From NCBI RefSeq assembly GCF_051903065.1, contig NZ_CP178438.1: DNA of 64,000 nucleotides; one strand, given 5' to 3'. The translations under genes were made by a program, and so were the position numbers. The notes beneath the pieces are model-generated. The model was given only the letters and a program-made list of their open reading frames with translations. It had not been told where the DNA came from and did no database searches. Shown one piece after another: positions 1 through 64,000 of this stretch (the first letter of the stretch is position 1; every line of letters begins with the position of its first letter). Source of the stretch: Escherichia coli. GTDB lineage: Bacteria > Pseudomonadota > Gammaproteobacteria > Enterobacterales > Enterobacteriaceae.

Positions 1-795
1 GTCAGCACGGTCGCCTTTGGCTTGCTGACTTATATGATTGTCGGCGGCACTCGCGCCAATATCATCATCGCATTCGCTATCTTCCTGTTTATTGGCATTA
101 TTCGCGGCTGGATTTCGTTGTGGATGCTGGCGGCGGCGGGCGTGCTGGGGATTGTTGGCATGTTCTGGCTGGCGCTAAAACGCTATGGAATGAATGTGAG
201 CGGCGATGAAGCGTTCTATACGTTTCTCTATCTCACTCGCGACACCTTCTCGCCGTGGGAGAATCTGGCGTTGCTGTTGCAGAACTACGACAACATCGAC
301 TTCCAGGGCCTGGCTCCAATTGTCCGCGATTTCTATGTCTTTATCCCTTCCTGGCTGTGGCCGGGTCGCCCGAGTATGGTGCTGAACTCAGCCAACTACT
401 TTACCTGGGAAGTGCTGAATAACCACTCCGGACTGGCGATCTCGCCTACGCTTATAGGCTCACTGGTGGTGATGGGCGGCGCGTTGTTCATCCCGCTCGG
501 GGCGATTGTGGTTGGACTGATCATCAAATGGTTCGACTGGCTGTATGAGCTGGGCAACCGCGAGACTAATCGCTATAAGGCTGCGATATTGCACAGTTTC
601 TGCTTTGGGGCGATCTTCAATATGATCGTGCTGGCACGTGAAGGGCTGGATTCGTTTGTCTCACGCGTAGTCTTTTTTATCGTGGTCTTCGGCGCATGTC
701 TGATGATCGCAAAACTGTTGTACTGGCTTTTTGAAAGCGCCGGACTCATTCATAAACGTACAAAATCATCGCTCCGGACGCAGGTTGAAGGATAA
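1..795 (+). CDS. wzyE: 3' portion of a polytopic membrane protein, probably ECA polymerase WzyE (5' end outside window)
   Basis: Frame is open from base 1 to the stop at 795 (first in-frame ATG at 22); very hydrophobic multi-TM product; sits directly upstream of wecG as in the enterobacterial common antigen cluster. Confidence 0.7.
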
Positions 796-797
796 CA

Positions 798-1538
798 ATG
801 AATAACAACACCACGGCACCGACCTATACGCTGCGTGGCTTACAGTTGATTGGTTGGCGTGATATGCAGCACGCCCTCGATTATCTGTTTGCTGACGGGC
901 AGCTTAAGCAGGGAACGCTGGTTGCCATTAATGCTGAAAAAATGCTGACCATTGAAGATAACGCCGAGGTCAGGGAGTTAATTAACGCTGCCGAATTTAA
1001 ATATGCGGATGGCATCAGCGTTGTACGTTCAGTACGTAAAAAGTACCCGCAGGCGCAGGTTTCCCGCGTTGCCGGTGCCGATCTCTGGGAAGAGCTGATG
1101 GCGCGCGCAGGCAAAGAAGGGACGCCGGTATTTCTTGTGGGCGGTAAACCTGAAGTGCTGGCGCAAACTGAAGCTAAACTGCGCAACCAATGGAATGTGA
1201 ATATCGTTGGCAGTCAGGATGGTTATTTTAAACCCGAGCAGCGTCAGGCGCTGTTTGAACGCATTCATGCCAACGGAGCGCAAATCGTCACCGTTGCGAT
1301 GGGATCGCCAAAGCAGGAGATCTTCATGCGCGACTGCCGTCTGGTGCATCCAGATGCGCTGTATATGGGCGTTGGCGGGACTTACGATGTTTTCACCGGT
1401 CACGTAAAACGCGCACCGAAAATCTGGCAAACGCTGGGACTGGAGTGGCTCTACCGCCTGCTTTCGCAGCCGAGCCGCATTAAGCGTCAGCTTCGTTTGC
1501 TGCGTTATTTACGCTGGCACTACACCGGCAACCTCTGA
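798..1538 (+). CDS. wecG: UDP-N-acetyl-D-mannosaminuronic acid transferase (ECA biosynthesis), 246 aa
   Basis: Complete ORF starting 3 bp after the upstream stop; length and sequence match WecG/RffM as I recall it; terminator hairpin follows. Confidence 0.85.
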
Positions 1539-1556
1539 TTTTCCTCTCTTTGTAAA

Positions 1557-1596
1557 GCGACGGAGTGGTCACTCCGTCGCCTGTCTGCTTTTTTAT
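1557..1596 (+). terminator. Rho-independent terminator after wecG
   Basis: Inverted repeat gcgacggagtg/cactccgtcgc followed by a T-run (ctgcttttttatt). Confidence 0.6.
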
Positions 1597-1728
1597 TACA
1601 CAAAGCATTCAAATTTTTAATGCTTTATTTGCCATTTCTCCTGAATTACGAAAACATTCGCAACACTCGATGTACCCATAACGATAACCGGTAACACCGG
1701 AAAGCATGCAAACACAACACGAGGATTT

Positions 1729-3114
1729 ATGGCAGATAACAAACCAGAGCTACAGCGTGGGCTGGAAGCTCGACATATCGAACTCATCGCCCTGGGGGGC
1801 ACCATTGGCGTCGGCCTGTTTATGGGGGCCGCCAGTACCCTGAAATGGGCCGGGCCATCCGTATTGTTGGCCTATATCATCGCCGGGCTGTTCGTCTTTT
1901 TCATCATGCGTTCAATGGGCGAAATGTTGTTCCTCGAACCGGTTACCGGTTCGTTCGCCGTTTATGCGCATCGTTATATGAGCCCGTTCTTTGGCTATCT
2001 CACCGCCTGGTCTTACTGGTTTATGTGGATGGCGGTGGGGATCTCTGAAATCACCGCCATTGGCGTTTATGTCCAGTTCTGGTTCCCGGAGATGGCGCAG
2101 TGGATACCCGCATTGATCGCAGTGGCGCTGGTGGCGTTGGCGAATCTGGCGGCGGTGCGGTTGTACGGCGAAATCGAGTTCTGGTTCGCGATGATCAAAG
2201 TCACCACGATTATCGTGATGATTGTCATTGGCCTGGGCGTGATTTTCTTTGGCTTTGGCAATGGCGGGCAGTCGATTGGTTTTAGCAATCTCACAGAGCA
2301 TGGCGGTTTCTTTGCGGGTGGCTGGAAAGGGTTCCTGACCGCGCTGTGTATTGTGGTGGCGTCCTACCAGGGCGTGGAGCTGATTGGCATTACTGCCGGT
2401 GAAGCGAAGAATCCGCAGGTGACGCTGCGCAGTGCCGTAGGCAAGGTGCTGTGGCGGATCCTGATTTTCTACGTAGGCGCGATTTTCGTTATCGTCACCA
2501 TCTTCCCGTGGAATGAAATAGGCAGCAACGGCAGCCCGTTCGTACTGACTTTTGCCAAAATCGGTATTACCGCAGCGGCGGGCATTATCAACTTTGTGGT
2601 GCTGACGGCTGCGCTCTCTGGCTGTAACAGCGGCATGTACAGTTGCGGACGTATGCTCTATGCACTGGCGAAAAACCGTCAGTTACCGGCGGCGATGGCG
2701 AAAGTTTCCCGTCACGGCGTACCAGTTGCGGGTGTGGCAGTATCTATTGCTATTCTGCTAATTGGCTCATGCCTGAACTACATCATTCCCAATCCGCAGC
2801 GTGTGTTTGTCTACGTCTACAGTGCCAGCGTGCTTCCGGGGATGGTGCCATGGTTTGTGATATTGATAAGCCAGCTGCGTTTTCGGCGTGCACATAAAGC
2901 GGCGATTGCCAGCCATCCGTTCCGCTCAATCCTGTTCCCGTGGGCCAACTACGTAACAATGGCATTCCTGATTTGCGTTTTGATCGGCATGTACTTTAAT
3001 GAAGATACGCGTATGTCGCTGTTTGTTGGCATCATCTTTATGCTGGCGGTGACGGCGATTTATAAAGTTTTTGGCCTTAATCGCCACGGGAAAGCGCATA
3101 AACTGGAGGAATAA
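1729..3114 (+). CDS. yifK: APC-family amino-acid permease, 461 aa
   Basis: Long ORF with about 12 predicted TM segments; matches YifK by length and position between wecG and the tRNA cluster. Confidence 0.85.
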
Positions 3115-3166
3115 GCAGCAAAACGCACAAACCGTAACCAAACGCGCAATTTATTTAAAAAGGGAC

Positions 3167-3195
3167 TAGACAGAGGGGGGGGAAGTCCGTATTAT
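3167..3195 (+). promoter_or_regulatory. Candidate sigma70 promoter of the argX-hisR-leuT-proM tRNA operon
   Basis: TAGACA (3167-3172), 17-bp spacer, TATTAT (3190-3195); A/T-rich tract upstream; tRNA-Arg begins about 22 bp downstream. Confidence 0.45.
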
Positions 3196-3216
3196 CCACC
3201 CCCGCAACGGCGCTAA

Positions 3217-3293
<77 letters not shown>

Positions 3294-3350
3294 TTTAGTC
3301 CCGGCGCTTGAGCTGCGGTGGTAGTAATACCGCGTAACAAGATTTGTAGT

Positions 3351-3427
3351 GGTGGCTATAGCTCAGTTGGTAGAGCCCTGGATTGTGATTCCAGTTGTCG
3401 TGGGTTCGAATCCCATTAGCCACCCCA
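3351..3427 (+). tRNA. hisR: tRNA-His (anticodon GUG), with the extra 5' G(-1)
   Basis: GGTGGCTATAGCTCAGTTGGTAGAGC...CCCATTAGCCACCCCA; anticodon loop region TTGTGAT. Confidence 0.95.
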
Positions 3428-3447
3428 TTATTAGAAGTTGTGACAAT

Positions 3448-3534
3448 GCGAAGGTGGCGGAATTGGTAGACGCGCTAGCTTCAGGTGTTAGTGTCCTTAC
3501 GGACGTGGGGGTTCAAGTCCCCCCCCTCGCACCA
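3448..3534 (+). tRNA. leuT: tRNA-Leu (anticodon CAG), long variable arm
   Basis: 87-nt class II tRNA GCGAAGGTGGCGGAATTGGTAGACGCG...CCCCCCCTCGCACCA. Confidence 0.95.
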
Positions 3535-3576
3535 CGACTTTAAAGAATTGAACTAAAAATTCAAAAAGCAGTATTT

Positions 3577-3653
3577 CGGCGAGTAGCGCAGCTTGGTAGC
3601 GCAACTGGTTTGGGACCAGTGGGTCGGAGGTTCGAATCCTCTCTCGCCGACCA
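3577..3653 (+). tRNA. proM: tRNA-Pro (anticodon UGG)
   Basis: CGGCGAGTAGCGCAGCTTGGTAGCGC...TCTCTCGCCGACCA; anticodon loop TTTGGGA. Confidence 0.95.
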
Positions 3654-3658
3654 ATTTT

Positions 3659-3686
3659 GAACCCCGCTTCGGCGGGGTTTTTTGTT
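3659..3686 (+). terminator. Rho-independent terminator of the tRNA operon
   Basis: aaccccgcttcggcggggtt hairpin followed by TTTTTTGTTTT. Confidence 0.8.
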
Positions 3687-3799
3687 TTCTGTGCATTTCG
3701 TCACTCTCCCTTCGCAATAAACGCCCGTAATAACTCATTGCCCCACGGTATGATTTCGCCCTTAACGTATTGAAGGATGACTTCAGGCAAGGAGCGACC

Positions 3800-5035
3800 A
3801 TGCTGCAACAGGTTCCAACGCGTGCTTTTCATGTGATGGCGAAACCGAGCGGTTCCGATTGTAATCTGAACTGTGACTACTGTTTTTATCTCGAAAAACA
3901 ATCCCTTTACCGCGAAAAGCCAGTCACGCATATGGACGATGACACGCTGGAAGCGTATGTCCGTCACTATATCACTGCCAGCGAACCGCAAAACGAAGTG
4001 GCTTTTACCTGGCAGGGCGGCGAACCAACGTTACTCGGGCTGGATTTTTACCGCCGTGCCGTAAAGTTACAGGCGAAATACGGTGCTGGCAGGAAGATAA
4101 GTAACAGCTTCCAGACTAACGGCGTGCTGCTCGATGATAAATGGTGTGCATTTCTGGCAGAAAATCATTTTCTTGTTGGGTTATCGCTGGACGGTCCGGC
4201 TGAGATCCACAATCAATATCGCGTGACCAAAGGTGGCAGACCAACGCATAAGCTGGTGATGCGTGCCCTGACGCTGCTGCAAAAACATCATGTCGACTAT
4301 AACGTGCTGGTCTGCGTCAACCGCACCAGCGCGCAGCAACCGTTGCAGGTTTATGATTTTTTGTGCGATGCGGGAGTCGAATTCATCCAGTTTATTCCGG
4401 TGGTCGAGCGTCTGGCTGATGAAACAGCTGCCCGCGATGGACTGAAATTGCATGCGCCTGGTGATATTCAGGGGGAACTGACGGAATGGTCGGTGCGCCC
4501 CGATGAATTTGGTGAATTTCTGGTGGCGATATTCGACCACTGGATTAAACGCGACGTCGGCAAGATTTTCGTGATGAATATCGAATGGGCGTTTGCCAAT
4601 TTTGTCGGTGCGCCGGGTGCGGTTTGCCATCATCAGCCAACCTGTGGGCGCTCGGTGATTGTTGAGCACAATGGCGACGTTTACGCCTGCGATCACTATG
4701 TTTATCCGCAATATCGACTGGGGAATATGCACCAGCAAACAATTGCAGAAATGATCGATTCCCCGCAACAGCAGGTGTTTGGTGAAGATAAATTTAAGCA
4801 ATTACCGGCGCAGTGTCGCAGTTGTAACGTGTTAAAAGCATGTTGGGGAGGCTGCCCGAAACACCGCTTCATGCTCGATGCCAGCGGCAAACCGGGACTG
4901 AATTATTTGTGTGCCGGGTATCAGCGTTATTTCCGCCATCTACCGCCATATCTTAAAGCAATGGCTGATTTGCTGGCGCACGGTCGCCCGGCCAGCGACA
5001 TTATGCATGCGCATTTGCTGGTGGTGAGTAAGTAA
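3800..5035 (+). CDS. aslB: Radical-SAM anaerobic sulfatase-maturating enzyme homologue, 411 aa
   Basis: CxxxCxxC radical-SAM motif (CNLNCDYC) near the N-terminus and C-terminal Cys clusters; start trimmed from the track ORF (3770) to the ATG giving MLQQVPTRAF; lies next to sulfatase aslA. Confidence 0.8.
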   Translation: MLQQVPTRAFHVMAKPSGSDCNLNCDYCFYLEKQSLYREKPVTHMDDDTLEAYVRHYITASEPQNEVAFTWQGGEPTLLGLDFYRRAVKLQAKYGAGRKISNSFQTNGVLLDDKWCAFLAENHFLVGLSLDGPAEIHNQYRVTKGGRPTHKLVMRALTLLQKHHVDYNVLVCVNRTSAQQPLQVYDFLCDAGVEFIQFIPVVERLADETAARDGLKLHAPGDIQGELTEWSVRPDEFGEFLVAIFDHWIKRDVGKIFVMNIEWAFANFVGAPGAVCHHQPTCGRSVIVEHNGDVYACDHYVYPQYRLGNMHQQTIAEMIDSPQQQVFGEDKFKQLPAQCRSCNVLKACWGGCPKHRFMLDASGKPGLNYLCAGYQRYFRHLPPYLKAMADLLAHGRPASDIMHAHLLVVSK

Positions 5036-5060
5036 AAAAGCGGCCATTTTGTGGCCGCCT

Positions 5061-5177
<117 letters not shown>

Positions 5178-5202
5178 GGCAGATCTCAGCGATAGCGCCG
5201 GC

Positions 5203-6858
5203 TTAATCAGATTTAATCTGCGCGCGTGGTGGATACTTTTTCAGGATCTCCATATACGCGTGCATTTCGGTCTGTAGCGGTACACCCATCGGAATATGGC
5301 GCACGCCGATAGAGTCGCTCTCCTGCGGATCGGTGTACAGGTTAAACACCGACGATCCGGCTGTTTGCATTACTGTGCCGGTGAATCCACCCTGATATCC
5401 GCTCTGGGTATAAGCGTAAGGTTGCTGAATCAGGACGTGATACTTGAATTCATCCATACGCACAGCAGCGAGTTTACCGTTGAGGAAGTAGTGCTCGGCC
5501 TTACGGTTAGACTGACCATTTGTTCCCAGGAAGAAAGATGTCTGGTCCACACCATCGATAAAGGTGGTTTTCGGCACTAAATTCGCCACTTTCGCGCCAG
5601 GATGCCCTGCCAGATCCAGCGCGGTAGGGAAGAGATCTGCCAGATCGACAATACCGTCAGATTTACGCGGTTGGATCATCCCTTTCCAGTACACGAAAGT
5701 CGGAACGCGAACGCCGCCTTCCCAGGTAGATCCTTTCGCACCACGGAACGGTGTGCGTCCGTGCGGCGGTACTTCGGCTTCCGGTCCGTTATCGGAGGTA
5801 AAGACAATCAGCGTGTTATCAAGCTGACCGTTTTTCTCTAGTGCTTTATACAGATTAGCGAACACATCGTTCATTTCCACCATGCAGTCGCCATACGAGG
5901 TGCGTGCCGGAGAGCTACCCGCATATTTGGCGTTCGGGTAGTTATCGAAGTGACAGCCGCGAGTGCCGTAATAGAGGAAGAAAGGCTTCTCACTCTTCGC
6001 CATCTTGTCGAGGAACTTAACGCCATATTCCATCCAGCGTTGATCCAGATCTTCCATATATTTCGGCGTAATGTCGGCAATGGCCTGTTGTTCGCCGCCG
6101 CGCACCGCATGAACGTCATCTTTGCTAAATGGTAATTGCTTGATGTATTCAGAACGGTCCGGACTCAGGGCCACTTCCGGATTGACGTGAACGTCGCGCC
6201 ATTCGGTGTACATATCAGACACCGAGTTAAAGCCACGGAAATCATCAAAGCCAACGTTCTGCGGCTGCGACTCTTTGTTTTCCCCCATATGCCATTTCCC
6301 GATGGCCTGAGTGACGTAGCCCTGATCGTGCAGCAACTGCGGCAGCGTGGTTAACCCTTGCAGCCCGCCCGGTTGCCCGTACATTGGCGGCATCAGAATG
6401 CCGTGGTGGATGGAGTATTGTCCGGTGAGAATGGTGGCGCGGGTTGGGGAAGAGCTTGGTTGAGAATACGCCGAAGTTAAAATCAGCCCCTGGCTGGCAA
6501 CGGCGTCGATATCTGGTGTAGGGTTACCCACCGCCACGCCGCCACCGTTAAAACCGACGTCCATCCAGCCCACATCGTCCAGCAAGAAAACAACCACATT
6601 CGGTTTCTTACCGGTTTTTTTCTCAAGTTCTGCCAGCTTCTGCTGGGTTTCTTTATCCTGCGCCGGATGCTGCATTACTGGCATCATGTTGTCGGCAATA
6701 GTGGTCGCCGGTTTAACCAGATACTGGTTTGGGTGATCGTATCCGGCAAAGCCTTTGCGTGCGGTGGCAGTTGAAGGGGTATCTGCTGCGCTGGCCATGA
6801 GAGGAAGAGCGGCGGCGACAGCAACAACAAGAAGTTTGGGTGAAAACGAAAATTCCAT
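5203..6858 (-). CDS. aslA: Arylsulfatase-like protein with signal peptide, 551 aa; Ser-type sulfatase signature
   Basis: N-terminal signal peptide ([15 protein letters not shown]); sulfatase signature S-x-P-x-R-xxx-L-T-G present as [11 protein letters not shown]. Confidence 0.85.
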
Positions 6859-7282
6859 GCAAAATGCTCCGGTTTCATGTCATCAAAATGATGACGTAAT
6901 TAAGCATTGATAATTGAGATCCCTCTCCCTGACAGGATGATTACATAAATAATAGTGACAAAAATAAATTATTTATTTATCCAGAAAATGAATTGGAAAA
7001 TCAGGAGAGCGTTTCCAATCCTACCTCTGGCGCAGTTGATATGTAAGGCAGGTTTATTATATCGCGTTGATTATTGATGCTGTTTTTAGTTTTAACGGCA
7101 ATTAATATATGCGTTATTAATTGAATGAATTTTATCATTCATAATAAGTATGTGTAGGATCAAGCTCAGGTTAAATATTCACTCAGGAAGTTATTACTCA
7201 GGAAGCCAAGAGGATTACAGAATTATCTCATAACAAGTGTTAAGGGATGTTATTTCCCGATTCTCTGTGGCATAATAAACGA

Positions 7283-7489
7283 GTAGATGCTCATTCCATC
7301 TCTTATGTTCGCCTTAGTGCCTCATAAACTCCGGAATGACGCAGAGCCGTTTACGGTGCTTATCGTCCACTGACAGATGTCGCTTATGCCTCATCAGACA
7401 CCATGGACACAACGTTGAGTGAAGCACCCACTTGTTGTCATACAGACCTGTTTTAACGCCTGCTCCGTAGTAAGAGCAGGCGTTTTTTT
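7283..7489 (+). ncRNA. glmZ: Small RNA GlmZ (activator of glmS translation), about 207 nt including its intrinsic terminator
   Basis: No ORF; sequence GTAGATGCTCATTCCATCTCTTATGTTCGCC... matches GlmZ as I recall it; located in the aslA-hemY spacer; ends in hairpin aacgcctgctc/gagcaggcgtt plus T7; CATAAT -10 hexamer at 7271-7276. Confidence 0.8.
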
Positions 7490-7536
7490 ATGTGTCAGGA
7501 AGGCCCCGGAGGTGCTTGCCTCCGGGTGAGAAGGAA

Positions 7537-8733
7537 CTACTGTGGTGGGTTGTTCTGCAACGTTAACATCAAACCGTCGCGACGCATCGCTGCAGCTTCT
7601 TCCGGCTTGTGCAGTCTGTCCAGCGCGTCGGCAAGCCATGCGTAATCGTAGGCGTCCGGACGTTGTTTCAGCGCTGCGCGGAAGGCGAGCGATGCTTCCT
7701 GCCATTCTCCGTGCTTCATCAGTGACTGGCCCAGTGTGCTCCACAACAGCGGGCGATCGCCGACGTTTTTGATTTGCTGGCGCAGCACTTTTTCAAGCTG
7801 TTCAGGGTTATTGGTTTTCAGACGCGGGATCGGCAGCAGTAGGCGATCGTCATACTGGCGTTTCAGGCCGTCGATGATAATTTGCTGGGCAGTATCATGA
7901 TCGTCACATTCAATAAGATGTTCCGCCATTGCCACCTGCAACGCTACCTGATGACGCGTTTTCCGGCTTTGGTTTTTCCACCAGTTACGCAAACCTTCGC
8001 TACCGTTATCGGCACGCGCCTGATCCATCAGGCCAATCCATGCCTGTTGTTCCAGCATTGCACGATGTTCTTCATCACCAACATGGGCTTTCGCCATTGA
8101 TGGGATAATATCCAGCAGCGAACTCCATGCACCTGTGCGGATATACGCCTGTTCCGCCAGACGTAATACTTCCGGATGGCGTGGCGTAACTTCCAGCAGC
8201 TTATCCACGCCGTGGCGTGCAGCATGGTTTTCATTACGGGCCAGTTGCAGACGTACACGGGTGATTTCTACCGGAATGGTGTCATTGCCGGCCAGCTCCG
8301 CTGCGCGTTCCAGATGTTGGTTGGCGCGCGCTTCATCACCACGTTGTTGCGCGGCTTCGGCAGCCAGTAGATAGTTCACCACCGGTTGTTCAGCGTGATC
8401 GGCATTTTTCGCCATCAGCTTTTCAACTTGCTGATAATCGCCTTCCGCCAGTTTCAGCAGCGCCTGTTCGGTCTGCTTACGTGCACGGCGACGCTTACGC
8501 CCGACAAACCACCCACGGGTGTGCGCGCCAGTGCGGAAGATCCGCCGCAGTAGCCACTCAATGGCAAACAGCACTACCATCGCCAGAATCAATATGATCG
8601 CCAGGCCCGTGACGCTGGTTTCGATATTGTAGTTGTCGGTCTGGATCAGCACATAACCCTGATGACCGGCAATCATCGGGCCAACCACGATCCCCGCAAT
8701 CAGCAACACAAAGAGCAATAACACTTTTAGCAT
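7537..8733 (-). CDS. hemY: HemY (TPR-like inner-membrane protein of the hem operon), 398 aa
   Basis: ORF with N-terminal TM segment; last gene of the hemCDXY arrangement. Confidence 0.85.
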   Translation of the reverse strand: MLKVLLLFVLLIAGIVVGPMIAGHQGYVLIQTDNYNIETSVTGLAIILILAMVVLFAIEWLLRRIFRTGAHTRGWFVGRKRRRARKQTEQALLKLAEGDYQQVEKLMAKNADHAEQPVVNYLLAAEAAQQRGDEARANQHLERAAELAGNDTIPVEITRVRLQLARNENHAARHGVDKLLEVTPRHPEVLRLAEQAYIRTGAWSSLLDIIPSMAKAHVGDEEHRAMLEQQAWIGLMDQARADNGSEGLRNWWKNQSRKTRHQVALQVAMAEHLIECDDHDTAQQIIIDGLKRQYDDRLLLPIPRLKTNNPEQLEKVLRQQIKNVGDRPLLWSTLGQSLMKHGEWQEASLAFRAALKQRPDAYDYAWLADALDRLHKPEEAAAMRRDGLMLTLQNNPPQ

Positions 8734-8735
8734 GG

Positions 8736-9965
8736 TTATTCTCCTTGCGGCGCGGCTGCCGGAGTATCAGCTTGCGGTGCAGGTGCAGGTGCAGGTGCAG
8801 GTGCAGGTGCAGGTGCAGGTGCAGGTGCAGGTGCAGGTTTAGCTTCCGTTGTCTCCGCTGCCGGTTGTGCCAGCAGGTTACGCACGCGAGTCTGCATCAG
8901 TTTTTCCAGCATCGCCTGGCTTTGCAGGGTTTCCGGAAGATCCATCGAGATATTTTGCTGGCTTAACTGGTCCACCTCGTCGAGGAACGCTTTGGTGGTG
9001 GCATCATCAGTATCGTAGTAAGCACGTACCCAGGTGGAGACGTTCTCCAGCGCCTGGCGATAAGTCTCTTCCTGATGACGCGGTACAGCTTGTGCTGCGA
9101 CCAGCAGGCGAGAGCGAATATTTTCGCGCAGATAGATATCCTGATTTGGCGCTAACAGCGGTACGGCGGTGTCATCACGACGGCGAATCGTAATGAAGTT
9201 GTCCATAAAGTTCTGCCAGCTTTTTTGCAGATTGATACGCCATTCGCTGATGGAACTGGAAAGCTCTTCACCGTCGGAATCCATCGGCGAACCATCGCTG
9301 TCATTATCGGCCAGACGCAGGTTATCTACCTGATTTGAAAGCTGATTAAGCTTAAGGATGATGCCGTCATAATCCACCTGCGATACTGCAGAAAGGCTGG
9401 CGATATCATCGGTAATTGCCCGACGAACGGTAATCAAACTCGGGTCATTCATATCCGCCAGGCTGGCGTCTGCACTTTTCAGCAACGCTGCAGCGGTCGT
9501 GACGTCCTGATCGCTCCACAGCTTCCGTCCGGCGAGTTTCACCAGAAAATCGGCCTGAGCCAGCAGCCAGGTTTTAGCATCGCTGCCGGAAATGGTGGCG
9601 ACCTTTTGTTGGACTTCATCCAACTGTTTTGCCAGCGTTTCTTGCTGACGATTCGCCTGCTTAAGTTGTGCAGCTTGTTGCTTAATAATGCCTTCCAGCT
9701 CGGCTTTTTGGCTCTCCTGGGCTTTTTGCAATGCCGTCAGTTGGTTAGCCAGGGCATCGCTGGTGGCGGTCTGATTGACGGCCTGTTGTTTACCCCAGCC
9801 ATACAAACCGACGCCTGCCGCCAGAGCAATAGCGATAGCCACCGCACTGAGAATCAATGCGGTATTGTTCTTACTCTTTTTTTCTGTTGCGACAGGTTGT
9901 GACGTGGTGTCCACGGCCTCCCTGGTCTCTTCAACCACGGCGGAGGTTTTTTCTTGTTCCGTCAT
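8736..9965 (-). CDS. hemX: HemX (membrane-anchored protein with coiled-coil region and a C-terminal Pro-Ala repeat), 409 aa as called
   Basis: ORF 2 bp upstream of hemY; single TM; Gln/Ala-rich coiled-coil region; C-terminal (PA)n tract; product length may vary with repeat number. Confidence 0.8.
8776..8838. repeat. Perfect hexanucleotide tandem repeat (GGTGCA/TGCACC), about 10.5 units, encoding the (Pro-Ala)n tract of HemX
   Basis: ggtgcaggtgcaggtgca... read directly from the sequence. Confidence 0.95.
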
Positions 9966-9986
9966 TATGGCTTCCTGTTATGAGAG

Positions 9987-10727
9987 TTATTGTAATGCCC
10001 GTAAAAGCGCATCGTTGTCAGCGTTATCGGCGACCTTAATGTCTTGCCAGCCCAGTTCCCGGGCGAGTTTCGCCAAACGCTCACTGACGACCAATAGTCG
10101 ACAGTGTAGTAACCAGTGCTCACGATACCATTGTGGGATCAGCGACCAGAGTTGCTGCAACATTTCACCGCTGGTAACAACGACCGTCGTCACCTCGCGG
10201 GATTGCCAGCGCATCGCTTCTTCTGCACCATCGTAATGGATTGCGCATCGTTGATAACATTCACAAAAAGTGACCTCAGCACCGCGCGCCGTCAGGGTAT
10301 CCCCAATTAGCTCACGACCGCCATTGCCACGTAATATCAGCGCACGTTTGCCCGCAATATTTTGTAATTCAGGTAATTGTAGCAAGACTTCGCTGATTTC
10401 CCGATCCTGTGGGTAGAGAATCTTCTGTCCGCTTACGGTATGTAGCGCCAGTGCGGTGGTGCGTCCAATGGCGAAATAAGTAGGTAGTCGGGGCCATTTA
10501 CGATCTTGCTGATGCAGCTGTGATTGGGCAAAAGCAACCGCGTGTTGCGAGAGGGCAAACAACAGATCGCTCTCCCCCAGCGCTGCCAGTTGATCAGCAA
10601 GTTGCGGTAATTGTCGACCCGGAGAAAACTCAATCAGCGGAAAATGCCAGGCCACCTGCCCCAGTGTGCGCAGACGGCTCACTAACTCTTCTCCAGCGGG
10701 AGACGGGCGGGTGACAAGGATACTCAT
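9987..10727 (-). CDS. hemD: Uroporphyrinogen-III synthase, 246 aa
   Basis: ORF length and position between hemC and hemX; start overlaps the hemC stop by 4 bp. Confidence 0.85.
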
Positions 10728-11665
10728 GCCGGGGCGTCTCCGTTATAGACTTCAGCGAGGATCTCGCGCGCGCCGTTATTCAGTAGCTCTTCTGCCAGCG
10801 AAATCCCCATTTGTTCGGCATCTTGCGGCGCACCGCGGCGTTCACCGCGAATAATCTGCGAACCGTCCGGCGCGCCGACCAGCGCACGCAGCCAGATTTC
10901 GCCATCAATAAGCTCGGCGTAGCTACCAATTGGCACCTGACATCCGCCTTCGAGACGGGTATTCATGGCGCGTTCTGCGGTAACGCGCAGTGCAGTTTCG
11001 TGGTGATTCAGCGCGGCAAGCAGCTCGCGAGTGCGTGAATCATCAAGGCGGCATTCAATACCGACTGCACCTTGTCCTACCGCCGGAAGAGAAATCTCGG
11101 GTGGCAACGCGGCGCGAATGCGGGACTCCAGACCTAAACGTTTTAGTCCGGCTACGGCAAGAATGATGGCATCGTATTCGCCGTTATCCAGTTTGCTCAG
11201 GCGAGTGCCGACGTTGCCGCGCAGGGAGCGGATAATCAGATCCGGGCGGCGTTCAGCCAGTTGGCACTGGCGACGTAAACTGGACGTCCCGACGATACTG
11301 CCTGCCGGTAACGCATCCAGACTGTCATAGTTATTGGACACAAAGGCATCGCGAGGATCTTCACGCTCACAAATAGTGACCAGTCCCAGACCTTGCGGGA
11401 ATTCAACCGGCACATCTTTCATTGAGTGTACGGCGATATCGGCGCGATTTTCGAGGAGCGCGACTTCCAGCTCTTTTACAAATAAGCCTTTTCCGCCTAC
11501 TTTCGCCAGCGGCGTATCAAGAATCACATCGCCGCGCGTCACCATCGGTACCAGTTCAACGACCAGGCCCGGATGGCTCGCCATCAACTTGTCTTTGACA
11601 TAGTGTGCCTGCCAGAGTGCAAGTGGGCTTTGGCGTGTGGCAATTCTTAAAACATTGTCTAACAT
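10724..11665 (-). CDS. hemC: Porphobilinogen deaminase (hydroxymethylbilane synthase), 313 aa
   Basis: Start trimmed to the ATG giving [19 protein letters not shown]...; the track ORF extends 7 codons further to 11686, an alternative start. Confidence 0.85.
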
Positions 11666-12051
11666 GCTTGTTACCGTCATTATCATCCGTGGTCCATCCT
11701 AACATCCTTGCCAGAGTGATGTCAGTGTTGTGGTGAAACGTAGACGCCTGCGCAAACCGTAAAATGAGGTCTGGCAGTGGATCCTGACAGGCGTTTCACG
11801 CCGTCGTAATAAGGAATTTACAGAGAATAAACGGTGCTACACTTGTATGTAGCGCATCTTTCTTTACGGTCAATCAGCAAGGTGTTAAATTGATCACGTT
11901 TTAGACCATTTTTTCGTCGTGAAACTAAAAAAACCAGGCGCGAAAAGTGGTAACGGTTACCTTTGACATACGAAATATCCCGAATGCCGCGTGTTACCGT
12001 TGATGTTGGCGGAATCACAGTCATGACGGGTAGCAAATCAGGCGATACGTC

Positions 12052-14598
12052 TTGTACCTCTATATTGAGACTCTGAAACAGAGACTGGATGCCATAAATC
12101 AATTGCGTGTGGATCGCGCGCTTGCTGCTATGGGGCCTGCATTCCAACAGGTCTACAGTCTACTGCCGACATTGTTGCACTATCACCATCCGCTAATGCC
12201 GGGTTACCTTGATGGTAACGTTCCCAAAGGCATTTGCCTTTACACGCCTGATGAAACTCAACGCCACTACCTGAACGAGCTTGAACTGTATCGTGGAATG
12301 TCAGTACAGGACCCGCCGAAAGGTGAGCTTCCAATTACTGGTGTATACACCATGGGCAGCACTTCGTCCGTAGGGCAAAGTTGTTCCTCTGACCTGGATA
12401 TCTGGGTCTGTCATCAATCCTGGCTCGATAGCGAAGAGCGCCAGTTGCTACAACGTAAATGTAGCCTGCTGGAAAGCTGGGCCGCCTCGCTGGGTGTGGA
12501 AGTCAGCTTCTTCCTGATTGATGAAAACCGCTTCCGTCATAATGAAAGTGGCAGTCTGGGGGGCGAAGATTGTGGCTCCACCCAGCATATACTGTTGCTT
12601 GACGAATTTTATCGTACCGCCGTGCGTCTCGCCGGTAAGCGTATTCTGTGGAATATGGTGCCGTGCGACGAAGAAGAGCATTACGACGACTATGTGATGA
12701 CGCTTTACGCGCAGGGCGTGCTGACGCCAAATGAATGGCTGGATCTCGGTGGCTTAAGCTCGCTTTCTGCTGAAGAGTACTTTGGTGCCAGCCTTTGGCA
12801 GCTCTACAAGAGTATCGATTCCCCATACAAAGCGGTACTGAAAACACTGCTGCTGGAAGCCTATTCCTGGGAATACCCGAACCCACGTCTGCTGGCGAAA
12901 GATATCAAACAGCGTTTGCACGACGGCGAGATTGTATCGTTTGGCCTCGATCCGTACTGCATGATGCTGGAGCGAGTTACTGAATACCTGACGGCGATTG
13001 AAGATTTCACCCGTCTGGATTTAGTACGTCGCTGCTTCTATTTAAAAGTGTGCGAAAAGCTCAGCCGTGAACGCGCCTGTGTAGGCTGGCGTCGCGCAGT
13101 GTTGAGCCAGTTAGTGAGCGAGTGGGGTTGGGACGAAGCTCGTCTGGCAATGCTCGATAACCGCGCTAACTGGAAGATTGATCAGGTGCGTGAGGCGCAC
13201 AACGAGTTGCTCGACGCGATGATGCAGAGCTACCGTAATCTGATCCGCTTTGCGCGTCGCAATAACCTTAGCGTCTCCGCCAGTCCGCAGGATATCGGCG
13301 TGCTGACGCGTAAGCTGTATGCCGCGTTTGAAGCATTACCAGGTAAAGTGACGCTGGTAAACCCGCAGATTTCACCCGATCTCTCGGAACCGAATCTGAC
13401 CTTTATTTATGTGCCGCCGGGCCGAGCTAACCGTTCAGGTTGGTATCTGTATAACCGCGCGCCAAATATTGAGTCGATCATCAGCCATCAGCCGCTGGAA
13501 TATAACCGTTACCTGAATAAACTGGTGGCGTGGGCATGGTTTAACGGCCTGCTGACCTCGCGCACCCGCTTGTATATTAAAGGTAACGGCATTGTCGATT
13601 TGCCTAAGTTGCAGGAGATGGTCGCCGACGTGTCGCACCATTTCCCGCTGCGCTTACCTGCACCGACACCGAAGGCGCTCTACAGCCCGTGTGAGATCCG
13701 CCATCTGGCGATTATCGTTAACCTGGAATATGACCCGACAGCTGCGTTCCGCAATCAGGTGGTGCATTTCGATTTCCGTAAGCTGGATGTCTTCAGCTTT
13801 GGCGAGAATCAAAATTGCCTGGTAGGTAGCGTTGACCTGCTGTATCGCAACTCGTGGAATGAAGTGCGTACGCTGCACTTCAACGGCGAGCAATCGATGA
13901 TCGAAGCCCTGAAAACTATTCTCGGCAAAATGCATCAGGACGCCGCACCGCCAGATAGCGTGGAAGTCTTCTGTTATAGCCAGCATCTGCGCGGCTTAAT
14001 TCGTACTCGCGTGCAGCAACTGGTTTCTGAGTGTATTGAATTGCGTCTTTCCAGCACCCGCCAGGAAACCGGGCGTTTCAAGGCGCTGCGCGTTTCTGGT
14101 CAAACCTGGGGCTTGTTCTTCGAACGCCTGAATGTATCGGTACAGAAACTGGAGAACGCCATCGAGTTTTATGGCGCTATTTCGCATAACAAACTGCACG
14201 GCCTGTCAGTGCAGGTTGAAACCAATCACGTCAAATTACCGGCGGTGGTGGACGGCTTTGCCAGCGAAGGGATCATCCAATTCTTCTTCGAAGAAACGCA
14301 AGACGAGAATGGCTTTAATATCTACATTCTCGACGAAAGCAACCGGGTTGAGGTGTATCACCACTGCGAAGGCAGCAAAGAGGAGCTGGTACGTGACGTC
14401 AGTCGCTTCTACTCGTCATCGCATGACCGTTTTACCTACGGCTCAAGCTTCATCAACTTCAACCTGCCGCAGTTCTATCAGATTGTGAAGGTTGATGGTC
14501 GTGAACAGGTGATTCCGTTCCGCACAAAATCTATCGGTAACATGCCGCCTGCCAATCAGGATCACGATACGCCGCTATTACAGCAGTATTTTTCGTGA
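12052..14598 (+). CDS. cyaA: Adenylate cyclase, 848 aa, TTG start codon
   Basis: Codon at 12052-12054 is TTG; product begins [18 protein letters not shown]...; divergent from hemC. Confidence 0.9.
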
Positions 14599-14637
14599 TG
14601 AACGTGCCGGAAAGCGAGGCTTATCCGGCATGCAATC

Positions 14638-14958
14638 TTAGCGGAAACTGACTGTTTCACCCGCCTGCTGCGTCGCCGCCTGTTCCAGCAAATCCCAGAA
14701 GGTTTCGCCGCTGCGATCGCAAATCCACTCATCGCCTTTCAGATCAAAATGGTAGCCGCCTTGTTTGGTTGCCAGCCATACCTGGTGCAGCGGTTCCTGG
14801 CGGTTGATAATGATTTTGCTGCCATTCTCAAAGGTAATGGTCAGCACGCCGCCGTTGATTTCGCAGTCGATATCGCTGTCGCCATCCCAGTCGTCCAGGC
14901 GTTCTTCAATGGTCAGCCAGAGTTGATCAGCCAGGCGATGAAATTCACTGTCGTTCAT
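14638..14958 (-). CDS. cyaY: Frataxin-like iron-binding protein CyaY, 106 aa
   Basis: 106-aa acidic protein convergent with cyaA. Confidence 0.9.
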
Positions 14959-15040
14959 TGTTGTATCCTGTTTTTAAGTGATGGCGGCAGTATAAGTTGT
15001 TTCGTCTAACAGTGAAATCAACATGGTTCGGCTATAAAAC

Positions 15041-15466
15041 TTAACCTACATACCTCGTCCCATTCCAACGCAAGATTGTATCCTCGTCGCATAAAAGGTT
15101 GTGTACGCCATGATTCTTTTCTTTCATCAGGCTGATTTTGCTACAAAAATAATCAATGTTAATTTTGGAGTTATCCGGGGTCATAATACTGCAAGCCATA
15201 GTTGGTGCGTCACTCGCGGTATATCCACAATCGTCTTTCCCGCAGGCAGCGGGAGGCGTGGAGGGTGAATACGTGCAGTTAAGCGTTTCGGAAATGCCAT
15301 CATCGTTAATGTCGAGGGGACGGCTAATCTCATCGCTGTCAGTGCCTAATGTGGTTGCATCCAGGATGACGTTTGGTTTTTGTATCTCGCTTGTGGCCGC
15401 GTAATTGAAGCTGCTTGCGGCCATTATGCCTAGAGCTATGCCAATCCGTAAGGCTATTTTTTGCAT
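15041..15466 (-). CDS. Small secreted cysteine-rich hypothetical protein, 141 aa (island gene A)
   Basis: ATG with GAGGA RBS upstream; N-terminal signal peptide (ALGIMAASSFNYAA); six Cys in the mature part; start overlaps the stop of gene B; AT-rich. Confidence 0.6.
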   Translation of the reverse strand: MQKIALRIGIALGIMAASSFNYAATSEIQKPNVILDATTLGTDSDEISRPLDINDDGISETLNCTYSPSTPPAACGKDDCGYTASDAPTMACSIMTPDNSKINIDYFCSKISLMKEKNHGVHNLLCDEDTILRWNGTRYVG

Positions 15467-16749
15467 CCTGGTTCCTCTGTAATAATCATAATGTCTCTGT
15501 TTTGAACTTCACGCACATTCTCTTCTCTGACACGAGTTTTCGCCGGACAGGGGGATGGCGTAATCCTGACCTCTGTATCGGTCCAGGTATAAACATTGCG
15601 ATCGTCATAAGCGAAGCGATCGTTTTTAATTAGCGGGCCGTTAGTTGGAATAATTTGCACGCTCTTTGACCGTAATTGGCGGATAAAGTAAACATGTTGT
15701 TTGCCGCCATTAAATGAGTTATCAATGACCAGGTCTGGCGAATCCAGCGGAATTATTTCAAGCTGGTCTTCACCAAAAGTCGATAATTTTGTTACATACA
15801 GACGATCTTTATACTGCGCAATATTGCCAGTAATCAGATGAAATTGTTCAGGTTCAATATCCGGTAGGTCTATCCACTTGCTCCACTGACGGTCGGGCGA
15901 GAGCTGTTTACGCCAGCGAACGCGACTTTCCCCCACTTCAAAAGAGACGTCATCATCTACGGGTATCGCTTTGCCAGATAATTGCCCAAAGGGATAACGA
16001 TGCAGACCATTGTTGTCGCGAAAAACCAGCAGTGAATGAGGTATCCAGCGAATTATCTCAAATGAGTCTGCATTCGCCGTAAGGTGAACGCCATTTAAAT
16101 AAATATTCTGCCCACTGCGGATAAGCAGATCATTGGAATACAAATTTCTGTTTACACTCATAAGACGTGGATTAATACCCCACCATCTTTTTTCTAATAC
16201 AGTAACATTACTGCTGCTCCCCTGACGTCGACCGGACAAATAGAGATTTTTACTATCCACCAGCGTGGTAGAGTTACCTTCGATAGCTTTTAGTGTCGCC
16301 AGATCAACACGTGACGCGCCGCTATTACTTTCGGTGCGCTGTCCATCAAAATAGAGGCTATATTTATCGACCGCGAAGCGGCCCATAGCCTGAAAGCTGG
16401 CAATATCGACAGTGGGTATTCCCGGTGGATTGCTAACGATTTTGCCACGCCAGAGAATAACGCGGCCGTCTGTCACCCAGTGGTATTCCTCATTTTTTAT
16501 GCTTATTTCATCGGTGGGTATATAGCCTTCCACTAACTCCCGCTCCCCGGATATATTTGTCACAAGGCGCAAATCGGCTCTGTTCATCTTCGGAAATTGG
16601 GCAATGATTTTCTCATCCTCCCCATAACCTTTACCGTAAGACATGACACCGTGATCATTGTAATAGTCGAACCCTATGGCCTGTACAGCAGGTGTCAGAA
16701 ATGTGTGCCCCAACAGGATGAGTGCAACTGTGATTATTTGACCATTCAT
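15454..16749 (-). CDS. Secreted repeat protein, DKNYY-like family, 431 aa (island gene B)
   Basis: Signal peptide; repeated motifs DKYSLYFDG, SKNLYLSG, GQNIYLNG, ANADSFEII; paralogous to the upstream 502-aa gene; ATGA overlap with that gene's stop. Confidence 0.8.
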   Translation of the reverse strand: MNGQIITVALILLGHTFLTPAVQAIGFDYYNDHGVMSYGKGYGEDEKIIAQFPKMNRADLRLVTNISGERELVEGYIPTDEISIKNEEYHWVTDGRVILWRGKIVSNPPGIPTVDIASFQAMGRFAVDKYSLYFDGQRTESNSGASRVDLATLKAIEGNSTTLVDSKNLYLSGRRQGSSSNVTVLEKRWWGINPRLMSVNRNLYSNDLLIRSGQNIYLNGVHLTANADSFEIIRWIPHSLLVFRDNNGLHRYPFGQLSGKAIPVDDDVSFEVGESRVRWRKQLSPDRQWSKWIDLPDIEPEQFHLITGNIAQYKDRLYVTKLSTFGEDQLEIIPLDSPDLVIDNSFNGGKQHVYFIRQLRSKSVQIIPTNGPLIKNDRFAYDDRNVYTWTDTEVRITPSPCPAKTRVREENVREVQNRDIMIITEEPGCKK

Positions 16750-18254
16750 TTTGTCGCCTCATTGCGCGGGGCAGGAATAAATTCGCCGTCATCGGTAATT
16801 TTTCCGTCCAGATATCCCGTTTTGTAATTTACCCCGTAGCCATATCCCGAATGTTGTTCCTTCCAGATTAAGCGAACTTGTTTCGGATCAGCGGTGCGGT
16901 ATCGCCAGAGCTGCGCGCCATCAAAGCTGTAAACGTAGCGGTTATCGCGGGCATACCATCTGCGCAAAAAGGGATGGTCATTAAGATGGGCTTCGCGTTC
17001 ATCCGGAGAACGGTTATCCAGTAAGATCAGCGGTCCGTCAGATTCAAACACGTGTAAACCGGAATGGTATGGCCACCCTTCGGCACGCGTAAGTAAATAG
17101 CCGTGGCGTTTCCCGGCGTTGAAACGTTTGTTGATAATAAGATTGGGATCATCAAGTTTCACGATCTCCAGCTTGCGGTCACCAGACTCTGTTTCGATGA
17201 TGGTATAAAGCGAGTCCTGATACTGTGCGACAGCATCACTGATGGGGTGAAACTGTTCCGGATCGAGTCCGGGTAATTCTTCCTGTTTACAGTCAGGCCC
17301 CTGACGCCAGAACACTTTCTTTTCCAGCAGAGAAAAATCCAGACAGTGCTTTGTTAAATCTTCATCCCACGCCAGATTTTCCTTGTCGAGGACTTTACGC
17401 TGCAGCCCGTTTTTATCACGCCAGGTCAAGAGTGAGCCGGGCATCCAGCGCACGACGGAAAAAGTGTCCGGGTCGGCATCAAGCTGTTCGCCGTTGATCA
17501 GGATTTTGGTTCTTGTACGAGCCAGGGTATCCCAGGGGCCAAATGGCATAGCCACACAGGGATTAAACGCGGTAGAAAACTTTCCTCTTTGATCCCATGA
17601 CTTTTGTGCCAGCACACGGAAACTCTCGGGGTCAGCGAGGCGATGCCCATCGACATATAAGAAATTAGCGTCACGTAATATCAGCCCCAGTAAGTCAGGA
17701 TCCCAGGGAGGCCGGAATTCCACCTGATGCAGTGTTTTGATATCTACGCTATTTCCCCCGCCATTGTCATCGGTGCGCTTGCCTTCGAAATAGAGACTGT
17801 GTTTATCTGCGGCAAAATCACCCCATGCCTTGAACGAGGCGACATCGACGGGAGGTTTGTCTGGCGGGTTTTGCACAACTTCACCCGCGTAGAGGATATT
17901 GCGGCCATCGCTATGCCAGGAGTAATGAGGATACCAGGCTTGTGCGCCTTCATAGAGGTAGTCGGTTGTTAGATCAGTCAGAGGTGGTTCTTTATTCCAT
18001 TCATCTTGTGTTGTTGGGTCTATTAATAAATTGGGTAAACGGCGCAAACTCTTGTAATTCACGTCAGGTAGAGAAAGATTTGTTTCTTTATAAGGGCGCA
18101 GGTACACCACGCCTTTTCCCTGTTTCTGGTAAATATTATGTTCAGGTGCATCAAGCCGACATCCCCATGCCGACGATAAGAACAATGAACAAGCCAACAA
18201 ACAAACCACATTGCGATAGTGCATAAAGCCATCCTGGCGCGAGGTGTTGATCAC
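16746..18254 (-). CDS. Secreted repeat protein, DKNYY-like family, 502 aa as called (island gene C)
   Basis: GTG at 18254, or ATG at 18224 giving MHYRNVVCLLACSLFLSSAWG... signal peptide; motifs DKHSLYFEG, DANFLYVDG, ADPESFRVL, ADPDTFSVV; similar to gene B (e.g. NPPDKPPVDVASFKAWGDFAADKHSLYFEGKRT vs NPPGIPTVDIASFQAMGRFAVDKYSLYFDGQRT). Confidence 0.8.
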   Translation of the reverse strand: MINTSRQDGFMHYRNVVCLLACSLFLSSAWGCRLDAPEHNIYQKQGKGVVYLRPYKETNLSLPDVNYKSLRRLPNLLIDPTTQDEWNKEPPLTDLTTDYLYEGAQAWYPHYSWHSDGRNILYAGEVVQNPPDKPPVDVASFKAWGDFAADKHSLYFEGKRTDDNGGGNSVDIKTLHQVEFRPPWDPDLLGLILRDANFLYVDGHRLADPESFRVLAQKSWDQRGKFSTAFNPCVAMPFGPWDTLARTRTKILINGEQLDADPDTFSVVRWMPGSLLTWRDKNGLQRKVLDKENLAWDEDLTKHCLDFSLLEKKVFWRQGPDCKQEELPGLDPEQFHPISDAVAQYQDSLYTIIETESGDRKLEIVKLDDPNLIINKRFNAGKRHGYLLTRAEGWPYHSGLHVFESDGPLILLDNRSPDEREAHLNDHPFLRRWYARDNRYVYSFDGAQLWRYRTADPKQVRLIWKEQHSGYGYGVNYKTGYLDGKITDDGEFIPAPRNEATK

Positions 18255-18333
18255 GATACTGCCAGCAGAACATAAATCCTCACACGTAAGCGTAATTCTC
18301 GCGGCAAATCGTCACTTTTCAGAATCCATAAAG
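18163..18333. repeat. Copy 1 of a 171-bp direct repeat (promoter/leader/signal-peptide module), covering the 5' end of gene C
   Basis: About 93% identical to 19245-19415 at a constant offset of 1082 bp (ccccatgccgacgataa...cacttttcaga). Confidence 0.9.
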
Positions 18334-18590
18334 GTCATTGCTATTTTCTGATAGTTGCTGGGGTAAACGTGATGTTTTCATTCACGATATAAATACGAGG
18401 TACTGCGCCATGGTGTGACTGATCACGTTAAAATGTGCCGGGTTGACGCCGGGAAGGGGTTCAACATGCGACTCTGCCCCCGTTGCCTACTTTATTGTCT
18501 TTCGCGAGTTGTACCCATGTTCCACCACTGGTATCTAACATTCTCCACATTATTACGCTTTCTGCCGAATGTGATTTTTATAGAAATCTA

Positions 18591-19145
18591 TCAATTCATT
18601 TTCCCTGTGCCATAAATTTTATCCTTCACATCCTGCCGAACGCGGGTCTTGTACCCCCCGTTGTGAAGATCTTCATACGGAGAAAAAGAATCTTTACTCC
18701 ACCCCAGCAGCACTTTATCGCCAGGCATAAAATGCACATGCAGAAAATCTTCTCCCCATTCTCTTTTGGGGAGAGGTAACGTCATATTCCGTTTCTCCAG
18801 ACGCATTCCAGCATTATACTGTGTACGAGTAGTACTTAATGTCCAGATAACCTCTGCAGTATCCCCACTGACATCACCACAACAGGTTGTTGAACCTCCA
18901 CCATTTGCAAAAGCATTCGCGCCCGCCACGCCGTTAACACTGAATCCCAGTATCGGACGGTCAATTTCACTGTGGATTTCCAGAATCACTCCACCTCTTG
19001 GACCTCCCCATACTGCCTGCCCTATATTCCACAACACGACCAGTACTGGAACGACAATTAACGTCCGCCATACCCAGCGCCCCCAGCGGGCATAACCGCG
19101 CGTAAGCTTTTGGTCAAATTTTTCCAGTTGGGTAAATAGCCCCAT
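18591..19145 (-). CDS. DUF3304-like membrane-anchored protein, 184 aa (island gene D)
   Basis: ATG with AGGGA RBS upstream; N-terminal TM segment (WRTLIVVPVLVVLWNIG); motifs GFSVNGVAGANAFANGGGSTTCCGD and LHVHFMPGDKVLLGW resemble DUF3304 proteins as I recall them. Confidence 0.6.
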   Translation of the reverse strand: MGLFTQLEKFDQKLTRGYARWGRWVWRTLIVVPVLVVLWNIGQAVWGGPRGGVILEIHSEIDRPILGFSVNGVAGANAFANGGGSTTCCGDVSGDTAEVIWTLSTTRTQYNAGMRLEKRNMTLPLPKREWGEDFLHVHFMPGDKVLLGWSKDSFSPYEDLHNGGYKTRVRQDVKDKIYGTGKMN

Positions 19146-19244
19146 CAGATTTTATTCCCTCTTATCACCAGGTTGGCAAAGTTGTATGTCACTAGCGACT
19201 AAGGTCAGACAACGAAATTGCATGGTGCGCCACTCTATTAAAAG

Positions 19245-19415
19245 CCCCATGCCGACGATAAAAACAACGAACAAGCCAACAAACAAACCACATTGCGATA
19301 GTGCATAAAGCCATCCTGGCGCGAGGTGTTGATCACGAAACTGCCAGCAGAACATAAATCCTCACGAGTAAGCGTTATACTCGCAGCATTTCCTCACTTT
19401 TCAGACTTCATAAAG
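19245..19415. repeat. Copy 2 of the 171-bp direct repeat, upstream of gene D; holds a 32-codon stub of the gene C signal peptide
   Basis: Minus-strand reading from GTG at 19336 gives VINTSRQDGFMHYRNVVCLLACSLFLSSAWGF then a stop at 19238-19240. Confidence 0.9.
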
Positions 19416-19494
19416 AGTCGCTAAACGCTTGCTTTTACGCCTTCTCCTGCGATGATAGAAAGCAGAAAGCGATGAACTTTACAGGCAATCCATA

Positions 19495-19698
19495 ATGAAA
19501 AACGTGTTTAAGGCACTCACTGTATTACTTACTCTCTTCAGCCTGACGGGCTGCGGTCTGAAAGGTCCGCTCTATTTCCCGCCTGCAGATAAAAATGCAC
19601 CGCCGCCGACCAAACCGGTAGAGACGCAAACGCAATCCACGGTGCCGGATAAAAACGATCGCGCCACTGGCGATGGTCCATCCCAGGTGAATTACTAA
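19495..19698 (+). CDS. yifL: Small lipoprotein YifL, 67 aa
   Basis: Lipobox LTGC after a short signal peptide; Pro-rich; directly upstream of dapF. Confidence 0.85.
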   Translation: MKNVFKALTVLLTLFSLTGCGLKGPLYFPPADKNAPPPTKPVETQTQSTVPDKNDRATGDGPSQVNY

Positions 19699-19734
19699 AA
19701 GTCAGTTTCTGTACCCGCGTGATTGGAGTAAATG

Positions 19735-20559
19735 ATGCAGTTCTCGAAAATGCATGGCCTTGGCAACGATTTTATGGTCGTCGACGCGGTAACGCAGAAT
19801 GTCTTTTTTTCACCGGAGCTGATTCGTCGCCTGGCGGATCGGCACCTGGGGGTAGGGTTTGACCAGCTGCTGGTGGTTGAGCCGCCGTATGATCCTGAAC
19901 TGGATTTTCACTATCGCATTTTCAATGCTGATGGCAGTGAAGTGGCGCAGTGCGGCAACGGTGCGCGCTGCTTTGCCCGTTTTGTGCGCCTGAAAGGGCT
20001 GACCAATAAGCGCGATATCCGCGTCAGCACCGCCAACGGGCGGATGGTTCTGACCGTCACCGATGATGATCTGGTCCGCGTAAATATGGGCGAACCCAAC
20101 TTCGAACCTTCCGCTGTGCCGTTTCGCGCTAACAAAGCGGAAAAGACCTACATTATGCGCGCCGCCGAGCAGACAATCTTATGCGGCGTGGTGTCGATGG
20201 GAAATCCGCATTGCGTGATTCAGGTCGATGATGTCGATACCGCGGCGGTAGAAACGCTTGGTCCTGTTCTGGAAAGCCACGAGCGTTTTCCGGAGCGAGC
20301 CAATATCGGTTTTATGCAAGTGGTTAAGCGCGAGCATATTCGTTTACGCGTTTATGAGCGTGGGGCAGGAGAAACCCAGGCCTGCGGCAGCGGCGCGTGT
20401 GCGGCGGTTGCAGTAGGGATTCAGCAAGGTTTGCTGGCCGAAGAAGTACGCGTGGAACTCCCCGGCGGTCGTCTTGATATCGCCTGGAAAGGTCCGGGTC
20501 ACCCGTTATATATGACTGGCCCGGCGGTACATGTCTACGACGGATTTATTCATCTATGA
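19735..20559 (+). CDS. dapF: Diaminopimelate epimerase, 274 aa
   Basis: Start trimmed by one codon to [13 protein letters not shown]; conserved GNDF and catalytic Cys (CGNGARC) motifs. Confidence 0.9.
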
Positions 20560-21263
20560 AGCAACCAGGGGAAGAACTGCAGGAAACACTCACGGAGCTT
20601 GATGACCGGGCGGTTGTCGATTATCTGATTAAAAATCCTGAGTTTTTTATCCGCAATGCGCGCGCAGTAGAAGCGATACGTGTGCCGCATCCGGTACGCG
20701 GCACCGTTTCGTTGGTCGAGTGGCACATGGCCCGCGCACGTAATCATATTCATGTTCTGGAAGAGAACATGGCGCTGTTGATGGAACAGGCTATCGCCAA
20801 CGAAGGCCTGTTTTATCGCCTACTCTACCTGCAGCGCAGTCTCACCGCCGCCAGCAGTCTCGACGATATGCTGATGCGCTTTCACCGCTGGGCGCGCGAT
20901 CTCGGCCTGGCAGGTGCGAGTCTGCGCCTGTTTCCAGATCGCTGGCGCTTAGGTGCGCCGTCGAACCACACTCATCTGGCATTAAGCCGTCAGTCTTTCG
21001 AACCGCTGCGTATTCAGCGTTTGGGGCAGGAACAGCACTATCTTGGGCCGCTTAACGGACCGGAGCTGCTGGTGGTGCTACCGGAAGCGAAAGCGGTGGG
21101 ATCGGTGGCGATGTCGATGCTGGGGAGCGATGCTGATTTGGGTGTCGTGCTGTTTACCAGTCGCGATGCCAGTCACTATCAACAAGGGCAGGGAACGCAG
21201 TTACTTCATGAAATTGCGCTGATGTTGCCGGAGCTTCTGGAGCGTTGGATTGAACGCGTATGA
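20556..21263 (+). CDS. yigA: DUF484-family protein YigA, 235 aa
   Basis: Start overlaps dapF stop (ATGA); upstream of xerC. Confidence 0.8.
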
Positions 21264-22156
21264 CCGATTTACACACCGATGTAGAACGCTACCTACGTTA
21301 TCTGAGCGTGGAGCGTCAGCTTAGCCCGATAACCCTACTTAACTACCAGCGTCAGCTTGAGGCGATCATCAATTTTGCCAGCGAAAACGGCCTGCAAAGC
21401 TGGCAACAATGCGATGCAGCGATGGTACGCAATTTTGCTGTACGCAGTCGCCGTAAAGGGCTGGGAGCAGCAAGCCTCGCGTTACGGCTTTCTGCGCTAC
21501 GTAGCTTTTTTGACTGGCTGGTCAGCCAGAACGAACTCAAAGCTAACCCGGCGAAAGGTGTTTCGGCACCGAAAGCGCCGCGTCATCTGCCGAAAAACAT
21601 CGACGTCGACGATATGAATCGGCTGCTGGATATTGATATCAACGATCCCCTCGCTGTACGCGACCGTGCAATGCTGGAAGTGATGTACGGCGCGGGTCTG
21701 CGTCTTTCCGAGCTGGTGGGGCTGGATATCAAACACCTCGACCTGGAGTCTGGTGAAGTGTGGGTAATGGGGAAAGGCAGCAAAGAGCGCCGCCTGCCGA
21801 TTGGTCGCAACGCTGTGGCGTGGATTGAGCACTGGCTTGATTTGCGCGACCTGTTTGGTAGCGAAGACGACGCGCTTTTTCTGTCGAAACTGGGCAAGCG
21901 TATCTCCGCGCGTAATGTGCAGAAACGCTTTGCCGAATGGGGCATAAAACAAGGGCTGAATAATCACGTTCACCCGCATAAATTACGTCACTCGTTCGCT
22001 ACGCATATGCTGGAGTCGAGCGGCGATCTTCGTGGTGTGCAGGAGCTGCTGGGTCATGCCAACCTCTCCACCACGCAAATCTATACTCATCTTGATTTTC
22101 AACACCTTGCCTCGGTGTACGATGCGGCGCATCCACGCGCCAAACGGGGGAAATAA
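21260..22156 (+). CDS. xerC: Tyrosine site-specific recombinase XerC, 298 aa
   Basis: Tyrosine-recombinase C-terminal motifs ([27 protein letters not shown]); start overlaps yigA stop. Confidence 0.9.
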
Positions 22157-22872
22157 TGCGTTTTTACCGGCCTTTGGGGCGCATCTCGGCGCTCACCTTT
22201 GACCTGGATGATACCCTTTACGATAACCGTCCGGTGATTTTGCGCACCGAGCGAGAGGCGCTTACCTTTGTGCAAAATTATCATCCGGCGCTGCGCAGCT
22301 TCCAGAATGAAGATCTGCAACGCCTGCGCCAGGCGGTACGGGAAGCGGAACCCGAGATTTATCACGACGTGACGCGTTGGCGTTTTCGTTCGATTGAACA
22401 AGCGATGCTCGACGCCGGGCTGAGTGCCGAAGAAGCCAGTGCAGGCGCACACGCAGCAATGATTAACTTTGCCAAATGGCGCAGCCGAATCGACGTCCCG
22501 CAGCAAACTCACGACACCTTAAAACAGCTGGCGAAGAAATGGCCGCTGGTGGCGATCACCAACGGTAACGCCCAGCCGGAACTGTTTGGTTTGGGGGATT
22601 ATTTTGAGTTTGTGCTGCGCGCTGGCCCGCACGGGCGCTCAAAACCGTTCAGCGATATGTACTTTTTGGCTGCGGAAAAACTCAACGTGCCGATCGGCGA
22701 GATCTTACATGTTGGGGACGATCTCACCACTGACGTGGGTGGGGCAATTCGCAGCGGAATGCAGGCCTGTTGGATCAGACCGGAAAATGGCGATCTGATG
22801 CAAACCTGGGACAGCCGTTTACTGCCGCATCTGGAAATTTCCCGGTTGGCATCTCTGACCTCGCTGATATAA
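22156..22872 (+). CDS. yigB: HAD-superfamily phosphatase YigB, 238 aa
   Basis: HAD motif I (FDLDDTL) near the N-terminus; immediately follows xerC. Confidence 0.85.
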
Positions 22873-22881
22873 TCAGCAAAT

Positions 22882-22897
22882 CTGTATATATACCCAG
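22882..22897. promoter_or_regulatory. LexA (SOS) box upstream of uvrD
   Basis: ctgtatatatacccag matches the CTG-N10-CAG SOS box consensus, about 60 bp upstream of the uvrD ATG. Confidence 0.75.
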
Positions 22898-22955
22898 CTT
22901 TTTGGCGGAGGGCGTTGCGCTTCTCCGCCCAACCTATTTTTACGCGGCGGTGCCA

Positions 22956-25118
22956 ATGGACGTTTCTTACCTGCTCGACAGCCTTAATGACAAACAGCGC
23001 GAAGCGGTGGCCGCGCCACGCAGCAACCTTCTGGTGCTGGCGGGCGCGGGCAGTGGTAAGACGCGCGTACTGGTGCATCGTATCGCCTGGCTGATGAGCG
23101 TGGAAAACTGCTCGCCATACTCGATTATGGCGGTGACGTTTACCAACAAAGCGGCGGCGGAGATGCGTCATCGTATCGGGCAACTGATGGGCACCAGCCA
23201 GGGCGGCATGTGGGTCGGCACCTTCCACGGGCTGGCGCACCGCCTGCTGCGTGCGCACCATATGGACGCCAATCTGCCGCAGGATTTCCAGATCCTAGAC
23301 AGTGAAGACCAGCTACGCCTGCTTAAGCGTCTGATCAAAGCCATGAACCTCGACGAGAAGCAGTGGCCGCCGCGCCAGGCAATGTGGTACATCAACAGCC
23401 AGAAAGATGAAGGCCTGCGTCCGCATCATATTCAAAGCTACGGTAATCCGGTGGAGCAGACCTGGCAGAAGGTGTATCAGGCGTATCAGGAAGCGTGTGA
23501 CCGCGCGGGCCTGGTGGACTTCGCCGAGCTGCTGCTGCGCGCTCACGAGTTGTGGCTTAACAAGCCGCATATCCTGCAACACTACCGCGAACGTTTTACC
23601 AATATCCTGGTGGACGAATTCCAGGATACCAACAACATTCAGTACGCGTGGATCCGCCTGCTGGCGGGCGACACCGGCAAAGTGATGATCGTCGGTGATG
23701 ACGACCAGTCAATCTACGGCTGGCGCGGGGCGCAGGTGGAGAATATTCAGCGTTTCCTCAATGATTTCCCCGGTGCCGAAACTATCCGTCTGGAGCAGAA
23801 CTATCGTTCTACCAGTAACATTCTGAGCGCCGCGAACGCCCTGATTGAAAACAACAACGGGCGTCTGGGTAAAAAACTGTGGACCGATGGCGCGGACGGT
23901 GAGCCTATTTCCCTCTATTGCGCTTTTAACGAACTCGATGAAGCGCGTTTTGTGGTTAACCGCATCAAAACCTGGCAGGACAACGGTGGGGCGCTCGCCG
24001 AGTGCGCCATTCTCTACCGCAGCAACGCCCAGTCGCGTGTACTGGAAGAAGCACTGTTGCAGGCAAGTATGCCGTACCGTATTTACGGCGGGATGCGATT
24101 CTTCGAACGCCAGGAAATCAAAGATGCGCTCTCGTATCTGCGCCTGATTGCCAACCGCAACGACGACGCGGCCTTTGAGCGTGTGGTGAATACGCCAACG
24201 CGGGGTATTGGTGACCGGACGCTGGACGTGGTACGTCAGACATCGCGCGATCGCCAGTTAACACTCTGGCAGGCATGTCGTGAGCTGTTGCAGGAAAAAG
24301 CGCTCGCCGGGCGAGCTGCCAGCGCCTTGCAGCGATTTATGGAATTAATCGACGCCTTAACGCAAGAAACTGCCGATATGCCGCTGCATGTACAGACTGA
24401 CCGGGTAATTAAAGACTCCGGCCTGCGCACCATGTACGAGCAGGAGAAGGGCGAAAAAGGCCAGACGCGTATCGAAAACTTAGAGGAACTGGTGACGGCA
24501 ACGCGCCAGTTCAGCTACAACGAAGAAGATGAAGATTTAATGCCGCTGCAGGCGTTCCTCTCCCATGCGGCACTGGAAGCGGGCGAGGGGCAGGCGGATA
24601 CCTGGCAGGACGCGGTGCAGTTGATGACGCTACACTCGGCGAAAGGGCTGGAGTTCCCGCAGGTGTTTATCGTCGGTATGGAAGAGGGCATGTTCCCAAG
24701 CCAGATGTCGCTGGATGAAGGCGGTCGTCTGGAAGAAGAACGCCGTCTGGCCTACGTTGGCGTAACCCGTGCGATGCAGAAACTGACGCTGACCTACGCG
24801 GAAACTCGCCGTCTGTATGGCAAAGAGGTTTACCATCGCCCGTCGCGCTTTATCGGCGAGCTGCCGGAAGAGTGTGTGGAAGAGGTGCGCCTGCGCGCCA
24901 CGGTAAGCCGCCCGGTCAGCCATCAGCGTATGGGTACGCCGATGGTCGAGAACGACAGCGGCTACAAGCTCGGCCAGCGTGTACGCCACGCTAAGTTTGG
25001 TGAAGGCACTATCGTCAATATGGAAGGCAGCGGCGAGCATAGCCGTTTGCAGGTGGCATTCCAGGGCCAGGGTATTAAATGGCTGGTGGCGGCTTACGCC
25101 CGGCTGGAGACGGTATAA
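22956..25118 (+). CDS. uvrD: DNA helicase II, 720 aa
   Basis: Start trimmed to ATG giving MDVSYLLDSLNDKQREAVAAP...; Walker A (GAGSGKT); the track ORF extends upstream through the LexA box. Confidence 0.9.
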   Translation: MDVSYLLDSLNDKQREAVAAPRSNLLVLAGAGSGKTRVLVHRIAWLMSVENCSPYSIMAVTFTNKAAAEMRHRIGQLMGTSQGGMWVGTFHGLAHRLLRAHHMDANLPQDFQILDSEDQLRLLKRLIKAMNLDEKQWPPRQAMWYINSQKDEGLRPHHIQSYGNPVEQTWQKVYQAYQEACDRAGLVDFAELLLRAHELWLNKPHILQHYRERFTNILVDEFQDTNNIQYAWIRLLAGDTGKVMIVGDDDQSIYGWRGAQVENIQRFLNDFPGAETIRLEQNYRSTSNILSAANALIENNNGRLGKKLWTDGADGEPISLYCAFNELDEARFVVNRIKTWQDNGGALAECAILYRSNAQSRVLEEALLQASMPYRIYGGMRFFERQEIKDALSYLRLIANRNDDAAFERVVNTPTRGIGDRTLDVVRQTSRDRQLTLWQACRELLQEKALAGRAASALQRFMELIDALTQETADMPLHVQTDRVIKDSGLRTMYEQEKGEKGQTRIENLEELVTATRQFSYNEEDEDLMPLQAFLSHAALEAGEGQADTWQDAVQLMTLHSAKGLEFPQVFIVGMEEGMFPSQMSLDEGGRLEEERRLAYVGVTRAMQKLTLTYAETRRLYGKEVYHRPSRFIGELPEECVEEVRLRATVSRPVSHQRMGTPMVENDSGYKLGQRVRHAKFGEGTIVNMEGSGEHSRLQVAFQGQGIKWLVAAYARLETV

Positions 25119-25132
25119 TTTACGATCACGGT

Positions 25133-25163
25133 GCCGGATGCGGTGCGCCACACCGCATCCGGC
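25133..25163. repeat. REP-like perfect palindrome between uvrD and the downstream gene
   Basis: gccggatgcggtgcgccacaccgcatccggc. Confidence 0.7.
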
Positions 25164-25172
25164 ATCAGCACC

Positions 25173-26090
25173 TTACTTAGCGCACTTCTTCACATCAATA
25201 TTCCAGTTAGCACCAGACGCAACCTGATGTTTCTGCGCGAAATTATCCATATTCAGCGCCACGGAAACATTCAATAAGCTGTTCAGATACACCATCGGCT
25301 GACCTTCCGGCACATCGCCGAAGCTTGCGACATACGGCATTTTCCCTTCGTATTTTTGCTGGGAACCTTCGGAAATGGTTACACACAACGTGTCGTTGAG
25401 TTTGATTCCTGCCTGATTCAGCAACTCGTCGCTGATATTGCTCCAGACGTTGCCGTACTGAATATCGAGAATCGGGATATTGCCCTTCACTTCACCTTTT
25501 GTTGCTTTGGCTTTCTGATAAGAAAGTTCGACAACTTTTGCCGGAAGCTCTGGCCCCACCTGTTCGAACGTGATCGCTCCGGAAGCCAGGCGTGCACCGG
25601 TGTAGGCATACACGTCACGACCGTGGAAGGTATATGACTTTTCGGAACCTTTCAGGCGGTTGGTTTTTTCATCGATTTGCCGGACGCTCTCAATACCCAG
25701 CGATTCCGCCACCAAAGTGAGCGTACCGTTATCCGGTGAAACGAAGTATTGACCGTTTTTGGTTTTCAGCACTACCGATTTACGGTCTGTACCTACACCT
25801 GGATCGACCACGCTAACAAACACCGAACCTTGTGGCCAATAACTGGCGGTCTGATACAGGCGGTAAGCGCCTTCCCAGATGTTATACGGTGGAATTTCGT
25901 GTGTTAAATCAAAGATTTTAAGATTATGGTCAACACCGAATGCGACCCCTTTCATCGCCGAGACGGCACCATCTTTCAGGCTAAAATCAGTTTGTAAAAT
26001 CAAAGCGTTATCCGCATAAGCGGATGATGATCCCAGACACGTTAATAAAAATAACGTTGCGAGCGTTTTTTCATTTTTGTTTCCCTTCAT
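25173..26090 (-). CDS. Signal-peptide-bearing SAM hydroxide adenosyltransferase family protein (DUF62, fluorinase/chlorinase-like), 305 aa
   Basis: N-terminal signal peptide (LATLFLLTCLGSSSAYA); family motifs TDFSLKDGAVSAMKGV, VDPGVGTDRKSV, SPDNGTLTLV, FHGRDVYAYTGARLASG, YGNVWSNI align with fluorinase FlA as I recall it. Confidence 0.75.
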   Translation of the reverse strand: MKGNKNEKTLATLFLLTCLGSSSAYADNALILQTDFSLKDGAVSAMKGVAFGVDHNLKIFDLTHEIPPYNIWEGAYRLYQTASYWPQGSVFVSVVDPGVGTDRKSVVLKTKNGQYFVSPDNGTLTLVAESLGIESVRQIDEKTNRLKGSEKSYTFHGRDVYAYTGARLASGAITFEQVGPELPAKVVELSYQKAKATKGEVKGNIPILDIQYGNVWSNISDELLNQAGIKLNDTLCVTISEGSQQKYEGKMPYVASFGDVPEGQPMVYLNSLLNVSVALNMDNFAQKHQVASGANWNIDVKKCAK

Positions 26091-26156
26091 TTATCTGATG
26101 ATTTTCCAGCGGTGTAGCCAGCCCCAGTTTGTCTGGCCTCCTCGAGTGTACAATGC

Positions 26157-26921
26157 TTAACCTTTCCGCTCGACGGAAATCATGGTGACAAAAGGATAGC
26201 GTTGCCACGGGATTGCCCCGCCTTTCATATACATATGTGAAATCGTGCCATCAAGATTAAGCAGCTGCTCAACGTTCAGTTTCGCTTTGGCATAACAGGC
26301 AAAATCATAAAAATTTGTCGCCTGCTGGCTCAACAAAAACACGGCATTCCCATGTTTATTAATCCCAACACCGTTACGAATTTTACGTGAGGCGACGTTG
26401 GGATGAATACGCGGATTAATTACACTGTTTTCCATCAACATTGGCCCTGACTGCACCGCAAACTGAATCTCTTTACTGGTTTTGAAGGCATCCAGACGAA
26501 CGATGCCGACTTTATCTCCCGCGACATAAAACACGCCGCCAGGACTGATAAAGAAATTCCCTTCACCTGAAGCGAGATTTAACGCCACCTTCTGCTGACC
26601 GTTTTCGATGTACAAACCGAGCGGCGCATAGCTTTCATCATAGATGCCGCCGTTCATCGCCATCTGCACCTGACCGTGACTATTAATATCCGCCAGCAGA
26701 GCATGTAACGTTCCCCACGCTTCGCCATTGGCTTTTTGCCAGTACATTTTCACCCGCTCTGTTTGAGGATTAACGGTATACGCCTGTACGGTCAGCGTTG
26801 GATCTGAGAGTGCGCAATCATCAGCGGCAACAGCAAACAAGGGAAGTAAGGTGAGAGTGAGAAAAATCCGTTTGAGATTCAAGGTGATCATTCCTTTACC
26901 AATGAGTAGCCGATGCGCCAT
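26157..26921 (-). CDS. yigE: YigE (DUF2233 family), 254 aa, secreted
   Basis: Signal peptide; position between uvrD and corA. Confidence 0.8.
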   Translation of the reverse strand: MAHRLLIGKGMITLNLKRIFLTLTLLPLFAVAADDCALSDPTLTVQAYTVNPQTERVKMYWQKANGEAWGTLHALLADINSHGQVQMAMNGGIYDESYAPLGLYIENGQQKVALNLASGEGNFFISPGGVFYVAGDKVGIVRLDAFKTSKEIQFAVQSGPMLMENSVINPRIHPNVASRKIRNGVGINKHGNAVFLLSQQATNFYDFACYAKAKLNVEQLLNLDGTISHMYMKGGAIPWQRYPFVTMISVERKG

Positions 26922-27290
26922 TATAGGTCCTGGATGTGGGATTTTTTTATCCTGTTAGCGACCTTGACGAGTACCAAAAAGCGCGAAGTTCAACTATTGT
27001 TCTGTGGTGTTCTGTTGCGTGTTGACGGCAAAATTTTGCTGGCGTAACATGCGCGCACGATCACTCTAAGAGGACATTCGCCTTGGACACACCCAGTAGA
27101 TACTGGCTCACTATCCTGTCATCCAGGATCAACTCCTAAGGCTATCCCTTTTTGCTGATAGCCTTAGCGGTTGTCAGCGACCTCAATTTTTCCCGTCGCG
27201 CTGAGTCAGGCTGTTTAATGGTCTGAAACCCAATTTGTTTCTGTGTGCCCACCGAACTGTCCGATATTTTAAGCATTGGGAGTCCCGGTC

Positions 27291-28241
27291 ATGCTGAGCG
27301 CATTTCAACTGGAAAATAACCGACTGACCCGGCTGGAAGTCGAAGAGTCACAACCCCTTGTAAATGCAGTATGGATTGATCTTGTCGAACCGGACGACGA
27401 CGAGCGACTGCGCGTACAATCTGAACTTGGCCAGAGCCTGGCAACCCGCCCGGAACTGGAAGACATCGAAGCATCGGCCCGTTTCTTTGAAGACGATGAC
27501 GGCCTGCACATTCACTCCTTCTTCTTCTTTGAAGATGCGGAAGATCACGCCGGTAACTCCACTGTGGCATTTACCATCCGTGATGGTCGTCTGTTTACTC
27601 TGCGTGAGCGTGAACTGCCCGCTTTTCGTCTGTATCGTATGCGTGCCCGTAGCCAGTCGATGGTAGACGGTAACGCCTACGAGCTGCTGCTGGATCTGTT
27701 CGAAACCAAAATCGAACAGTTGGCAGATGAAATTGAAAATATCTATAGCGACCTGGAGCAATTGAGCCGGGTGATTATGGAAGGGCATCAGGGCGATGAG
27801 TACGACGAGGCGCTCTCCACGCTGGCGGAACTGGAAGATATCGGCTGGAAAGTGCGCCTGTGTCTGATGGATACCCAGCGCGCTCTCAACTTCCTGGTGC
27901 GTAAAGCGCGTTTACCGGGTGGGCAACTGGAGCAGGCGCGTGAAATCCTGCGAGATATCGAATCCCTGCTGCCGCATAACGAATCCCTGTTCCAGAAGGT
28001 GAACTTCCTGATGCAGGCGGCAATGGGTTTTATCAACATCGAGCAGAACCGCATCATCAAAATTTTCTCGGTGGTATCCGTCGTGTTCCTGCCGCCAACG
28101 CTGGTTGCTTCCAGCTACGGGATGAACTTTGAGTTTATGCCAGAACTGAAGTGGAGTTTCGGCTACCCAGGCGCGATTATCTTTATGATCCTCGCGGGCC
28201 TGGCACCGTATCTGTACTTTAAGCGGAAGAACTGGTTGTAA
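27291..28241 (+). CDS. corA: Magnesium/cobalt transport protein CorA, 316 aa
   Basis: Start trimmed to [12 protein letters not shown]; C-terminal TM pair with YGMNF motif. Confidence 0.9.
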
Positions 28242-28254
28242 AAAACGAGAGCGG

Positions 28255-28278
28255 TGGCTTAGTCTGGCTAAGCCACCT
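28255..28278. terminator. Candidate bidirectional terminator hairpin between corA and yigF
   Basis: ggtggcttag tctg gctaagccacc; flanking A-run and T-rich sequence are weak. Confidence 0.45.
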
Positions 28279-28283
28279 GTTAT

Positions 28284-28664
28284 TCAAAGGCTCCAGGTAT
28301 TTAACCCTTTTACCTCTTTCTCATAGAACCATTTGTTCGTGTTAACAGCAACATAGGCTGCTACGGCAATTCCCAGAATGTTAACGCCAATTAATGCACC
28401 AACAAATAGAGATAGAATGCCAAGTAATAGAACTATAATTGCTTTTTTCCATAAGCCCAGAACAAATAAATAGATCCAGGAACAGAAGAAAGCAATGAAA
28501 TTCATTTGAATAGTTAATCGTTGTCTTACTTTTAATGCTTTAAATGCTGCTTTATATTCTGGTGTTGCTCCCCAGAATCCAGGAAAGCCATGTTGATCAT
28601 AAAAATTAAATCGGTATTTCCATTTTTCACTTAATGAACCATCGTTCATATATTCCTTACTCAT
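28284..28664 (-). CDS. yigF: Inner-membrane protein YigF, 126 aa
   Basis: Start trimmed to MSKEYMNDGSL; two TM segments; AT-rich. Confidence 0.75.
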   Translation of the reverse strand: MSKEYMNDGSLSEKWKYRFNFYDQHGFPGFWGATPEYKAAFKALKVRQRLTIQMNFIAFFCSWIYLFVLGLWKKAIIVLLLGILSLFVGALIGVNILGIAVAAYVAVNTNKWFYEKEVKGLNTWSL

Positions 28665-28677
28665 AAATACTCCATAA

Positions 28678-29058
28678 CTATTGTTTTGATGAATCAGTAG
28701 GTGCAAGCATTAGCATACTGAAAGTGGAAAAATAACAAATCAAAAAAATCATCGAACCATTGCCTGAACAGGCAAAATCTTCGGCTATCATTGTGATGAT
28801 AGAGATGATATATACTGCTAATGTACCAAAAACATAAGTTTTTATATAGATGAAACCACTATCACGGAGTCGCTGGCAATTCATGTTGATGACGAGATAA
28901 TGGAGTACGATGGTAGAGACTATAACAAGAAAACCTACTTCCCCATCGTTAAAAAAGATAATAAGAAAGGCAAAAATGAAATTTATTAAAATAAATGAAA
29001 ATATATATCGGCGTCTGGAAATCTTACCGTTAGATGTTGGGATAAACATACGTAACAT
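28678..29058 (-). CDS. yigG: Inner-membrane protein YigG, 126 aa
   Basis: Start trimmed to [11 protein letters not shown]; multiple TM segments; AT-rich. Confidence 0.7.
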
Positions 29059-29152
29059 AAATTTTACATCCTTGTGTGAGTCTCCTGTCAGCATGGCAAT
29101 ATGCCCACTCTCATACAAGAGTCGGCATATTTTTTCAGAATATATTTATTTT

Positions 29153-30043
29153 TTATTTGGACGTTCTACGCTGCGTATAAATCGCATCCATCACAAAAAT
29201 TGCCAGCGCCACCCAAATAAAGGCGAAAGTCACCATCTTATCGGCACCCGGTTTTTCACCATAAAACGTCACAGCCAGCAGGAACATCAGCGTCGGGCCA
29301 ATGTACTGGAAAAAGCCTAACGTTGAGAGACGCAGGCGCGTGGCAGCGGCAGTAAAACACAACAGCGGTACGGTAGTGACAATACCGGCGGCGATCAGCA
29401 GTAAATTCAGCGACATCGGGTTTTGCCCCATATGGCTGGTTGAGCTGTCGGCAATAGCAAACAGGTAAATCGCCGCCACGGGCAGCAGCCACATAGTTTC
29501 GATTAACATGCCGGTTTGCGCTTCAACGGCAATCTTCTTGCGTACCAGACCGTAGAAGGCAAAACTAAATGCCAGCCCCAGCGCGATGATCGGCAGTGAA
29601 CCAAAAGTCCAGAGCTGAACCAACACGCCACATATCGCCAGAATCACCGCCAGCCATTGCATCCGGCGGAATCGCTCGCCGAGGAAAATCATCCCCAGCA
29701 CAATGTTCACCAGCGGGTTAATAAAGTAACCAAGGCTCGCTTCCAGCATATGGTGATTGTTCACCGCCCAGATAAACAGTAGCCAGTTGCCGCCAATCAG
29801 CACGGCAGAGACTGCCAGCATAAAAATTTTCTGTGGCGTCTGAATCAGCGTTTTTAAATAGGACCACTGGCGGCAAATGCTCATCAGCACCACCATAAAG
29901 AAAAATGACCAGATCACGCGATGCGTCAGGATTTCATCGGCGGGCACGTAGTAAATCAACTTGAAGTACGCTGGGGCTATACCCCAAATAAAATAAGCGG
30001 CAAGAGCGAGTAATACGCCCTGCCGCGTTTGTTTTGCATCCAT
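29153..30043 (-). CDS. rarD: DMT-superfamily permease RarD, 296 aa
   Basis: 10-TM EamA-like protein; length and sequence match. Confidence 0.85.
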   Translation of the reverse strand: MDAKQTRQGVLLALAAYFIWGIAPAYFKLIYYVPADEILTHRVIWSFFFMVVLMSICRQWSYLKTLIQTPQKIFMLAVSAVLIGGNWLLFIWAVNNHHMLEASLGYFINPLVNIVLGMIFLGERFRRMQWLAVILAICGVLVQLWTFGSLPIIALGLAFSFAFYGLVRKKIAVEAQTGMLIETMWLLPVAAIYLFAIADSSTSHMGQNPMSLNLLLIAAGIVTTVPLLCFTAAATRLRLSTLGFFQYIGPTLMFLLAVTFYGEKPGADKMVTFAFIWVALAIFVMDAIYTQRRTSK

Positions 30044-30094
30044 CGGGAATACTCATTTTTAATTGGTAACAGCAGTTTACCTGCTTTTATGTCT

Positions 30095-30562
30095 TCAACC
30101 TACCATATAGGTGGCGGTGGCACTGGCAATATAAAGCTGTTCTTCATTGTGTAATTCAACGCGGGCGACGGCGACTTTATTGCCTGCACGCAACAGACTA
30201 CTGGTAGCAGTAAAACGCTCGCCCCTGCCTGGGCGCAGATAATCAACGCGAAGATCAATGGTCCCCATCCGCGATAGCCGCTGGCGTAGTTCATCTTCAC
30301 TGATGGTTTCGTGGCGGGTTAAGGTACTTCCCACGCACACCAGACCGGCGGCGACATCCAGCGCCGACGCAATGACCCCGCCGTGCAAAATGCTTTGCGC
30401 CCAGTTGCCCACCATCATTGGCTGATTTTTAAAGGCCAGCTGTGCGAACTCTTTTTCGTAACGCTCCAGTTCCATCCCCAATGCGCGGTTAAATGGCATG
30501 TGATAAACAAACATCTCACCCACTAATTTCAGGGCTTGTTCAGCGGTCAGTACGGCAGACAT
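30095..30562 (-). CDS. yigI: Hotdog-fold acyl-CoA thioesterase YigI, 155 aa
   Basis: Start trimmed to [12 protein letters not shown]; PaaI-like thioesterase family. Confidence 0.8.
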
Positions 30563-30726
30563 ATCATCCTTACACTTCATTGGTTAATGAAATGTTGATT
30601 TTATGCTTCTTTGTTGTTGGTTTCTACTTTAGGAAGGGATAACTAACGGCTATGGAGTTAAGTATGTAAAATAGCCCGCAGAAAAATATTCACCTTATCA
30701 ATAATTCGTTACGGAGAACACGACCG

Positions 30727-31596
30727 ATGCGGACTCTGCAGGGCTGGTTGTTGCCGGTGTTTATGTTGCCTATGGCAGTATATGCACAAGAGGCAACGGT
30801 GAAAGAGGTGCATGACGCGCCAGCGGTGCGTGGCAGTATTATCGCCAATATGCTGCAGGAGCATGACAATCCGTTCACGCTCTATCCTTATGACACCAAC
30901 TACCTCATCTACACCCAAACCAGCGATCTGAACAAAGAAGCGATTGCCAGTTACGACTGGGCGGAAAATGCGCGTAAGGATGAAGTAAAGTTTCAGTTGA
31001 GCCTGGCATTTCCGCTGTGGCGTGGGATTTTAGGCCCGAACTCGGTGTTGGGTGCGTCTTATACGCAAAAATCCTGGTGGCAACTGTCCAATAGCGAAGA
31101 GTCTTCACCGTTTCGTGAAACCAACTACGAACCGCAATTGTTCCTCGGTTTTGCCACCGATTACCGTTTTGCAGGTTGGACGCTGCGCGATGTGGAGATG
31201 GGGTATAACCACGACTCTAACGGGCGTTCAGACCCGACCTCCCGCAGCTGGAACCGCCTTTATACTCGCCTGATGGCAGAAAACGGTAACTGGCTGGTAG
31301 AAGTGAAGCCGTGGTATGTGGTGGGTAATACTGACGATAACCCGGATATCACCAAATATATGGGTTACTACCAGCTTAAAATCGGCTATCACCTCGGTGA
31401 TGCGGTGCTCAGTGCGAAAGGACAGTACAACTGGAACACCGGCTACGGCGGCGCGGAGTTAGGCTTAAGTTACCCGATCACCAAACATGTGCGCCTTTAT
31501 ACTCAGGTTTACAGCGGCTATGGCGAATCGCTCATCGACTATAACTTCAACCAGACCCGTGTCGGTGTGGGGGTTATGCTAAACGATTTGTTTTGA
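30727..31596 (+). CDS. pldA: Outer-membrane phospholipase A, 289 aa
   Basis: Signal peptide; beta-barrel protein with C-terminal aromatic residue. Confidence 0.9.
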   Translation: MRTLQGWLLPVFMLPMAVYAQEATVKEVHDAPAVRGSIIANMLQEHDNPFTLYPYDTNYLIYTQTSDLNKEAIASYDWAENARKDEVKFQLSLAFPLWRGILGPNSVLGASYTQKSWWQLSNSEESSPFRETNYEPQLFLGFATDYRFAGWTLRDVEMGYNHDSNGRSDPTSRSWNRLYTRLMAENGNWLVEVKPWYVVGNTDDNPDITKYMGYYQLKIGYHLGDAVLSAKGQYNWNTGYGGAELGLSYPITKHVRLYTQVYSGYGESLIDYNFNQTRVGVGVMLNDLF

Positions 31597-31680
31597 TGAA
31601 CGGTTGAGTGGTTGGCAAATCTGGAATCCAGCATCCAGGATTACCCTCTCAGAGACTAAAAGCATTGCAGTTTCTCGCGC

Positions 31681-31710
31681 AGGCGCTGAAAATAGCGCCT
31701 GTTTTTATTT
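31681..31710 (+). terminator. Rho-independent terminator after pldA
   Basis: aggcgct gaaaat agcgcct followed by GTTTTTATTT. Confidence 0.7.
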
Positions 31711-31728
31711 CAGGCAATCGGGGTGAAT

Positions 31729-33558
31729 GTGGCGCAGGCGGAAGTGTTGAATCTGGAGTCCGGAGCTAAACAGGTTTTACAAGAAACCTTTGGCTACCAA
31801 CAGTTTCGCCCCGGCCAGGAAGAAATTATCGACACTGTGCTTTCCGGTCGCGATTGCCTGGTCGTCATGCCCACCGGTGGCGGAAAATCCCTTTGCTATC
31901 AAATTCCTGCCTTATTGCTAAACGGCCTTACCGTGGTTGTTTCACCGCTGATTTCGTTGATGAAAGATCAGGTGGATCAACTGCAAGCCAACGGCGTGGC
32001 GGCGGCGTGCCTTAACTCGACGCAAACCCGCGAACAGCAACTTGAAGTGATGACAGGCTGCCGCACCGGGCAAATTCGTCTGCTTTATATCGCCCCGGAA
32101 CGCCTGATGCTGGATAACTTTCTTGAGCATCTGGCGCACTGGAATCCGGTGTTATTAGCCGTTGATGAAGCGCACTGTATCTCCCAATGGGGCCACGATT
32201 TCCGCCCGGAATATGCCGCGCTCGGTCAGTTGCGCCAGCGGTTCCCGACGCTGCCGTTTATGGCGCTGACCGCCACAGCCGACGACACCACGCGCCAGGA
32301 TATCGTGCGCCTGCTGGGGCTGAACGATCCGCTGATTCAAATCAGCAGTTTTGACCGTCCGAATATTCGCTACATGCTGATGGAGAAATTCAAACCGCTC
32401 GATCAGTTGATGCGCTACGTGCAGGAACAGCGCGGTAAGTCCGGCATTATCTACTGCAACAGCCGGGCGAAAGTAGAAGACACCGCTGCGCGCCTGCAAA
32501 GCAAGGGTATTAGCGCGGCGGCCTATCATGCCGGGCTGGAAAATAATGTCCGCGCCGACGTGCAGGAGAAATTCCAGCGCGATGACCTGCAAATTGTGGT
32601 GGCGACGGTGGCGTTCGGCATGGGCATCAATAAACCAAACGTTCGCTTCGTGGTCCACTTTGATATTCCGCGCAATATCGAATCCTATTATCAGGAAACC
32701 GGTCGCGCCGGGCGTGATGGCCTGCCTGCGGAAGCGATGCTGTTTTACGATCCGGCTGATATGGCGTGGCTGCGCCGTTGTCTGGAAGAGAAGCCGCAGG
32801 GGCAGTTGCAGGATATCGAGCGCCATAAACTCAATGCGATGGGCGCTTTTGCCGAAGCGCAAACTTGCCGTCGTCTGGTGCTGCTGAACTACTTTGGCGA
32901 AGGGCGGCAGGAGCCGTGCGGGAACTGCGATATCTGCCTCGATCCGCCGAAACAATACGATGGTTCAACCGATGCTCAGATTGCCCTTTCCACCATTGGT
33001 CGTGTGAATCAGCGGTTTGGGATGGGTTATGTGGTGGAAGTGATTCGTGGTGCTAATAACCAGCGTATCCGCGACTATGGTCATGACAAACTGAAAGTCT
33101 ATGGCATGGGCCGTGATAAAAGCCATGAACATTGGGTGAGCGTGATCCGCCAGCTGATTCACCTCGGCCTGGTGACGCAAAATATAGCCCAGCATTCTGC
33201 CCTACAACTGACAGAGGCCGCGCGCCCGGTGCTGCGCGGCGAATCCTCTTTGCAACTTGCCGTGCCGCGTATCGTGGCGCTCAAACCGAAAGCGATGCAG
33301 AAATCGTTCGGCGGCAACTATGATCGCAAACTGTTCGCCAAATTACGCAAACTGCGTAAATCGATTGCCGATGAAAGTAATGTCCCGCCGTACGTGGTGT
33401 TTAACGACGCAACCTTGATTGAGATGGCTGAACAGATGCCGATCACCGCCAGCGAAATGCTCAGCGTTAACGGCGTTGGGATGCGCAAGCTGGAACGCTT
33501 TGGTAAACCGTTTATGGCGCTGATTCGTGCGCATGTCGATGGCGACGACGAAGAGTAG
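31729..33558 (+). CDS. recQ: ATP-dependent DNA helicase RecQ, 609 aa, GTG start
   Basis: Product [14 protein letters not shown]...; DEAH motif ([14 protein letters not shown]); C-terminal HRDC region; the track ORF starts two codons upstream at another GTG. Confidence 0.9.
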
Positions 33559-33621
33559 TCAGCAGCATAAAAAAGTGCCAGGATGAAGACTCCGTAAACG
33601 TTTCCCCCGCGAGTCAAATGT

Positions 33622-34242
33622 ATGTTGATGTTATTTCTCACCGTCGCCATGGTGCACATTGTGGCGCTTATGAGTCCCGGTCCCGATTTCTTTTTTGTCT
33701 CTCAGACCGCTGTCAGTCGTTCCCGTAAAGAAGCGATGATGGGCGTGCTGGGTATTACCTGCGGCGTTATGGTTTGGGCAGGGATTGCGTTGCTTGGCCT
33801 GCATTTGATTATCGAAAAAATGGCCTGGCTGCATACGCTGATTATGGTTGGCGGTGGCCTGTATCTCTGCTGGATGGGTTACCAGATGCTGCGCGGCGCG
33901 CTGAAAAAAGAGGCGGTTTCTGCACCTGCGCCACAGGTCGAGCTGGCGAAAAGTGGGCGCAGTTTCCTGAAAGGTTTACTGACCAATCTCGCTAATCCGA
34001 AAGCGATTATCTACTTTGGCTCGGTGTTCTCATTGTTTGTCGGTGATAACGTTGGCACTACCGCGCGCTGGGGCATTTTTGCGCTGATCATTGTCGAAAC
34101 ACTGGCGTGGTTTACCGTCGTTGCCAGCCTGTTTGCCCTGCCGCAAATGCGCCGTGGTTATCAACGTCTGGCGAAGTGGATTGATGGTTTTGCCGGGGCG
34201 TTATTTGCCGGATTTGGCATTCATTTGATTATTTCGCGGTGA
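33622..34242 (+). CDS. rhtC: Threonine efflux protein (LysE/RhtB family), 206 aa
   Basis: 6-TM LysE-type exporter; sequence matches RhtC. Confidence 0.85.
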   Translation: MLMLFLTVAMVHIVALMSPGPDFFFVSQTAVSRSRKEAMMGVLGITCGVMVWAGIALLGLHLIIEKMAWLHTLIMVGGGLYLCWMGYQMLRGALKKEAVSAPAPQVELAKSGRSFLKGLLTNLANPKAIIYFGSVFSLFVGDNVGTTARWGIFALIIVETLAWFTVVASLFALPQMRRGYQRLAKWIDGFAGALFAGFGIHLIISR

Positions 34243-34265
34243 TGCCAGACGCGTCTTCAGAGTAA

Positions 34266-34295
34266 GTCGGATAAGGCGTTTACGCCGCATCCGAC
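34266..34295. repeat. REP element between convergent rhtC and rhtB
   Basis: gtcggataaggcgtttacgccgcatccgac. Confidence 0.75.
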
Positions 34296-34303
34296 ATTAT
34301 TTT

Positions 34304-34924
34304 TCACGCATGCCTCGCCGATGCTAACAGCGCTCCCACCAGCATAAACAACGAGCCGAAAATCTTATTCAGCGCCTTCATCTGCTTTGGTCCTTTAATC
34401 CATAGAGCAATCCGTTGAGCAAGGGTGGCGTAACCGATCATCACAATAATATCGACCACAATAGTGGTGACGCCGAGCACGATATACTGCATCAGTTGCG
34501 GCTGTTGCGGCATGATGAATTGCGGAAATAGCGCCGCCAGAAACACAATACTTTTGGGATTGGTGAGATTCACAAAAACTGCGCGCTGGAACAAATGTCG
34601 ACGCGATTGAGTAGAGGCCAGCGATTTAAGATCAATTGCGCCAGCGGCGCGCCATTGCTGTATTCCTAGCCAAATCAAGTAAGCCGCGCCTGCCCACTTC
34701 AACACTTCAAACGCAATCACTGAGCGGGAAAATAGCGTCCCCAACCCCACGCCAACCAGCACAATATGAATCGCCAGTCCGGTCTGAAGCCCAGCAATAG
34801 ACGCCACCGCGCCGCGATAACCGTGGTTGAGCGAGGTGGTCATAGTGTTGATTGCACCAGAGCCTGGCGACAGGCTTAAAATGATCGATGTCAGCAGGTA
34901 GGCAAACCACCATTCTAAGGTCAT
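34304..34924 (-). CDS. rhtB: Homoserine/homoserine-lactone efflux protein (LysE/RhtB family), 206 aa
   Basis: Paralogue of rhtC in convergent orientation. Confidence 0.85.
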
Positions 34925-35034
34925 GATGAACTCCCGGTGTGTCTATTTTTGTGCCACAATACGCTACTGTCGCAGCGTTGTGTCAGGCACGCTAAAAAAA
35001 ACGATTTTACGTGGTTTAAGAGGCAGATTACCCG

Positions 35035-36057
35035 ATGTTTCAGCAGCAAAAAGACTGGGAAACAAGAGAAAACGCGTTTGCTGCTTTTACCATGGGACCG
35101 CTGACTGATTTCTGGCGTCAGCGTGATGAAGCAGAGTTTACTGGTGTGGATGACATTCCGGTGCGCTTTGTCCGTTTTCGCGCACAGCACCATGACCGGG
35201 TGGTAGTCATCTGCCCGGGGCGTATTGAGAGCTACGTAAAATATGCGGAACTGGCCTACGATTTGTTCCATTTGGGGTTTGATGTCTTAATCATCGACCA
35301 TCGCGGGCAGGGACGTTCCGGTCGCCTGTTAGCCGATCCGCATCTCGGGCATGTTAATCGCTTTAATGATTATGTTGATGATCTGGCGGCATTCTGGCAA
35401 CAGGAGGTCCAGCCCGGTCCGTGGCGTAAACGCTATATACTGGCACATTCGATGGGCGGTGCGATCTCCACATTATTTCTGCAACGCCATCCAGGTGTAT
35501 GTGACGCCATTGCGCTAACTGCGCCAATGTTTGGGATCGTGATTCGTATGCCGTCATTTATGGCACGGCAGATCCTCAACTGGGCCGAAGCGCATCCACG
35601 TTTCCGTGATGGCTATGCAATAGGCACCGGGCGCTGGCGCGCGTTGCCGTTTGCTATCAACGTACTGACCCACAGCAGACAGCGATATCGACGTAACTTA
35701 CGCTTCTATGCTGATGACCCAACGATTCGCGTCGGTGGGCCGACCTACCATTGGGTACGCGAAAGTATTCTGGCTGGCGAACAGGTGTTAGCCGGTGCGG
35801 GTGATGACGCCACGCCAACGCTTCTCTTGCAGGCTGAAGAGGAACGCGTGGTGGATAACCGCATGCATGACCGTTTTTGTGAACTCCGCACCGCCGCGGG
35901 CCATCCTGTCGAAGGAGGACGGCCGTTGGTAATTAAAGGTGCTTACCATGAGATCCTTTTTGAAAAGGACGCAATGCGCTCAGTCGCGCTCCACGCCATC
36001 GTTGATTTTTTCAACAGGCATAACTCACCCAGCGGAAACCGCTCTACAGAGGTTTAA
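35035..36057 (+). CDS. pldB: Lysophospholipase L2 (alpha/beta hydrolase), 340 aa
   Basis: GHSMGG nucleophile-elbow motif; length and position. Confidence 0.85.
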   Translation: MFQQQKDWETRENAFAAFTMGPLTDFWRQRDEAEFTGVDDIPVRFVRFRAQHHDRVVVICPGRIESYVKYAELAYDLFHLGFDVLIIDHRGQGRSGRLLADPHLGHVNRFNDYVDDLAAFWQQEVQPGPWRKRYILAHSMGGAISTLFLQRHPGVCDAIALTAPMFGIVIRMPSFMARQILNWAEAHPRFRDGYAIGTGRWRALPFAINVLTHSRQRYRRNLRFYADDPTIRVGGPTYHWVRESILAGEQVLAGAGDDATPTLLLQAEEERVVDNRMHDRFCELRTAAGHPVEGGRPLVIKGAYHEILFEKDAMRSVALHAIVDFFNRHNSPSGNRSTEV

Positions 36058-36064
36058 ATTTCTT

Positions 36065-36865
36065 ATGTACCAGGTTGTTGCGTCTGATTTAGATGGCACG
36101 TTACTTTCTCCCGACCATACGTTATCCCCTTACGCCAAAGAAACTCTGAAGCTGCTCACCGCGCGCGGCATCAACTTTGTGTTTGCGACCGGTCGTCACC
36201 ACGTTGATGTGGGGCAAATTCGCGATAATCTGGAGATTAAGTCTTACATGATTACCTCCAATGGTGCGCGCGTTCACGATCTGGATGGTAATCTGATTTT
36301 TGCTCATAACCTGGATCGCGACATTGCCAGCGATCTGTTTGGCGTAGTCAACGATAATCCGGACATCATTACTAACGTTTATCGCGACGACGAATGGTTT
36401 ATGAATCGCCATCGCCCGGAAGAGATGCGCTTTTTTAAAGAAGCGGTGTTCAAATATGCGCTGTATGAGCCTGGATTACTGGAGCCGGAAGGCGTCAGCA
36501 AAGTGTTCTTCACCTGCGATTCCCATGAACAACTGCTGCCGCTGGAGCAGGCGATTAACGCTCGTTGGGGCGATCGCGTCAACGTCAGTTTCTCTACTTT
36601 AACCTGTCTGGAAGTGATGGCGGGCGGCGTTTCAAAAGGCCATGCGCTGGAAGCGGTGGCGAAGAAACTGGGCTACAGCCTGAAGGATTGTATTGCGTTT
36701 GGTGACGGGATGAACGACGCCGAAATGCTGTCGATGGCGGGGAAAGGCTGCATTATGGGCAGTGCGCACCAGCGTCTGAAAGACCTTCATCCCGAGCTGG
36801 AAGTGATTGGTACTAATGCCGACGATGCGGTGCCGCATTATCTGCGTAAACTCTATTTATCGTAA
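36065..36865 (+). CDS. yigL: HAD-family sugar/pyridoxal phosphate phosphatase YigL, 266 aa
   Basis: Start trimmed to MYQVVASDLDGTLL (HAD motif I); the track ORF (35939) overlaps pldB. Confidence 0.85.
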   Translation: MYQVVASDLDGTLLSPDHTLSPYAKETLKLLTARGINFVFATGRHHVDVGQIRDNLEIKSYMITSNGARVHDLDGNLIFAHNLDRDIASDLFGVVNDNPDIITNVYRDDEWFMNRHRPEEMRFFKEAVFKYALYEPGLLEPEGVSKVFFTCDSHEQLLPLEQAINARWGDRVNVSFSTLTCLEVMAGGVSKGHALEAVAKKLGYSLKDCIAFGDGMNDAEMLSMAGKGCIMGSAHQRLKDLHPELEVIGTNADDAVPHYLRKLYLS

Positions 36866-36940
36866 TCGTTCTTTATTTGGTCAGTTGTCAACCTGATACT
36901 TCGCTACAATGGATACTCGTTAATCAAAGAGTTTTCCATT

Positions 36941-37840
36941 GTGGCGCTACTTATCATCACCACGATTTTGTGGGCCTTCTCCTTTAGTTTTTATGGCGAG
37001 TACCTTGCGGGGCACGTCGATAGCTATTTTGCGGTGCTGGTGCGCGTTGGCCTGGCGGCACTCGTTTTTCTGCCGTTTCTGCGTACCCGTGGCAATAGCC
37101 TGAAAACAGTAGGCCTGTATATGCTGGTGGGCGCGATGCAGCTCGGCGTGATGTATATGCTGAGTTTCCGCGCTTATCTCTACCTGACGGTTTCCGAACT
37201 GCTGCTGTTCACCGTACTGACGCCGCTCTACATCACGCTGATTTATGACATCATGAGTAAACGCCGTCTGCGCTGGGGATATGCTTTTAGTGCCTTGTTG
37301 GCGGTGATTGGTGCCGGGATTATTCGCTATGATCAGGTCACCGACCATTTCTGGACTGGCTTGTTGCTGGTGCAACTCTCCAATATCACTTTTGCCATCG
37401 GCATGGTGGGTTACAAACGCCTGATGGAAACTCGCCCGATGCCGCAGCATAACGCCTTTGCGTGGTTCTATCTTGGCGCGTTCCTGGTGGCGGTAATTGC
37501 ATGGTTCTTGCTGGGAAATGCGCAGAAAATGCCGCAAACCACGTTGCAATGGGGCATTCTGGTGTTTCTTGGCGTGGTGGCTTCCGGGATTGGCTACTTT
37601 ATGTGGAACTACGGCGCGACGCAGGTGGACGCCGGAACGCTGGGAATTATGAATAATATGCACGTTCCGGCAGGGCTGCTGGTAAACCTGGCTATCTGGC
37701 ACCAACAGCCGCACTGGCCAACGTTTATTACAGGCGCGCTGGTGATCCTGGCCTCACTGTGGGTGCATCGTAAGTGGGTCGCTCCGCGCTCTTCACAAAC
37801 GGCAGATGATCGCAGGCGTGATTGCGCGCTGAGCGAATAA
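36941..37840 (+). CDS. yigM: DMT/EamA-family membrane transporter YigM (biotin uptake, BioP), 299 aa, GTG start
   Basis: GTG at 36941; 10-TM hydrophobic product; 3' end overlaps the metR 3' end. Confidence 0.8.
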
Positions 37841-38681
37841 ACGCTTCTGTAATCGGCTGACGCTGCTCGCCATCGCGCACGGCGGCGTACAGTCGGCTCC
37901 ACAAGCCTTCGCCCAGGGTTTTGGTCACCACCAGACCCTGGCGCTCAAAACTCTCTACTACCCAATGCGGCAGGGCGGCAATACCCATCCGCGCGGCAAC
38001 CATCTGAATCAACAATAAGGTGTTATCGACGCTTTTCAGTGACGGGCTGACGCCTGCCGGCTGAAGAAAATGCCGCCAGACATCCAGTCGGCTACGCTGC
38101 ACCGGATAAATCAACAGCGTCTCGCTGGCGAGATCTTCCGGTGTAATACGCGTTTTTGCCGCCAATGGATGGTCAGGTGCTAACACCAGGCGTACTTCAT
38201 AGTCGAACATCGACGAATAATGCAGGCCACTGCGCGGCAGAATATCGGAGGTCATCACCAGATCCAGCTCGCCCTGTTGCAACGCGGGCTGCGGGTCAAA
38301 CGTCACGCCCGATTTAAAATCCATCTCTACCTGCGGCCAGTTCTTATGGAAATTTTCTAACGCGGGCGTCAGCCACTGAATACAGCTATGGCACTCAATG
38401 GCAATGCGCAGACGTGTCTGCTGCGGTTCATTGCAGGCTTGCAGTGCCTGGCTGATTTGCGGCAGCACCTGGTTTGCCAGTTGCAACAGGATTTCTCCCT
38501 GCGGTGTAAAGCGTAGCGGCTGGCTCTTACGCACAAAGAGCCGGAAGCCAAGGCGTTGTTCCAGATCGCTAAACTGGTGAGACAGGGCGGATTGCGTCTG
38601 ATGCAACGTCGCCGCAGCGGCTGCGAGCGAGCCGCAGTTCCGCAACGCTTGTAGCGTTTTCAGGTGTTTTACTTCGATCAT
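37728..38681 (-). CDS. metR: LysR-type transcriptional regulator MetR, 317 aa
   Basis: N-terminal HTH ([23 protein letters not shown]); divergent from metE. Confidence 0.9.
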
Positions 38682-38742
38682 GAAAGTCCTTCACTTCGGC
38701 ATGAATAATTTGCGCTTGAGGAATATACAGTAACCGCCAATT

Positions 38743-38766
38743 ATGGATGTGTAAACATCTGGACGG
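38743..38766. promoter_or_regulatory. Candidate MetJ operator (tandem met boxes) in the metR-metE divergent promoter region
   Basis: Tandem 8-mers AAACATCT GGACGGCT AAAATCCT, each 4-6/8 to the AGACGTCT met-box consensus. Confidence 0.5.
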
Positions 38767-38916
38767 CTAAAATCCTTCGTCTTTTAAATTTATGGTGCGT
38801 TGGCTGCGTTTCTCCACCCCGGTCACTTACTTCAGTAAGCTCCCGGGGATGAATAAACTTGCCGCCTTCCCTAAATTCAAAATCCATAGGATTTACATAT
38901 AATTAGAGGAAGAAAA

Positions 38917-41178
38917 ATGACAATATTGAATCACACCCTCGGTTTCCCTCGCGTTGGCCTGCGTCGCGAGCTGAAAAAAGCGCAAGAGAGTTATTGGGCG
39001 GGGAACTCCACGCGTGAAGAACTGCTGGCGGTAGGGCGTGAATTGCGTGCTCGTCACTGGGATCAACAAAAGCAAGCGGGTATCGACCTGCTGCCGGTGG
39101 GCGATTTTGCCTGGTACGATCATGTACTGACCACCAGTCTGCTGCTGGGTAACGTTCCGGCGCGTCATCAGAACAAAGATGGTTCGGTAGATATCGACAC
39201 CCTGTTCCGTATTGGTCGTGGACGTGCGCCGACTGGCGAACCTGCGGCGGCAGCGGAAATGACCAAATGGTTTAACACCAACTATCACTACATGGTGCCG
39301 GAGTTCGTTAAAGGCCAACAGTTCAAACTGACCTGGACGCAGCTGCTGGAGGAAGTGGACGAGGCGCTGGCGCTGGGCCACAAGGTGAAACCTGTGCTGC
39401 TGGGGCCGGTTACCTGGCTGTGGCTGGGGAAAGTGAAAGGTGAACAGTTTGATCGCCTGAGCCTGCTGAACGACATTCTGCCGGTTTATCAGCAAGTGCT
39501 GGCAGAACTGGCGAAACGCGGTATTGAGTGGGTACAGATCGACGAGCCCGCGCTGGTACTGGAACTACCACAGGCGTGGCTGGACGCATACAAACCCGCT
39601 TACGACGCGCTCCAGGGACAGGTGAAACTGCTGCTGACCACCTATTTTGAAGGCGTAACGCCAAATCTCGACACGATTACTGCGCTGCCTGTTCAGGGGC
39701 TGCATGTGGACCTTGTACATGGTAAAGATGACGTTGTTGAACTGCACAAGCGCCTGCCTTCTGACTGGCTGCTGTCTGCGGGTCTGATCAATGGTCGTAA
39801 CGTCTGGCGCGCCGATCTTACTGAGAAATATGCGCAAATTAAGGACATTGTCGGCAAACGTGATTTGTGGGTGGCATCTTCCTGCTCGTTGCTGCACAGC
39901 CCCATCGACCTGAGCGTGGAAACGCGTCTTGATGCAGAAGTGAAAAGCTGGTTTGCCTTCGCCCTACAAAAATGCCATGAACTGGCACTGCTGCGCGATG
40001 CGCTGAACAGTGGTGACACGGCAGCTCTGGCAGAGTGGAGCGCCCCAATTCAGGCGCGTCGTCACTCTACTCGTGTACATAATCCGGCGGTAGAAAAGCG
40101 TCTGGCGGCGATCACCGCCCAGGACAGCCAGCGTGCGAATGTCTATGAAGTGCGTGCTGAAGCCCAGCGTGCGCGTTTTAAACTGCCAGCGTGGCCGACC
40201 ACCACGATTGGTTCCTTCCCGCAAACCACGGAAATTCGTACCCTGCGTCTGGATTTCAAAAAGGGCAATCTCGACGCCAATAACTACCGCACGGGCATTG
40301 CGGAACATATCAGGCAGGCCATTGTTGAACAGGAACGTTTGGGACTGGATGTGCTGGTACATGGCGAGGCCGAGCGTAATGACATGGTGGAATACTTTGG
40401 CGAGCACCTCGACGGGTTTGTCTTTACGCAAAACGGTTGGGTACAGAGCTACGGTTCCCGCTGCGTGAAGCCACCGATTGTTATTGGTGACGTTAGTCGC
40501 CCGGCACCGATTACCGTGGAGTGGGCGAAGTATGCGCAATCGCTGACTGATAAACCGGTGAAAGGGATGCTGACTGGCCCGGTGACCATTCTCTGCTGGT
40601 CGTTCCCGCGTGAAGATGTCAGCCGTGAAACTATCGCCAAACAAATTGCGCTGGCGCTGCGTGATGAAGTGGCGGACCTGGAAGCCGCAGGAATTGGCAT
40701 CATCCAGATTGATGAACCGGCGCTGCGCGAAGGTTTACCGCTGCGTCGTAGCGACTGGGATGCATATCTCCAGTGGGGCGTGGAGGCCTTCCGTATCAAC
40801 GCCGCCGTGGCGAAAGATGACACACAAATCCACACTCACATGTGTTATTGCGAGTTCAACGACATCATGGATTCGATTGCGGCACTGGATGCAGACGTCA
40901 TCACCATCGAAACCTCGCGTTCCGACATGGAGTTGCTGGAGTCGTTTGAAGAGTTTGATTATCCGAATGAAATCGGTCCAGGCGTCTATGACATTCACTC
41001 GCCAAACGTACCGAGCGTAGAATGGATTGAAGCCTTGCTGAAGAAAGCGGCAAAACGCATTCCGGCAGAGCGCCTGTGGGTCAACCCGGACTGTGGCCTG
41101 AAAACGCGCGGCTGGCCAGAAACCCGCGCGGCACTGGCGAACATGGTGCAGGCGGCGCAGAACTTGCGTCGGGGGTAA
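38917..41178 (+). CDS. metE: Cobalamin-independent methionine synthase, 753 aa
   Basis: Product [27 protein letters not shown]...; length 753 aa. Confidence 0.95.
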
Positions 41179-41185
41179 AATCCAA

Positions 41186-41216
41186 ACCGGGTGGTAATAC
41201 CACCCGGTCTTTTCTC
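41186..41216. terminator. Bidirectional terminator between convergent metE and ysgA
   Basis: accgggtgg taat accacccggt followed by CTTTTCTC; opposite strand followed by a T-rich tract. Confidence 0.65.
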
Positions 41217-41217
41217 A

Positions 41218-42033
41218 TTACAGCGACTTCTTCCCACCATACTGCTTAAACCATTCCAGCATACGCTGCCAGCCATCTTTCGCAGATTCGGCATGATAGC
41301 TCGGGCGATAATCAGCGTTGAATGCATGCCCGGCGTCCGGGTACACGATAATCTCTGCTTTCGCATTAGCAGCCCGCAGCGCCTGGCGCATGGTTTCAAC
41401 GCTCTCCTGCGGAATACTGTTATCCAGACCGCCATATAAGCCGAGAACCGGCGCGTTAAGATCGGTTGCGATATCAACAGGTTGTTTCGGTGAATTCAGC
41501 GACTTATCGCCCGTCAGTTTGCCGTACCACGCCACTGCGGCTTTTAGCTGTGGATTATGCGCGGCATACAGCCAAGTGATACGTCCACCCCAGCAGAATC
41601 CGGTGATCATTAAACGATGAACATCGCCGCCGTTGCGGGAAGCCCAACTGGCGACATGATCGAGATCGGCCAGCACCTGCGAGTCAGGCACTTTTGCTAC
41701 CAGACCGCTAAGCAACGTGGGGATATCGGCAAAATCATTCGGATCGCCTTCGCGGAAGTAAAGTTCAGGTGCGATAGCCAGATACCCCTCCAGCGCCAGA
41801 CGGCGACAAATGTCGCGGATATGTTCATGCACGCCAAAAATTTCCTGCACTACAATGACCACTGGCAGTGGGCCATCGCTTTGCTTTGGTCTGGCATGGT
41901 AAGCAGGCATGTTATCCCCTTGTGAAGGGATAGAGGTGAAGCCCGCCACAATCGCGTCGTCCGGGGTCTGAACGATGGTCGAAGCGAGAGGCGATGCAGC
42001 AGGTGCAAATCCAGATTGTTGTGTTGTTGCCAT
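41218..42033 (-). CDS. ysgA: Dienelactone-hydrolase-family protein YsgA, 271 aa
   Basis: Start trimmed to [14 protein letters not shown]; alpha/beta hydrolase. Confidence 0.8.
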
Positions 42034-42294
42034 GGTATTCTCCGTACCCTTATAAAAATGTTGCGCAATGTTAACTATAGTCAGCATGCAACAAATCACA
42101 TTGCCTGAATCGGCTCATCTTTTATGCAGTCCTGCAGAATGAAGAGTGATTTATGTGATTTGCATCACTTTTGGTGGGTAAATTTATGCAACGCATTTGC
42201 GTCATGGTGATGAGTATCACGAAAAAATGTTAAACCCTTCGGTAAAGTGTCTTTTTGCTTCTTCTGACTAAACCGATTCACAGAGGAGTTGTAT

Positions 42295-43056
42295 ATGTCC
42301 AAGTCTGATGTTTTTCATCTCGGCCTCACTAAAAACGATTTACAAGGGGCTACGCTTGCCATCGTCCCTGGCGACCCGGATCGTGTGGAAAAGATCGCCG
42401 CGCTGATGGATAAGCCGGTTAAGCTGGCATCTCACCGCGAATTCACTACCTGGCGTGCAGAGCTGGATGGTAAACCTGTTATCGTCTGCTCTACCGGTAT
42501 CGGCGGCCCGTCTACCTCTATTGCTGTTGAAGAGCTGGCACAGCTGGGCATTCGCACCTTCCTGCGTATCGGTACAACGGGCGCTATTCAGCCGCATATT
42601 AATGTGGGTGATGTCCTGGTTACCACGGCGTCTGTCCGTCTGGATGGCGCGAGCCTGCACTTCGCACCGCTGGAATTCCCGGCTGTCGCTGATTTCGAAT
42701 GTACGACTGCGCTGGTTGAAGCTGCGAAATCCATTGGCGCGACAACTCACGTTGGCGTGACAGCTTCTTCTGATACCTTCTACCCAGGTCAGGAACGTTA
42801 CGATACTTACTCTGGTCGCGTAGTTCGTCACTTTAAAGGTTCTATGGAAGAGTGGCAGGCGATGGGCGTAATGAACTATGAAATGGAATCTGCAACCCTG
42901 CTGACCATGTGTGCAAGTCAGGGCCTGCGTGCCGGTATGGTAGCGGGTGTTATCGTTAACCGCACCCAGCAAGAGATCCCGAATGCTGAGACGATGAAAC
43001 AAACTGAAAGCCAAGCGGTGAAAATCGTGGTGGAAGCGGCGCGTCGTCTGCTGTAA
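42295..43056 (+). CDS. udp: Uridine phosphorylase, 253 aa
   Basis: Start trimmed to [16 protein letters not shown]; PNP/UDP family. Confidence 0.9.
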
Positions 43057-43073
43057 TTCTCTTCTCCTGTCTG

Positions 43074-43104
43074 AAGGCCGACGCGTTCGGCCTTTTGTAT
43101 TTTT
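43074..43104 (+). terminator. Rho-independent terminator after udp
   Basis: aaggccga cgcgt tcggcctt followed by TTGTATTTTT. Confidence 0.75.
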
Positions 43105-43196
43105 GCGTAGCGCCTCGCAGGAAATGCCTTTCCAACTGGACGTTTGTACAGCACAATTCTATTTTGTGCGGGTAAGTTGTTGCGTCAGGAGGCGTT

Positions 43197-44624
43197 GTGG
43201 ATTTCTCAATCATGGTTTACGCAGTTATTGCGTTGGTGGGTGTGGCAATTGGCTGGCTGTTTGCCAGTTATCAACATGCGCAGCAAAAAGCCGAGCAATT
43301 AGCTGAACGTGAAGAGATGGTCGCGGAGTTAAGCGCGGCAAAACAACAAATTACCCAAAGCGAGCACTGGCGTGCAGAGTGCGAGTTACTCAATAACGAA
43401 GTGCGCAGCCTGCAAAGTATTAACACCTCTCTGGAGGCCGATCTGCGTGAAGTAACCACGCGGATGGAAGCCGCACAGCAACATGCTGACGATAAAATTC
43501 GCCAGATGATTAACAGCGAGCAGCGCCTCAGTGAGCAGTTTGAAAACCTCGCCAACCGTATTTTTGAGCACAGCAATCGCCGGGTTGATGAGCAAAATCG
43601 TCAGAGTCTGAACAGCCTGTTGTCGCCGCTACGTGAACAACTGGACGGTTTCCGCCGTCAGGTTCAGGACAGCTTCGGTAAAGAAGCACAAGAACGCCAT
43701 ACCCTGACCCACGAAATTCGCAATCTCCAGCAACTCAACGCGCAAATGGCCCAGGAAGCGATCAACCTGACGCGCGCGCTGAAAGGCGACAATAAAACCC
43801 AGGGCAACTGGGGCGAGGTAGTATTGACGCGGGTGCTGGAGGCTTCCGGTCTGCGTGAAGGGTATGAATATGAAACCCAGGTCAGCATCGAAAATGACGC
43901 CCGCTCGCGGATGCAGCCGGATGTCATCGTGCGGCTGCCGCAGGGAAAAGATGTGGTGATCGACGCCAAAATGACGCTGGTCGCCTATGAACGCTATTTT
44001 AACGCCGAAGACGACTACACCCGCGAAAGCGCGCTACAGGAACATATCGCGTCGGTGCGTAACCATATCCGTTTGCTGGGACGCAAAGATTATCAACAGC
44101 TGCCGGGGCTGCGAACTCTGGATTACGTGCTGATGTTTATTCCCGTTGAACCCGCTTTTTTACTGGCGCTTGACCGCCAGCCGGAGCTGATCACCGAAGC
44201 GTTGAAAAACAATATCATGCTGGTTAGCCCGACTACGCTGCTGGTGGCGCTGCGCACTATCGCCAACCTGTGGCGTTATGAGCATCAAAGCCGCAACGCC
44301 CAGCAAATCGCTGATCGTGCCAGCAAGCTGTACGACAAGATGCGTTTGTTCGTCGATGACATGTCAGCGATTGGTCAAAGTCTCGACAAAGCGCAGGATA
44401 ACTACCGCCAGGCAATGAAAAAACTCTCTTCAGGTCGCGGAAATGTGCTGGCGCAGGCAGAAGCGTTTCGCGGTTTAGGAGTAGAAATTAAACGCGAGAT
44501 TAATCCGGATTTGGCTGAACAGGCGGTGAGCCAGGATGAAGAGTATCGACTTCGGTCGGTTCCGGAGCAGCCGAATGATGAAGCTTATCAACGCGATGAT
44601 GAATATAATCAGCAGTCGCGCTAG
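43197..44624 (+). CDS. rmuC: DNA recombination protein RmuC, 475 aa, GTG start
   Basis: GTG at 43197; N-terminal TM then long coiled-coil; C-terminal RmuC domain. Confidence 0.85.
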   Translation: MDFSIMVYAVIALVGVAIGWLFASYQHAQQKAEQLAEREEMVAELSAAKQQITQSEHWRAECELLNNEVRSLQSINTSLEADLREVTTRMEAAQQHADDKIRQMINSEQRLSEQFENLANRIFEHSNRRVDEQNRQSLNSLLSPLREQLDGFRRQVQDSFGKEAQERHTLTHEIRNLQQLNAQMAQEAINLTRALKGDNKTQGNWGEVVLTRVLEASGLREGYEYETQVSIENDARSRMQPDVIVRLPQGKDVVIDAKMTLVAYERYFNAEDDYTRESALQEHIASVRNHIRLLGRKDYQQLPGLRTLDYVLMFIPVEPAFLLALDRQPELITEALKNNIMLVSPTTLLVALRTIANLWRYEHQSRNAQQIADRASKLYDKMRLFVDDMSAIGQSLDKAQDNYRQAMKKLSSGRGNVLAQAEAFRGLGVEIKREINPDLAEQAVSQDEEYRLRSVPEQPNDEAYQRDDEYNQQSR

Positions 44625-44718
44625 CCCATTGGGAGTAGTTAAGCCGGGTAGAAATCTAGGGCATCGACGCCCAATCTGTTACACTTCTGGAACAATTTTT
44701 TGATGAGCAGGCATTGAG

Positions 44719-45474
44719 ATGGTGGATAAGTCACAAGAAACGACGCACTTTGGTTTTCAGACCGTCGCGAAGGAACAAAAAGCGGATATGGTCGCCCACG
44801 TTTTCCATTCCGTGGCATCAAAATACGATGTCATGAATGATTTGATGTCATTTGGTATTCATCGTTTGTGGAAGCGATTCACGATTGATTGCAGCGGCGT
44901 ACGCCGTGGGCAGACCGTGCTGGATCTGGCTGGTGGCACCGGCGACCTGACAGCGAAATTCTCCCGCCTGGTCGGAGAAACTGGCAAAGTGGTCCTTGCT
45001 GATATCAATGAATCCATGCTCAAAATGGGCCGCGAGAAGCTGCGTAATATCGGTGTGATTGGCAACGTTGAGTATGTTCAGGCGAACGCTGAGGCGCTGC
45101 CGTTCCCGGATAACACCTTTGATTGCATCACCATTTCGTTTGGTCTGCGTAACGTCACCGACAAAGATAAAGCACTGCGTTCAATGTATCGCGTGCTGAA
45201 ACCCGGCGGCCGCCTGCTGGTGCTTGAGTTCTCGAAGCCAATTATCGAGCCGCTGAGCAAAGCCTATGATGCATACTCCTTCCATGTGCTGCCGCGTATT
45301 GGCTCACTGGTCGCGAACGACGCCGACAGCTACCGTTATCTGGCAGAATCCATCCGTATGCATCCCGATCAGGATACCCTGAAAGCCATGATGCAGGATG
45401 CCGGATTCGAAAGTGTCGACTACTACAATCTGACGGCAGGGGTTGTGGCGCTGCATCGTGGTTATAAGTTCTGA
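44719..45474 (+). CDS. ubiE: Ubiquinone/menaquinone C-methyltransferase, 251 aa
   Basis: SAM-binding motif ([11 protein letters not shown]); first gene of ubiE-ubiJ-ubiB. Confidence 0.9.
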
Positions 45475-45487
45475 CAGGAGACCGGAA

Positions 45488-47730
<2,243 letters not shown>

Positions 47731-47808
47731 TTTTTTCATCGCTCAAGGCGGGCCGTGTAACGTATAATGCGGCTTTGTTTAATCATCATCTACCACAGAG
47801 GAACATGT

Positions 47809-48078
47809 ATGGGTGGTATCAGTATTTGGCAGTTATTGATTATTGCCGTCATCGTTGTACTGCTTTTTGGCACCAAAAAGCTCGGCTCCATCGGTTCCGA
47901 TCTTGGTGCGTCGATCAAAGGCTTTAAAAAAGCAATGAGCGATGATGAACCAAAGCAGGATAAAACCAGTCAGGATGCTGATTTTACTGCGAAAACTATC
48001 GCCGATAAGCAGGCGGATACGAATCAGGAACAGGCTAAAACAGAAGACGCGAAGCGCCACGATAAAGAGCAGGTGTAA
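47809..48078 (+). CDS. tatA: Twin-arginine translocase subunit TatA, 89 aa
   Basis: Start trimmed to [33 protein letters not shown]; AGAGGA RBS upstream. Confidence 0.9.
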
Positions 48079-48081
48079 TCC

Positions 48082-48597
48082 GTGTTTGATATCGGTTTTA
48101 GCGAACTGCTATTGGTGTTCATCATCGGCCTCGTCGTTCTGGGGCCGCAACGACTGCCTGTGGCGGTAAAAACGGTAGCGGGCTGGATTCGCGCGTTGCG
48201 TTCACTGGCGACAACGGTGCAGAACGAACTGACCCAGGAGTTAAAACTCCAGGAGTTTCAGGACAGTCTGAAAAAGGTTGAAAAGGCGAGCCTCACTAAC
48301 CTGACGCCCGAACTGAAAGCGTCGATGGATGAACTACGCCAGGCCGCGGAGTCGATGAAGCGTTCCTACGTTGCAAACGATCCTGAAAAGGCGAGCGATG
48401 AAGCGCACACCATCCATAACCCGGTGGTGAAAGATAATGAAGCTGCGCATGAGGGCGTAACGCCTGCCGCTGCACAAACGCAGGCCAGTTCGCCGGAACA
48501 GAAGCCAGAAACCACGCCAGAGCCGGTGGTAAAACCTGCTGCGGACGCTGAACCGAAAACCGCTGCACCTTCCCCTTCGTCGAGTGATAAACCGTAA
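48082..48597 (+). CDS. tatB: Twin-arginine translocase subunit TatB, 171 aa, GTG start
   Basis: GTG at 48082; [26 protein letters not shown]. Confidence 0.9.
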
Positions 48598-48599
48598 AC

Positions 48600-49376
48600 A
48601 TGTCTGTAGAAGATACTCAACCGCTTATCACGCATCTGATTGAGCTGCGTAAGCGTCTGCTGAACTGCATTATCGCGGTGATCGTGATATTCCTGTGTCT
48701 GGTCTATTTCGCCAATGACATCTATCACCTGGTATCCGCGCCATTGATCAAGCAGTTGCCGCAAGGTTCAACGATGATTGCCACCGACGTGGCCTCGCCG
48801 TTCTTTACGCCGATCAAGCTGACCTTTATGGTGTCGCTGATTCTGTCAGCGCCGGTGATTCTCTATCAGGTGTGGGCATTTATCGCCCCAGCGCTGTATA
48901 AGCATGAACGTCGCCTGGTGGTGCCGCTGCTGGTTTCCAGCTCTCTGCTTTTTTATATCGGCATGGCGTTCGCCTACTTTGTGGTCTTTCCGCTGGCATT
49001 TGGCTTCCTTGCCAATACCGCGCCGGAAGGGGTACAGGTATCCACCGACATCGCCAGTTATTTAAGCTTCGTTATGGCGTTGTTTATGGCGTTTGGTGTC
49101 TCCTTTGAAGTGCCTGTGGCAATAGTGCTGCTGTGCTGGATGGGGATTACCTCGCCAGAAGACTTACGCAAAAAACGCCCGTATGTGCTGGTTGGTGCAT
49201 TCGTTGTCGGGATGTTGCTGACGCCGCCGGATGTCTTCTCGCAAACGCTGTTGGCGATCCCGATGTACTGTCTGTTTGAAATCGGTGTCTTCTTCTCACG
49301 CTTTTACGTTGGTAAAGGGCGAAATCGGGAAGAGGAAAACGACGCTGAAGCAGAAAGCGAAAAAACTGAAGAATAA
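48600..49376 (+). CDS. tatC: Twin-arginine translocase subunit TatC, 258 aa
   Basis: 6-TM protein immediately after tatB. Confidence 0.9.
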
Positions 49377-49417
49377 ATTCAACCGCCCGTCAGGGCGGTT
49401 GTCATATGGAGTACAGG

Positions 49418-50730
<1,313 letters not shown>

Positions 50731-50851
50731 TTACGCTAAGTTAATTATATTCCCCGGTTTGCGTTATACCGTCAGAGTTCACGCTAATTTAACAAATTTA
50801 CAGCATCGCAAAGATGAACGCCGTATAATGGGCGCAGATTAAGAGGCTACA

Positions 50852-52345
50852 ATGGACGCCATGAAATATAACGATTTACGCGACTTCTTGACGCTGCTTG
50901 AACAGCAGGGTGAGCTAAAACGTATCACGCTCCCGGTGGATCCGCATCTGGAAATCACTGAAATTGCTGACCGCACTTTGCGTGCCGGTGGGCCTGCGCT
51001 GTTATTCGAAAACCCTAAAGGCTACTCAATGCCGGTGCTGTGCAATCTGTTCGGTACGCCAAAGCGCGTGGCGATGGGCATGGGGCAGGAAGATGTTTCG
51101 GCGCTGCGTGAAGTTGGTAAATTATTGGCGTTTCTGAAAGAGCCGGAGCCGCCAAAAGGTTTCCGCGACCTGTTTGATAAACTGCCGCAGTTTAAGCAAG
51201 TATTGAACATGCCGACAAAGCGGCTGCGCGGTGCGCCTTGCCAACAAAAAATCGTCTCTGGCGATGACGTCGATCTCAATCGCATTCCCATTATGACCTG
51301 CTGGCCGGAAGATGCCGCGCCGCTGATTACCTGGGGGCTGACCGTAACGCGCGGCCCGCATAAAGAGCGGCAGAATCTGGGCATTTATCGCCAGCAGCTG
51401 ATTGGTAAAAACAAACTGATTATGCGCTGGCTGTCGCATCGCGGCGGCGCGCTGGATTATCAGGAGTGGTGTGCGGCGCATCCGGGCGAACGTTTCCCGG
51501 TTTCTGTGGCGCTGGGTGCCGATCCCGCCACGATTCTCGGTGCAGTCACTCCCGTTCCGGATACGCTTTCAGAGTATGCGTTTGCCGGATTGCTACGCGG
51601 CACCAAAACCGAAGTAGTAAAGTGTATCTCCAATGACCTTGAAGTGCCCGCCAGTGCGGAGATTGTGCTGGAAGGGTATATCGAACAAGGCGAAACTGCG
51701 CCGGAAGGGCCGTATGGCGACCACACCGGTTACTATAATGAAGTCGATAGTTTCCCGGTATTTACCGTGACGCATATTACCCAGCGTGAAGATGCGATTT
51801 ACCATTCCACCTATACCGGGCGTCCGCCAGATGAGCCCGCGGTACTGGGCGTGGCGTTGAACGAAGTGTTCGTGCCGATTCTGCAAAAACAGTTCCCGGA
51901 AATTGTCGATTTTTACCTGCCGCCGGAAGGCTGTTCTTATCGTCTGGCGGTAGTGACAATCAAAAAACAGTACGCCGGACACGCGAAGCGCGTCATGATG
52001 GGCGTCTGGTCGTTCTTACGCCAGTTTATGTACACTAAATTTGTGATCGTTTGCGATGATGACGTCAACGCACGCGACTGGAACGATGTGATTTGGGCGA
52101 TTACCACCCGTATGGACCCGGCGCGGGATACTGTTCTGGTAGAAAATACGCCTATTGATTATCTGGATTTTGCCTCGCCTGTCTCCGGGCTGGGTTCAAA
52201 AATGGGGCTGGATGCCACGAATAAATGGCCGGGGGAAACCCAGCGTGAATGGGGACGTCCCATCAAAAAAGATCCAGATGTTGTCGCGCATATTGACGCC
52301 ATCTGGGATGAACTGGCTATTTTTAACAACGGTAAAAGCGCCTGA
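50852..52345 (+). CDS. ubiD: 3-octaprenyl-4-hydroxybenzoate decarboxylase UbiD, 497 aa
   Basis: Length and sequence match; upstream of fre. Confidence 0.9.
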
Positions 52346-52390
52346 TGCGCGTTTGTTTTGCCCTATTTATCGATCCGACAGAGAAAGCGC

Positions 52391-53092
52391 ATGACAACCT
52401 TAAGCTGTAAAGTGACCTCGGTAGAAGCTATCACGGATACCGTATATCGTGTCCGCATCGTGCCAGACGCGGCCTTTTCTTTTCGTGCTGGTCAGTATTT
52501 GATGGTAGTGATGGATGAGCGCGACAAACGTCCGTTCTCAATGGCCTCGACGCCGGATGAAAAAGGGTTTATCGAGCTGCATATTGGCGCTTCTGAAATC
52601 AACCTTTACGCGAAAGCAGTCATGGACCGCATCCTCAAAGATCATCAAATCGTGGTCGATATTCCCCACGGAGAAGCGTGGCTGCGCGATGATGAAGAGC
52701 GTCCGATGATTTTGATTGCGGGCGGCACCGGGTTCTCTTATGCCCGCTCGATTTTGCTGACAGCGTTGGCGCGTAACCCAAACCGTGATATCACCATTTA
52801 CTGGGGCGGGCGTGAAGAGCAGCATCTGTATGATCTCTGCGAGCTTGAGGCGCTTTCGTTGAAGCATCCTGGTCTGCAAGTGGTGCCGGTGGTTGAACAA
52901 CCGGAAGCGGGCTGGCGTGGGCGTACTGGCACCGTGTTAACGGCGGTATTGCAGGATCACGGTACGCTGGCAGAGCATGATATCTATATTGCCGGACGTT
53001 TTGAGATGGCGAAAATTGCCCGTGACCTGTTTTGCAGTGAGCGTAATGCGCGGGAAGATCGCCTGTTTGGCGATGCGTTTGCATTTATCTGA
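52391..53092 (+). CDS. fre: NAD(P)H-flavin reductase, 233 aa
   Basis: Start trimmed to [20 protein letters not shown]; RPFS flavin-binding motif. Confidence 0.9.
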
Positions 53093-53103
53093 GATATAAA
53101 AAA

Positions 53104-53122
53104 ACCCGCCCCTGACAGGCGG
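53104..53122 (-). terminator. Rho-independent terminator of the fadBA operon (minus strand)
   Basis: On the minus strand: cccgcc tgtcagg ggcggg followed by TTTTTTT. Confidence 0.65.
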
Positions 53123-53170
53123 GAAGAACGGCAACTAAAACTTTATTCAGTGGCATTTAGATCTATGTCG

Positions 53171-53270
53171 CATCCGGCACACGATGCCTGATGCGACGCT
53201 GGCGCTTCTTATCAGGCCTACATTGGTGCCGGATCGGTAGACCGGATAAGGCGTCACGCCGCATCCGGCA
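53171..53270. repeat. REP/BIME cluster downstream of fadA
   Basis: gcatccggcac...cttatcaggcctac and gccggatcggtagaccggataaggcgtcacgccgcatccggca. Confidence 0.75.
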
Positions 53271-53275
53271 AGTGG

Positions 53276-54448
<1,173 letters not shown>

Positions 54449-56638
54449 TTAAGCCGTTTTCAGGTCGCCAACCGGACGGGCTGGCTCAACCGGGGGATAG
54501 TACGGTTCGTTATGACGCGCTTTATTACGCAGACCTTCCGGCACTTCGTACAGCGGGCCGAGGTGCTGATATTGCTGTGCCATATCGAGGTATTTCGCGC
54601 TGCCGAGGGTGTCCAGCCAGCGGAACGCGCCGCCGTGGAACGGAGGGAAGCCCAGGCCGTAGACCAGCGCCATATCCGCTTCTGCCGGAGTGGCGATAAT
54701 GCCTTCTTCCAGACAACGCACCACTTCGTTGACCATCGGGATCATCATGCGGGCGATAATCTCTTCTTCGCTGAAATCGCGCTTCGGCTGGCTCACTTCT
54801 ACTAGCAGGTCGTCAACAGCGGCGTCTTCTTCTTTCTTCGGCTTACCTTTGCTGTCTTCTTTATAACGCCAGAAACCGAGGCCGTTCTTCTGACCAAATC
54901 GGTTGGCATCAAACAGCGCGTCGATGGCATCGCGATAATCTTTCTGCATCCGCTGCGGGAAGCCTGCTGCCATCACCGCCTGGGCGTGATGCGCGGTGTC
55001 AATGCCCACAACGTCCAGCAGATATGCCGGACCCATAGGCCAGCCAAACTGTTTTTCCATCACTTTGTCGATCTTGCGGAAATCCGCGCCGTCGCGCAGC
55101 AACTGGCTGAAACCGGCGAAATACGGGAACAGCACGCGGTTGACGAAGAAGCCGGGGCAATCGTTAACCACAATCGGCGTTTTACCCATCTTGCTCGCCC
55201 AGGCGACGACTTTCGCAATAGTTTCGTCGGAGCTTTTCTCGCCGCGAATAATTTCCACCAACGGCATTCGGTGGACCGGGTTAAAGAAGTGCATCCCGCA
55301 GAAGTTTTCCGGACGTTCCAGCGCGTTGGCCAGTTCGCTGATAGGAATGGTTGAAGTGTTAGACGCCAGCACGGTATCCGGGCGTACTTTCTGCTCGGTT
55401 TCTGCCAGTACGGCTTTTTTCACTTTCGGGTTTTCGACAACCGCTTCTACCACAACATCCACGCGGTCAAACCCGGCGTAGTCGAGCGTTGGGTGGATTG
55501 TAGAGATCACGCCAGCCAGTTTCAGACCATCGATCTTGCCGCGCTCAAGCTGCTTGTTCAGCAGTTTCGCGGCTTCGGTCATGCCGAGGGTTAACGACTT
55601 GTCGTTGATATCTTTCATGACAACCGGCACGCCTTTCCACGCAGACTGGTAAGCGATGCCGCCGCCCATAATGCCTGCGCCCAGCACAGCGGCCTGTTTC
55701 GGGGTTTCAACGTCTTTGGTGAGTTTCTTCGCTTTGCCTTTTACATATTGATCGTTAAGGAATATGCCGACCAGTGCGCGAGCTTCGTTGGTATGCGCCA
55801 GCGGGACAAAACTTTTGTTTTCCAGGTTTAGGGCTTCTTCACGACCAAAACGGGCCGCAGCTTCAATGGTTTTTACTGCGGTGATGGGGGCCGGATAATG
55901 TTTCCCCGCCGTTTGTGCGACCATCCCTTTAGCGATGGTGAAGCTCATGGTAGCTTCAATCTTGCTCAGTTTTAGCGGTTCCAGCTTCGGCTGACGTTTC
56001 GCTTTCCAGTCGAGGTCGCCGTTAATGGCCTGGCGTAAAATCGCCATCGCCCCTTCAATCAGTTTTTCTGCTTTGACTACGCCATCCACCAGACCGATTT
56101 TCAGCGCCTGATCCGCGCCGACATCTTTACCGGCGGCAATGATTTCCAGCGCACTGTCAGCGCCCAGCATACGTGGCATACGTACAGAACCGCCAAAGCC
56201 CGGCATGATGCCCAGTTTGGTTTCCGGCAGACCGATGCGCAGATCTGGCGTCGCCAGACGATAATCGGTCGCCAGCACGCATTCACAGCCACCGCCCAGA
56301 GCGTAACCGTTAACCGCAGCAATGGTCGGCACCGGCAGATCTTCCAGGCGATTAAACACGCTATTGGCAAAGTGCAGCCACTGACTTAACTGTTCTTCAG
56401 GAACGAGGAACAGGGACAAAAATTCGGTGATATCAGCACCGACGATAAAGGCTGCTTTGTTCGAACGCAGCAGCAGCCCTTTTAGATCTGATTGCTGTTC
56501 CAGCACGCCGATGGCCTCGCCGAGGCTGGCGACGGTCGCAGTGTCGAGTTTATTAACTGAACCTGGGGCATCAAATACCAGTTCGGCAATGCCATCTTCC
56601 AGCCAGTCAAGGTACAGGGTGTCGCCTTTGTAAAGCAT
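54449..56638 (-). CDS. fadB: Fatty-acid oxidation complex alpha subunit (enoyl-CoA hydratase/3-hydroxyacyl-CoA dehydrogenase), 729 aa
   Basis: Start trimmed to ATG at 56638 ([16 protein letters not shown]) with AGGAG RBS; the track ORF extends 42 codons upstream across the FadR operator. Confidence 0.9.
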
Positions 56639-56663
56639 GTCAGTCTCCTGAATCCGCAAGGTG

Positions 56664-56680
56664 ATCTGGTCGTACCAGAT
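56664..56680. promoter_or_regulatory. FadR operator of the fadBA promoter
   Basis: Palindrome atctggtcgtaccagat, which matches the fadB FadR operator ATCTGGTACGACCAGAT as I recall it (reverse complement), 26 bp upstream of the fadB start. Confidence 0.7.
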
Positions 56681-56827
56681 GAGTCGAAGTGTGTATTTTG
56701 TGTTAAAAATATGCAAATAAAAGATTAAAGAAATGCCAATCTGATCACGCTCGGCAGAAATCACGCTCTGGATGAACGATGTGCTAAGATGCGGAGACTT
56801 AAGGTCAAAAAAACAGAAGGGTAAAAA

Positions 56828-58159
56828 ATGGAATCACTGGCCTCGCTTTATAAAAATCATATAGTTACCTTACAGGAACGGACTCGCGATGCGCTGGCGC
56901 GCTTCAAGCTGGATGCGTTACTTATTCACTCCGGCGAACTGTTCAACGTTTTTCTCGACGATCATCCCTATCCGTTTAAAGTGAACCCGCAATTCAAAGC
57001 GTGGGTGCCGGTAACTCAGGTACCAAACTGCTGGTTGCTGGTGGATGGCGTGAACAAGCCGAAACTGTGGTTTTATCTGCCGGTTGATTACTGGCACAAC
57101 GTCGAACCGCTGCCGACCTCCTTCTGGACTGAAGATGTAGAAGTGATCGCGCTGCCGAAAGCCGATGGCATTGGTAGCCTGCTGCCTGCTGCGCGCGGCA
57201 ATATCGGTTATATCGGTCCGGTGCCGGAACGTGCGCTGCAACTGGGTATTGAGGCCAGCAATATCAACCCGAAAGGGGTTATCGACTACCTGCATTACTA
57301 CCGCTCCTTCAAAACCGAGTACGAACTGGCCTGTATGCGTGAAGCGCAGAAAATGGCGGTCAACGGTCATCGCGCGGCAGAAGAAGCGTTCCGTTCTGGC
57401 ATGAGCGAGTTCGATATCAACATTGCCTATCTGACCGCGACCGGTCATCGTGATACCGACGTACCTTACAGCAACATTGTGGCACTCAACGAACACGCTG
57501 CGGTGCTGCATTACACCAAACTGGATCATCAGGCGCCGGAAGAGATGCGCAGCTTCCTGCTGGATGCCGGGGCCGAATATAACGGCTATGCCGCTGACCT
57601 GACCCGTACCTGGTCGGCAAAAAGTGACAACGATTACGCACAGCTGGTGAAAGACGTAAATGATGAACAACTGGCGCTGATCGCGACCATGAAAGCTGGC
57701 GTTAGCTATGTGGATTACCACATCCAGTTCCATCAGCGCATCGCCAAATTGCTGCGTAAACATCAAATCATCACCGATATGAGTGAAGAAGCGATGGTCG
57801 AAAACGATCTCACCGGACCGTTTATGCCGCACGGTATCGGCCATCCGCTGGGCCTGCAGGTGCATGACGTCGCCGGTTTTATGCAGGATGATAGCGGTAC
57901 GCACCTCGCGGCACCGGCAAAATATCCGTACCTGCGCTGCACCCGTATTCTCCAGCCGGGCATGGTGTTAACCATCGAACCGGGTATCTACTTCATTGAA
58001 TCGCTACTGGCACCGTGGCGTGAAGGGCAGTTCAGCAAGCACTTCAACTGGCAGAAAATTGAAGCACTGAAACCGTTCGGCGGCATTCGTATCGAAGACA
58101 ACGTGGTGATCCACGAAAATAACGTGGAAAACATGACCCGGGATCTGAAACTGGCGTGA
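56828..58159 (+). CDS. pepQ: Xaa-Pro dipeptidase (prolidase), 443 aa
   Basis: M24 metallopeptidase metal-ligand motifs; length matches. Confidence 0.9.
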
Positions 58160-58773
58160 TGGAAAGCTGGTTAATTCCTGCGGCACCGGTCACGGTCGTT
58201 GAAGAGATCAAAAAAAGCCGCTTCATAACGATGTTGGCGCATACCGATGGCGTTGAGGCGGCGAAAGCGTTTGTTGAATCGGTGCGGGCAGAACACCCCG
58301 ATGCCCGCCACCATTGCGTGGCGTGGGTGGCGGGTGCGCCGGATGATTCTCAACAGCTGGGTTTCTCTGACGACGGGGAGCCGGCGGGAACGGCAGGTAA
58401 ACCGATGCTCGCCCAGCTAATGGGCAGCGGCGTTGGGGAAATTACCGCTGTGGTGGTGCGCTACTACGGCGGCATATTGCTTGGCACCGGTGGGTTAGTG
58501 AAAGCGTATGGCGGCGGCGTGAATCAGGCGCTGCGGCAGCTAACGACCCAACGCAAGACGCCATTAACCGAATATACTTTGCAATGTGAATATAGTCAGT
58601 TAACCGGCATTGAAGCGTTGCTGGGGCAGTGTGACGGCAAAATTATCAACAGTGATTATCAGGCATTCGTTCTGCTGCGGGTGGCGCTTCCGGCGGCGAA
58701 AGTGGCTGAATTTTCCGCAAAGCTGGCGGATTTTAGCCGTGGTTCATTGCAATTGTTAGCGATTGAAGAATAA
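58159..58773 (+). CDS. yigZ: IMPACT-family protein YigZ, 204 aa
   Basis: Start trimmed by one codon to [10 protein letters not shown]; overlaps the pepQ stop. Confidence 0.8.
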   Translation: MESWLIPAAPVTVVEEIKKSRFITMLAHTDGVEAAKAFVESVRAEHPDARHHCVAWVAGAPDDSQQLGFSDDGEPAGTAGKPMLAQLMGSGVGEITAVVVRYYGGILLGTGGLVKAYGGGVNQALRQLTTQRKTPLTEYTLQCEYSQLTGIEALLGQCDGKIINSDYQAFVLLRVALPAAKVAEFSAKLADFSRGSLQLLAIEE

Positions 58774-58811
58774 TCCCCACTTCGTTTTGCAGAACTAAGG
58801 AAGCGGCAGAG

Positions 58812-60263
58812 ATGCATTTTCGCGCCATTACCCGAATCGTTGGACTACTGGTCATCTTATTTTCAGGGACCATGATTATCCCTGGGCTGGTAGCACTCAT
58901 CTACCGGGATGGAGCGGGCCGCGCTTTTACCCAGACCTTTTTTGTCGCCCTCGCCATTGGCTCTATGCTGTGGTGGCCGAACCGCAAAGAGAAGGGCGAA
59001 CTGAAATCCCGTGAGGGGTTTCTGATAGTGGTGCTGTTCTGGACCGTGCTGGGTAGTGTCGGTGCGCTCCCTTTTATCTTCTCGGAAAGCCCGAACCTCA
59101 CGATTACCGATGCGTTTTTTGAATCTTTCTCTGGCCTGACCACCACCGGGGCCACTACGCTGGTGGGGCTGGATTCGCTCCCTCATGCCATCCTCTTTTA
59201 TCGCCAGATGCTGCAATGGTTTGGCGGGATGGGGATCATCGTGTTAGCGGTTGCGATACTGCCTATCCTCGGCGTGGGTGGGATGCAGCTCTATCGTGCA
59301 GAAATGCCCGGCCCGCTGAAAGATAACAAAATGCGCCCGCGAATTGCGGAAACGGCGAAAACCCTGTGGTTGATTTATGTCTTGCTGACCGTCGCCTGTG
59401 CGCTGGCGTTGTGGTTTGCCGGAATGGATGCCTTTGATGCCATCGGCCATAGCTTTGCGACTATCGCTATTGGCGGCTTCTCGACACATGATGCCAGTAT
59501 CGGTTATTTCGATAGCCCGACTATTAACACTATCATTGCTATCTTCCTGCTGATCTCCGGCTGTAACTACGGTCTGCACTTTTCACTGTTAAGTGGGCGT
59601 AGTCTGAAGGTTTATTGGCGCGATCCGGAATTTCGCATGTTTATCGGCGTACAGTTTACGCTGGTGGTTATTTGTACCCTCGTACTGTGGTTTCATAATG
59701 TCTACAGTTCGGCGCTGATGACAATTAACCAGGCGTTTTTCCAGGTGGTGTCGATGGCGACAACCGCCGGGTTTACGACTGACAGCATTGCCCGCTGGCC
59801 GCTCTTTTTGCCGGTACTGCTTTTATGTTCCGCTTTTATCGGCGGTTGTGCCGGGTCAACGGGCGGTGGCCTGAAAGTGATCCGCATCCTGCTGCTGTTT
59901 AAGCAGGGGAACCGTGAGCTGAAACGACTGGTGCATCCGAACGCCGTCTATAGCATTAAGCTGGGGAATCGCGCACTGCCGGAACGTATCCTCGAAGCCG
60001 TTTGGGGATTTTTCTCCGCCTATGCATTGGTGTTTATTGTCAGTATGCTGGCGATTATCGCCACGGGCGTGGATGACTTTTCTGCTTTTGCCTCGGTTGT
60101 TGCGACATTGAATAACCTGGGGCCGGGGCTTGGCGTGGTTGCTGATAACTTTACCAGTATGAACCCGGTGGCTAAATGGATCCTGATTGCCAACATGCTG
60201 TTTGGTCGTCTCGAGGTCTTTACATTGCTGGTGCTCTTTACCCCGACTTTCTGGCGTGAATGA
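58812..60263 (+). CDS. trkH: Trk-system potassium uptake protein TrkH, 483 aa
   Basis: Polytopic membrane protein with repeated pore-loop-like segments. Confidence 0.9.
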   Translation: MHFRAITRIVGLLVILFSGTMIIPGLVALIYRDGAGRAFTQTFFVALAIGSMLWWPNRKEKGELKSREGFLIVVLFWTVLGSVGALPFIFSESPNLTITDAFFESFSGLTTTGATTLVGLDSLPHAILFYRQMLQWFGGMGIIVLAVAILPILGVGGMQLYRAEMPGPLKDNKMRPRIAETAKTLWLIYVLLTVACALALWFAGMDAFDAIGHSFATIAIGGFSTHDASIGYFDSPTINTIIAIFLLISGCNYGLHFSLLSGRSLKVYWRDPEFRMFIGVQFTLVVICTLVLWFHNVYSSALMTINQAFFQVVSMATTAGFTTDSIARWPLFLPVLLLCSAFIGGCAGSTGGGLKVIRILLLFKQGNRELKRLVHPNAVYSIKLGNRALPERILEAVWGFFSAYALVFIVSMLAIIATGVDDFSAFASVVATLNNLGPGLGVVADNFTSMNPVAKWILIANMLFGRLEVFTLLVLFTPTFWRE

Positions 60264-60274
60264 TGGAGTAATAC

Positions 60275-60820
60275 GTGAAAACATTAATTCTTTTCTCAAC
60301 AAGGGACGGACAAACGCGCGAGATTGCCTCCTACTTGGCTTCGGAACTGAAAGAACTGGGGATCCAGGCGGATGTCGCCAATGTGCACCGCATTGAAGAA
60401 CCACAGTGGGAAAACTACGACCGTGTGGTCATTGGTGCTTCTATTCGCTATGGTCACTACCACTCTGCGTTCCAGGAATTTGTCAAAAAACATGCGACGC
60501 GACTGAATTCGATGCCGAGCGCCTTTTATTCCGTAAACCTGGTGGCGCGCAAACCGGAGAAGCGTACTCCACAGACCAACAGCTACGCGCGGAAGTTTCT
60601 GATGAACTCGCAATGGCGTCCCGATCGCTGCGCGGTCATTGCCGGGGCGCTGCGTTACCCACGTTATCGCTGGTACGACCGTTTTATGATCAAGCTGATT
60701 ATGAAGATGTCAGGCGGTGAAACGGATACGCGCAAAGAAGTTGTCTATACTGATTGGGAGCAGGTGGCGAATTTCGCCCGAGAAATCGCCCATTTAACCG
60801 ACAAACCGACGCTGAAATAA
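60275..60820 (+). CDS. hemG: Protoporphyrinogen IX dehydrogenase (flavodoxin-like, menaquinone-dependent), 181 aa
   Basis: Flavodoxin-like start [25 protein letters not shown]; last CDS before the rRNA operon. Confidence 0.9.
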
Positions 60821-60869
60821 GCATAAAGAATAAAAAATGCGCGGTCAGAAAATTATTTTAAATTTCCTC

Positions 60870-60897
60870 TTGTCAGGCCGGAATAACTCCCTATAAT
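60870..60897 (+). promoter_or_regulatory. rRNA operon promoter P1
   Basis: TTGTCA (60870-60875), 16-bp spacer, TATAAT (60892-60897); A/T-rich UP-like tract aaattattttaaatttcct upstream. Confidence 0.8.
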
Positions 60898-60988
60898 GCG
60901 CCACCACTGACACGGAACAACGGCAAACACGCCGCCGGGTCAGCGGGGTTCTCCTGAGAATTCCGGCAGAGAAAGCAAAAATAAATGC

Positions 60989-61016
60989 TTGACTCTGTAG
61001 CGGGAAAGCGTATTAT
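60989..61016 (+). promoter_or_regulatory. rRNA operon promoter P2
   Basis: TTGACT (60989-60994), 16-bp spacer, TATTAT (61011-61016). Confidence 0.75.
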
Positions 61017-61053
61017 GCACACCCCGCGCCGCTGAGAAAAAGCGAAGCGGCAC

Positions 61054-61073
61054 TGCTCTTTAACAATTTATCA
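61054..61073 (+). promoter_or_regulatory. rrn leader boxA antitermination element
   Basis: tgctctttaacaatttatca in the 16S leader. Confidence 0.75.
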
Positions 61074-61197
61074 GACAATCTGTGTGGGCACTCGAAGATA
61101 CGGATTCTTAACGTCGCAAGACGAAAAATGAATACCAAGTCTCAAGAGTGAACACGTAATTCATTACGAAGTTTAATTCTTTGAGCATCAAACTTTT

Positions 61198-62739
<1,542 letters not shown>

Positions 62740-62807
62740 CCTTAAAGAAGCGTACTTTGCAGTGCTCACACAGATTGTCTGATGAAAATGAGCAGTAAAA
62801 CCTCTAC

Positions 62808-62884
<77 letters not shown>

Positions 62885-62926
62885 AATTTGCACGGCAAAT
62901 TTGAAGAGGTTTTAACTACATGTTAT

Positions 62927-63002
62927 GGGGCTATAGCTCAGCTGGGAGAGCGCCTGCTTTGCACGCAGGAGGTCTGCGGTTCGATCCCGCATAGCTCCAC
63001 CA
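62927..63002 (+). tRNA. alaT: Spacer tRNA-Ala (anticodon UGC)
   Basis: GGGGCTATAGCTCAGCTGGGAGAGCGCCTGCTTTGCACGCAGGAGG...CATAGCTCCACCA. Confidence 0.95.
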
Positions 63003-63176
63003 TCTCTGTAGTGATTAAATAAAAAATACTTCAGAGTGTACCTGCAAAGGTTCACTGCGAAGTTTTGCTCTTTAAAAATCTGGATCAAGCTGAAAATTGA
63101 AACACTGAACAACGAGAGTTGTTCGTGAGTCTCTCAAATTTTCGCAACTCTGAAGTGAAACATCTTCGGGTTGTGA

Positions 63177-64000
63177 GGTTAAGCGACTAAGCGTACACGG
63201 TGGATGCCCTGGCAGTCAGAGGCGATGAAGGACGTGCTAATCTGCGATAAGCGTCGGTAAGGTGATATGAACCGTTATAACCGGCGATTTCCGAATGGGG
63301 AAACCCAGTGTGTTTCGACACACTATCATTAACTGAATCCATAGGTTAATGAGGCGAACCGGGGGAACTGAAACATCTAAGTACCCCGAGGAAAAGAAAT
63401 CAACCGAGATTCCCCCAGTAGCGGCGAGCGAACGGGGAGGAGCCCAGAGCCTGAATCAGTGTGTGTGTTAGTGGAAGCGTCTGGAAAGGCGCGCGATACA
63501 GGGTGACAGCCCCGTACACAAAAATGCACATGCTGTGAGCTCGATGAGTAGGGCGGGACACGTGGTATCCTGTCTGAATATGGGGGGACCATCCTCCAAG
63601 GCTAAATACTCCTGACTGACCGATAGTGAACCAGTACCGTGAGGGAAAGGCGAAAAGAACCCCGGCGAGGGGAGTGAAAAAGAACCTGAAACCGTGTACG
63701 TACAAGCAGTGGGAGCCTCTTTTATGGGGTGACTGCGTACCTTTTGTATAATGGGTCAGCGACTTATATTCTGTAGCAAGGTTAACCGAATAGGGGAGCC
63801 GAAGGGAAACCGAGTCTTAACTGGGCGTTAAGTTGCAGGGTATAGACCCGAAACCCGGTGATCTAGCCATGGGCAGGTTGAAGGTTGGGTAACACTAACT
63901 GGAGGACCGAACCGACTAATGTTGAAAAATTAGCGGATGACTTGTGGCTGGGGGTGAAAGGCCAATCAAACCGGGAGATAGCTGGTTCTCCCCGAAAGCT
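63177..64000 (+). rRNA. rrlA: 23S ribosomal RNA, 5' part (continues beyond the window)
   Basis: Begins GGTTAAGCGACTAAGCGTACACGGTGGATGCCCTGGCAGTCAGAGGCGATGAAGGACG. Confidence 0.95.

Follow-up and report, generated by a model that had tools for sequence, protein, structure and literature searches.

The stretch of DNA analysed here (the window, 64,000 nt) is part of an Escherichia coli chromosome and is 100% identical to the corresponding sequence of ECNB21-M121 (NZ_CP083585.1). [quoted passage not shown] The locus raises the question of how such a gene came to stand there by itself, and whether it still protects the cell that carries it. The gene order around it is cyaA-cyaY-[variable interval]-lptM(yifL)-dapF-yigA-xerC-yigB-uvrD, and the variable interval (about 15041-19415) contains four minus-strand open reading frames of 141, 431, 502, and 184 aa. 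The last of these (18591..19145, minus strand), to which a preliminary description made from the sequence alone had drawn attention, is an intact reading frame of 184 aa starting with ATG, and both peptides quoted in that description are found in its translation. It lies on the same strand as the DKNYY-like genes and cyaY, directly upstream of them. The identical sequence in ECNB21-M121 is labelled WP_000522556.1, "DUF3304 domain-containing protein", in RefSeq. The domain is already annotated, then, and orphan immunity genes as such have been described before; our literature search found no paper on these protein accessions or on an orphan Tli1 at cyaY-lptM, and no earlier report of the locus was found. 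On the evidence of the reading frame and of RefSeq, Pfam, and hhalign, together with that presented below, we consider it about 75% probable that this member of the DUF3304 (Tli1) family functions as an orphan immunity gene, the protection itself being predicted.

Members of the DUF3304 family have been shown experimentally to confer immunity to Tle1 in Pseudomonas aeruginosa (PMC13133936), Klebsiella pneumoniae (PMC5649205), and Vibrio cholerae (PMC6691524). The resemblance to DUF3304 noted in the preliminary description was borne out by the Pfam scan, which gave a weak match to PF11745 over residues 63-145 (i-E 2.4e-4, 21.9 bits). PF11745 was also matched at E<=1e-3 by 19 of 20 close relatives, and a profile of the subfamily aligned over residues 47-150 with a lipoprotein-type DUF3304 profile built from ten proteins (hhalign probability 99.8%, E 9e-28). 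In addition, the core motifs common to the family, DRPI..FSVNG..GGG..CC, are present in the orphan protein. Because of the matches of its relatives, the profile alignment, and the shared motifs, its place in the wider DUF3304 family is secure as a sequence assignment, despite the weak Pfam match. DUF3304 was the only domain found in the Pfam scan of the protein, DUF2931 being absent, and against the NCBIfam Tli1a family (NF053804) it scored 20.1 bits, the cut-off being 110. The vicinal cysteines C88 and C89 hardly vary among 95 sequences. An AlphaFold2 model based on an alignment of 95 sequences (mean pLDDT 85) consists of a helix at residues 2-46 followed by a seven-strand beta-sandwich. The domain itself occupies codons 48-150 (18696..19004, minus strand), includes the CC motif, and is predicted to be periplasmic; its limits follow from hhalign and from the modelled strands at residues 53-150, with pLDDT mostly above 90. 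Searching solved structures by sequence with the family profile returned nothing relevant, and a Foldseek comparison of the model with the PDB returned only weak and uninformative matches to transthyretin-like beta-sandwiches (best E 2.4e-3, TM 0.31/0.46).

The gene had been described beforehand as an orphan, with no T6SS or effector gene nearby, and the genome-wide check agreed with that description. The 64-kb window is devoid of T6SS core genes, and of effector genes it has only a tle1 remnant of 29 codons. The source genome (NZ_CP083585.1) has a single DUF3304 locus with no effector gene adjoining it, and its amiC-tRNA-Met(metV)-mltA site, which is the position of the T6SS island in other strains, is empty. 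An orphan immunity gene is the best reading, and a stronger one than could be known from the preliminary description, because remnants of an adaptor gene and of tle1 still flank the DUF3304 gene. The features that mark such an orphan are found together here: a close homologue in a live module, the absence of the effector, a location outside any T6SS cluster, and an intact reading frame with dN/dS well below 1.

To place the gene among its relatives, one genome per species was surveyed and then searched by tblastn with Tle1, DUF4123, and VgrG queries. In every non-E. coli locus with downstream flank (15 of 15), one to five tandem DUF3304 genes stand directly upstream of a Tle1-like gene, and most of these arrays come after VgrG and DUF4123 genes. 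The DUF3304 query matched from residue 1 in these loci (from residue 5 in L028), so that the anchor region is included in the match. In a sixteenth locus (L029) the Tle1-like gene precedes the DUF3304 gene by about 3.4 kb. The contigs of L018, L021, and L027 end just after the DUF3304 gene, and several others were too short to judge. The sole effector-less locus with some downstream flank is a 4-kb contig labelled as a Collinsella MAG, which is 99% identical and evidently E. coli DNA.

Live modules are also found within E. coli. In the KW21 module (L003) the order is VgrG-DUF4123-DUF3304-DUF3304 pseudogene-DUF2235 (648 aa)-VgrG, and in the cS76a module (L034) it is VgrG-DUF4123-DUF3304-Tle1-like (650 aa); on a Salmonella enterica contig it is VgrG-DUF4123-DUF3304-DUF3304-Tle1 (655 aa). 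A further paralogue (L002), in a T6SS cluster beside mltA-metV, lies between genes for a DUF4123 adaptor and a Tle1-domain effector; its product is 69% identical to the orphan protein overall and nearly identical over residues 1-27. The DUF3304 proteins WP_023156020.1 (KW21), WP_000522561.1 (cS76a), and WP_000522562.1 (ST131-type) belong to the same subfamily as the orphan protein, with the same N-terminal anchor and domain. Identity to the orphan protein is 91% for KW21, 84% for the Salmonella proteins, and 69% for the ST131-type, and the KW21 and cS76a proteins are also of the 184-aa type, with closely similar C-terminal tails; the tails of the Salmonella proteins are much alike as well. While the metV-mltA genes are placed between DUF4123 and Tle1-like genes in a T6SS cluster, the orphan stands alone with the stumps of its neighbors. 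No experimental test of the KW21, cS76a, or ST131-type DUF3304 proteins was found in the literature.

The origin of the orphan can be read from its flanks, which are collinear with these modules. Positions 18584-19223 of the window correspond to L003 5761-6400 (KW21) and positions 18462-19223 to L034 5001-5764 (cS76a), in both cases with 91.4% nucleotide identity. The collinear span comprises the tail of the DUF4123 gene, a spacer with the ribosome-binding region, the immunity gene, a second spacer, and the head of tle1, all on the minus strand. The adaptor remnant (19189..19245), recognized by its match to L003, consists of the final 35 nt of the DUF4123 gene with a 28-nt internal fragment; the latter (19218-19245) matches L003 6585-6612, in the interior of the DUF4123 coding sequence (L003 6366-7187). 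The native spacer between the adaptor and the immunity gene (19146..19188), which includes the ribosome-binding region GAGGGA, is collinear with L003 6323-6365 and with L034, and the one between the immunity gene and tle1 (18551..18590) is collinear with L034. The tle1 remnant (18462..18550) retains the first 29 codons, then a stop, and encodes MWRMLDTSGGTWVQLAKDNKVGNGGRVAC, to be compared with the cS76a Tle1 N-terminus, MWGMLDTGGGIRAQLAEDNKVGNCGREWH; it also matches the N-terminus of Salmonella Tle1 by tblastn. From this collinearity, the start codon, the ribosome-binding region, and the 78 nt upstream are native to the module. The inserted cassette contains another 128 nt (18334..18461, no strand assigned), present in orphan loci only, for which blastn-short and tblastx gave only chance-level matches in T6SS modules and in the ancestral locus.

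The cassette is bordered by a 171-nt direct repeat (D1), the copies of which, at 18163-18333 and 19245-19415, are 92% identical. According to the alignment with UTME-3 and E. albertii, copy 1 (18163..18333, minus strand) comprises 80 nt of upstream sequence and the first 30 codons of the gene for a 502-aa DKNYY-like lipoprotein. Repeat search and alignment identified copy 2 (19245..19415, minus strand) as the ancestral upstream region on the lptM side with a truncated DKNYY-like leader of 32 codons; this copy is collinear with the ancestral sequence and breaks at the lipobox Cys codon, followed by two stops. E. coli UTME-3, which is without the DUF3304 gene, has one copy of the repeat, and the difference between the two loci is exactly 911 nt (18334-19244) plus one repeat copy. 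The 502-aa gene (16746..18254, minus strand), outside the immunity cassette, has only a weak DKNYY Pfam match and was defined by its orthologues between lptM and cyaY. Since Salmonella enterica and E. albertii have DKNYY-like orthologues in this interval without a DUF3304 gene, the DKNYY-like gene is the resident and the cassette the newcomer. No DKNYY-like homologue was found in the T6SS loci examined. We had also considered an "immunity island" that included the DKNYY-like genes, and rejected it because the fetched T6SS loci have no homologues and these genes are ancestral residents. A scan for the sigma-70 consensus revealed no promoter-like site ahead of the DUF3304 gene on its own strand; transcription of the orphan nevertheless probably comes from the upstream region in repeat copy 2, as we infer. 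A single terminator-like hairpin that the scan placed within the DUF3304 coding sequence was discounted.

The N-terminus of the orphan protein begins with a conserved, positively charged stretch (codons 1-27; 19065..19145, minus strand) with six K/R against two D/E, which is predicted to be cytoplasmic. It is followed by a single hydrophobic helix (codons 28-47; 19005..19064, minus strand), which we read as a signal anchor without a lipobox from hydropathy and the AlphaFold2 helix at 2-46. The 19-residue window with the highest hydropathy is 29-47 (LIVVPVLVVLWNIGQAVWG, Kyte-Doolittle mean 1.9), which places the helix at about 28-47, and a lipobox is impossible because C88 and C89 are the only cysteines. 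In this respect the preliminary description, which had pointed to a cytoplasmic stretch of 20 residues followed by a transmembrane helix in place of a lipobox signal peptide, was correct. In an alignment of 20 sequences from Escherichia, Salmonella, Citrobacter, Hafnia, Cronobacter, Serratia, Leclercia, Yersinia, Enterobacter, Pantoea, Buttiauxella, and others, there is no substitution at D11 or W24, and hardly any at Y18, R20, W21, G22, and W26. All 20 relatives follow the pattern MGxF..LEKxD..RGYARWGKWxW, hydrophobic helix, GPPxG, with a net N-terminal charge of +2 to +5, and none of the 20 has a lipobox. The anchor-type N-terminus is thus kept in relatives from at least 12 Enterobacterales genera, nearly all of them the products of genes immediately ahead of one for a Tle1-like effector. 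When 1.8 billion cluster representatives were searched with a profile, 103 clusters matched; of those that are full-length, most of the closer relatives have the anchor, and the forms with a lipobox are more distant. The statement that DUF3304 proteins are usually lipoproteins holds for the Pseudomonas-type members, but fails for the large enterobacterial subfamily described here and for most of the closer clusters among the representatives. As the best-supported topology, we predict a single-pass inner-membrane protein with the N-terminus inside and the C-terminus outside.

The extent to which the gene has been maintained was evaluated across 5426 complete genomes of E. coli. Of these, 1116 (20.6%) have the orphan cassette (coverage at least 80%, identity 90-100%), and all four of the additional orphan loci that were fetched adjoin lptM. 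The ST131-type module was found in about 506-509 of the 5426 genomes, full-length tle1 of the cS76a type in 67, and the KW21-type tle1 in 42, so that the matching effectors together are present in about 109 genomes; the tle1 stump of about 90 nt alone was detected in 704 with the cS76a-type query. Judged from the extra positions matched by the module query, module and orphan occur in the same genome in at most 28 cases, against about 114 expected if they were independent and phylogeny is ignored (1116 x 555 / 5426). The orphan DUF3304 gene is annotated as an intact coding sequence in all 26 listed loci, and the six alleles sampled, five of them distinct, are all intact reading frames of 184 aa. 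Pairwise dN/dS between orphans is 0.05-0.28 at dS of 0.09-0.31, and between orphan and module genes 0.05-0.24. The orphan gene is shown by these values to be under purifying selection, with both flanking module genes destroyed. Two allele classes exist, which differ mainly at residues 104-121: STTRTQYNAG…M in the window and DMTHEQYLKG…K in the other. The latter is also the class of the KW21 and cS76a modules, and one orphan of that class (L038) is two residues from the cS76a protein. Because the patch of the window allele differs from that of the module-linked proteins, this allele may not be matched in specificity to the E. coli effectors known so far.

The effectors linked to this subfamily also deviate from the usual Tle1 sequence. 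In all 19 of the 19 Tle1-like proteins linked to it, the motif G-F-S-R-G is replaced by G-[FY]-D-x-G and P-G-V-H-S-D-V-G-G-G by P-G-C-[S/A]-[E/D]-D-[V/I]-G-G-G (P-G-S in one locus), while the Asp motif FDCS is kept. As the canonical Ser and His are missing, the label "phospholipase" applies to these proteins by homology only. Tentatively, and as a reading that we regard as possible but less than probable, the signal-anchored DUF3304 proteins could form a distinct inner-membrane immunity class paired with a separate, non-canonical Tle1-like clade, the toxin of which would not be a classical serine phospholipase; the conserved cytoplasmic N-terminal motif would then have a function of its own, and the orphan, present in a fifth of E. 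coli, would record strong and recurrent T6SS attack from other Enterobacteriaceae.

Among the characterized systems, Tli1a of P. aeruginosa (PA3291) has in common with the orphan the DUF3304 beta-sandwich and, as a periplasm-facing immunity protein, the DUF2235/Tle1 type of effector (PMC13133936). It is, however, an outer-membrane lipoprotein encoded downstream of tle1, while the orphan subfamily has no lipobox, a predicted inner-membrane anchor, and the immunity gene upstream of the effector. The latter arrangement is found in K. pneumoniae HS11286, where four tandem copies of the protective Tli1KP precede tle1 (PMC5649205), and in the Aux 5 cluster of V. cholerae, where the protective TliV1a is encoded upstream of tleV1 (PMC6691524). 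Judged by description, TliV1a and Tli1KP resemble the orphan subfamily as DUF3304 genes upstream of a lipase-like effector, often in tandem. For TliV1a, SignalP-5 predicts no signal peptide, and according to its authors the "transport mechanism remains unknown" (PMC6691524); by description, this is a likeness to the non-lipobox N-terminus of the orphan protein. Tle1KP, on the other hand, keeps the canonical Ser-Asp-His triad, which the effectors associated with the subfamily of the orphan do not have. In enteroaggregative E. coli, EC042_4535 bears the same name, Tli1, and has the same role in immunity to Tle1; it is a DUF2931 lipoprotein of the outer membrane, encoded downstream of tle1 (10.1101/2024.03.05.583533), and its family is unrelated to DUF3304. 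The orphan immunity arrays of V. cholerae and the acquired interbacterial defence clusters of Bacteroidales are similar in providing immunity without an effector, and in being commoner than the matching toxin. The locus described herein differs from them in that one gene stands by itself at a fixed position in the chromosome, outside any T6SS cluster or recombinase-associated array, with the stumps of the module genes still recognizable.

Other explanations have been proposed or can be conceived for both the N-terminus and the gene as a whole. The preliminary description had suggested that a lipoprotein-type DUF3304 gene had its 5' end replaced by a signal anchor through a repeat-mediated rearrangement. 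A 171-nt direct repeat does flank the gene, but 100 nt separate its end from the ATG, the 5' part of the coding sequence with its start codon and the 78 nt upstream are collinear (91%) with live modules, and effector-linked homologues in at least 12 genera have the same N-terminus, so that this origin can practically be dismissed. As far as sequence comparison tells, the N-terminus is the ancestral and normal one of the subfamily, not a product of rearrangement. It is rather unlikely, though less easily put aside, that this segment, with an n-region of unusual length, acts as a Sec signal peptide and is cleaved off, so that the mature protein would be soluble in the periplasm. Small residues after the hydrophobic core (…NIGQA|VWGG, and …VWA|A/S-VWGPP in relatives) are compatible with a signal peptidase I site. 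Against cleavage, conservation is higher in the 27 residues of the n-region than in the hydrophobic core, which would be unusual for a segment to be discarded, and the strong conservation of residues 11-26 argues for one that is retained; the helix modelled by AlphaFold2 is continuous from 2 to 46, and the V. cholerae DUF3304 immunity protein without a SignalP-5 signal peptide (PMC6691524), likened to the orphan by description, offers a precedent.

As for the gene itself, it might be a silent relic of a decayed effector-immunity module, unexpressed or non-functional and carried along by descent. The reduction of both flanking module genes to fragments, the lack of a promoter-like site on the gene's strand upstream, and the absence of any publication found on these accessions or on an orphan Tli1 at cyaY-lptM would fit such a relic. 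What makes it improbable is that the reading frame is intact in every allele sampled and in all of the listed loci, that dN/dS is as low as reported above in spite of dS values of up to 0.31, and that the native ribosome-binding region has been kept, with the duplicated upstream region of a resident gene placed in front. Still more remote is the idea that the gene was recruited along with the DKNYY-like genes to a housekeeping or envelope function that has nothing to do with T6SS toxins. The orphan does share its strand and a duplicated upstream region with the DKNYY-like genes, and it directly precedes them and cyaY. The DKNYY-like gene, however, occupies the site without DUF3304 in Salmonella, E. 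albertii, and E. coli UTME-3, DUF3304 is found beside differing forms of it, and no homologue of it accompanies the T6SS loci examined.

For the functional orphan immunity gene, which remains our preferred reading, the following course of events is proposed. An ancestor of the lineage would have acquired a piece of about 660 nt from a VgrG-DUF4123-Tli1-Tle1 module, containing the tail of the adaptor gene, the intact immunity gene, and the head of the effector gene. This piece, with the additional 128 nt, would have been inserted upstream of the resident DKNYY-like gene between lptM and cyaY, and the insertion would have duplicated 171 nt of the upstream region and leader of that gene. The effector would thereby have been lost and the immunity gene kept, its expression now presumably driven by the duplicated upstream region. 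In the cell, the periplasmic beta-sandwich is expected to bind and neutralize a Tle1-like toxin at the membrane that it attacks. Such a toxin would come from the T6SS of rival Enterobacteriaceae, such as E. coli with the KW21 or cS76a variants or Salmonella, and a cell without this weapon would probably be protected from it.

If so, about 20% of sequenced E. coli would carry a predicted antidote to a T6SS toxin that about 2% can deliver, and the fixed site with its excision scars would make the locus a clean and testable example of a gut commensal or pathogen equipped for defence but not for offence. The finding also points to a clade of Tle1-like effectors with non-canonical active-site residues. 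For the family, it outlines a large enterobacterial branch of Tli1 proteins predicted to be held in the membrane by an uncleaved helix rather than by a lipid, which may explain the Vibrio DUF3304 immunity protein that has no signal peptide.

Directly downstream of the orphan DUF3304 gene (18591-19145, minus strand), three resident genes for secreted proteins or lipoproteins of 141, 431 and 502 aa occupy positions 15041-18254 of the window, also on the minus strand. The 431- and 502-aa proteins are paralogues (37% identical) with weak matches to DKNYY repeats, and the only paper found to use the term "DKNYY" appears, judged by its title, to be unrelated. A single gene of 670-685 aa forms this locus in some E. 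coli and in Salmonella and E. albertii; the window has two genes in its place, and E. coli W a pseudogene stump. Within the inserted cassette, the 128 nt at 18334-18461 had no match in the T6SS modules or in the ancestral locus.

Orphan alleles come in two classes, distinguished by a short stretch at codons 104-122 (window 18780-18836), which reads STTRTQYNAG..M in one class and DMTHEQYLKG..K in the other, the latter being the type found in the KW21 and cS76a modules (L003 and L034, respectively). The stretch could determine specificity, or it could be a mosaic produced by recombination. The immunity proteins of KW21 and cS76a are only eight residues apart, whereas the Tle1-like effectors adjacent to them are only 67% identical. 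This contrast points either to an immunity protein that recognises effectors broadly or to recombination that took place recently inside the modules. In the AlphaFold2 model of the window protein (m68b59db53478), the best structural neighbours of the DUF3304 domain were transthyretin-like sandwiches, with weak matches. A transthyretin-like domain is also contained in the C-terminal extension of EAEC VgrG1 that binds EAEC Tle1 (PMC6730261); the likeness is too faint to be interpreted.

The T6SS cluster near mltA-metV (L002) lies in a 786-kb record labelled "plasmid 2" (NZ_OZ369162.1), which bears the core chromosomal genes mltA, tcdA and three tRNA-Met genes along with the T6SS island, and which is probably a chromosome fragment under a plasmid label. 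Its tssM (ImcF-related) is split by ISEc12; the loss of T6SS through insertion sequences in multidrug-resistant E. coli lineages is the topic of PMC10711316. Two MAG assignments look like binning contamination: a Collinsella contig (JAIJJM010000270.1) with a 99%-identical copy of the E. coli orphan gene, and a Candidatus Paceibacterota contig (JAHEOE010000120.1) carrying Morganella-like DUF3304 and Tle1 genes.

The effectors linked to this DUF3304 subfamily were compared as a set of 19, comprising L002:13062-14930, L003:2959-4905, L034:3142-5091 and the Tle1-like genes of the further loci L004 and L010-L030. All 19 have G-[FY]-D-x-G where the Tle1 structures 4o5p and 9j3f have G-F-S-R-G, and P-G-C-[S/A]-[E/D]-D-[V/I]-G-G-G (P-G-S in L016) takes the place of P-G-V-H-S-D-V-G-G-G. 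With both motifs altered, the nucleophile serine and the triad histidine are therefore both replaced, and conserved cysteines lie near the altered motifs. The Tle1-like effectors linked to the DUF3304 subfamily may represent a distinct effector class with a different chemistry.

Follow-up and report, generated by a model that had tools for sequence, protein, structure and literature searches.

The LexA box and embedded promoter of uvrD in Escherichia coli: sequence, conservation and the leader downstream

Introduction

In Escherichia coli the gene for DNA helicase II, uvrD, follows a tightly packed group of genes that ends with yigB, and a short palindrome with the CTG-N10-CAG frame of a LexA-binding site lies between the two. 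This arrangement raises the question of whether the palindrome is the operator of a promoter that belongs to uvrD itself, and how far expression of uvrD might also depend on transcripts entering from upstream. The gene is listed among the LexA-regulated genes (PMC11228462), and reports of its control by LexA go back to 1983; to judge by the title that Easton & Kushner gave their 1983 paper (cited in PMC7835731), binding of LexA at the site has been reported as well. The uvrD SOS box is already known and is a textbook feature; the element described here is the same as that of Easton & Kushner 1983 and of the LexA regulon compilations, with no difference, and it offers nothing new for biology beyond showing that a true regulatory site can be recognised from sequence alone.

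Methods

The window, by which we mean the whole 64-kb stretch of DNA that was analysed, was scanned on both strands with a symmetrised 20-bp LexA matrix. Table 4 of PMC3009722 lists 18 E. coli LexA boxes; 17 of these went into the matrix, and the one of uvrD was excluded. For the comparative work the N-terminal 300 residues of UvrD were used to search species-representative genomes, which gave 80 loci from Enterobacterales, Vibrionales, Alteromonadales and relatives. In each locus 420 nt were scanned (400 nt upstream of uvrD and its first 20 nt), and the remaining ~3400 nt served as control DNA. Seventeen Enterobacteriaceae were aligned (alignment A1).

Results and discussion

The gene cluster upstream of uvrD

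DapF, YigA, XerC, YigB and UvrD were all identified by NCBIfam equivalog models above the curated cut-offs, UvrD reaching 1422.7 bits with model NF008743 (cut-off 965). In RefSeq the genes follow one another on a single strand in the order lptM, dapF, yigA, xerC, yigB, uvrD, the locus being identical over 22400-23400. A 1-kb piece around the site was matched in 5425 of 5426 complete E. coli genomes, with 100% identity in strain ECNB21-M121. An earlier note on this DNA, made from the sequence, had described the four genes from dapF to yigB as tightly coupled, with ATGA overlaps at 20556 and 21260 and an abutting stop and start at 22156. Both overlaps were recovered (20556-20559 at the dapF/yigA junction and 21260-21263 at the yigA/xerC junction), but the abutment has to be corrected, as the xerC/yigB junction reads TAATG (22154-22158) and its stop and start codons share one base, a 1-nt overlap. 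All four genes thus lie on one strand with overlapping stop and start codons, the arrangement of translationally coupled genes. The features of the locus are collected in Table 1.

Table 1. Features of the uvrD locus, with positions counted from the first letter of the window.
Feature	Position	Strand	Remarks
dapF, diaminopimelate epimerase	19735..20559	+	RefSeq transfer, NCBIfam
yigA (DUF484)	20556..21263	+	RefSeq transfer, NCBIfam
xerC	21260..22156	+	RefSeq transfer, NCBIfam
yigB (HAD phosphatase)	22156..22872	+	last of upstream cluster; 3' end bears the predicted uvrD promoter
-35 hexamer TTGGCA	22846..22851	+	within yigB coding sequence (Leu-Ala codons); promoter scan
extended -10 TGaTATAAT	22865..22873	+	hexamer TATAAT 22868-22873, preceded by TG
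LexA operator (SOS box), 20-mer ATCTGTATATATACCCAGCT	22880..22899	.	CTG-N10-CAG core 22882-22897
leader RNA hairpin GGCGGAGGGCG-UUG-CGCUUCUCCGCC, candidate attenuator	22904..22929	+	-17.1 kcal/mol
U5 tract	22937..22941	+	7 nt 3' of hairpin
Shine-Dalgarno-like GGCGGTG of uvrD	22946..22952	+	putative ribosome-binding site
uvrD, DNA helicase II, 720 aa	22956..25118	+	RefSeq, NCBIfam

The LexA box

On the plus strand the core of the box reads CTGTATATATACCCAG, beginning 9 nt past the yigB stop codon TAA and ending 58 nt ahead of the uvrD start codon (ATG, 22956-22958). Its CTG (22882-22884) and CAG (22895-22897) are separated by exactly 10 bp, which is the invariant frame of LexA operators, and 14 of its 16 positions agree with CTGTATATATATACAG. 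In the 64-kb window the 16-mer is the sole match to itself even when up to three mismatches are allowed, where 0.18 matches would be expected by chance and at least one was found in 17 of 100 shuffles. The 25-mer around it (22877-22901, AAATCTGTATATATACCCAGCTTTT) is identical to the uvrD entry in Table 4 of PMC3009722. The earlier note's placing of a LexA-consensus SOS box between yigB and uvrD is therefore upheld.

It had also been proposed to check the box with a position weight matrix, a low score relative to background being named as grounds for refutation, and the box passed this test. With 16.37 bits it was the top match of the window on either strand, a score with an exact tail probability of 1.1e-6 per position, or 0.07 matches expected per 64 kb. 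In a leave-one-out ranking of the 18 validated boxes, which range from 7.0 to 28.5 bits, it fell within the range and took the 15th place. The matrix score alone is not decisive on the scale of a genome, as about 5 chance matches of this strength are expected per 4.8 Mb, and 16.37 bits or more was reached in 3.7% of 64-kb windows simulated with a first-order Markov model; the window itself holds 30 CTG-N10-CAG frames. From these figures one could argue that the 16-mer has no LexA function and is an AT-rich palindrome that arose by chance, or no more than a part of the initially transcribed region of the promoter. Against such a reading stand the identity of the site with a published and experimentally supported box (PMC3009722, PMC11228462) and its conservation, to which we return below.

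The second-best match to the matrix was AACTGGACGTTTGTACAGCA at 43134-43153 (14.6 bits), located 44 nt ahead of the GTG start codon of rmuC (43197). As rmuC (yigN) is a listed SOS gene (PMC11228462, PMC8072944), this is the known SOS box of rmuC, and the recovery of a second true site provides an internal positive control, indicating that the matrix detects real LexA sites. The third-best match, TACTGTATATTCCTCAAGCG on the minus strand at 38713-38732 (12.4 bits), lies in the divergent intergenic region of metR and metE. It was rejected as a LexA box, having AAG instead of CAG on the right beside a perfect left half-site, and is probably a chance match, of which about 0.6 are expected per window.

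The box of uvrD shares with the operators of recA, lexA, uvrB and rmuC the CTG-N10-CAG frame, the TA-rich spacer, the overlap with a promoter and the range of scores. It is weaker than most gammaproteobacterial LexA operators, carrying AT in place of TA at positions 1-2, CC at 14-15 and CT at 19-20, so that ATCTGTATATATACCCAGCT departs from TACTG(TA)5CAGTA at six positions (1, 2, 14, 15, 19 and 20). Judged by its sequence, it is a weak to medium LexA operator, and its published heterology index of 8.5 (PMC11228462) places it among the weaker half of the regulon's members. An index of 5.66 that we calculated from the 18 sites of PMC3009722 was discarded, since the published values are based on another set of sites.

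The promoter at the end of yigB

In the last codons of yigB a promoter scan identified TTGGCA and TATAAT separated by 16 nt, which agree with the sigma-70 consensus at 11 of 12 positions and were the only match this strong in the 6.2 kb scanned. The 16-nt spacer and the TG at -15/-14 are those of an extended -10 promoter, and three bases of the -10 hexamer (TAA, 22870-22872) double as the stop codon of yigB. Between the end of the predicted promoter at 22873 and the LexA 20-mer there are 6 nt, so that the operator adjoins the promoter; transcription is predicted to start at about 22880. With a strong, near-consensus sigma-70 promoter immediately upstream of the box, it follows that uvrD has a LexA-controlled promoter of its own, as had been suggested before. 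The operator of uvrD is placed just 3' of the -10 element, whereas that of recA is found between -35 and -10 (PMC5999292).

Conservation among relatives

The best match in the DNA upstream of uvrD reached at least 12 bits in 64 of the 80 loci, with a median of 15.0, whereas the control DNA, although eightfold larger, did so in none of the 80 (median 4.6). Related species thus have a box at the orthologous position, and even in distant genera, in which spacer and leader have diverged, its CTG and CAG persist. Taken with the identity to the published box, these results make it very improbable that the palindrome is a product of chance. We hold it to be almost certain, on the basis of the sequence, the matrix score, the promoter match and the conservation across species observed here, that the uvrD promoter has its LexA operator at 22880-22899.

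All 48 Enterobacterales loci have yigB adjoining the 5' side of uvrD, an arrangement that is almost never found in Vibrionales or Shewanella. In most Vibrionales a LexA box nevertheless lies 26-41 nt ahead of the uvrD ATG, and since the box is kept there in the absence of yigB, it goes with uvrD and not with yigB. An embedded extended -10 promoter (TTG, 16-17 nt, TGnTA...T) was found in 45 of the 48 Enterobacterales loci, 44 of them with the form TTGGnn, 16 nt, TGnTATAAT, and in these 45 the box starts anywhere from a 1-nt overlap with the -10 element to 16 nt after it. Taken singly, TTGG is retained in 45 of the 48 loci, and TGnTATAAT likewise in 45. In alignment A1 the -35 hexamer TTGGCA, GCTGATATAAT and, within the box, TGTA and CAG show no variation, and the Shine-Dalgarno-like CGGCGGTGCC shows almost none; the yigB codons beside the -35 vary at both synonymous and non-synonymous positions. 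Among 5425 E. coli genomes, 5401 carry the 121-nt control region with an identity of 99% or more, and 2584 do so for the surrounding 1 kb. What the comparison adds is that the yigB-embedded promoter together with its LexA box is an ancient and conserved arrangement of the Enterobacterales, and that the part of the leader separating the box from the ribosome-binding site changes readily in evolution.

Several lineages depart from this pattern. No LexA-box-like sequence was found within 400 nt upstream of uvrD in eight Shewanella loci (L053, L054, L060, L061, L063, L064, L068 and L074) or in two loci from Alteromonadales metagenome-assembled genomes (L073 and L078); three other Alteromonadales loci (L076, L079 and L080) do have a uvrD box. 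It seems that uvrD has left the LexA regulon in the lineages lacking the box, or that the LexA motif differs there. In Xenorhabdus ehlersii (L036:1465-1484) the sequence is AAATCTATATAAAAATATTA where Photorhabdus has TTCTGTATAAAAACACAGCA, with the promoter intact and both CTG and CAG lost, which looks like a recent decay of the operator. In nine Vibrio and Aliivibrio loci (L058, L062, L069, L071, L072, L075, L077, L081 and L082) the left CTG reads ATG, as in ATATGTATAAATAACCAGTA, and the right half of the same site, ACCAGTA or ACAGTA, is retained 27-41 nt before the uvrD ATG. The conserved TATAAAT within this Vibrio/Aliivibrio box may, to judge from its sequence, double as a -10 element.

Proposed mode of control and the uvrD leader

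The LexA dependence and the inducibility of uvrD are known from the literature, in which the uvrD promoter is described as an early UV-induced SOS promoter (PMC5999292). In the explanation that we favour, the strong sigma-70 promoter in the last yigB codons would start transcription at about 22880. With such a start the operator would extend from about +1 to +20 and fall within the footprint of RNA polymerase. A LexA dimer bound to both CTG/CAG half-sites would occlude RNA polymerase binding or promoter escape, and following DNA damage RecA-stimulated self-cleavage of LexA would free the promoter and give rise to a modest increase in uvrD transcription, in line with what is established for the SOS response (PMC11228462). 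The six departures from the consensus would make repression leaky and leave a substantial basal level of uvrD, and further downstream a stable hairpin and U5 tract in the leader may attenuate transcription.

The leader of uvrD in E. coli is 76 nt long. Its hairpin at 22904-22929 and its U5 tract fit the attenuation to which Easton & Kushner 1983 (reference 156 of PMC7835731) refer in their title. One may ask whether uvrD is controlled mainly by attenuation or termination at this leader structure (22904-22941) instead of by the operator. A stem of -17.1 kcal/mol with five U residues downstream would be in keeping with such a role, as would the term used in the 1983 title and the recurrence of hairpins in the leaders of many Enterobacterales. 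Like an intrinsic-terminator attenuator, the leader places a GC-rich hairpin and then a U run between promoter and start codon. It differs from such attenuators in the 7-nt gap between stem and U tract, where the U tract of an intrinsic terminator follows within 0-2 nt, in the lack of conservation beyond Escherichia and in having no identified antiterminator structure or leader peptide. The hairpin was not called by a canonical terminator scan, the U tract being too distant from the stem; the whole leader folds no better than its shuffles (z = 0.38), and in Rfam nothing matched 22300-23300 at E <= 1.

The comparison with relatives also speaks against the leader as the main site of control. Leaders of the Enterobacterales range from 11 to 136 nt, and the hairpins that many of them bear are unrelated and non-homologous; the shortest leaders have none, a hairpin being missing in 5 of the 47 Enterobacterales leaders scanned (L006, L016, L030, L033 and L044, all of 11-27 nt). 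In alignment A1 and among the Enterobacterales leaders the E. coli hairpin sequence was neither conserved nor alignable outside Escherichia. In the locus of the E. coli species representative (L003:1448-1473) the 3' arm of the hairpin reads CTCCACC and not CTCCGCC, a G-to-A change that weakens the stem from -17.1 to -11.7 kcal/mol, so that E. coli genomes differ among themselves in this candidate attenuator. We consider it unlikely that uvrD is governed mainly by its leader, and the hairpin is treated as a lineage-specific accessory element outside the conserved core.

Individual leaders show how variable this region can be. In Superficieibacter electus (L041) the leader hairpin CGCGAAACG...CGUUUCGUG is followed by the T-rich GTTTTTTGTTTT and resembles a canonical terminator, and a soil metagenome-assembled genome (L005) has a 110-nt leader with a long and very stable hairpin (-22.8 kcal/mol) that looks like an inserted REP-type palindrome. 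The uvrD leader is a hotspot for insertions. A switch that would sequester the ribosome-binding site by pairing CCGCC of the 3' arm with GGCGG of the Shine-Dalgarno-like element was considered for E. coli and rejected, its pairing reaching -10.5 against -17.1 kcal/mol for the hairpin and having no comparative support.

Read-through and basal expression

Published measurements differ in how strongly uvrD responds to damage. After treatment with AZT an induction of about 2-fold was reported for E. coli uvrD (PMC11228462), and a uvrD reporter was not induced under mild ciprofloxacin (bioRxiv 10.1101/2024.11.28.625836). In Salmonella, uvrD was induced 13.9-fold by nalidixic acid, and cells in which basal uvrD was ON independently of LexA were also described (PMC8072944). 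All of these values would fit a strong promoter that carries a weak operator.

They may also be read to mean that LexA binds the site while expression of uvrD is near constitutive, maintained by a leaky strong promoter, by read-through from lptM-dapF-yigA-xerC-yigB or by both, with LexA acting as a weak modulator or partial roadblock. The rank of 15 among 18 boxes and the heterology index of 8.5 would suit such a proposal, as would the modest or absent induction by AZT and mild ciprofloxacin and the LexA-independent ON cells of Salmonella. A terminator scan found no plus-strand terminator between the end of yigB and the LexA box; the two weak plus-strand terminator-like sites that it returned (starts at 21492 and 22365) lie within coding regions and occur at chance frequency. 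Five relatives (L006, L016, L030, L033 and L050) have leaders of 11-21 nt, too short to accommodate a terminator. On the other hand, the fact that 64 of 80 species have retained the box speaks for selection on LexA control, both UV and nalidixic acid do induce uvrD, and a published operon listing, yifL dapF yigA xerC yigB, ends at yigB (PMC11376589). We therefore regard near-constitutive expression as possible but doubtful, and as a proposal that would refine control by the LexA operator rather than exclude it.

The embedded promoter, the box that is linked to uvrD and the fluid leader together frame the question of read-through from the xerC operon. Since the promoter is inside yigB, transcripts from upstream have to run on into the operator and then the leader of uvrD; with the yigB stop codon in the -10 hexamer, an arrangement shared by 45 of 48 Enterobacterales, there is no place for a terminator between the two transcription units. 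Read-through from the upstream cluster into uvrD is plausible from this arrangement, and it could add to LexA-independent basal expression of the kind seen in Salmonella. Putting these observations together we tentatively suggest a joint reading, which we would not yet call probable, in which transcripts reading through from upstream would account for part of the basal uvrD expression that does not depend on LexA, LexA on its operator would stand as a roadblock in their path, and the hairpins of the variable leaders may act no less as a leaky terminator for the upstream operon than as an attenuator for the uvrD promoter.

Other features of the window

Between uvrD and yigE a gene of the SAM hydrolase / SAM-dependent halogenase family lies on the minus strand (25173-26090). 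The segment was found in 2413 of 5426 complete E. coli genomes, indicating that the gene is accessory at this position. Towards the end of the window tRNA-Ile(GAT) (62808-62884) and tRNA-Ala(TGC) (62927-63002) occupy the spacer of a ribosomal RNA operon, the 16S gene of which spans about 61198-62739 and the 23S gene about 63177 to the window end, as placed by transfer of coordinates from NZ_CP083585.1.

Follow-up and report, generated by a model that had tools for sequence, protein, structure and literature searches.

A predicted exported DUF62 protein encoded between uvrD and yigE in Escherichia coli, and its relationship to Helicobacter pylori HP0709

The window analyzed here, a stretch of 64,000 nucleotides of Escherichia coli DNA, contains on its minus strand an open reading frame of 305 codons plus a stop (25173..26090). 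Its product, RefSeq WP_047624403.1, bears the name "SAM hydrolase/SAM-dependent halogenase family protein", which is an annotation at the level of the family only. The gene is flanked by uvrD, on the plus strand and ending at 25118, and by its upstream neighbor yigE (26157..26921, minus strand), which lies 66 nt away and encodes a NAGPA (PF09992) protein with a signal peptide of its own. This is the arrangement described in an earlier note on this DNA, which regarded the gene as an extra one inserted at this place. It is extra relative to K-12, in which the uvrD–yigE spacer is 146 bp long, contains a REP element and lacks the gene, and we found no characterized function for the 305-aa protein in the searchable literature. 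Co-transcription of yigE and the 305-aa gene is possible; a consensus scan for a promoter or terminator between the two gave nothing above background.

Profile searches place the protein in the SAM hydroxide adenosyltransferase (DUF62) family, the assignment that the earlier note had made from motifs, all of which are found in the translation. The SAM_HAT_N domain (PF01887) spans residues 31–179 (25554..26000, minus strand; E = 5e-53, model positions 2–145 of 145) and the SAM_HAT_C domain (PF20257) residues 203–296 (25203..25484, minus strand; E = 2.7e-18, model positions 1–83 of 84). The sequence matches Thermotoga maritima DUF62 (2zbu, E = 6e-44), SalL (E = 7e-36) and PH0463 (E = 1e-33) in the PDB, and the AlphaFold (AF2) model (pLDDT 96.5, pTM 0.90) has Foldseek TM scores of 0.87–0.92 to 2zbu, SalL and FlA and of 0.82/0.89 to PH0463. 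Two motifs depart from the family pattern: PDNGT has Thr for the Leu of PxNGL, and ILDIQYGN has Tyr for the Phe of IDxxFGN.

In an alignment with PH0463, the sequence of which was verified against 1wu8, Asp96 (25803..25805), Arg103 (25782..25784) and His156 (25623..25625; all minus strand) correspond to PH0463 Asp68, Arg75 and His127. This Asp-Arg-His triad activates water and is the signature of the hydrolases (PMC4859513, PMC10491745); the aligned positions are Y72/T79/Y130 in SalL and Y77/T84/Y157 in FlA. Among 127 signal-peptide-bearing relatives the Asp is retained in 122, the Arg in 117 and the His in 106. Comparison with the fluorinase and SalL shows that the adenosine- and ribose-binding residues D35, D209, N214, S271 and N280 (window numbering) are all canonical, D35 and N214 being the equivalents of FlA D16 and N215, while the halide-site residues SalL Y70 and FlA T80/S158 are replaced by Val94, Val99 and Gly157. 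In SalL, G131 coordinates the halide together with Y70. We rejected a halogenase reading based on the absence of these halide-site residues and the presence of the full hydrolase triad; the score against the fluorinase model TIGR04507 is 84 bits, with a cut-off of 400.

The protein shares with the DUF62 hydrolases of our comparison set (PH0463: 1wu8, 2wr8; MJ1651: 2f4n, 22uy; 2zbu; StDUF62; SaciSAMH; HvSAMH) the two-domain fold (TM 0.82–0.92), both Pfam domains, the triad, a ribose-binding Asp in a TDF(G/S) motif, PDNG and ILDIQYGN, at approximately 31–35% identity. With SalL, ClA1/ClA2 and FlA it shares the fold and the adenosine-binding residues at 22–30% identity; unlike SalL and FlA it has the water-activating triad in place of Tyr/Thr/Tyr, and the loop insertion of FlA is absent. 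The NCBIfam equivalogs for (R)-SAM hydrolases score 131.5 bits against a cut-off of 350 (NF058624) and 114.4 against 470 (NF053629). By these profile scores the protein is a member of the family and not an (R)-SAM hydrolase equivalog, and because it lies so far below the cut-offs, the identity of the substrate is not automatically transferable.

In contrast to the characterized DUF62 hydrolases, which are cytoplasmic and proposed to clear epimerized SAM inside the cell, the window protein has a predicted cleavable signal peptide and a conserved pair of cysteines. The N-terminus reads MKGNKNEKTLATLFLLTCLGSSSAYA (26013..26090, minus strand) followed by DN. Signal peptides were called by a hand rule and a hydropathy scan, and this one has a positively charged n-region, a 12-residue hydrophobic core (at least 10 were required), small residues in an A-x-A arrangement at −3/−1 for signal peptidase I cleavage between AYA and DN, and no lipobox; these are the canonical Sec regions and agree with the signal peptide reported in the earlier note. 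The catalytic domain starts four to five residues past the predicted cleavage site, where cytoplasmic homologs begin. The canonical E. coli allele has MKK-TLATLFLLTCLG-SSSAYA before DN, and the H. pylori proteins have VHA or VYA before DN. A lipoprotein reading of Cys18 was rejected given the Thr at −1 (LLTC), where a lipobox needs A, G or S; this cysteine is also not conserved in H. acinonychis and some H. pylori strains.

Hydrophobic N-terminal extensions, either signal or lipoprotein peptides, are present in all 80 of the closest species-level relatives, which come from Proteobacteria, Bacteroidota, Verrucomicrobiota, Synergistota, Firmicutes, Fusobacteriota and Thermotogota, and in 47 of 79 full-length nearest representatives of 50%-identity clusters. 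The latter proportion argues that exported DUF62 proteins form a large unstudied subgroup and not an oddity of E. coli. The earlier statement that the family is normally cytoplasmic therefore stands for PH0463, MJ1651, StDUF62, SalL and FlA but does not extend to this branch. A single origin of export found no support: a neighbor-joining tree of the cluster representatives, in which some entries without a signal peptide are truncated ORFs, mixes both forms with approximately 10 changes of state and does not divide them cleanly. The two cysteines, Cys236 (25383..25385) and Cys303 (25182..25184; both minus strand), would form a putative periplasmic disulfide. Both are present in 40 of 40 proteobacterial members, never singly, and they are confined to members bearing a signal peptide; it may be that they were gained once, by the ancestor of one clade, which would account for their co-occurrence. 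We infer export of the 305-aa protein indirectly from the Sec signal peptide, its retention in close relatives and the cysteine pair.

The gene is present in 2413 of 5426 complete E. coli genomes (44%), including ST131 and O157:H7, and it also lies beside uvrD in a genome of an Escherichia cryptic clade and in the enterobacterial contig L006. Nearly all other E. coli alleles encode 300 aa and start MKKTLATLF, so that the first eight residues of the window allele are atypical. The difference is traced to the A7 run that follows the normal ATG in ST131, O157:H7 and H. pylori, which has lost one A to become A6 in the window (26066..26071, minus strand; 978 versus 979 bp). This places the canonical start codon (26072..26074, minus strand) out of frame, where it opens a 10-codon peptide, MKKRSQRYFY followed by a stop. 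The Shine-Dalgarno sequence AAGGGA (26082..26087, minus strand) serves that canonical ATG and overlaps codons 2–3 of the annotated ORF, leaving the upstream ATG without a Shine-Dalgarno sequence of its own. Given that the 1-nt deletion leaves the ORF open only from this upstream ATG, expression is probably reduced, and the arrangement suggests that the window allele is probably poorly translated.

A stronger version of this idea, to which we give somewhat less than an even chance, is that the gene in the window strain is a decaying or silenced allele, the deletion having uncoupled the ORF from its ribosome-binding site so that the strain makes the protein scarcely or not at all and the annotated 305-aa product merely reflects how ORFs are called. 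The shortened run, the captured Shine-Dalgarno sequence and the great majority of 300-aa alleles all point in this direction. However, the remainder of the ORF is intact and 98–99% identical to functional-looking alleles, and a signal peptide can still be recognized in the alternative N-terminus. The exact 305-aa product occurs on 185 contigs, which led us to reject a sequencing error behind the A6 run and indicates a stable allele of a lineage. A 306-aa variant (P0001), in which this stretch holds an additional Lys codon, uses the same upstream-ATG frame and points to length variation in the A run, and some product could also arise by leaky initiation or slippage.

A close relative outside the enterobacteria is HP0709 of Helicobacter pylori (jhp0648, UniProt O25413), a 300-aa ortholog with 88–89% identity to the window protein over the full length and 91% over the mature protein (83.4% at the DNA level). 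The two genes have in common the 5′ leader, the Shine-Dalgarno sequence, the layout of the signal peptide and the cysteine pair, and their GC contents are 43% for HP0709 and 47% for the window copy. HP0709 belongs to the H. pylori core genome and lies in an unrelated neighborhood, uvrA-hopE-rsmH-HP0708-HP0709-homB, and the DNA homology is limited to the coding sequence with approximately 30 nt before and 8 nt after it. A neighbor-joining tree has the topology (Edwardsiella,(L006,(Escherichia,Helicobacter))) with bootstraps of 82/84/78, the grouping of Escherichia with Helicobacter receiving only 78%. The nesting of HP0709 within an enterobacterial clade indicates, as far as the tree and the identities go, that it was acquired from an Escherichia-like donor. 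We found no tRNA beside the H. pylori copy and no PADLOC or PHROGs match for either the 305-aa gene or yigE, and a phage or defense origin was rejected on these grounds.

Published data on the H. pylori gene touch several of these points. Alleles of HP0709 are associated with gastric-cancer risk in a GWAS, the protein is seroreactive in patients, and antibodies against it vary with disease stage. It is listed in an outer-membrane-vesicle proteome of H. pylori, which together with the seroreactivity lends slight support to export; this list also includes ribosomal proteins, so that the entry is no proof of export. In strain SS1 the ortholog, there called "salL", is upregulated 2.9-fold in biofilm alongside the methionine permease gene metI.

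Taking these components together, we posit, with a probability of roughly 0.5 for the explanation as a whole, that the gene encodes a hydrolase-type DUF62 protein that is exported and scavenges SAM in the periplasm, that it was transferred to Helicobacter, and that the window allele is weakened. The protein would be exported by Sec, cleaved after AYA and folded in the periplasm, where it would probably be trimeric, as is usual for the family, and probably stabilized by a Cys236–Cys303 disulfide. By analogy to PH0463 and StDUF62, Asp96, Arg103 and His156 would activate a water molecule for attack on C5′ of the substrate, which would be S-adenosyl-L-methionine, or a very close sulfonium analog, entering through porins. 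Unlike the characterized hydrolases, the enzyme would depend on substrate from outside the cell, and periplasmic cleavage of exogenous SAM to adenosine and L-methionine, both importable by existing transporters, is the most likely role by this analogy. With respect to its history, the gene would be old at the uvrD locus of the Escherichia lineage and lost in K-12-like lineages; a segment of approximately 940 bp containing this gene alone would have passed from an Escherichia-like enterobacterium to the ancestor of H. pylori and H. acinonychis to become HP0709; and the 1-nt start deletion in the window allele would be a separate lesion that probably impairs translation.

H. pylori must obtain methionine from its surroundings and relies on salvage for its purines. 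Periplasmic enzymes that scavenge nucleotides include UshA, CpdB, NadN and e(P4). The proposed role, in the manner of UshA or NadN, would follow a common logic in which a Sec-exported hydrolase yields importable pieces from an adenine-nucleoside derivative that is itself not importable. The folds of these enzymes are unrelated, and they hydrolyze phosphoesters, whereas the reaction proposed here is an SN2 displacement at the sulfonium C5′. Extracellular SAM is unstable. In the case of StDUF62, a characterized bacterial member, salt at physiological levels inhibits the enzyme strongly, and the authors of that study question whether hydrolyzing SAM is its role in the cell. We found no enzyme assay or localization experiment for either the 305-aa protein or HP0709 in the searchable literature.

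The gene neighborhoods were compared at 85 loci by clustering the flanking ORFs. We did not identify a transporter, nucleoside or methionine gene, or any other neighbor, that recurs across lineages; the only clusters common to several loci are generic ABC ATPases and LysR regulators, and adjacency to yigE is restricted to Escherichia. The neighbors that we named at the loci of Haemophilus paracuniculus, Bibersteinia, Thorsellia, Edwardsiella, a Neisseriales MAG and a Desulfobacterales MAG are xseA, sbcB, fldB, rhtC/recQ and tpx. In three related Neisseriales/Burkholderiales MAGs the homolog adjoins deoB (phosphopentomutase), the sole neighbor hinting at nucleoside metabolism. Rfam scans of 25 diverse loci at gathering thresholds did not detect a SAM or purine riboswitch or leader RNA near the gene. 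With respect to scavenging, the adjacency of deoB, the methionine and purine requirements of H. pylori and the biofilm upregulation with metI lend slight support, and the lack of a conserved neighbor and of a riboswitch at the loci surveyed counts against it.

An alternative that we consider unlikely keeps the export and the fold but assigns the protein another substrate or another purpose. The substrate might be a 5′-substituted adenosine or sulfonium compound, such as decay products or analogs of SAM or a toxic nucleoside, consistent with scores well below the equivalog cut-offs and with several positions that the exported relatives conserve better than the cytoplasmic ones, namely K42, D35, N265, N209 and a Tyr, not Phe, at 207 (numbered as in the canonical 300-aa protein; window positions are 5 higher). 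The purpose might instead be the production of extracellular adenosine that dampens the host's immune response, an effect that S. aureus AdsA achieves through another chemistry, and the risk alleles and stage-dependent antibodies of HP0709 hint at such an interaction with the host. Transfer of the adenosyl group to chloride, which is abundant in the stomach and gut, is suggested by the label "adenosyl-chloride synthase" or "salL" that some pipelines give the H. pylori gene; however, the halide-site replacements and the intact triad argue against it, and the literature reports no halogenation activity for DUF62 hydrolases. The canonical adenosine- and ribose-binding residues likewise speak against a different substrate. 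No column of the alignment in the active site separates exported from cytoplasmic near relatives, and this lack of a difference favors periplasmic scavenging over a different substrate, at least as far as residue conservation can indicate.

It is very improbable that the N-terminal segment fails as a signal peptide and that the protein is an (R)-SAM "repair" hydrolase of the cytoplasm, comparable to the enzymes from archaea and Salinispora: the characterized family members are all cytoplasmic, SAM is an intracellular cofactor and cytoplasmic relatives reach 52% identity (P0128), but the segment contains each of the three regions of a signal peptide as well as the AxA site, no in-frame Met follows the extension, the sole alternative start (TTG at Leu30) is unsupported by any annotated homolog, every close relative keeps a hydrophobic extension despite drift in its sequence, several with clear lipoboxes, and the cysteine pair tracks the signal peptide.

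To our knowledge, all DUF62 biochemistry has been carried out on cytoplasmic members, with an intracellular cofactor pool assumed, and what DUF62 SAM hydrolases do in the cell is still a matter of dispute. The existence of a large exported branch implies that substrate is available outside the cytoplasm. This branch spans at least seven phyla and has members in the H. pylori core genome and in nearly half of the complete E. coli genomes, and it opens the question to direct tests in these two tractable species. The E. coli and H. pylori genes are nearly identical, which would make HP0709 a clear example of a core gene that H. pylori acquired from another phylum, and our reading supplies a testable annotation for HP0709, which the gastric-cancer GWAS flagged but did not interpret. 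More tentatively, and with considerable doubt on our part, we speculate that exported DUF62 proteins are a widespread unrecognized class of periplasmic or surface SAM-cleaving enzymes that harvest adenosine and methionine or make extracellular adenosine, that an Escherichia-like gene became fixed in the ancestor of H. pylori by feeding its methionine and purine auxotrophies, and that its alleles track gastric-cancer risk.

Finally, the REP-like palindrome that had been placed upstream of the gene is present, but it lies 3′ of it, between the convergent stop codons of uvrD and the 305-aa gene (25132..25164), and is upstream only in plus-strand coordinates. This extragenic, GC-rich hairpin has perfect arms of 14 nt (ΔG −33 kcal/mol, z −5) and the REP core motif GCCGGATGCGG, which occurs 11 times in the window, with 2.1 expected. 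The hairpin is likely a 3′ end-stabilizing or terminator element.

Between uvrD (plus strand, ending at 25118) and yigE (minus strand, 26157..26921), the ORF listing contains a 305-aa minus-strand gene at 25173..26090, the insertion that the earlier note had described, and every family motif quoted there is found in its translation. The gene is already catalogued, at family level only: in RefSeq it is WP_047624403.1, a "SAM hydrolase/SAM-dependent halogenase family protein," its product is named "acetolactate synthase" in older records, and a literature search found no functional study of it. Pfam searches place the product in the family with a full-model match to PF01887 (SAM_HAT_N; E=5e-53) and a match to PF20257 (SAM_HAT_C; E=2.7e-18). 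Hits in a PDB sequence search were 2zbu, a DUF62 protein of Thermotoga maritima (E=6e-44), ClA1 and SalL (chlorinases; E about 5e-36), MJ1651, PH0463, and the fluorinases, and the AlphaFold model of the mature protein (pLDDT 96.5, pTM 0.90) superposes on 2zbu, SalL, ClA1, FlA, and PH0463 with TM scores of 0.82-0.92.

Hydrolase members of DUF62 have a strictly conserved water-activating Asp-Arg-His triad (D68/R75/H127 in PH0463), which is missing from the halogenases, where the halide is held by Y70/G131 (SalL) or T80/S158 (FlA) (PMC4859513, PMC10491745). PH0463 was checked against 1wu8 and FlA against 1rqp, and both were then aligned with the window protein. D96/R103/H156 coincide exactly with the PH0463 triad, unlike the corresponding Y72/T79/Y130 of SalL and Y77/T84/Y157 of FlA; the halide positions of the halogenases are instead Val94, Val99, and Gly157, and the residues that bind ribose and adenine (D35, D209, N214, S271, and N280) are canonical, in the SAM-binding comparison that the earlier note had proposed. 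Based on this alignment, the window protein is a hydrolase-type DUF62, and a halogenase is ruled out by the presence of the triad and the absence of the halide-site residues. The score against the NCBIfam equivalog for archaeal and Thermus (R)-SAM hydrolases is 131 bits, which does not reach the cut-off of 350, and the protein should properly be filed at family level only.

The gene is accessory in E. coli. A 2.8-kb query spanning uvrD, the gene, yigE, and corA has a full-length match in 2293 of 5426 complete E. coli genomes, and the remainder, K-12 derivatives included, match only its flanks; the gene as a lone query is found in 2413 of the 5426, among them O25b:H4-ST131 and O157:H7. It is thus extra relative to the K-12 map, as claimed earlier, and the 146-bp REP-containing uvrD-yigE spacer of K-12 holds no remnant of it. 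All copies are chromosomal except a single place on a plasmid, and there is one copy per genome, with one record showing two places. The gene lies 66 nt from yigE, which encodes a signal-peptide-bearing phosphodiester glycosidase (NAGPA/PF09992), on the same strand, and both have an atypically low GC content (47%, GC3 about 51%) compared with uvrD (58%, GC3 65%) and the window (52%). Given this spacing and composition, the pair may constitute an operon or have a common foreign origin. The mechanical listing starts uvrD at a TTG at 22770 (22770-25118, plus strand, 782 aa), about 186 nt upstream of the start of the RefSeq gene (2163 nt, 720 aa); the longer ORF is an artefact of the listing and not a feature.

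The window allele carries a lesion in its start region (26066-26090, minus strand). In ST131, O157:H7, and Helicobacter pylori, a 7-nt gap separates the Shine-Dalgarno AAGGGA from ATG-A7-CG, whereas the window allele reads ATG-A6-CG, and each of the other E. coli copies listed is 1 nt longer than the window copy. The ATG served by the Shine-Dalgarno (26074-26072) consequently reads MKKRSQRYFY-stop, and the long ORF is opened only by the ATG at 26090, which overlaps that Shine-Dalgarno and is not preceded by another. Assembly error is excluded as the cause, since the identical 305-aa sequence is on record for 185 contigs, and the A6 form is therefore a lineage allele. A 306-aa variant (P0001) has one more Lys codon in the A-run stretch and, like the window allele, is read in the upstream-ATG frame, which suggests that the A run after the start varies in length. 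Given that the well-served ATG is out of frame and the long ORF opens without a Shine-Dalgarno, expression in the source strain is doubtful, and we put a silenced allele there at slightly less than even odds.

For the intact protein, we hypothesize Sec export and cleavage after AYA, followed by periplasmic folding, probably as the family-typical trimer, which a disulfide would stabilise. Once activated by D96/R103/H156, water would attack C5' of SAM that had entered through porins, and the resulting adenosine and L-methionine would be imported by nucleoside and methionine transporters. Such a role would parallel those of the periplasmic scavengers UshA and NadN. It would also suit H. pylori, which cannot do without exogenous methionine and depends on purine salvage. 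Counting against scavenging, the gene has no conserved neighbours across the compared loci, no riboswitches were found near it in the scanned loci, and StDUF62 is sensitive to salt. Among the neighbours, only deoB (phosphopentomutase, nucleoside catabolism) hints at a nucleoside connection: in the related Neisseriales/Burkholderiales MAGs L020, L022, and L038 it is convergent with the gene for the exported DUF62 protein and lies 55-185 nt downstream of it. Action on a different extracellular substrate, or for a different purpose, seems to us unlikely; in a column comparison, no active-site column separates exported from cytoplasmic near relatives, so the two probably share the same chemistry.

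Export of the putative SAM hydrolase is predicted from its N-terminus. The canonical E. coli product (300 aa) begins MKKTLATLFLLTCLGS(S/P)SAYA|DNALILQTDFSLK, with two Lys, a hydrophobic core of 12 residues, and Ala at both -3 and -1, in agreement with the signal peptide reported in the earlier note. The domain's opening beta-strand comes about four residues past the predicted cleavage site, where cytoplasmic homologues begin. A lipoprotein was considered and rejected, as the lipobox is absent and Thr occupies -1 of the Cys. The comparative data support export more strongly than any single prediction: a hydrophobic N-terminal extension is present in 80/80 best species-level relatives in the genome collection (including Aeromonas, Edwardsiella, Pasteurellaceae, Thorsellia, Neisseriales, Chitinophaga, Verrucomicrobia, Synergistetes, Tissierellia, Fusobacteria, Thermotogae, and Planctomycetes), and a non-functional signal peptide in the window protein is highly improbable. 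That an exported member is unexpected holds only in part: in the 150 nearest cluster representatives (50% identity), 47 of 79 full-length sequences carry signal peptides, several with clear lipoboxes, a further 31 start directly at the domain, and exported DUF62 proteins are by these sequences a broad subgroup, not a one-off. Cys236 (25383-25385) and Cys303 (25182-25184; both minus strand) are jointly present in 40/40 members of the exported proteobacterial subclade, and neither is found without the other, a pattern that may reflect a single ancestral gain. The model places one in strand 208-215 (mature numbering) and the other just past the last strand, suggesting a periplasmic disulfide. The earlier interpretation was essentially right, and we add to it an unstudied exported branch, the start-site lesion, and a link to HP0709.

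HP0709 (jhp0648; UniProt O25413; 6001-6903 in locus L003, CP079344.1) is the H. pylori orthologue. Escherichia coli and Shigella aside, the closest proteins by far are those of H. pylori and H. acinonychis (87-89% over 300 aa; 91% for the mature protein), which form a cluster of 2579 members; Aeromonas (72-76%) and Edwardsiella, Pasteurellaceae, and Neisseriales (66-75%) follow. The E. coli and H. pylori genes are 83.4% identical in DNA (65% at third codon positions), with homology running from about -30 nt to about +8 nt around the CDS and including the leader CATCAGATAA...GGAAA...ATGAAAAAAACG. HP0709 lies between HP0708 and the homB/HP0710 locus, with uvrA, hopE, and rsmH near, and in each host the gene has an intermediate GC content (47% in E. 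coli, against the 52% and 58% of window and uvrD; 43% in H. pylori, locus 38%). A neighbor-joining tree, (Edwardsiella,(L006,(Escherichia,Helicobacter))) with bootstraps of 82/84/78, nests Helicobacter within the enterobacterial clade. In L006, an enterobacterial metagenome contig (Logan ERR11042197_79294), the orthologue (216-1118; 88% identical) is convergent with uvrD (3' end about 84% identical to the E. coli DNA), with a 70-aa hydrophobic ORF separating the two genes and no yigE-like sequence upstream. This shared gene order favours vertical inheritance in Enterobacteriaceae, and a donor resembling Escherichia as the source of a transfer into the ancestor of H. pylori and H. acinonychis. 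In Edwardsiella piscicida (L065 5183-8682) the orthologue sits between rhtC and recQ, which on the K-12 map lie a few kb from uvrD-corA; it therefore holds different slots of one chromosomal district in different Enterobacterales. Our literature search found no paper describing the E. coli-H. pylori relationship. HP0709 itself appears in a gastric-cancer GWAS (D/N at codon 49, with conflicting annotation blocking interpretation), a serology panel, an outer-membrane-vesicle proteome list, and, assuming that "salL" is its orthologue, a biofilm transcriptome (up 2.9-fold with metI).

The REP-like palindrome of the earlier note is real, a hairpin with perfect 14-nt arms at 25132-25164 (dG -33 kcal/mol, z -5), but it is not upstream: lying between the convergent stop codons of uvrD and the window gene, it is 3' of the latter. 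The window contains 11 copies of its core, GCCGGATGCGG, where 2.1 would be expected; other copies, at 5071, 5164, 53168, 53259, and further sites, are probably additional REP/BIME elements, 5071/5164 and 53168/53259 forming close inverted pairs.

Follow-up and report, generated by a model that had tools for sequence, protein, structure and literature searches.

The AT-rich yigG–yigF pair of Escherichia coli as a two-gene cassette in a polymorphic slot between corA and rarD

Main finding

The adjacent yigG and yigF genes of Escherichia coli are probably, though by no means certainly, an H-NS-silenced accessory two-gene operon that is exchanged by recombination and encodes a two-protein unit of the inner membrane. 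The base composition, gene structure, selection, pairing, position, slot haplotypes, and allele sharing on which this explanation draws come from the present analysis, and H-NS binding and silencing are taken from the literature. That yigF/yigG is AT-rich and H-NS-silenced is already known, and the published interpretation agrees in outline with the preliminary description of this DNA, made from its letters. What is new here is only that the pair occupies a chromosomal slot holding different small gene cassettes among strains.

Gene layout and base composition

The stretch of DNA analyzed (64,000 nucleotides; hereafter, the window) is a segment of the E. coli chromosome with wecG at one end and hemG at the other. 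Its yigF–yigG region is 100% identical to that of strain ECNB21-M121 and 98% identical to that of K-12 derivatives; the strain is not K-12 itself, and the allele of the window is of the K-12 type. The preliminary description had placed two 126-aa ORFs between corA and rarD, and their coordinates proved exact (Table 1). Transcription runs in the order rarD, yigG, yigF, converging on corA. A ribosome-binding site for yigG (AAGGA) lies within the spacer between rarD and yigG, and yigF starts 13 bp downstream of yigG with its own ribosome-binding site (GGAG). The terminator scan predicts no terminator on the minus strand of the 94-bp spacer, and read-through from rarD is therefore possible; the 84 bp of the spacer closest to rarD are retained in all slot haplotypes, including genomes without yigFG. 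At the other end of the pair, the GC-rich hairpin between corA and yigF is likely a bidirectional intrinsic terminator, which is kept in a second allele class (described below) and, by eye from sequence, in E. whittamii. The slot in the window contains the two genes only, with no integrase, no tRNA, and no flanking direct repeats around the AT-rich block, in which no structured RNA or RNA genes were detected either.

Table 1. Positions of the features of the corA–rarD region in the window
Feature	Position	Strand	Description
corA	27291–28241	+	Flanking gene, convergent with yigF
GC-rich hairpin between corA and yigF	28253–28277		Found by terminator scan on both strands; RNA fold, -17.5 kcal/mol; z, -3.7
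AT-rich block	28255–29245 (approximate)		100-bp windows below 42% GC
yigF CDS	28284–28664	-	Second gene; 126 codons and stop; DUF2628 membrane protein
yigG CDS	28678–29058	-	First gene; 126 codons and stop; inner-membrane protein with four predicted TM helices
Fragment "yigG 1.2"	28758–28907	-	Carries sigma-70 promoter inside yigG, in sense direction, toward yigF (PMC7229825)
yigG remnant in DUF3289/DUF943 strains	28972–29030 (approximate, read off alignment)	-	L005, L006
rarD–yigG spacer	29059–29152	-	94 bp; carries yigG ribosome-binding site
rarD	29153–30043	-	Flanking gene, upstream of yigG, co-directional

Base composition was assessed over the 55 annotated CDSs of the window, comparing yigF and yigG with the other 53. 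The GC contents of the two genes (0.346 and 0.331, respectively) are far below the mean of the 53 genes (0.528; standard deviation, 0.029; z, -6.2 and -6.7), and the same holds for GC3s (0.231 and 0.286 versus 0.559; standard deviation, 0.054; z, -6.1 and -5.1). First codon positions are likewise GC-poor (GC1 z, -3.5 and -4.9), and second positions somewhat so (GC2 z, about -2). The interval 28284–29058 has a GC content of 0.337 (z, -5.0 against all 775-bp windows), and the lowest-GC 775-bp window of the 64 kb (0.326) overlaps yigF–yigG, the next non-overlapping one having 0.405. The AT-rich block spans the whole gap between the stop codons of corA and rarD, together with ~90 bp of the rarD 3′ end. 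Because GC3s is normal (0.55–0.63) in other membrane-protein genes of the window (rarD, rhtB, rhtC, tatC, trkH, bioP, and thrP), the bias is not explained by membrane amino-acid composition alone. The codon-bias index of Karlin, B(g|window), is high for the pair (0.66) and equally so for lptM (0.66), and is non-discriminating because short genes inflate it; a window-referenced CAI was also computed. An AT content well above that of the host, as is characteristic of xenogeneic DNA, is thus found in the pair (GC, 0.33–0.35 versus 0.52 for the window). The observation of an AT-rich yigF/yigG pair is real and strong, and confirms the claim that the two genes are AT-richer than their neighbors (GC z, about -6; GC3s, 0.23 and 0.29 versus 0.56); a codon usage equal to the average, which the preliminary description had named as the finding that would speak against it, is not what we see (GC3s z, -5 to -6).

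Published data on H-NS binding, promoters, and phenotype

The locus forms Figure 1 of the "promoter island" paper by Panyukov & Ozoline 2013 (PMC3661553), whose Table 1 gives a 663-bp promoter island at yigF/yigG. According to the same paper, yigF/yigG is H-NS-bound in all ChIP studies considered, and was predicted to be horizontally transferred by Nakamura et al. and by Lawrence and Ochman. The H-NS ChIP data proposed as a check in the preliminary description were therefore already published, with H-NS bound in all studies (PMC3661553). Warman et al. 2020 reported a promoter within yigG, one of six located within H-NS-silenced, horizontally acquired genes, which is repressed by H-NS and depends on an AT-tract and on R451 of sigma-70 (PMC7229825); the primers used in that study map uniquely to the window at 28882–28907 (- strand) and 28758–28782 (+ strand). 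In the IPOD-HR study of the Freddolino laboratory (bioRxiv 2020.01.29.924811), a small EPOD with low transcript levels lies over yigF–yigG–rarD and is presented as an example of a silenced operon. The AT-rich block corresponds to the published promoter island and to the H-NS/EPOD-covered region. A simple sigma-70 scan gave 2 promoter-like sites versus 4.0 in shuffled sequence, and therefore fails to recover the promoter island of the literature, whose definition relied on different software.

With regard to phenotype, deletion of Salmonella "yigG" has been reported to reduce surface attachment and lower chlorine tolerance (PMC3579871). The identity given for "yigG" in that paper (82%) is nearer to that of YigF (84%) than to that of YigG (57%).

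The YigF and YigG proteins

YigF is a member of the Pfam family DUF2628 (PF10947), matching over residues 17–117 with 40.6 bits (cut-off, 23; E-value, 3.7e-10). Among 16 homologues ranging from Escherichia to Pseudomonas, L69, G70, L71, W72, K73, K74, N110, Y114, and K116 are invariant, corresponding to the (F/I)LGLWKK membrane motif and the C-terminal N-x-x-x-Y-x-K motif of the family, and an N-terminal K-W-x-x-R-F motif is invariant as well. The AlphaFold2 model of YigF is confident (pLDDT, 87.7; pTM, 0.80), showing a charged, helical N-terminal part of ~50 residues followed by hydrophobic helices.

The yigG product matches the YigG equivalog NCBIfam NF008474 (PRK11371) with 254.4 bits, above the cut-off of 217, and was modeled by AlphaFold2 with a pLDDT of 86.5 and helices at residues 15–38, 42–66, 72–92, and 100–117. 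An invariant R63-x-R65-D66-S67-G68 loop and clusters of Lys/Arg are located on one side of the model, and Asp/Glu residues and a nearly invariant Cys on the opposite side; the side with the basic residues and the R-x-R-D-S-G loop is presumably cytoplasmic, judging from the model. The match of YigG to Pfam DUF805 (PF05656) falls below the threshold (17 bits; cut-off, 25.7; E-value, 0.0085), and eight of the ten YigG-family members match DUF805 at E-values of 0.1 or less (best, 3e-5). E. coli YhaH and YhaI belong to DUF805. With 29 clusters in a profile search of 1.84 billion representative proteins, the YigG family is very small, and its profile does not reach the bulk of DUF805. YigG is best called a narrow enterobacterial family resembling DUF805.

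The two proteins are not paralogs of each other, as judged from the absence of a BLASTP alignment between them and an hhalign probability of 0.2%. A phage or defense origin also found no support, neither protein having a PHROG or PADLOC match, and no relative with a solved structure was found for either. The literature on DUF805, DUF2628, YhaH, and YhaI yielded no functional data, in agreement with the preliminary description, which assigned no function to YigF or YigG.

Conserved pairing and position across genera

Next to the corA 3′ end, a yigG-like gene with a DUF2628 gene immediately downstream of it was found in E. coli, E. whittamii, Escherichia sp. E1V33, Superficieibacter electus, Atlantibacter subterranea, Enterobacter sp. 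E76, two Kosakonia species, Salmonella Typhimurium, and a genome of 57% GC (L104), and the pair lies between rarD and corA in most of these taxa. This survey covers the YigG-family genes whose neighbors were examined, with the adjacency to corA read wherever the contig reaches that far; the E. albertii contig starts at yigF, and the comparison there comprises yigF and corA. In contigs with a different rarD side, the pair still adjoins corA, and yigG and yigF overlap by 4 bp. The sole exception to the pairing among the YigG-family genes examined is the distant copy of O157-type strains, which lacks yigF; the pairing is therefore not absolute. The phylogenetic distribution, which the preliminary description had suggested as a check, accordingly combines presence of the pair in ~55% of E. 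coli (see below) with a position next to corA that is conserved across genera. Because of the conserved pairing, YigF and YigG are taken to work together, and we infer that they form one functional membrane unit.

Two other placements of the pair were considered and rejected. Contigs L100 and L101, which seemed to provide an independent genomic context, also end in the corA 3′ end. Carriage on plasmids is unsupported, in that the syntenic E. coli and Salmonella matches look like pieces of chromosome filed as plasmids, including "plasmids" of 4.9 Mb and a 96-kb Salmonella record with recQ–pldA–rarD–corA–uvrD. More distant DUF2628 matches occur on large Pantoea replicons, and the more distant DUF2628 genes (Pseudomonas, Pantoea, Proteus, and others) are located elsewhere, with no YigG-like neighbor and with host-like GC3.

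The polymorphic corA–rarD slot in E. coli

A survey of 5,426 complete E. coli genomes showed that the region between corA and rarD is polymorphic. The yigGF pair, counting both allele classes, is present in 2,961 genomes (~55%), among which ~554 carry the second, albertii-like allele; in the remaining ~45% the pair has been lost or replaced. The O157-type slot content (1,431 genomes) comprises a very distant member of the YigG family (128 codons) and, on the opposite strand, an ORF of 104 codons, without yigF; it also includes a corA 3′ fragment with a DUF3289/DUF943 pair after it. A further ~1,000 genomes have the DUF3289/DUF943 pair together with a remnant of the yigG 5′ end, in which ~60 bp near that end persist by rarD, and the 39 bp beyond the remnant, including the yigG start codon, are deleted. 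Therefore, yigG was present before its replacement by DUF3289/DUF943. According to Geller et al. 2024 (PMC11148199), DUF3289/DUF943 are a colicin-M-like type VI effector and the membrane protein that confers immunity to it.

Tandem arrangements of the two cassettes, with 3′ fragments of corA and rarD between them as recombination scars, are present in Atlantibacter, Enterobacter sp. E76, and some E. coli, and in E. whittamii yigGF is followed by a lone ORF that is DUF943-like by eye from sequence. The yigGF slot has none of the marks of a mobile element or a classical genomic island, there being no integrase or transposase, no tRNA target, and no flanking direct repeats. Homologous recombination within the conserved flanking sequences is therefore the best explanation for the exchange of cassettes. 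IS elements are found in the slot of some strains as secondary insertions only.

Allele classes, selection, and exchange

E. coli has two deeply diverged yigGF allele classes, one of which is common to E. albertii. Between the window and E. coli 81009, which differ in allele class, the flanking genes are ~97% identical (dS, 0.08–0.12), whereas yigF and yigG are 74.5% and 80% identical (dS, 1.19 and 0.64, respectively), the identity falling from 97% to 75–80% exactly at the borders of the cassette. The dN/dS ratios between the two classes are 0.16 for yigF and 0.23 for yigG; therefore, both genes have been kept as protein-coding genes by purifying selection. Between E. albertii and E. coli 81009, in turn, yigF is 99–100% identical at the DNA level, whereas the adjacent corA is 89–95% identical. 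The K-12-type YigF shows 84% identity to the Salmonella protein and 83% to that of Superficieibacter, but 70% to the second E. coli allele. Since these alleles do not follow the species tree, exchange between species is required. Patchy distribution and disagreement with the species tree, which also characterize xenogeneic DNA, are hence both seen in the pair (2,961 of 5,426 genomes; sharing with E. albertii; YigF closer to Salmonella). YigG evolves much faster than YigF, with identities between genera of 45–57% and 83–84%, respectively.

Synonymous sites are saturated between genera, and the GC content of the pair is still 0.33–0.39 except in Kosakonia and L104, whose copies are less AT-rich (0.42–0.47), with GC3 host-like in Kosakonia (0.54–0.59) and intermediate in L104 (0.44–0.60). 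These data divide the claim of an "old horizontal acquisition" in the preliminary description into two parts. A horizontal origin fits the foreign-looking composition, the absence from ~45% of E. coli, and the published predictions of a foreign, H-NS-bound locus. A single acquisition that has not yet drifted to the host composition does not fit the fixed position across genera, the saturated synonymous sites, and the alleles that depart from the species tree; a low GC content despite saturated synonymous sites means that one old acquisition followed by slow drift describes the data poorly. The history of the pair is therefore one of ancient residence in the slot, with alleles and cassettes still being exchanged through recombination in the flanks, which are conserved. 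The persistent AT-richness could result from repeated import from an AT-rich donor, from selection for silencing, or from mutation bias in a silent, rarely recombining gene.

Alternative readings

Three other readings of the locus were weighed. According to the first, yigGF serves in interbacterial competition as an orphan module of the immunity (self-protection) type, whose proteins guard the inner membrane or periplasm against a competitor toxin and whose deep allele classes are kept by frequency-dependent selection. The occupation of the same slot elsewhere by a type VI effector and immunity protein (DUF3289/DUF943; PMC11148199) points in this direction, as do the tandem cassettes described above and the DUF943-like ORF (by eye) next to yigGF in E. 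whittamii. Deep allele classes, each under purifying selection and shared across species, are the pattern typical of immunity loci, and the much faster evolution of YigG than of YigF between genera (45–57% versus 83–84%) fits as well. However, sharing of a slot is guilt by location only, and the toxin gene that would adjoin a cognate immunity gene is missing next to yigGF, both in the window and in most genomes. The immunity families in PADLOC, PHROG, and Pfam give no match to either protein; the supplementary tables of the effector–immunity survey list neither DUF2628 nor DUF805; and the more distant DUF2628 genes are found in ordinary chromosomal contexts. We therefore regard an immunity function as an unlikely reading.

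In the second reading, to which we give a similarly low probability, yigF and yigG are native genes of ancient vertical descent that are weakly expressed and have become AT-rich through mutation bias, relaxed codon selection, and amino-acid composition. The synteny of the pair by corA in at least five genera is consistent with vertical descent, as is the finding of no mobility signatures. The host-like GC3 in Kosakonia (0.54–0.59) and the match of the more distant DUF2628 genes to their host GC3 also speak for it, and the low GC1 (z, -3.5 and -4.9) and GC2 (z, about -2) reflect a protein rich in Phe, Ile, Asn, and Lys. On the other hand, GC3s of the two genes is 5–6 standard deviations below that of the window genes, membrane-protein genes included. 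Vertical descent also does not account for a pair that only some E. coli genomes carry, the near identity of the E. albertii yigF to that of one E. coli lineage when their flanks differ by 5–11%, and a K-12-type YigF that resembles its Salmonella counterpart more than the second allele of E. coli. The presence/absence pattern, the allele sharing, and GC3s together require horizontal exchange.

The third reading, that yigF and yigG are decaying or non-functional, H-NS-silent remnants in the course of loss, is very improbable: silencing under laboratory conditions (literature), loss or replacement in ~45% of E. coli genomes, many truncated variants in protein databases, and a copy in Enterobacter sp. 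E76 that looks frameshifted near its 3′ end would be in keeping with it, but dN/dS is 0.16–0.23 over a very deep divergence, the 126-codon ORFs are annotated as intact in all genomes sampled from the 2,961 that match over the full length and are also intact in five other genera, the motifs are conserved and both AlphaFold2 models confident, and attachment and chlorine phenotypes have been reported for a deletion in Salmonella (PMC3579871).

Proposed mechanism

In the explanation that we prefer, a silenced accessory operon exchanged by recombination, yigG–yigF is situated downstream of rarD in the same direction, converging on corA, and encodes two small proteins of the inner membrane that are unrelated to each other. 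The two are inherited and exchanged jointly; for this reason YigF and YigG would most likely act together in the membrane. YigG is modeled as a four-helix, DUF805-like protein with a conserved, putatively cytoplasmic R-x-R-D-S-G loop, and YigF as a DUF2628 protein with a predicted cytoplasmic helical head and the conserved GLWKK membrane motif. Based on the literature, the high AT content would lead H-NS to coat the yigGF DNA in E. coli and to keep the pair largely silent, and the same AT-richness would create the many spurious promoter-like sites described as a "promoter island". Lacking mobility genes, the pair is probably moved and replaced by homologous recombination in the corA and rarD flanks, which would give rise to alternative cassettes across strains and to yigGF alleles common to several species. 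As for the role of yigGF, our best guess is one related to the envelope or to competition and needed only under some conditions.

Significance

As a case of AT-rich, H-NS-silenced accessory genes, yigG–yigF is a textbook-style example identified once more, which matters little by itself, and the comparative data added here show nothing out of the ordinary for accessory genes of this species. In a more novel reading, yigG–yigF would be a variant of a polymorphic competition locus by corA, namely, a two-protein inner-membrane protection module, a proposal that we consider improbable. If it were true, the allele classes would be older than the species that carry them and would be kept by frequency-dependent selection, with alleles passed among Escherichia, Salmonella, and relatives via recombination in the flanks; AT-richness would have been selected so that H-NS silences a potentially harmful membrane module until it is needed; and a first function would be provided for the DUF2628/DUF805-like pair.

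Three side results are of modest value. First, a "foreign" locus can be ancient, positionally fixed, and AT-rich through complete synonymous turnover. Second, the corA–rarD gap is a recombination-driven cassette slot that yigGF shares with a type VI effector/immunity pair. Third, the conserved pairing, the motifs, and the swappable allele classes offer a testable handle on two y-gene families.

Comparison with known systems

The closest known counterpart is the pair itself, since yigF/yigG is a published example among the promoter islands, EPODs, and H-NS-silenced genes of K-12 (Panyukov & Ozoline 2013; Singh 2014 / Warman 2020; IPOD-HR). There is no difference in kind from the locus treated in that literature, the allele of the window being of the K-12 type and 98% identical; the K-12 studies use the locus as an example of silencing, and cassette polymorphism and conserved pairing are not discussed in them. 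At the level of the proteins, YigG resembles DUF805 in being small and polytopic, with basic residues at the N-terminus ahead of helix 1 and with helix 2 followed by an R-x-R-D-x-G loop, but YigG of the window scores below the Pfam threshold. YigF shares the GLWKK motif of DUF2628 and scores above the threshold, whereas most members of this family (Pseudomonas, Pantoea, and Proteus) are 134–143 aa long, have a host-like composition, and are without a YigG-like partner. Finally, although the DUF3289/DUF943 genes show no sequence or fold relationship to YigF/YigG, and yigGF has no toxin-like partner, they occupy the same corA–rarD slot in the same orientation as a two-gene cassette with a small membrane protein, and they likewise fall into diverged allele classes (89% versus 97–100% identity).

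Alternative contents of the corA–rarD slot

In place of the yigGF pair, O157-type content occupies the corA–rarD slot in 1,431 of the 5,426 complete E. coli genomes surveyed. In the O157:H7 strain F7386 (locus L097), this content comprises two small ORFs on opposite strands, the 128-codon one of which encodes a very distant member of the YigG family (22–24% identity), and a near-identical protein, P0177, matches the YigG family profile at an E-value of 1e-5. Loci that hold both yigGF and the DUF3289/DUF943 cassette (L010 and L019) have duplicated 3' ends of the flanking genes between the two cassettes, and the same kind of inter-cassette fragment is found in L097 and L098. These fragments look like scars of recombinational cassette insertion. 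The lone ORF in Escherichia whittamii looks, from a reading of its translation, like a gene for a putative DUF943 immunity protein, and it stands without an accompanying DUF3289 effector gene.

Secondary insertions have also been observed in the slot. In the APEC strain E18006 (L003), rarD is adjoined by an island that carries blaTEM-1 as well as IS1 and IS1182-family elements, and in strain HS30-1 (L004), yigF is truncated by IS1B, with yigG and most of rarD gone.

Features of the compared loci and of the window (64,000-nt E. coli stretch)
Feature	Locus	Position	Strand	Remarks
Duplicated 3' fragments of corA and rarD	L010	5429–5910		Between yigGF and DUF3289/DUF943 cassettes
Duplicated 3' fragments of corA and rarD	L019	4432–4907		Between yigGF and DUF3289/DUF943 cassettes
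Duplicated corA 3' fragment	L097	4059–4205
Duplicated corA 3' fragment	L098	3562–3708
128-codon ORF	L097	4230–4616	-	E. coli O157:H7 F7386; yigG strand; unannotated in the record
104-codon membrane-protein-like ORF	L097	4817–5131	+	E. coli O157:H7 F7386; sole annotated gene at the site
Lone ORF	L016	4378–5023		E. whittamii; between yigF and corA
yigG and yigF counterparts	L099	3027–3881		Salmonella
AT-rich stretch in the aslA–hemY intergenic region	Window	6817–7591
hemX	Window	8736–9965	-	Length-variable
lptM–cyaY slot	Window	15041–19145	-	Second variable slot; one gene for a DUF3304 protein, three hypothetical
SAM hydrolase/halogenase-family gene and yigE	Window	25173–26921	-	GC 0.47, below neighbours
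ysgD	Window	27083–27139	+	18-codon leader ORF upstream of corA; TTG start

Other features of the window

The gene content of the lptM–cyaY slot is strain-dependent. In the window, two of the slot's three hypothetical genes match a DKNYY-family Pfam entry, and the genes of the slot have GC contents of 0.45–0.49; in the E. coli locus L005 it contains one 2,058-nt gene and a DUF3304 gene, and in L006, also E. coli, a DKNYY pseudogene is all that it contains. These two loci also have hemX genes of unequal length, and the window hemX is 12 nt longer than that of the otherwise near-identical strain ECNB21-M121 (1,230-column alignment versus a 1,218-nt gene). The SAM hydrolase/halogenase-family gene is missing from this position in HS30-1, where uvrD is followed directly by yigE. 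The leader ORF ysgD, annotated in Salmonella as YsgD/CorL family, is kept upstream of corA in every locus examined. A stretch in the aslA–hemY intergenic region, with a GC content of 0.405, ranks second for AT-richness among 775-bp stretches of the window.

Plasmid records and the Salmonella genes

Three PLSDB records (NZ_CP134663.1, NZ_CP141089.1, and NZ_CP047533.1), two of them 4.9-Mb E. coli and one 96-kb Salmonella, look like chromosomes or chromosome pieces filed as plasmids; the Salmonella record carries recQ-pldA-yigI-rarD-yigG-yigF-corA-uvrD. For its 'yigG', a Salmonella study (PMC3579871) gives 82% identity with the protein of E. coli K-12, whereas the identities measured here between the Salmonella and E. 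coli proteins are 57% for YigG and 84% for YigF. Because the stated value lies close to that of YigF, the gene deleted as 'yigG' in that study may be the counterpart of yigF, or the comparison may have been done differently there.

Follow-up and report, generated by a model that had tools for sequence, protein, structure and literature searches.

In Escherichia coli the biotin transporter gene yigM (bioP) and the gene of the LysR-type regulator MetR converge and end inside one another, sharing 113 bp. With a probability of roughly 0.8, we consider this to be a genuine and ancient overlap of two real genes, whose tails are unselected antisense shadows of the partner and which is tolerated as a by-product, not a regulatory device. 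The locus was analysed within a window of 64,000 nucleotides, the whole stretch of DNA at hand, and all positions below refer to it unless another record is named.

Geometry and identity of yigM and metR

The two genes and their ends are placed as follows.

36941..37840, + strand: yigM/bioP coding sequence, biotin transporter, 299 aa, GTG start, TAA stop at 37838-37840 (ORF list, RefSeq, EamA/TIGR00950)
37728..38681, - strand: metR coding sequence, LysR-type regulator MetR, 317 aa, TAA stop at 37730-37728 (ORF list, RefSeq, NCBIfam)
37728..37840, both strands: tail-to-tail overlap of 113 bp, with no indels across Enterobacteriaceae
37838..37840, + strand: yigM stop TAA, antisense of the conserved MetR Phe281-Ile282 codons TTT ATT
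37728..37730, - strand: metR stop TAA, antisense of YigM Ile263-Thr264 (ATT ACA)

Each gene brings into the overlap 36 sense codons, its stop codon and 2 nt of another codon; the figure of 37 codons per gene, given in an earlier note on this DNA, is correct if the stop codon is counted. The two frames are phased such that codon position 1 of yigM faces position 1 of metR, position 2 faces position 3, and position 3 faces position 2.

YigM is matched by Pfam EamA and by TIGR00950. MetR is matched by the Pfam domains HTH_1 and LysR_substrate and, over residues 1-317 of 317, by the NCBIfam MetR equivalog NF011950; its residues 1-92 are identical to PDB 5FO5. The Pfam domains end at residue 275 of YigM and at residue 288 of MetR. 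Judged by these matches, the identities of both proteins are firm. The biotin transport function of YigM/BioP is described by Côté et al. 2016 (PMC5120140).

The same layout of the two genes is given by RefSeq/PGAP for an E. coli strain that is 100% identical over the 1821-nt query 36900-38720 (bioP 1542-2441, metR 2329-3282 in that record), and K-12 MG1655 (NC_000913.3) is annotated alike, with bioP at 4011076-4011975 and metR at 4011863-4012816. The locus was found in 5423 of 5426 complete E. coli genomes. With the ORF list, the sequence and RefSeq including K-12 in agreement, the convergent overlap that the earlier note placed at 37728-37840 is real. It is also already known, being annotated by RefSeq in K-12 and other strains and noted by Côté et al. 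2016 (PMC5120140).

Conservation of the overlap across Enterobacterales

We took the locus from species-representative genomes of 80 other Enterobacteriaceae species, with YigM identities of 81-100%, and recomputed both stops. The overlap measures 113 bp in 70 of these species, 116 bp in seven, 98 bp in two and 68 bp in one. In the 116-bp cases the metR stop is shifted by one codon; in the 98-bp cases MetR has 312 aa, and in the 68-bp case YigM has 284 aa. The 600-bp alignment around the junction of the two genes contains zero indels.

ORF lengths are correspondingly stable: YigM has 299 aa in 79/80 species and MetR 317 or 318 aa in 77/80, the 318-aa variants arising because a second in-frame stop directly follows the metR stop. 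Homologues of 299 aa also predominate among the protein database matches of YigM (Salmonella, Citrobacter, Klebsiella, Kosakonia and others). For Salmonella MetR a length of 276 aa is reported, but the MetR ORF of S. enterica subsp. arizonae (L029) has 317 aa.

Beyond the Enterobacteriaceae, the overlap spans 113 bp in Yersinia frederiksenii, 116 bp in Nissabacter, 98 bp in Dickeya zeae and a Dickeya-like contig, and 95 bp in Pectobacterium brasiliense and Sodalis. The YigM end stays fixed at residue 299 in Yersinia, Nissabacter, Dickeya, Pectobacterium and Sodalis. The MetR end varies by taxon, giving proteins of 311, 312, 317 or 318 aa.

Extended convergent overlaps were called rare in the earlier note, in agreement with the survey of Pallejà et al. 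[quoted passage not shown] That survey asks of a genuine long convergent overlap that both partners be real and characterised, that gene lengths match those of orthologues, and that the overlap exceed 60 bp and be kept beyond very close species. Here, MetR matches its equivalog over 1-317/317 and YigM matches TIGR00950/EamA; lengths agree across 80 Enterobacteriaceae species and Yersinia, with no genome-specific 3' extension; and 95-116 bp are retained from Enterobacteriaceae to Sodalis.

A frameshift or a missed stop could in principle have lengthened one of the two ORFs. Most long overlaps in databases are indeed misannotated, including 124 of 178 convergent ones (PMC2478687), and the terminal residues of the present proteins are unconserved. 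Such an artefact is nonetheless scarcely believable: the ORF ends recur, free of indels, in 5423 complete E. coli genomes and in some 90 further species, a convergent overlap is independent of start-codon choice, and the 317 positions of the NCBIfam MetR model are matched end to end. On the comparative data, this explanation can be considered refuted.

The related suggestion that the YigM C-terminus is mis-assigned stands in one sense and falls in another. As an error of annotation or sequencing it fails, the same stop being used in 79/80 species and in Yersinia, Nissabacter, Dickeya, Pectobacterium and Sodalis. In substance it holds: alignment of the orthologues shows that the 299-aa length is kept but that the last ~16 residues are themselves unconserved, being under little or no amino-acid constraint and gone from Serratia, Gibbsiella, Erwinia and some Salmonella.

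Constraint switches from one gene to the other at a short junction

Column entropy was calculated per codon position from 80/81 aligned sequences. Between 37501 and 37774, variation falls on the yigM wobble position, which is metR position 2 (entropy 1.04-1.05). Between 37791 and 38100, it falls on the metR wobble position, which is yigM position 2 (0.83-0.94). At 37775-37789 the entropy is near 0 at all three codon positions within Enterobacteriaceae. The overlap can be divided accordingly.

37790..37837, + strand: YigM passenger tail, aa 284-299, antisense shadow of conserved MetR 282-298
37731..37775, - strand: MetR passenger tail, aa 303-317, antisense shadow of the last membrane helix of YigM (aa 263-279)
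37775..37789, both strands: junction where constraint switches, TGGGTCGCTCCGCGC, coding for YigM W279-R283 and MetR A299-T303, nearly invariant within Enterobacteriaceae

In the YigM tail, yigM position 2 (the metR wobble) has an entropy of 0.83, versus 0.94 in the region that codes for MetR only. In the MetR tail, metR position 2 (the yigM wobble) has an entropy of 1.05, versus 1.04 upstream.

As a control we used shadows, that is, untranslated antisense frames of the same phase taken from the flanking single-gene regions. Mean pairwise amino-acid identity is 0.54 in the MetR tail (303-317) versus 0.55 in its matched untranslated shadow, and 0.69 in the YigM tail (284-299) versus 0.60 in its own; the protein cores reach 0.94 (MetR) and 0.88 (YigM). 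Both tails thus behave essentially like untranslated antisense sequence. A weak constraint on the YigM tail is possible, as it is slightly more conserved than its shadow. By entropy and amino-acid identity, the pattern that dual coding under purifying selection would leave, with little variation at the synonymous sites of either frame, was found at about five codons, those at 37775-37789; in the rest of the overlap one of the two frames evolves as a shadow would.

Outside the Enterobacteriaceae, the only junction residues that remain fixed are YigM W279 (37775-37777) and MetR A299 and R301 (37779-37787). The functionally needed parts of YigM and MetR therefore abut and do not overlap. The invariance of the 15 nt within Enterobacteriaceae could also reflect an element acting at the nucleotide level.

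Further observations fit this picture. Distant YigM homologues (30-57% identity) are mostly 280-295 aa long, and their alignment to E. coli YigM ends around residue 270-286; Neisseria meningitidis MetR (PDB 4AB5) aligns as far as E. coli residue 296. Truncated natural variants of YigM, of 284 or 285 aa, occur in Salmonella and a relative.

Relatives in which the two genes are separated

In three taxa, yigM and metR do not overlap.

Serratia marcescens: YigM of 286 aa, 36-bp spacer, MetR of 314 aa
Gibbsiella: YigM of 286 aa, 327-bp spacer of REP-like palindromes, MetR of 314 aa
Erwinia toletana: YigM of 287 aa, a hairpin and an inserted DUF1456 gene, MetR of 312 aa

Chania is also separated, judged from protein length. 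The Gibbsiella spacer (L091:2862-3188) consists of tandem REP-like palindromic units (CCCTCTCCCTGTGGGAGAGGGTTAGGGTGAGGG...), and insertion of such elements may have been a route by which the overlap was resolved in the Serratia group. In Erwinia toletana (L088:3410-3886) the DUF1456 gene lies on the metR strand between yigM and metR, making this a second, independent separation.

In Serratia, Gibbsiella and Erwinia, YigM is conserved through ...SLWVH(R/K)(R/K)W and MetR through ...HAC(D/Q)HLPFVRDA(A/S/G)R; the tails past these conserved ends are unrelated to those of E. coli. What E. coli translates as tails can still be read there in the untranslated frames. Opposite the MetR core, a 'QTADDRRR'-like sequence can be read in Serratia and Erwinia; opposite the YigM helix, Serratia shows 'DAPT..SP' and Erwinia 'YAPT..SP'. 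Because the E. coli tail motifs persist untranslated in these genera, they are nothing but shadows of the partner gene. At the site of Phe281-Ile282, MetR of Erwinia reads Phe-Val, and its shadow frame contains no stop there.

In Serratia and Gibbsiella the junction, ~11 bp of it, is present twice: one copy ends YigM (WVAP) and the other ends MetR (ARP). In Serratia the two copies form a short imperfect direct repeat, TGGGTGGCGCCG / GGGCGTGCCGCG.

The spacers of the non-overlapping relatives hold stable, GC-rich hairpins, with z-scores of -3.3 and -3.65 in Erwinia and of about -2 in Serratia. These Erwinia and Serratia hairpins carry no U-tract, and the terminator scan makes no call on them.

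Are the tail frames held open by selection?

We simulated the overlap with the partner protein fixed and its synonymous codons resampled, and scored whether the passenger frame stayed open. It does so with a probability of about 0.6-0.9 (~0.6 in E. coli; per species, 0.86 for YigM and 0.57 for MetR). Because an open frame is this probable, the long read-on of each gene into the other is unsurprising.

Under this synonymous-shuffle model the YigM tail frame is open in 80/81 species versus 69 expected, and the MetR tail frame in 79/81 versus 46 expected, the 81 species not being independent samples. The whole of the MetR excess traces to one site, YigM Val268, which must be GTG or GTA for the MetR frame to remain open. 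This codon (37742-37744) is GTG in 78/81 Enterobacteriaceae, as it is in Serratia, Erwinia and Gibbsiella; the wobble positions of neighbouring Val codons are saturated, with entropies of ~1.7. Because GTG is also kept where there is no overlap, its conservation is not explained by the open MetR frame. The scarcity of premature stops could mean selection on tail length, but even weak selection of this kind is unproven.

These data bear on the proposal that both tails are functional protein segments, the overlap being a truly dual-coding region selected in both frames. The very stable ORF lengths, the scarcity of stops relative to the shuffle model and the slight excess of conservation in the YigM tail over its shadow would all fit such selection. 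So would the loss of YigM function in the Keio metR deletion, but that deletion reportedly removes YigM from residue 270 onwards, including half of the last membrane helix, and is uninformative on residues 284-299. The variation itself argues the other way: it is concentrated at each tail's own second codon positions and proceeds at the rate of the partner's synonymous sites, and the MetR tail varies no less than an untranslated shadow does. In Serratia, Gibbsiella and Erwinia, moreover, unrelated sequence takes the place of the tails, some Salmonella, Citrobacter and Pluralibacter have shortened ones, and the Val268 codon is retained irrespective of overlap. We consider functional selection on both tails quite improbable.

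Transcription across the junction

A consensus scan of the junction detected no promoter-like or terminator-like site beyond chance. No GC-rich hairpin flanked by A/T tracts, the form of a bidirectional intrinsic terminator, was found at the 3' ends in a scan of the same region, and no known RNA family is matched in the overlap by Rfam. An 11-nt inverted repeat, 37779-89/37826-36, lies within the overlap. As a conserved hairpin or terminator we rejected it: its folding scores no better than shuffled sequence (z of -0.87 and -0.85 on the two strands), and natural variation breaks its pairs (C-A in 12 cases at one pair, A-C in 21 at another, and one double change).

Supplementary file 2 of Adams et al. 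2021 lists a Rho termination region on the + strand that peaks inside yigM.

about 37569 (K-12 4011704), + strand: peak of the Rho termination region, Rho score 5.07, p = 1.3e-12, converted via the K-12 bioP coordinates; the position is coarse, as the score uses 800-nt windows in which an intragenic site and one just past the stop inside metR are indistinguishable

Across this region, reads in Adams et al. 2021 go from 98 to 21 without bicyclomycin (BCM) and from 300 to 326 with it. This shows that Rho normally keeps yigM-sense transcription from extending antisense over metR. There is no metR entry in the 3'-end (Term-seq) or Rho (BCM) tables of that study.

One could suppose that the two genes interfere in cis, in an excludon-like reciprocal coupling of metR and yigM through their complementary 3' ends or through collisions of RNA polymerase. 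With neither spacer nor intrinsic terminator, each transcript must enter the other gene, and when Rho is inhibited the yigM-sense read-through antisense to metR increases ~5-fold. The arrangement is retained in several families. Biotin synthesis consumes SAM, and this makes a physiological link between the two genes conceivable. The junction itself speaks against this supposition: it holds no conserved RNA structure or promoter, and its sole candidate hairpin is not significant and is broken by variation. Antisense RNA over metR is limited by Rho, which normally ends the transcript of yigM, and the published tables are silent on a metR 3' end or Rho region. Serratia, Gibbsiella and Erwinia manage without overlap. 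A literature search on yigM/metR antisense or overlap found no report of such regulation, only Côté et al. 2016. Interference as the reason for the arrangement is therefore unlikely, and we infer that the overlap has no regulatory role.

The earlier note had gone further, in that the overlap was said to imply transcriptional interference or mutual antisense regulation. Nothing found here supports this: the junction is devoid of conserved RNA structure, promoter or terminator, and such expression data as were found concern the yigM strand, where transcription is ended by Rho.

It is highly improbable, in particular, that the overlap is kept for the sake of a coupling, through convergent transcription, between the methionine/SAM regulator and the uptake of biotin. 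Were this true, relief from MetJ repression would drive strong metR transcription into yigM, Rho-limited yigM transcription would run antisense into metR, and the two would tune each other, linking the supply of SAM, used in biotin synthesis, to the import of biotin. The rarity of premature stops in the tails would then mean that ribosomes are needed to cover the overlap and shield it from Rho.

Proposed origin of the overlap

We now return to the reading that we prefer, of an ancient overlap tolerated as a by-product. The functional ends of the two proteins would abut at ~37775-37790, YigM being conserved to ~Trp279-Pro282 and MetR to ~Arg301-Pro302. Past this junction each frame would run antisense through the conserved end of its partner to the first in-frame stop. 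The result would be two translated tails, YigM 284-299 and MetR 303-317, whose sequence is set by the codons of the other gene and on which selection acts little or not at all. With no terminator between yigM and metR, each transcript must end inside the other gene, and the yigM-strand transcript would be ended by Rho. The overlap itself is most probably the tolerated by-product of a spacer that was lost or never present.

The overlapping state, with the same phase and the same yigM stop, is found in Enterobacteriaceae, Pectobacteriaceae, Sodalis and three genera of Yersiniaceae. From this distribution we infer the direction of change: the overlap would have arisen before the split of Enterobacteriaceae, Pectobacteriaceae and Yersiniaceae, and would have been resolved later in the Serratia group and in Erwinia. 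A single ancient origin followed by two resolutions through insertion at the junction is the most parsimonious course. The reverse direction, recurrent deletion between the short imperfect direct repeat at the junction copies of Serratia and Gibbsiella, is possible.

As a source on the origin of the gene adjacency we also considered YigM-like proteins of ~51% identity (L084, L085) and set them aside. They are not adjacent to metR, are probably paralogues or from other loci, and are uninformative on this point.

Atypical records and other features of the window

In E. coli Z135-6 (NZ_CP159632.1; L002:2542-4361) the junction is lost, and bioP and metR are annotated as 3'-truncated pseudogenes. 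Both 3' ends have been replaced by foreign DNA, and a hypothetical ORF of 636 bp lies between the two genes.

A record titled Chryseobacterium sp. 18061 (L056, CACSKA010000013.1) carries a typical Enterobacteriaceae yigM-metR locus, with YigM 83% and MetR 91% identical to the E. coli proteins; contamination or a wrong label on the assembly is the probable cause. In the Dickeya-like Logan contig SRR11696187_62 (L083:556-1455), YigM is out of frame for ~40 residues, aa ~205-245 resembling the E. coli +1 frame. A pair of indels that compensate for one another, likely errors of assembly, would account for this; at its 3' junction the contig is intact.

Elsewhere in the window, a full-length Rfam match to the small RNA 'Erse' (RF02757; 318 bits versus a threshold of 138 bits) is found at 45842-46093 on the + strand, downstream of the metE region. 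Landmarks to be expected in this part of an E. coli genome are a cluster of four tRNAs at 3217-3650, the GlmZ sRNA at 7283-7489 and, at 61198-64000, the first portion of an rRNA operon. The latter comprises the 16S gene, two spacer tRNAs and the 23S gene in its 5' part, and a StyR-44 match lies at 63070-63169.

Discussion

The object described here is the K-12 bioP(yigM)/metR overlap (NC_000913.3; PMC5120140): the locus and the relative coordinates are the same, and there is no difference in the object. What we add is its evolutionary anatomy, namely the passenger tails, the junction and the taxa in which the overlap was resolved, together with the link to a published Rho region.

Its closest parallels are the conserved long convergent overlaps of Rogozin et al. 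2002, as cited by Pallejà et al. 2008 (PMC2478687). Those too are tail-to-tail, longer than 60 bp and formed by characterised genes; their lengths agree with orthologues and do not rely on start-codon prediction; and here as there, a spacer or stop codons were most likely lost and the gene was lengthened at its 3' end as far as the following stop. Compared with the cases of Pallejà et al. 2008 (PMC2478687), the yigM-metR overlap is kept across several Enterobacterales families, and its constraint has been resolved codon by codon, leaving a functional overlap of almost zero.

Excludons and overlapping convergent transcription units (review PMC7154746) are alike in that the transcripts of convergent genes must overlap at their 3' ends. 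A long antisense transcript, reciprocal expression or RNase III processing would be the mark of such a system; at yigM-metR, read-through is limited by Rho. The E. coli O157:H7 genes laoB and asa share with our locus protein coding on both strands of the same DNA; they are whole new ORFs antisense within an older gene and claimed to be selected (PMC5810103, PMC6294744), unlike the unconstrained tails of old genes seen here.

The arrangement has a practical consequence, in that a deletion or tag placed at the 3' end of either metR or bioP strikes its partner as well. According to Côté et al. 2016 (PMC5120140), the metR mutant of the Keio collection is at the same time mutant in bioP, and the Keio yigM deletion, being of the same design, should remove MetR residues 288-317.

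A new biological question would arise only if regulation dependent on the overlap were shown. Altogether, the yigM-metR overlap is deeply conserved yet mechanistically ordinary, and the locus is a clean textbook case: long convergent overlaps can endure over very long times and cost the cell almost nothing.

Follow-up and report, generated by a model that had tools for sequence, protein, structure and literature searches.

The regulation of metE and metR is reportedly the subject of a classical literature, including Plamann & Stauffer 1987, Urbanowski & Stauffer 1989 and Cai et al. 1989, as well as Maxon et al. 1989 and Wu et al. 1993 and 1995. The two genes share metboxes in their common intergenic region (PMC3228920), and both are described as repressed by MetJ (PMC3228920, PMC10505187). 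Few biosynthetic genes are expressed as highly as metE (PMC3228920), and in E. coli reporter assays its expression goes up on metJ knockdown and is activated by MetR in minimal media (PMC10505187). The MetR motif is a 15-bp palindrome, ATGAA-N5-TTCAT (Leyn et al., PMC4239095). One review conflates the MetJ and MetR motifs (PMC3274233), and the motif given there was left out of our analysis.

A second known system bears on this locus. ERIC repeats, also called IRU, are imperfect palindromes of about 127 bp that are enterobacterial and are classed as miniature inverted-repeat elements (MITEs) (PMC3184786). MITEs of the ERIC type carry TA flanks at both ends as a target duplication (PMC3184786), and the sequences of the ERIC-PCR primers ERIC1R and ERIC2 have been published (PMC6196677).

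Here we describe the metR–metE spacer in a 64-kb stretch of DNA, the whole of which was analysed and is referred to below as the window. We found that it has the same three-box MetJ site and the same type of MetR palindrome as the metE–metR region of E. coli K-12 and Salmonella, and that nothing of substance separates it from the K-12 locus. The locus is the textbook, already known metR–metE control region in another E. coli strain.

Results

The spacer consists of a control module and an ERIC element

The window is E. coli chromosome; a 401-bp query that spans the spacer finds 100% identity in many complete genomes of the species. The start codon of metR ends at 38681 and the ATG of metE lies at 38917, with a spacer of 235 bp between them. 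The interval 38682–38916, singled out earlier from the letters alone as a divergent metR–metE control region, is exactly this spacer as judged from the ORF ends, and its identity is borne out by the RefSeq annotation of both genes on identical DNA and by the presence of the published K-12 metboxes. In an alignment with K-12 MG1655 the sole difference in the spacer is one extra A before the metE ATG in K-12.

The spacer is bipartite, with a control module of 93 bp (38679–38771) followed by an ERIC element (38772–38892). We hold this overall model, a MetJ/MetR control module joined to an ERIC element, with high confidence. The features and their coordinates are collected in Table 1.

Table 1 Features of the metR–metE locus, in positions of the 64-kb window
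Feature	Position	Strand	Basis or score
metR coding sequence (LysR-type activator MetR)	37728..38681	-	317-aa ORF; RefSeq metR on 100%-identical E. coli DNA
MetR site 1 ATGAAAGTCCTTCAC, putative	38680..38694	.	9/10 to ATGAA-N5-TTCAT; from sequence
MetR site 2 ATGAATAATTTGCGC, probable	38701..38715	.	conserved ATGAA half-site, degenerate partner, 7/10
Predicted metE -35 TTGAGG	38716..38721	+	read from sequence; five of six columns invariant, sixth at least 90% (79 species)
Candidate metR -10 TACTGT	38727..38732	-	near-invariant block AATATACAGTA; 17 bp from candidate -35 TTTACA
Predicted metE -10 AATTAT	38739..38744	+	pattern nAwTAT kept in 79 species, preceding 6 bp variable
MetJ operator, three tandem metboxes	38745..38768	.	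published matrix; same 24-mer published for K-12
Metbox 1 GGATGTGT	38745..38752		4.47 bits
Metbox 2 AAACATCT	38753..38760		9.34 bits
Metbox 3 GGACGGCT	38761..38768		7.25 bits
ERIC (IRU) miniature repeat	38772..38892	+	imperfect palindrome with ends ATCCT...AGGAT, in predicted metE 5' leader
metE Shine-Dalgarno AGAGGAAG	38905..38912	+	long (ERIC) allele only; sequence and long/short alignments
metE coding sequence (cobalamin-independent methionine synthase)	38917..41178	+	753-aa ORF; RefSeq name on identical DNA

Species-representative genomes were searched with the MetR protein, which gave 80 enterobacterial loci, and the spacer was extracted from 79 of them. In the resulting 79-species alignment, 59 of the first 90 spacer columns are invariant, and conservation collapses abruptly past 38771. 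A contig labelled Chryseobacterium sp. 18061 (CACSKA010000013.1) also carries an enterobacterial metR–metE locus, with a MetR that is 91% identical and with the long ERIC allele described below; it is probably contamination or a mislabelled assembly.

Three metboxes form the MetJ operator

Metboxes were scored with the symmetrised weight matrix and the rule of Augustus & Spicer (PMC3228920 Table 3), under which each box must reach at least 3.145 bits, a quarter of the consensus score, and a site must reach at least 12.58 bits, the consensus score itself. Exactly three octamers of the spacer pass, and these are contiguous and in register. Boxes 1, 2 and 3 match AGACGTCT at 5, 6 and 6 of 8 positions, and the array from 38745 to 38768 totals 21.06 bits against the 12.58 required. 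Table S1 of PMC3228920 lists the identical 24-mer for K-12, both for metE (gap 149) and, as the reverse complement, for metR (gap 63), in an entry of three boxes and 21.08 bits; the corresponding gaps in the window are 148 to metE and 63 to metR. The array is the sole one in the window that passes the metbox rule. Among 100 first-order Markov sequences of 64 kb each, which served as random controls, none had three or more boxes totalling at least 21 bits (best total 18.44), and the mean number of passing arrays was 0.5. Judged from its sequence, the MetJ operator of the window is therefore placed at 38745–38768.

Across species, boxes 2 and 3 both reach the matrix threshold in all 79, and box 1, which is the weak one at 4.47 bits, passes in 71 and fails in the other 8. 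Box 2 stands equally far from the metR ATG in 79/79 species, with no indels between.

The earlier note had read tandem MetJ boxes in AAACATCT GGACGGCT AAAATCCT and had placed them at 38743–38766; these three octamers actually occupy 38753–38776, 10 bases to the right. Its count of partial matches, 4 to 6 of 8, was accurate, as the octamers agree with AGACGTCT at 6, 6 and 4 positions. Under the weight matrix AAACATCT and GGACGGCT pass, and they are two of the three published K-12 metboxes. AAAATCCT fails, and GGATGTGT, which had not been listed, passes. On the matrix scores and the published K-12 site, two of the three boxes had thus been picked correctly, the first had been missed and the third was false.

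The octamers on either side of the array were rejected as metboxes. At 38737–44, the place of a zeroth box, the score is -9.16 bits, which fails the threshold, and at 38769–76, the place of a fourth, AAAATCCT scores -1.91 bits, under the threshold of 3.145, and lies outside the published K-12 site. MetJ extends cooperatively onto poor boxes, and in ERIC-bearing strains the array might extend in this manner onto AAAATCCT as a weak fourth box, with somewhat tighter repression as the result. The octamer is in register, starts with a conserved AAA and is the commonest variant at its position (19/79 species), but its score is well below the single-box threshold and it is absent from the published scan. 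There are 27 variants at this position among the 79 species, the position passes the matrix in just one of them, and it straddles the ERIC junction. We consider a fourth box very unlikely and take the operator to consist of boxes 1 to 3.

Putative MetR sites lie between metR and the predicted metE promoter

Site 1, ATGAAAGTCCTTCAC, is one of only two sites in the window that score 9/10. It shares 2 nt with the metR start codon, and its centre is at about -64 from the predicted metE start. The string ATGAA[A/T]GTCCTTCA is kept in 79/79 species, and ATGAAAGTCCTTCAC at 38680–38694 is likely a real MetR site. The exact pattern ATGAA-N5-TTCA occurs twice in the window, against 0.55 expected. The second occurrence, ATGAAGGTCTTTCA at 36777–36790 (- strand), is inside a 308-aa ORF (35939–36865) two genes upstream of metR, and given two matches against 0.55 expected it may be a chance match.

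Site 2, 21 bp away from site 1, directly adjoins the predicted metE -35 and has its centre at about -43 from the predicted start. Its ATGAA half and a TTGCGC are conserved among the 79 species, and the middle is variable. A score of 7/10 is common in the window, where 189 sites have it, and the support for site 2 consists of conservation and position only. From these, 38701–38715 is probably a second MetR site, and it would serve as the activation-proximal site of a LysR-type regulator. A second MetR site in Salmonella is said to have been described by Wu et al. 1995.

The MetR site suggested earlier, on a TGAA...TTCA farther downstream, does not survive. The string tgaataaacttgccgccttccctaaattca is present at 38850–38879, but its TGAA and TTCA are 22 bases apart rather than five, and the best N5 register of the region (38849–38863) reaches 7/10, a score no better than chance with 189 window sites at 7. 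The string is wholly inside the ERIC element, where it varies among ERIC-bearing species and has GATTCACT as its counterpart in the consensus of other ERIC copies; it is absent altogether from about 61% of E. coli and from 39/79 species. An operator made of AAACATCT GGACGGCT AAAATCCT together with MetR bound at 38850–38879 does have in its favour two genuine metboxes and a string that contains both TGAA and TTCA. Against it stand a third octamer that is low-scoring, unconserved and partly ERIC sequence, and a MetR string with the wrong spacing in a segment that most E. coli lack, and we regard the combination as highly improbable.

The same region could be read in another way, with the ERIC-internal ATGAATAAACTTGCC (38849–38863) as an extra downstream MetR site gained by the strains that bear the element. 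It equals the conserved MetR site 2 in score, at 7/10, and resembles it (ATGAATAA..TTGC). Besides the commonness of that score in the window, the corresponding sequence is GATGAGCACACTTGCC, GATTCATGAACTTGCC or GATGCGCTGTGTCGCC in other long alleles, and an activator would hardly be expected to bind some 100 nt past the predicted start, which leaves this reading scarcely credible. The MetR sites that we retain are those at 38680–38694 and, as the probable one, 38701–38715.

Predicted promoters and proposed control logic

The predicted metE -35 (TTGAGG) and -10 (AATTAT) are separated by a 17-bp spacer and would place the start of metE transcription near 38751. A metR promoter would face it on the - strand, with TTTACA at 38755–50 followed by TACTGT at 38732–27. 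This candidate is a weak match, and TATATT at 38722–38727 (- strand) is an alternative -10. In a scan with consensus promoter and terminator patterns, neither the predicted metE promoter nor the metR promoter was called at threshold, and no - strand site was called. Two promoters that the scan did call are treated as non-functional: ATGAAA-18-AATAAT is actually the two MetR half-sites, and TTCAAA-16-TATAAT (38876–38903) would have its start inside the metE Shine-Dalgarno. The latter is near-consensus (10/12, + strand) and sits at the right end of the ERIC element. CATATAAT is present in the short alleles as well, and there its last bases run into the ATG.

The three-box array overlaps the predicted start of metE transcription as well as the candidate metR -35 (TTTACA, 38755–38750, - strand). 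SAM-bound MetJ on the three boxes would cover both of these, and because one operator lies over both promoters, MetJ would shut metE and metR together. MetR bound at 38680–38694, and more weakly at 38701–38715, would activate metE in the usual layout of LysR-type regulators, with sites near -65 and -45. The MetR sites are situated between the candidate metR promoter and the metR ATG, which would account for autorepression of metR. We infer occupancy of these sites by MetJ and MetR from the arrangement of the sequence.

An ERIC repeat makes up the downstream half of the spacer

The segment 38772–38892 is an ERIC repeat. A blastn search found relatives of it at 39,863 places in 5,417 genomes, with a median of 8 per genome. 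The E. coli copies that we aligned lie at btsT–hpaC, ydiK–ydiJ, tRNA-Gly–orn and ardC–mobH, and all copies examined are intergenic. Matches to the two ERIC-PCR primers are found at 38811–32 (- strand, 17/22) and 38834–54 (+ strand, 16/21), back to back and outward-facing, and nowhere else in the window. The consensus of five E. coli copies contains both primer sequences and is closer to the primers than the window copy is.

The element is like known ERIC/IRU repeats in its length of about 121–125 bp, in being palindromic from end to end, in its central inverted repeat with the primer matches, in having several dispersed intergenic copies per genome and in its position in a predicted transcribed leader. 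It differs from them in that no clean TA target duplication is visible: whichever termini are chosen, a TA can be set at one end or the other but never at both, and the short allele described below is no simple empty site. With regard to mobility, 29 of the 39,863 ERIC-like places are plasmid-borne, and one copy on the E. coli 55989 chromosome has conjugation-type genes on either side, namely an ArdC pseudogene and a MobH relaxase. These 29 copies and the ardC–mobH copy indicate that ERIC copies also travel on mobile elements.

On folding, the 121 nt of 38772–38892 pair end to end. The palindrome is kept across 36 distinct orthologous copies, in which pairing holds in 97.2% of cells and compensatory double changes are seen at 10 of the 28 pairs; the covariation score is 0.248, compared with 0.098 in shuffles (0/500) and with 0.063 or less in slid controls. 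The fold energy of the - strand RNA is -52.4 kcal/mol (z = -8.6), compared with -34.2 kcal/mol (z = -3.3) for the metE-sense RNA. No - strand promoter that would transcribe the element was identified. In the metE transcript the element would form a hairpin within the leader, about 166 nt long, and be followed by the allele-specific Shine-Dalgarno. A 36-codon ORF (38792–38902, + strand) runs through the element with no Shine-Dalgarno upstream and is probably spurious.

An Rfam scan of the spacer detected no riboswitch and no known leader RNA. It gave two sub-threshold matches, Ysr49 (RF02766) at 27.7 bits and V_AS5 (RF02818) at 26.7 bits, and since the gathering scores are 95 and 96, respectively, the ERIC segment falls outside both families. 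The matches are weak, extend over the full models and lie on the - strand over the ERIC element, with GGAAGGCGGC...GCAGCCAAC and the central palindrome in common. This likeness would most simply be explained by ERIC-like sequence in those families.

Long and short metE leaders coexist within species and genera

We found the full-length spacer, with the ERIC element, in 2,099 of 5,425 complete E. coli genomes, K-12 and O157:H7 among them. In the other E. coli (about 61%) the spacer is about 118 bp shorter and has no ERIC element. The difference between the two forms begins directly after GGACGGCTAAA and within E. coli is confined to 38772–38928. Short E. coli alleles have AAGGGG as Shine-Dalgarno, a different leader and different synonymous codons at positions 3–4 of metE. 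A simple insertion or excision between the long and short alleles was rejected, because the downstream 25–45 bp and the Shine-Dalgarno also differ and there is no clean TA duplication.

The same dimorphism is seen among the 79 species, of which 39 have a short spacer (115–123 bp), 39 a long one with ERIC (228–262 bp) and one an intermediate spacer of 186 bp. Both forms occur within Escherichia, Citrobacter, Enterobacter, Kluyvera, Lelliottia and Pluralibacter. Wherever ERIC is present at metE, neither its site nor its orientation varies, and it belongs to one of two subtypes, an E. coli/Citrobacter type and a Salmonella type. The 186-bp spacer contains an ERIC variant in which a central deletion has removed the core inverted repeat, and in the 262-bp spacer of Huaxiibacter the element has an internal tandem duplication (GGGGGATACGTTGC twice). 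As most E. coli and half of the sampled species have a leader of about 48 nt without ERIC, the element is dispensable for methionine control.

In the full-text collection searched, ERIC together with metE or metR returned only noise.

A patch identical to Citrobacter

Between 38710 and 38970 the window has 0 differences over 261 bp from Citrobacter sp. wls619. The identical patch takes in the promoter, the ERIC element, the Shine-Dalgarno and the first 18 codons of metE, without a single synonymous change. The flanks are far less similar, with metR 83.8% and metE 86.2% identical and 4–14 differing sites per 50 bp. These first 18 codons are not universally frozen, since one Escherichia with the short allele has synonymous differences there. 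The identity suggests either a recent recombination patch between the genera or unusually strong constraint.

Discussion

The ERIC element might be a working regulatory part of the metE mRNA, acting through mRNA stability (RNase E) or through a CCUUCC stretch in the element that would compete with the Shine-Dalgarno. The hairpin is kept, with compensatory changes, in the 36 orthologous copies, CCUUCCCUA is paired with the Shine-Dalgarno when the leader as a whole is folded to minimum free energy, and the flanking genes have diverged much further between E. coli and Citrobacter than the leader has. There is also a precedent in Yersinia for an RNase E-mediated effect of ERIC on mRNA, as reported in PMC3184786, which cites De Gregorio 2005. 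Several observations point the other way. The whole-leader fold is ordinary (z = -1.66), folding of the element is much stronger on the strand that metE does not transcribe, palindromy belongs to the repeat family itself, and half of the species do without an ERIC leader. Sequestration of the Shine-Dalgarno, in particular, was rejected for the small difference in its predicted accessibility, 0.51 in the long form and 0.57 in the short. A regulatory ERIC is thus possible but on balance doubtful, and any effect of the element on metE mRNA is spoken of here as conjecture from sequence and folding.

A further reading concerns the two leaders as such. They may be old alternative 5'-UTR cassettes that are exchanged among genera by short-patch homologous recombination and are kept for differing post-transcriptional behaviour of metE. 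In such an exchange the anchors would be provided by the ultra-conserved MetR/MetJ module and, at the opposite end, by the conserved first codons of metE. The presence of both forms in six genera and the 261-bp identity with Citrobacter sp. wls619 are compatible with this, and we regard it as an unlikely, speculative account of the dimorphism.

Little is at stake in the core finding, which re-identifies a textbook regulatory region. The practical gain is a corrected map, with the MetJ operator at 38745–38768 and MetR at 38680–38694 and probably at 38701–38715. Regulator sites should not be sought in the downstream half of the spacer, which is a mobile repeat. Only the leader dimorphism and the patch shared with Citrobacter might repay more work, and their interest is modest. 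Natural strains carry either of two very different metE leaders, and one of these has the look of horizontal exchange. Should the leaders differ in the stability or the translation of the mRNA, laboratory results from K-12, a long-form strain, would not carry over to most E. coli isolates, whose leader is short.

Follow-up and report, generated by a model that had tools for sequence, protein, structure and literature searches.

Where does the FadB protein of Escherichia coli begin, and what is the inverted repeat that lies just upstream of it? In the window, by which we mean the whole 64,000-nucleotide stretch of E. coli DNA analyzed here, a mechanical ORF list gives fadB as a frame at 54449–56764 on the minus strand (771 aa, GTG start), with an in-frame ATG at 56638, 42 codons downstream of the GTG. 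A preliminary description had read the repeat as the operator of the repressor FadR and the ATG as the true start. The genes and the disputed segment are listed here.

53276–54439, minus strand: fadA, the second gene of the fadBA operon (RefSeq annotation)
54449–56638, minus strand: fadB coding sequence, 729 aa plus stop, start ATG at 56638–56636 (RefSeq WP_000965909.1)
56639–56764, minus strand: spurious 42-codon N-terminal extension, which is the fadBA promoter and 5′ UTR
56828–58159, plus strand: pepQ (Xaa-Pro dipeptidase), divergent (RefSeq annotation and ORF list)

The intergenic region shared by fadB and pepQ is 189 bp long. The 701-bp region compared among strains matches 5,425 of 5,426 complete E. 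coli genomes and is 100% identical in strain NZ_CP083585.1. K-12 MG1655 is arranged alike, with pepQ diverging from fadB and fadA following fadB, and its intergenic region differs from the window at only two positions, 56718 and 56738. Both lie outside the operator, the -10 and -35 hexamers, and the ribosome binding site, all of which are identical in the K-12 fadBA promoter, as are the flanks of the gel-shift probe described below and the start codon. Experiments performed with K-12 therefore apply to the window.

It is almost certain, in our view, that a FadR operator sits at the fadBA promoter, that FadB is made from the ATG at 56638, and that the extension is not protein. Three parts of this model come from the present analysis: the identity to bound DNA, the N-terminus as annotated and as seen in the structures, and the pattern of conservation across species. 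The literature supplies FadR binding, release by acyl-CoA (PMC9329746), and the place where transcription starts. The operator and the corrected start are right but already known, and are textbook material. The K-12 fadBA promoter with its FadR operator, OB, was reportedly described by DiRusso et al. in 1992. The site is among the best-characterized repressor sites of E. coli, and finding it again adds no new biology; the only possible gain is a conserved CRP-like motif, presented in the last section.

The FadR operator and its identity with bound DNA

56664–56680, minus strand: FadR operator OB, ATCTGGTACGACCAGAT, with two 7-nt arms and a 3-nt centre

The 17-mer reads ATCTGGTCGTACCAGAT on the plus strand and ATCTGGTACGACCAGAT on the minus strand, the sense strand of fadB. 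Its arms, ATCTGGT and ACCAGAT (7 nt each), are 100% complementary, and the 3-nt asymmetric centre makes it a near-palindrome rather than a perfect one. On the minus strand, the order is ...TTATTTGCATATTTTTAACACAAAATACACACTTCGACTC ATCTGGTACGACCAGAT CACCTTGCGGATTCAGGAGACTGAC ATG CTT TAC AAA GGC..., and both the coordinates and the sequences place the operator within the 42-codon extension, as first described. When up to three mismatches were allowed, 56664–56680 was the sole match in the window, where 0.10 matches would be expected from shuffled windows; for an exact match to all 17 letters over both strands, 128 kb in total, the expectation is ~7.5e-6 by our own arithmetic.

The FadR-DNA co-crystal was obtained with the DNA CATCTGGTACGACCAGATC, in which the protein makes base-specific contacts with TGG in both half-sites (PMC3592433). 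This 19-mer corresponds to window positions 56681–56663 on the minus strand, and its operator letters are identical. FadR-DNA structures include PDB entries 1H9T and 1HW2. The 37-nt fadBA gel-shift probe ACTTCGACTCATCTGGTACGACCAGATCACCTTGCGG, bound by wild-type FadR and not by its W60G mutant (PMC4259882), is exactly identical to window positions 56690–56654. The palindrome of the preliminary description is hence the very DNA used in the crystal and in the gel shift. The fadR gene itself is outside the window.

We also compared the site with descriptions of FadR sites in general. The consensus given in a 2022 review, aaCTGGTCnGACC(T/A)Gtt (PMC9329746), has exactly one match in the window with at most three mismatches, and this is the fadB site. 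Its three mismatches fall at the second base, the central C, and the second-to-last base, with the CTGGT and ACC cores intact. Matrices were built from six other E. coli sites in the primer table of PMC4259882, with fadB left out. The fadB site ranked 15 of 127,968 with the unsymmetrised matrix and 5 with the symmetrised one, a matrix of this size being too small to discriminate. A dyad matrix made from the left halves of the same six sites put it at rank 1, a score reached in 6 of 100 simulated windows. Scores like these were often attained by simulated windows. The moderate matrix scores are explained by the three consensus mismatches and by the fact that the fadB site is far more symmetric. 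Identifying it as the FadR operator is based on exact identity with experimentally tested DNA and on conservation, not on the matrices.

The CTGGT...ACC core and the 17-bp length are common to the other FadR sites (fadL, fadD, fadE, fadIJ, fadH, fadM, fabA, and fabB), but the fadB site is more symmetric than the other fad and fab sites, both of its arms being ATCTGGT. Like the FadR sites of repressed genes (PMC9329746), it overlaps the -10/+1 region. Compared with the operators of the GntR family (TNG-Nx-CNA, for example those of AraR; PMC3592433), its TGGT-N3-ACCA core is typical of the FadR subfamily, and the outer arm bases ATC...GAT, together with the fad-gene context, mark it as a FadR site rather than a GntR-family operator in general.

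The fadBA promoter and the start of transcription

56711–56716, minus strand: -35 hexamer TTGCAT, 17 bp from the -10 hexamer
56698–56716, minus strand: putative FIS site TTGCATATTTTTAACACAA (PMC3460868), which contains a conserved TTAACA block
56688–56693, minus strand: -10 hexamer CACACT, placed from the putative +1; 3 of 6 matches to TATAAT, with the A at position 2 and the T at position 6 kept
56680, minus strand: putative fadBA transcription start (+1) from the geometry given in PMC3460868, leaving a 42-nt 5′ UTR

According to PMC3460868, TTGCATATTTTTAACACAA occupies -36 to -18 of the fadBA promoter. Because these letters correspond to window positions 56716–56698, we infer that +1 is the initial A of the operator, at 56680, a geometry that agrees with the conserved -35 and -10 hexamers. 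This exact position is derived from the literature, through that one sentence of PMC3460868 and a more general remark in a review. The operator begins 7 nt past CACACT and 36 nt past the start of TTGCAT. FadR sites, that of fadBA included, overlap the transcription start, and RNA polymerase is blocked until acyl-CoA frees FadR (PMC9329746).

A scan for consensus sigma-70 promoters over 56500–56950 returned no promoter. As the hexamers make only 6 of 12 consensus matches, this reflects a limit of the tool and is not evidence against the promoter. No fadB entry or nearby coordinate was found in the start-site supplements of PMC3415461 and PMC4782308, possibly because the tables are incomplete or because expression was low. 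An Rfam scan of the whole window gave nothing in the fadB-pepQ region, and the papers on PdhR and ArcA contained nothing specific to the fadB operator site.

In the model we favor, a weak sigma-70 promoter (TTGCAT, 17 bp, CACACT) would start transcription on the minus strand at or next to 56680. This is the first base of the 17-bp operator, and a bound FadR dimer would block RNA polymerase there. Long-chain acyl-CoA would free FadR, leading to transcription of the fadBA operon, and FadB would then be translated from the ATG at 56638, served by the AGGAG six bases upstream.

The fadB start codon in E. coli and across Enterobacterales

56645–56649, minus strand: Shine-Dalgarno sequence AGGAG, 6 nt before the ATG at 56638, read directly

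The ATG at 56638 is the true start of fadB, in agreement with the existing annotation, and the 42 extra codons are promoter DNA and not protein. The RefSeq start of fadB in strain NZ_CP083585.1 corresponds to window position 56638. In the structure of E. coli FadB (PDB 6TNM, which carries a 14-residue tag), residues 15–743 correspond to query residues 1–729, and residues 1–714 of Pseudomonas fragi FadB (PDB 1WDK) align with query residues 1–714. None of the FadB homologues examined needs residues upstream of M1. The GC content is 0.405 in the extension vs 0.552 in fadB. The N-terminus of FadB was reportedly sequenced by Edman degradation in papers of the early 1990s.

The preliminary description had held that the ATG has an AGGAG ribosome binding site and gives the canonical N-terminus, which is borne out by AGGAG at 56649–56645, by RefSeq, and by 6TNM. 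It had also held that the operator fixes this start. The choice of codon was right, but the presence of an operator within an ORF is not enough to fix a start codon; what does so is where transcription begins. The GTG at 56764 is not on the transcript from fadBp because transcription starts at the operator or immediately beside it (PMC3460868, PMC9329746), ~84 nt downstream of the GTG (which is at about -84 from the putative +1). The GTG entered the mechanical ORF only through the chance absence of a stop codon from that frame.

To compare the locus across Enterobacterales, the exact 17-mer was scanned in one genome per species. At least 120 loci were found, and 83 of the matches listed encode a FadB N-terminus. 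As these orthologous loci were selected by the exact operator, they show the breadth of the arrangement and not the rate at which the operator is conserved. From Escherichia to Providencia and Dickeya, all 83 loci among the matches listed have the operator 23–28 nt ahead of the fadB ATG. The operator has the E. coli orientation in 68 of these 83 listed loci; in the other 15 (Serratia, Providencia, Dickeya, Brenneria, Moellerella, and others), the central triplet is inverted and the arms are kept.

This last pattern bears on whether the inverted repeat might be mainly an RNA element, a hairpin at the 5′ end of the fadBA mRNA acting on stability or translation, with FadR binding secondary. If +1 is at 56680, the repeat makes up the first 17 nt of the transcript and could fold back on itself, with 7 bp in the stem and 3 nt in the loop, and the inversion of the triplet between kept arms in distant genera fits a hairpin and a DNA dyad alike. 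However, the 5′ UTR and first codons fold with z = -1.19, 27 of 200 shuffles folding as well or better, and the minimum-energy structure does not contain the hairpin. The contacts of FadR to the TGG of each half-site have moreover been established by crystallography (PMC3592433). We rejected the hairpin as the primary function on this unremarkable folding (z = -1.19) and regard it as very improbable; the repeat is best read as the FadR operator.

In the alignment, every one of the 83 loci among the matches listed has ATG at the first E. coli codon, followed by M-L/I-Y-K/Q and preceded by GGAG, which is at least 90% conserved at its position in the 83 distinct upstream sequences listed. Alignment of orthologous N-termini thus gives the start first proposed: 1WDK and 6TNM start at the same residue, and the ATG is kept in the orthologous loci. 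Promoter elements recur as well. CACACT stands at the same offset in 59 of the 83 loci among the matches listed, CACAC being at least 90% conserved, and TTGCAT or TTGCAA does so in 60 of the 83 listed, most of the others being shifted by 1–2 nt. TTTGCA and TTAACA are each at least 90% conserved in the orthologous upstream sequences among the matches listed.

Could a 771-aa FadB nevertheless be made from the GTG at 56764, on a transcript starting further upstream, for example inside the pepQ leader or past it? In its favor, E. coli, E. albertii, E. whittamii, and Citrobacter sedlakii all have 66 open codons in this frame ahead of the ATG, and the 42-codon extension recurs in 7 loci among the matches listed. 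However, of the 68 loci with the E. coli orientation among the matches listed, 53 have a maximal ORF that starts at the ATG, with zero extension, and only 13 have one that starts upstream of the operator. In the same 68 listed loci, the distance from operator to ATG takes values of 24, 25, 26, 27, and 28 nt, which requires indels of lengths not divisible by three, and such 1–2 nt changes occur across genera. Upstream of the ATG, conservation is confined to blocks (GTGATC, GCA, TTTGCA, TTAACA, CACAC, the operator, and GGAGAC) with free-running sequence between them, and past the ATG the pattern changes to third-position variation. The frame-breaking indels, the absence of the extension from most loci, and the block-like conservation upstream show that the extension is non-coding.

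Further points speak against the long form. The GTG has no Shine-Dalgarno sequence (CCAGAGC precedes it), and the extension, with its GC content of 0.405, holds the conserved -35 and -10 hexamers, the putative +1, and the operator, so the claim that the ORF over-extends through the promoter stands. M1 is the residue used by RefSeq and by the solved structure, and P. fragi FadB has its first residue at the aligned position. We give the 771-aa form next to no credence, and the ATG at 56638 remains the start. Equally implausible is translation from the TTG at 56659–56657, 7 codons upstream of the ATG, which is in frame and on the putative transcript but has no Shine-Dalgarno sequence upstream, where the operator directly precedes it, and from which the ATG would be reached through an operator-GGAG stretch that has indels and only moderate conservation, while the AGGAG is ideally spaced for the ATG at 56638.

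A CRP-like motif in the extension and over-extended frames elsewhere

56734–56749, minus strand: CRP-like motif CGTGATCAGATTGGCA, centre at 56741.5, about -61.5 from the putative +1

The furthest upstream of the conserved blocks form a motif of the type (T/C)GTGATC-N6-nnGCA, in which the six bases between the halves vary freely. In 82 of 84 sequences among the matches listed, GTGAYC starts at a distance of exactly 32 nt from the -35 TTGCA, on its upstream side. The E. coli version, CGTGA-N6-TGGCA, makes 7 of 10 matches to TGTGA-N6-TCACA, its right half being the weak one, and the 56738 difference from K-12 falls in this right half. Among the matches listed, 33 loci have TGTGA as the left half and 59 have a right half ending in CA; the left half TGTGATC is common to many genera.

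A centre at -61.5 is the classic class I position of CRP, as at lac. The motif resembles class I CRP promoters such as lac in its CRP left half, its rigid spacing from the -35 hexamer, and its centre near -61.5, but differs from them in that its right half fits TCACA at only ~3 of 5 positions. From conservation and position, we tentatively suggest that 56749–56734 on the minus strand might be a so far unrecognized class I cAMP-CRP site, conserved across Enterobacterales at a rigid distance from the -35 hexamer, although we lean slightly against this reading. The motif may be a new by-product of the analysis.

Expression of fadBA is lower in a crp mutant according to PMC3460868 and PMC9329746, both of which state that no CRP site is known there and suggest an indirect route via FIS. 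No report of a CRP site at this promoter turned up in our literature searches. If the site were functional, CRP would activate fadBA directly and not indirectly through FIS; a real motif would thus settle a small point, that of direct versus indirect action of cAMP-CRP at the fadBA promoter.

The extension of fadB is one case among several in the window. The comparison used the RefSeq starts of the near-identical strain; between ~8,861 and 64,000, this strain and the window are colinear, with 9 mismatches. The mechanical ORF was longer than the annotated gene in 20 of the 56 genes compared, 5 of the 56 being left of ~8,790, where the register between the two strains is lost. All eight genes that had been named as over-extended lie in the valid part, and the frame of each is longer than its RefSeq start allows: uvrD by 62 codons, yigL by 42, ysgA by 22, tatA by 14, fre by 11, corA by 5, tatD by 4, and udp by 2. 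This over-extension is a property of the rule that takes the first start after a stop, and not of the biology. As roughly one gene in three of the window is over-extended in the mechanical list, known operator and promoter elements, such as those upstream of fadB, can be used for trimming.

Conserved blocks upstream of fadB

Three conserved blocks were found in the fadBA promoter region besides the FadR operator and the -35 (TTGCAT) and -10 (CACACT) elements:

56734-56749, minus strand: CRP-like motif (T/C)GTGATC-N6-nnGCA, its spacing conserved across fadB upstream regions
56724-56729, minus strand: TTTAA block, upstream of the -35 element
56698-56706, minus strand: TTAACA block, between the -35 and -10 elements

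In 82 of the 84 fadB upstream regions, GTGAYC lies upstream of the TTGCA of the -35 element at a distance of exactly 32 nt. The centre of the (T/C)GTGATC-N6-nnGCA motif falls at about -61.5 relative to the inferred transcription start, and the motif at 56734-56749 looks like a candidate class I CRP site. For fadBA, no CRP site has been identified according to published accounts (PMC3460868, PMC9329746).

The promoter block TTAACA is the reverse complement of TGTTAA, one half of the ArcA box.

The operator 17-mer in other genomes

The FadR operator retains both arms and its location in more distant Enterobacterales, but its central triplet is inverted there (CGT versus ACG in the fadB sense); the genera concerned include Dickeya, Brenneria, Moellerella, Providencia, Serratia and Symbiopectobacterium. 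Among the listed loci carrying the 17-mer (L-numbers; one genome per species), the fadB upstream regions with the inverted triplet are L013, L021, L023, L034, L041, L049, L051, L052, L063, L070, L076, L090, L103, L107 and L117.

The exact 17-mer ATCTGGTACGACCAGAT was also present in several Phascolarctobacterium assemblies (L012, L043, L061 and L074 among the matches listed), with no FadB N-terminus near it in these four. About 35 matches are expected by chance over the entire genome collection; even so, because at least four fall within this single genus, the matches suggest a sequence conserved in Phascolarctobacterium.

RNA genes and strain differences in the window

Rfam matches and other RNA genes in the window were as follows, and tRNA genes are also present:

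7283-7489, plus strand: GlmZ, above the gathering score
45842-46093, plus strand: the small RNA Erse, where ubiJ and ubiB meet, above the gathering score
63070-63169: StyR-44
from 61198: rRNA operon

The cyaY-lptM interval (~15041-19145) holds four genes, encoding one DUF3304-domain protein and three hypothetical proteins. This segment may be a strain-variable island, since these genes are not known to occur between cyaY and lptM in K-12. Between yigE and uvrD lies a gene annotated as SAM hydrolase/SAM-dependent halogenase family (25173-26090, minus strand), which may likewise be strain-variable.

Register with the near-identical E. coli strain NZ_CP083585.1 is lost at ~8790-8861, within hemX, which indicates an insertion or deletion in this gene between the two sequences; 9 mismatches were found over the remaining 55 kb.
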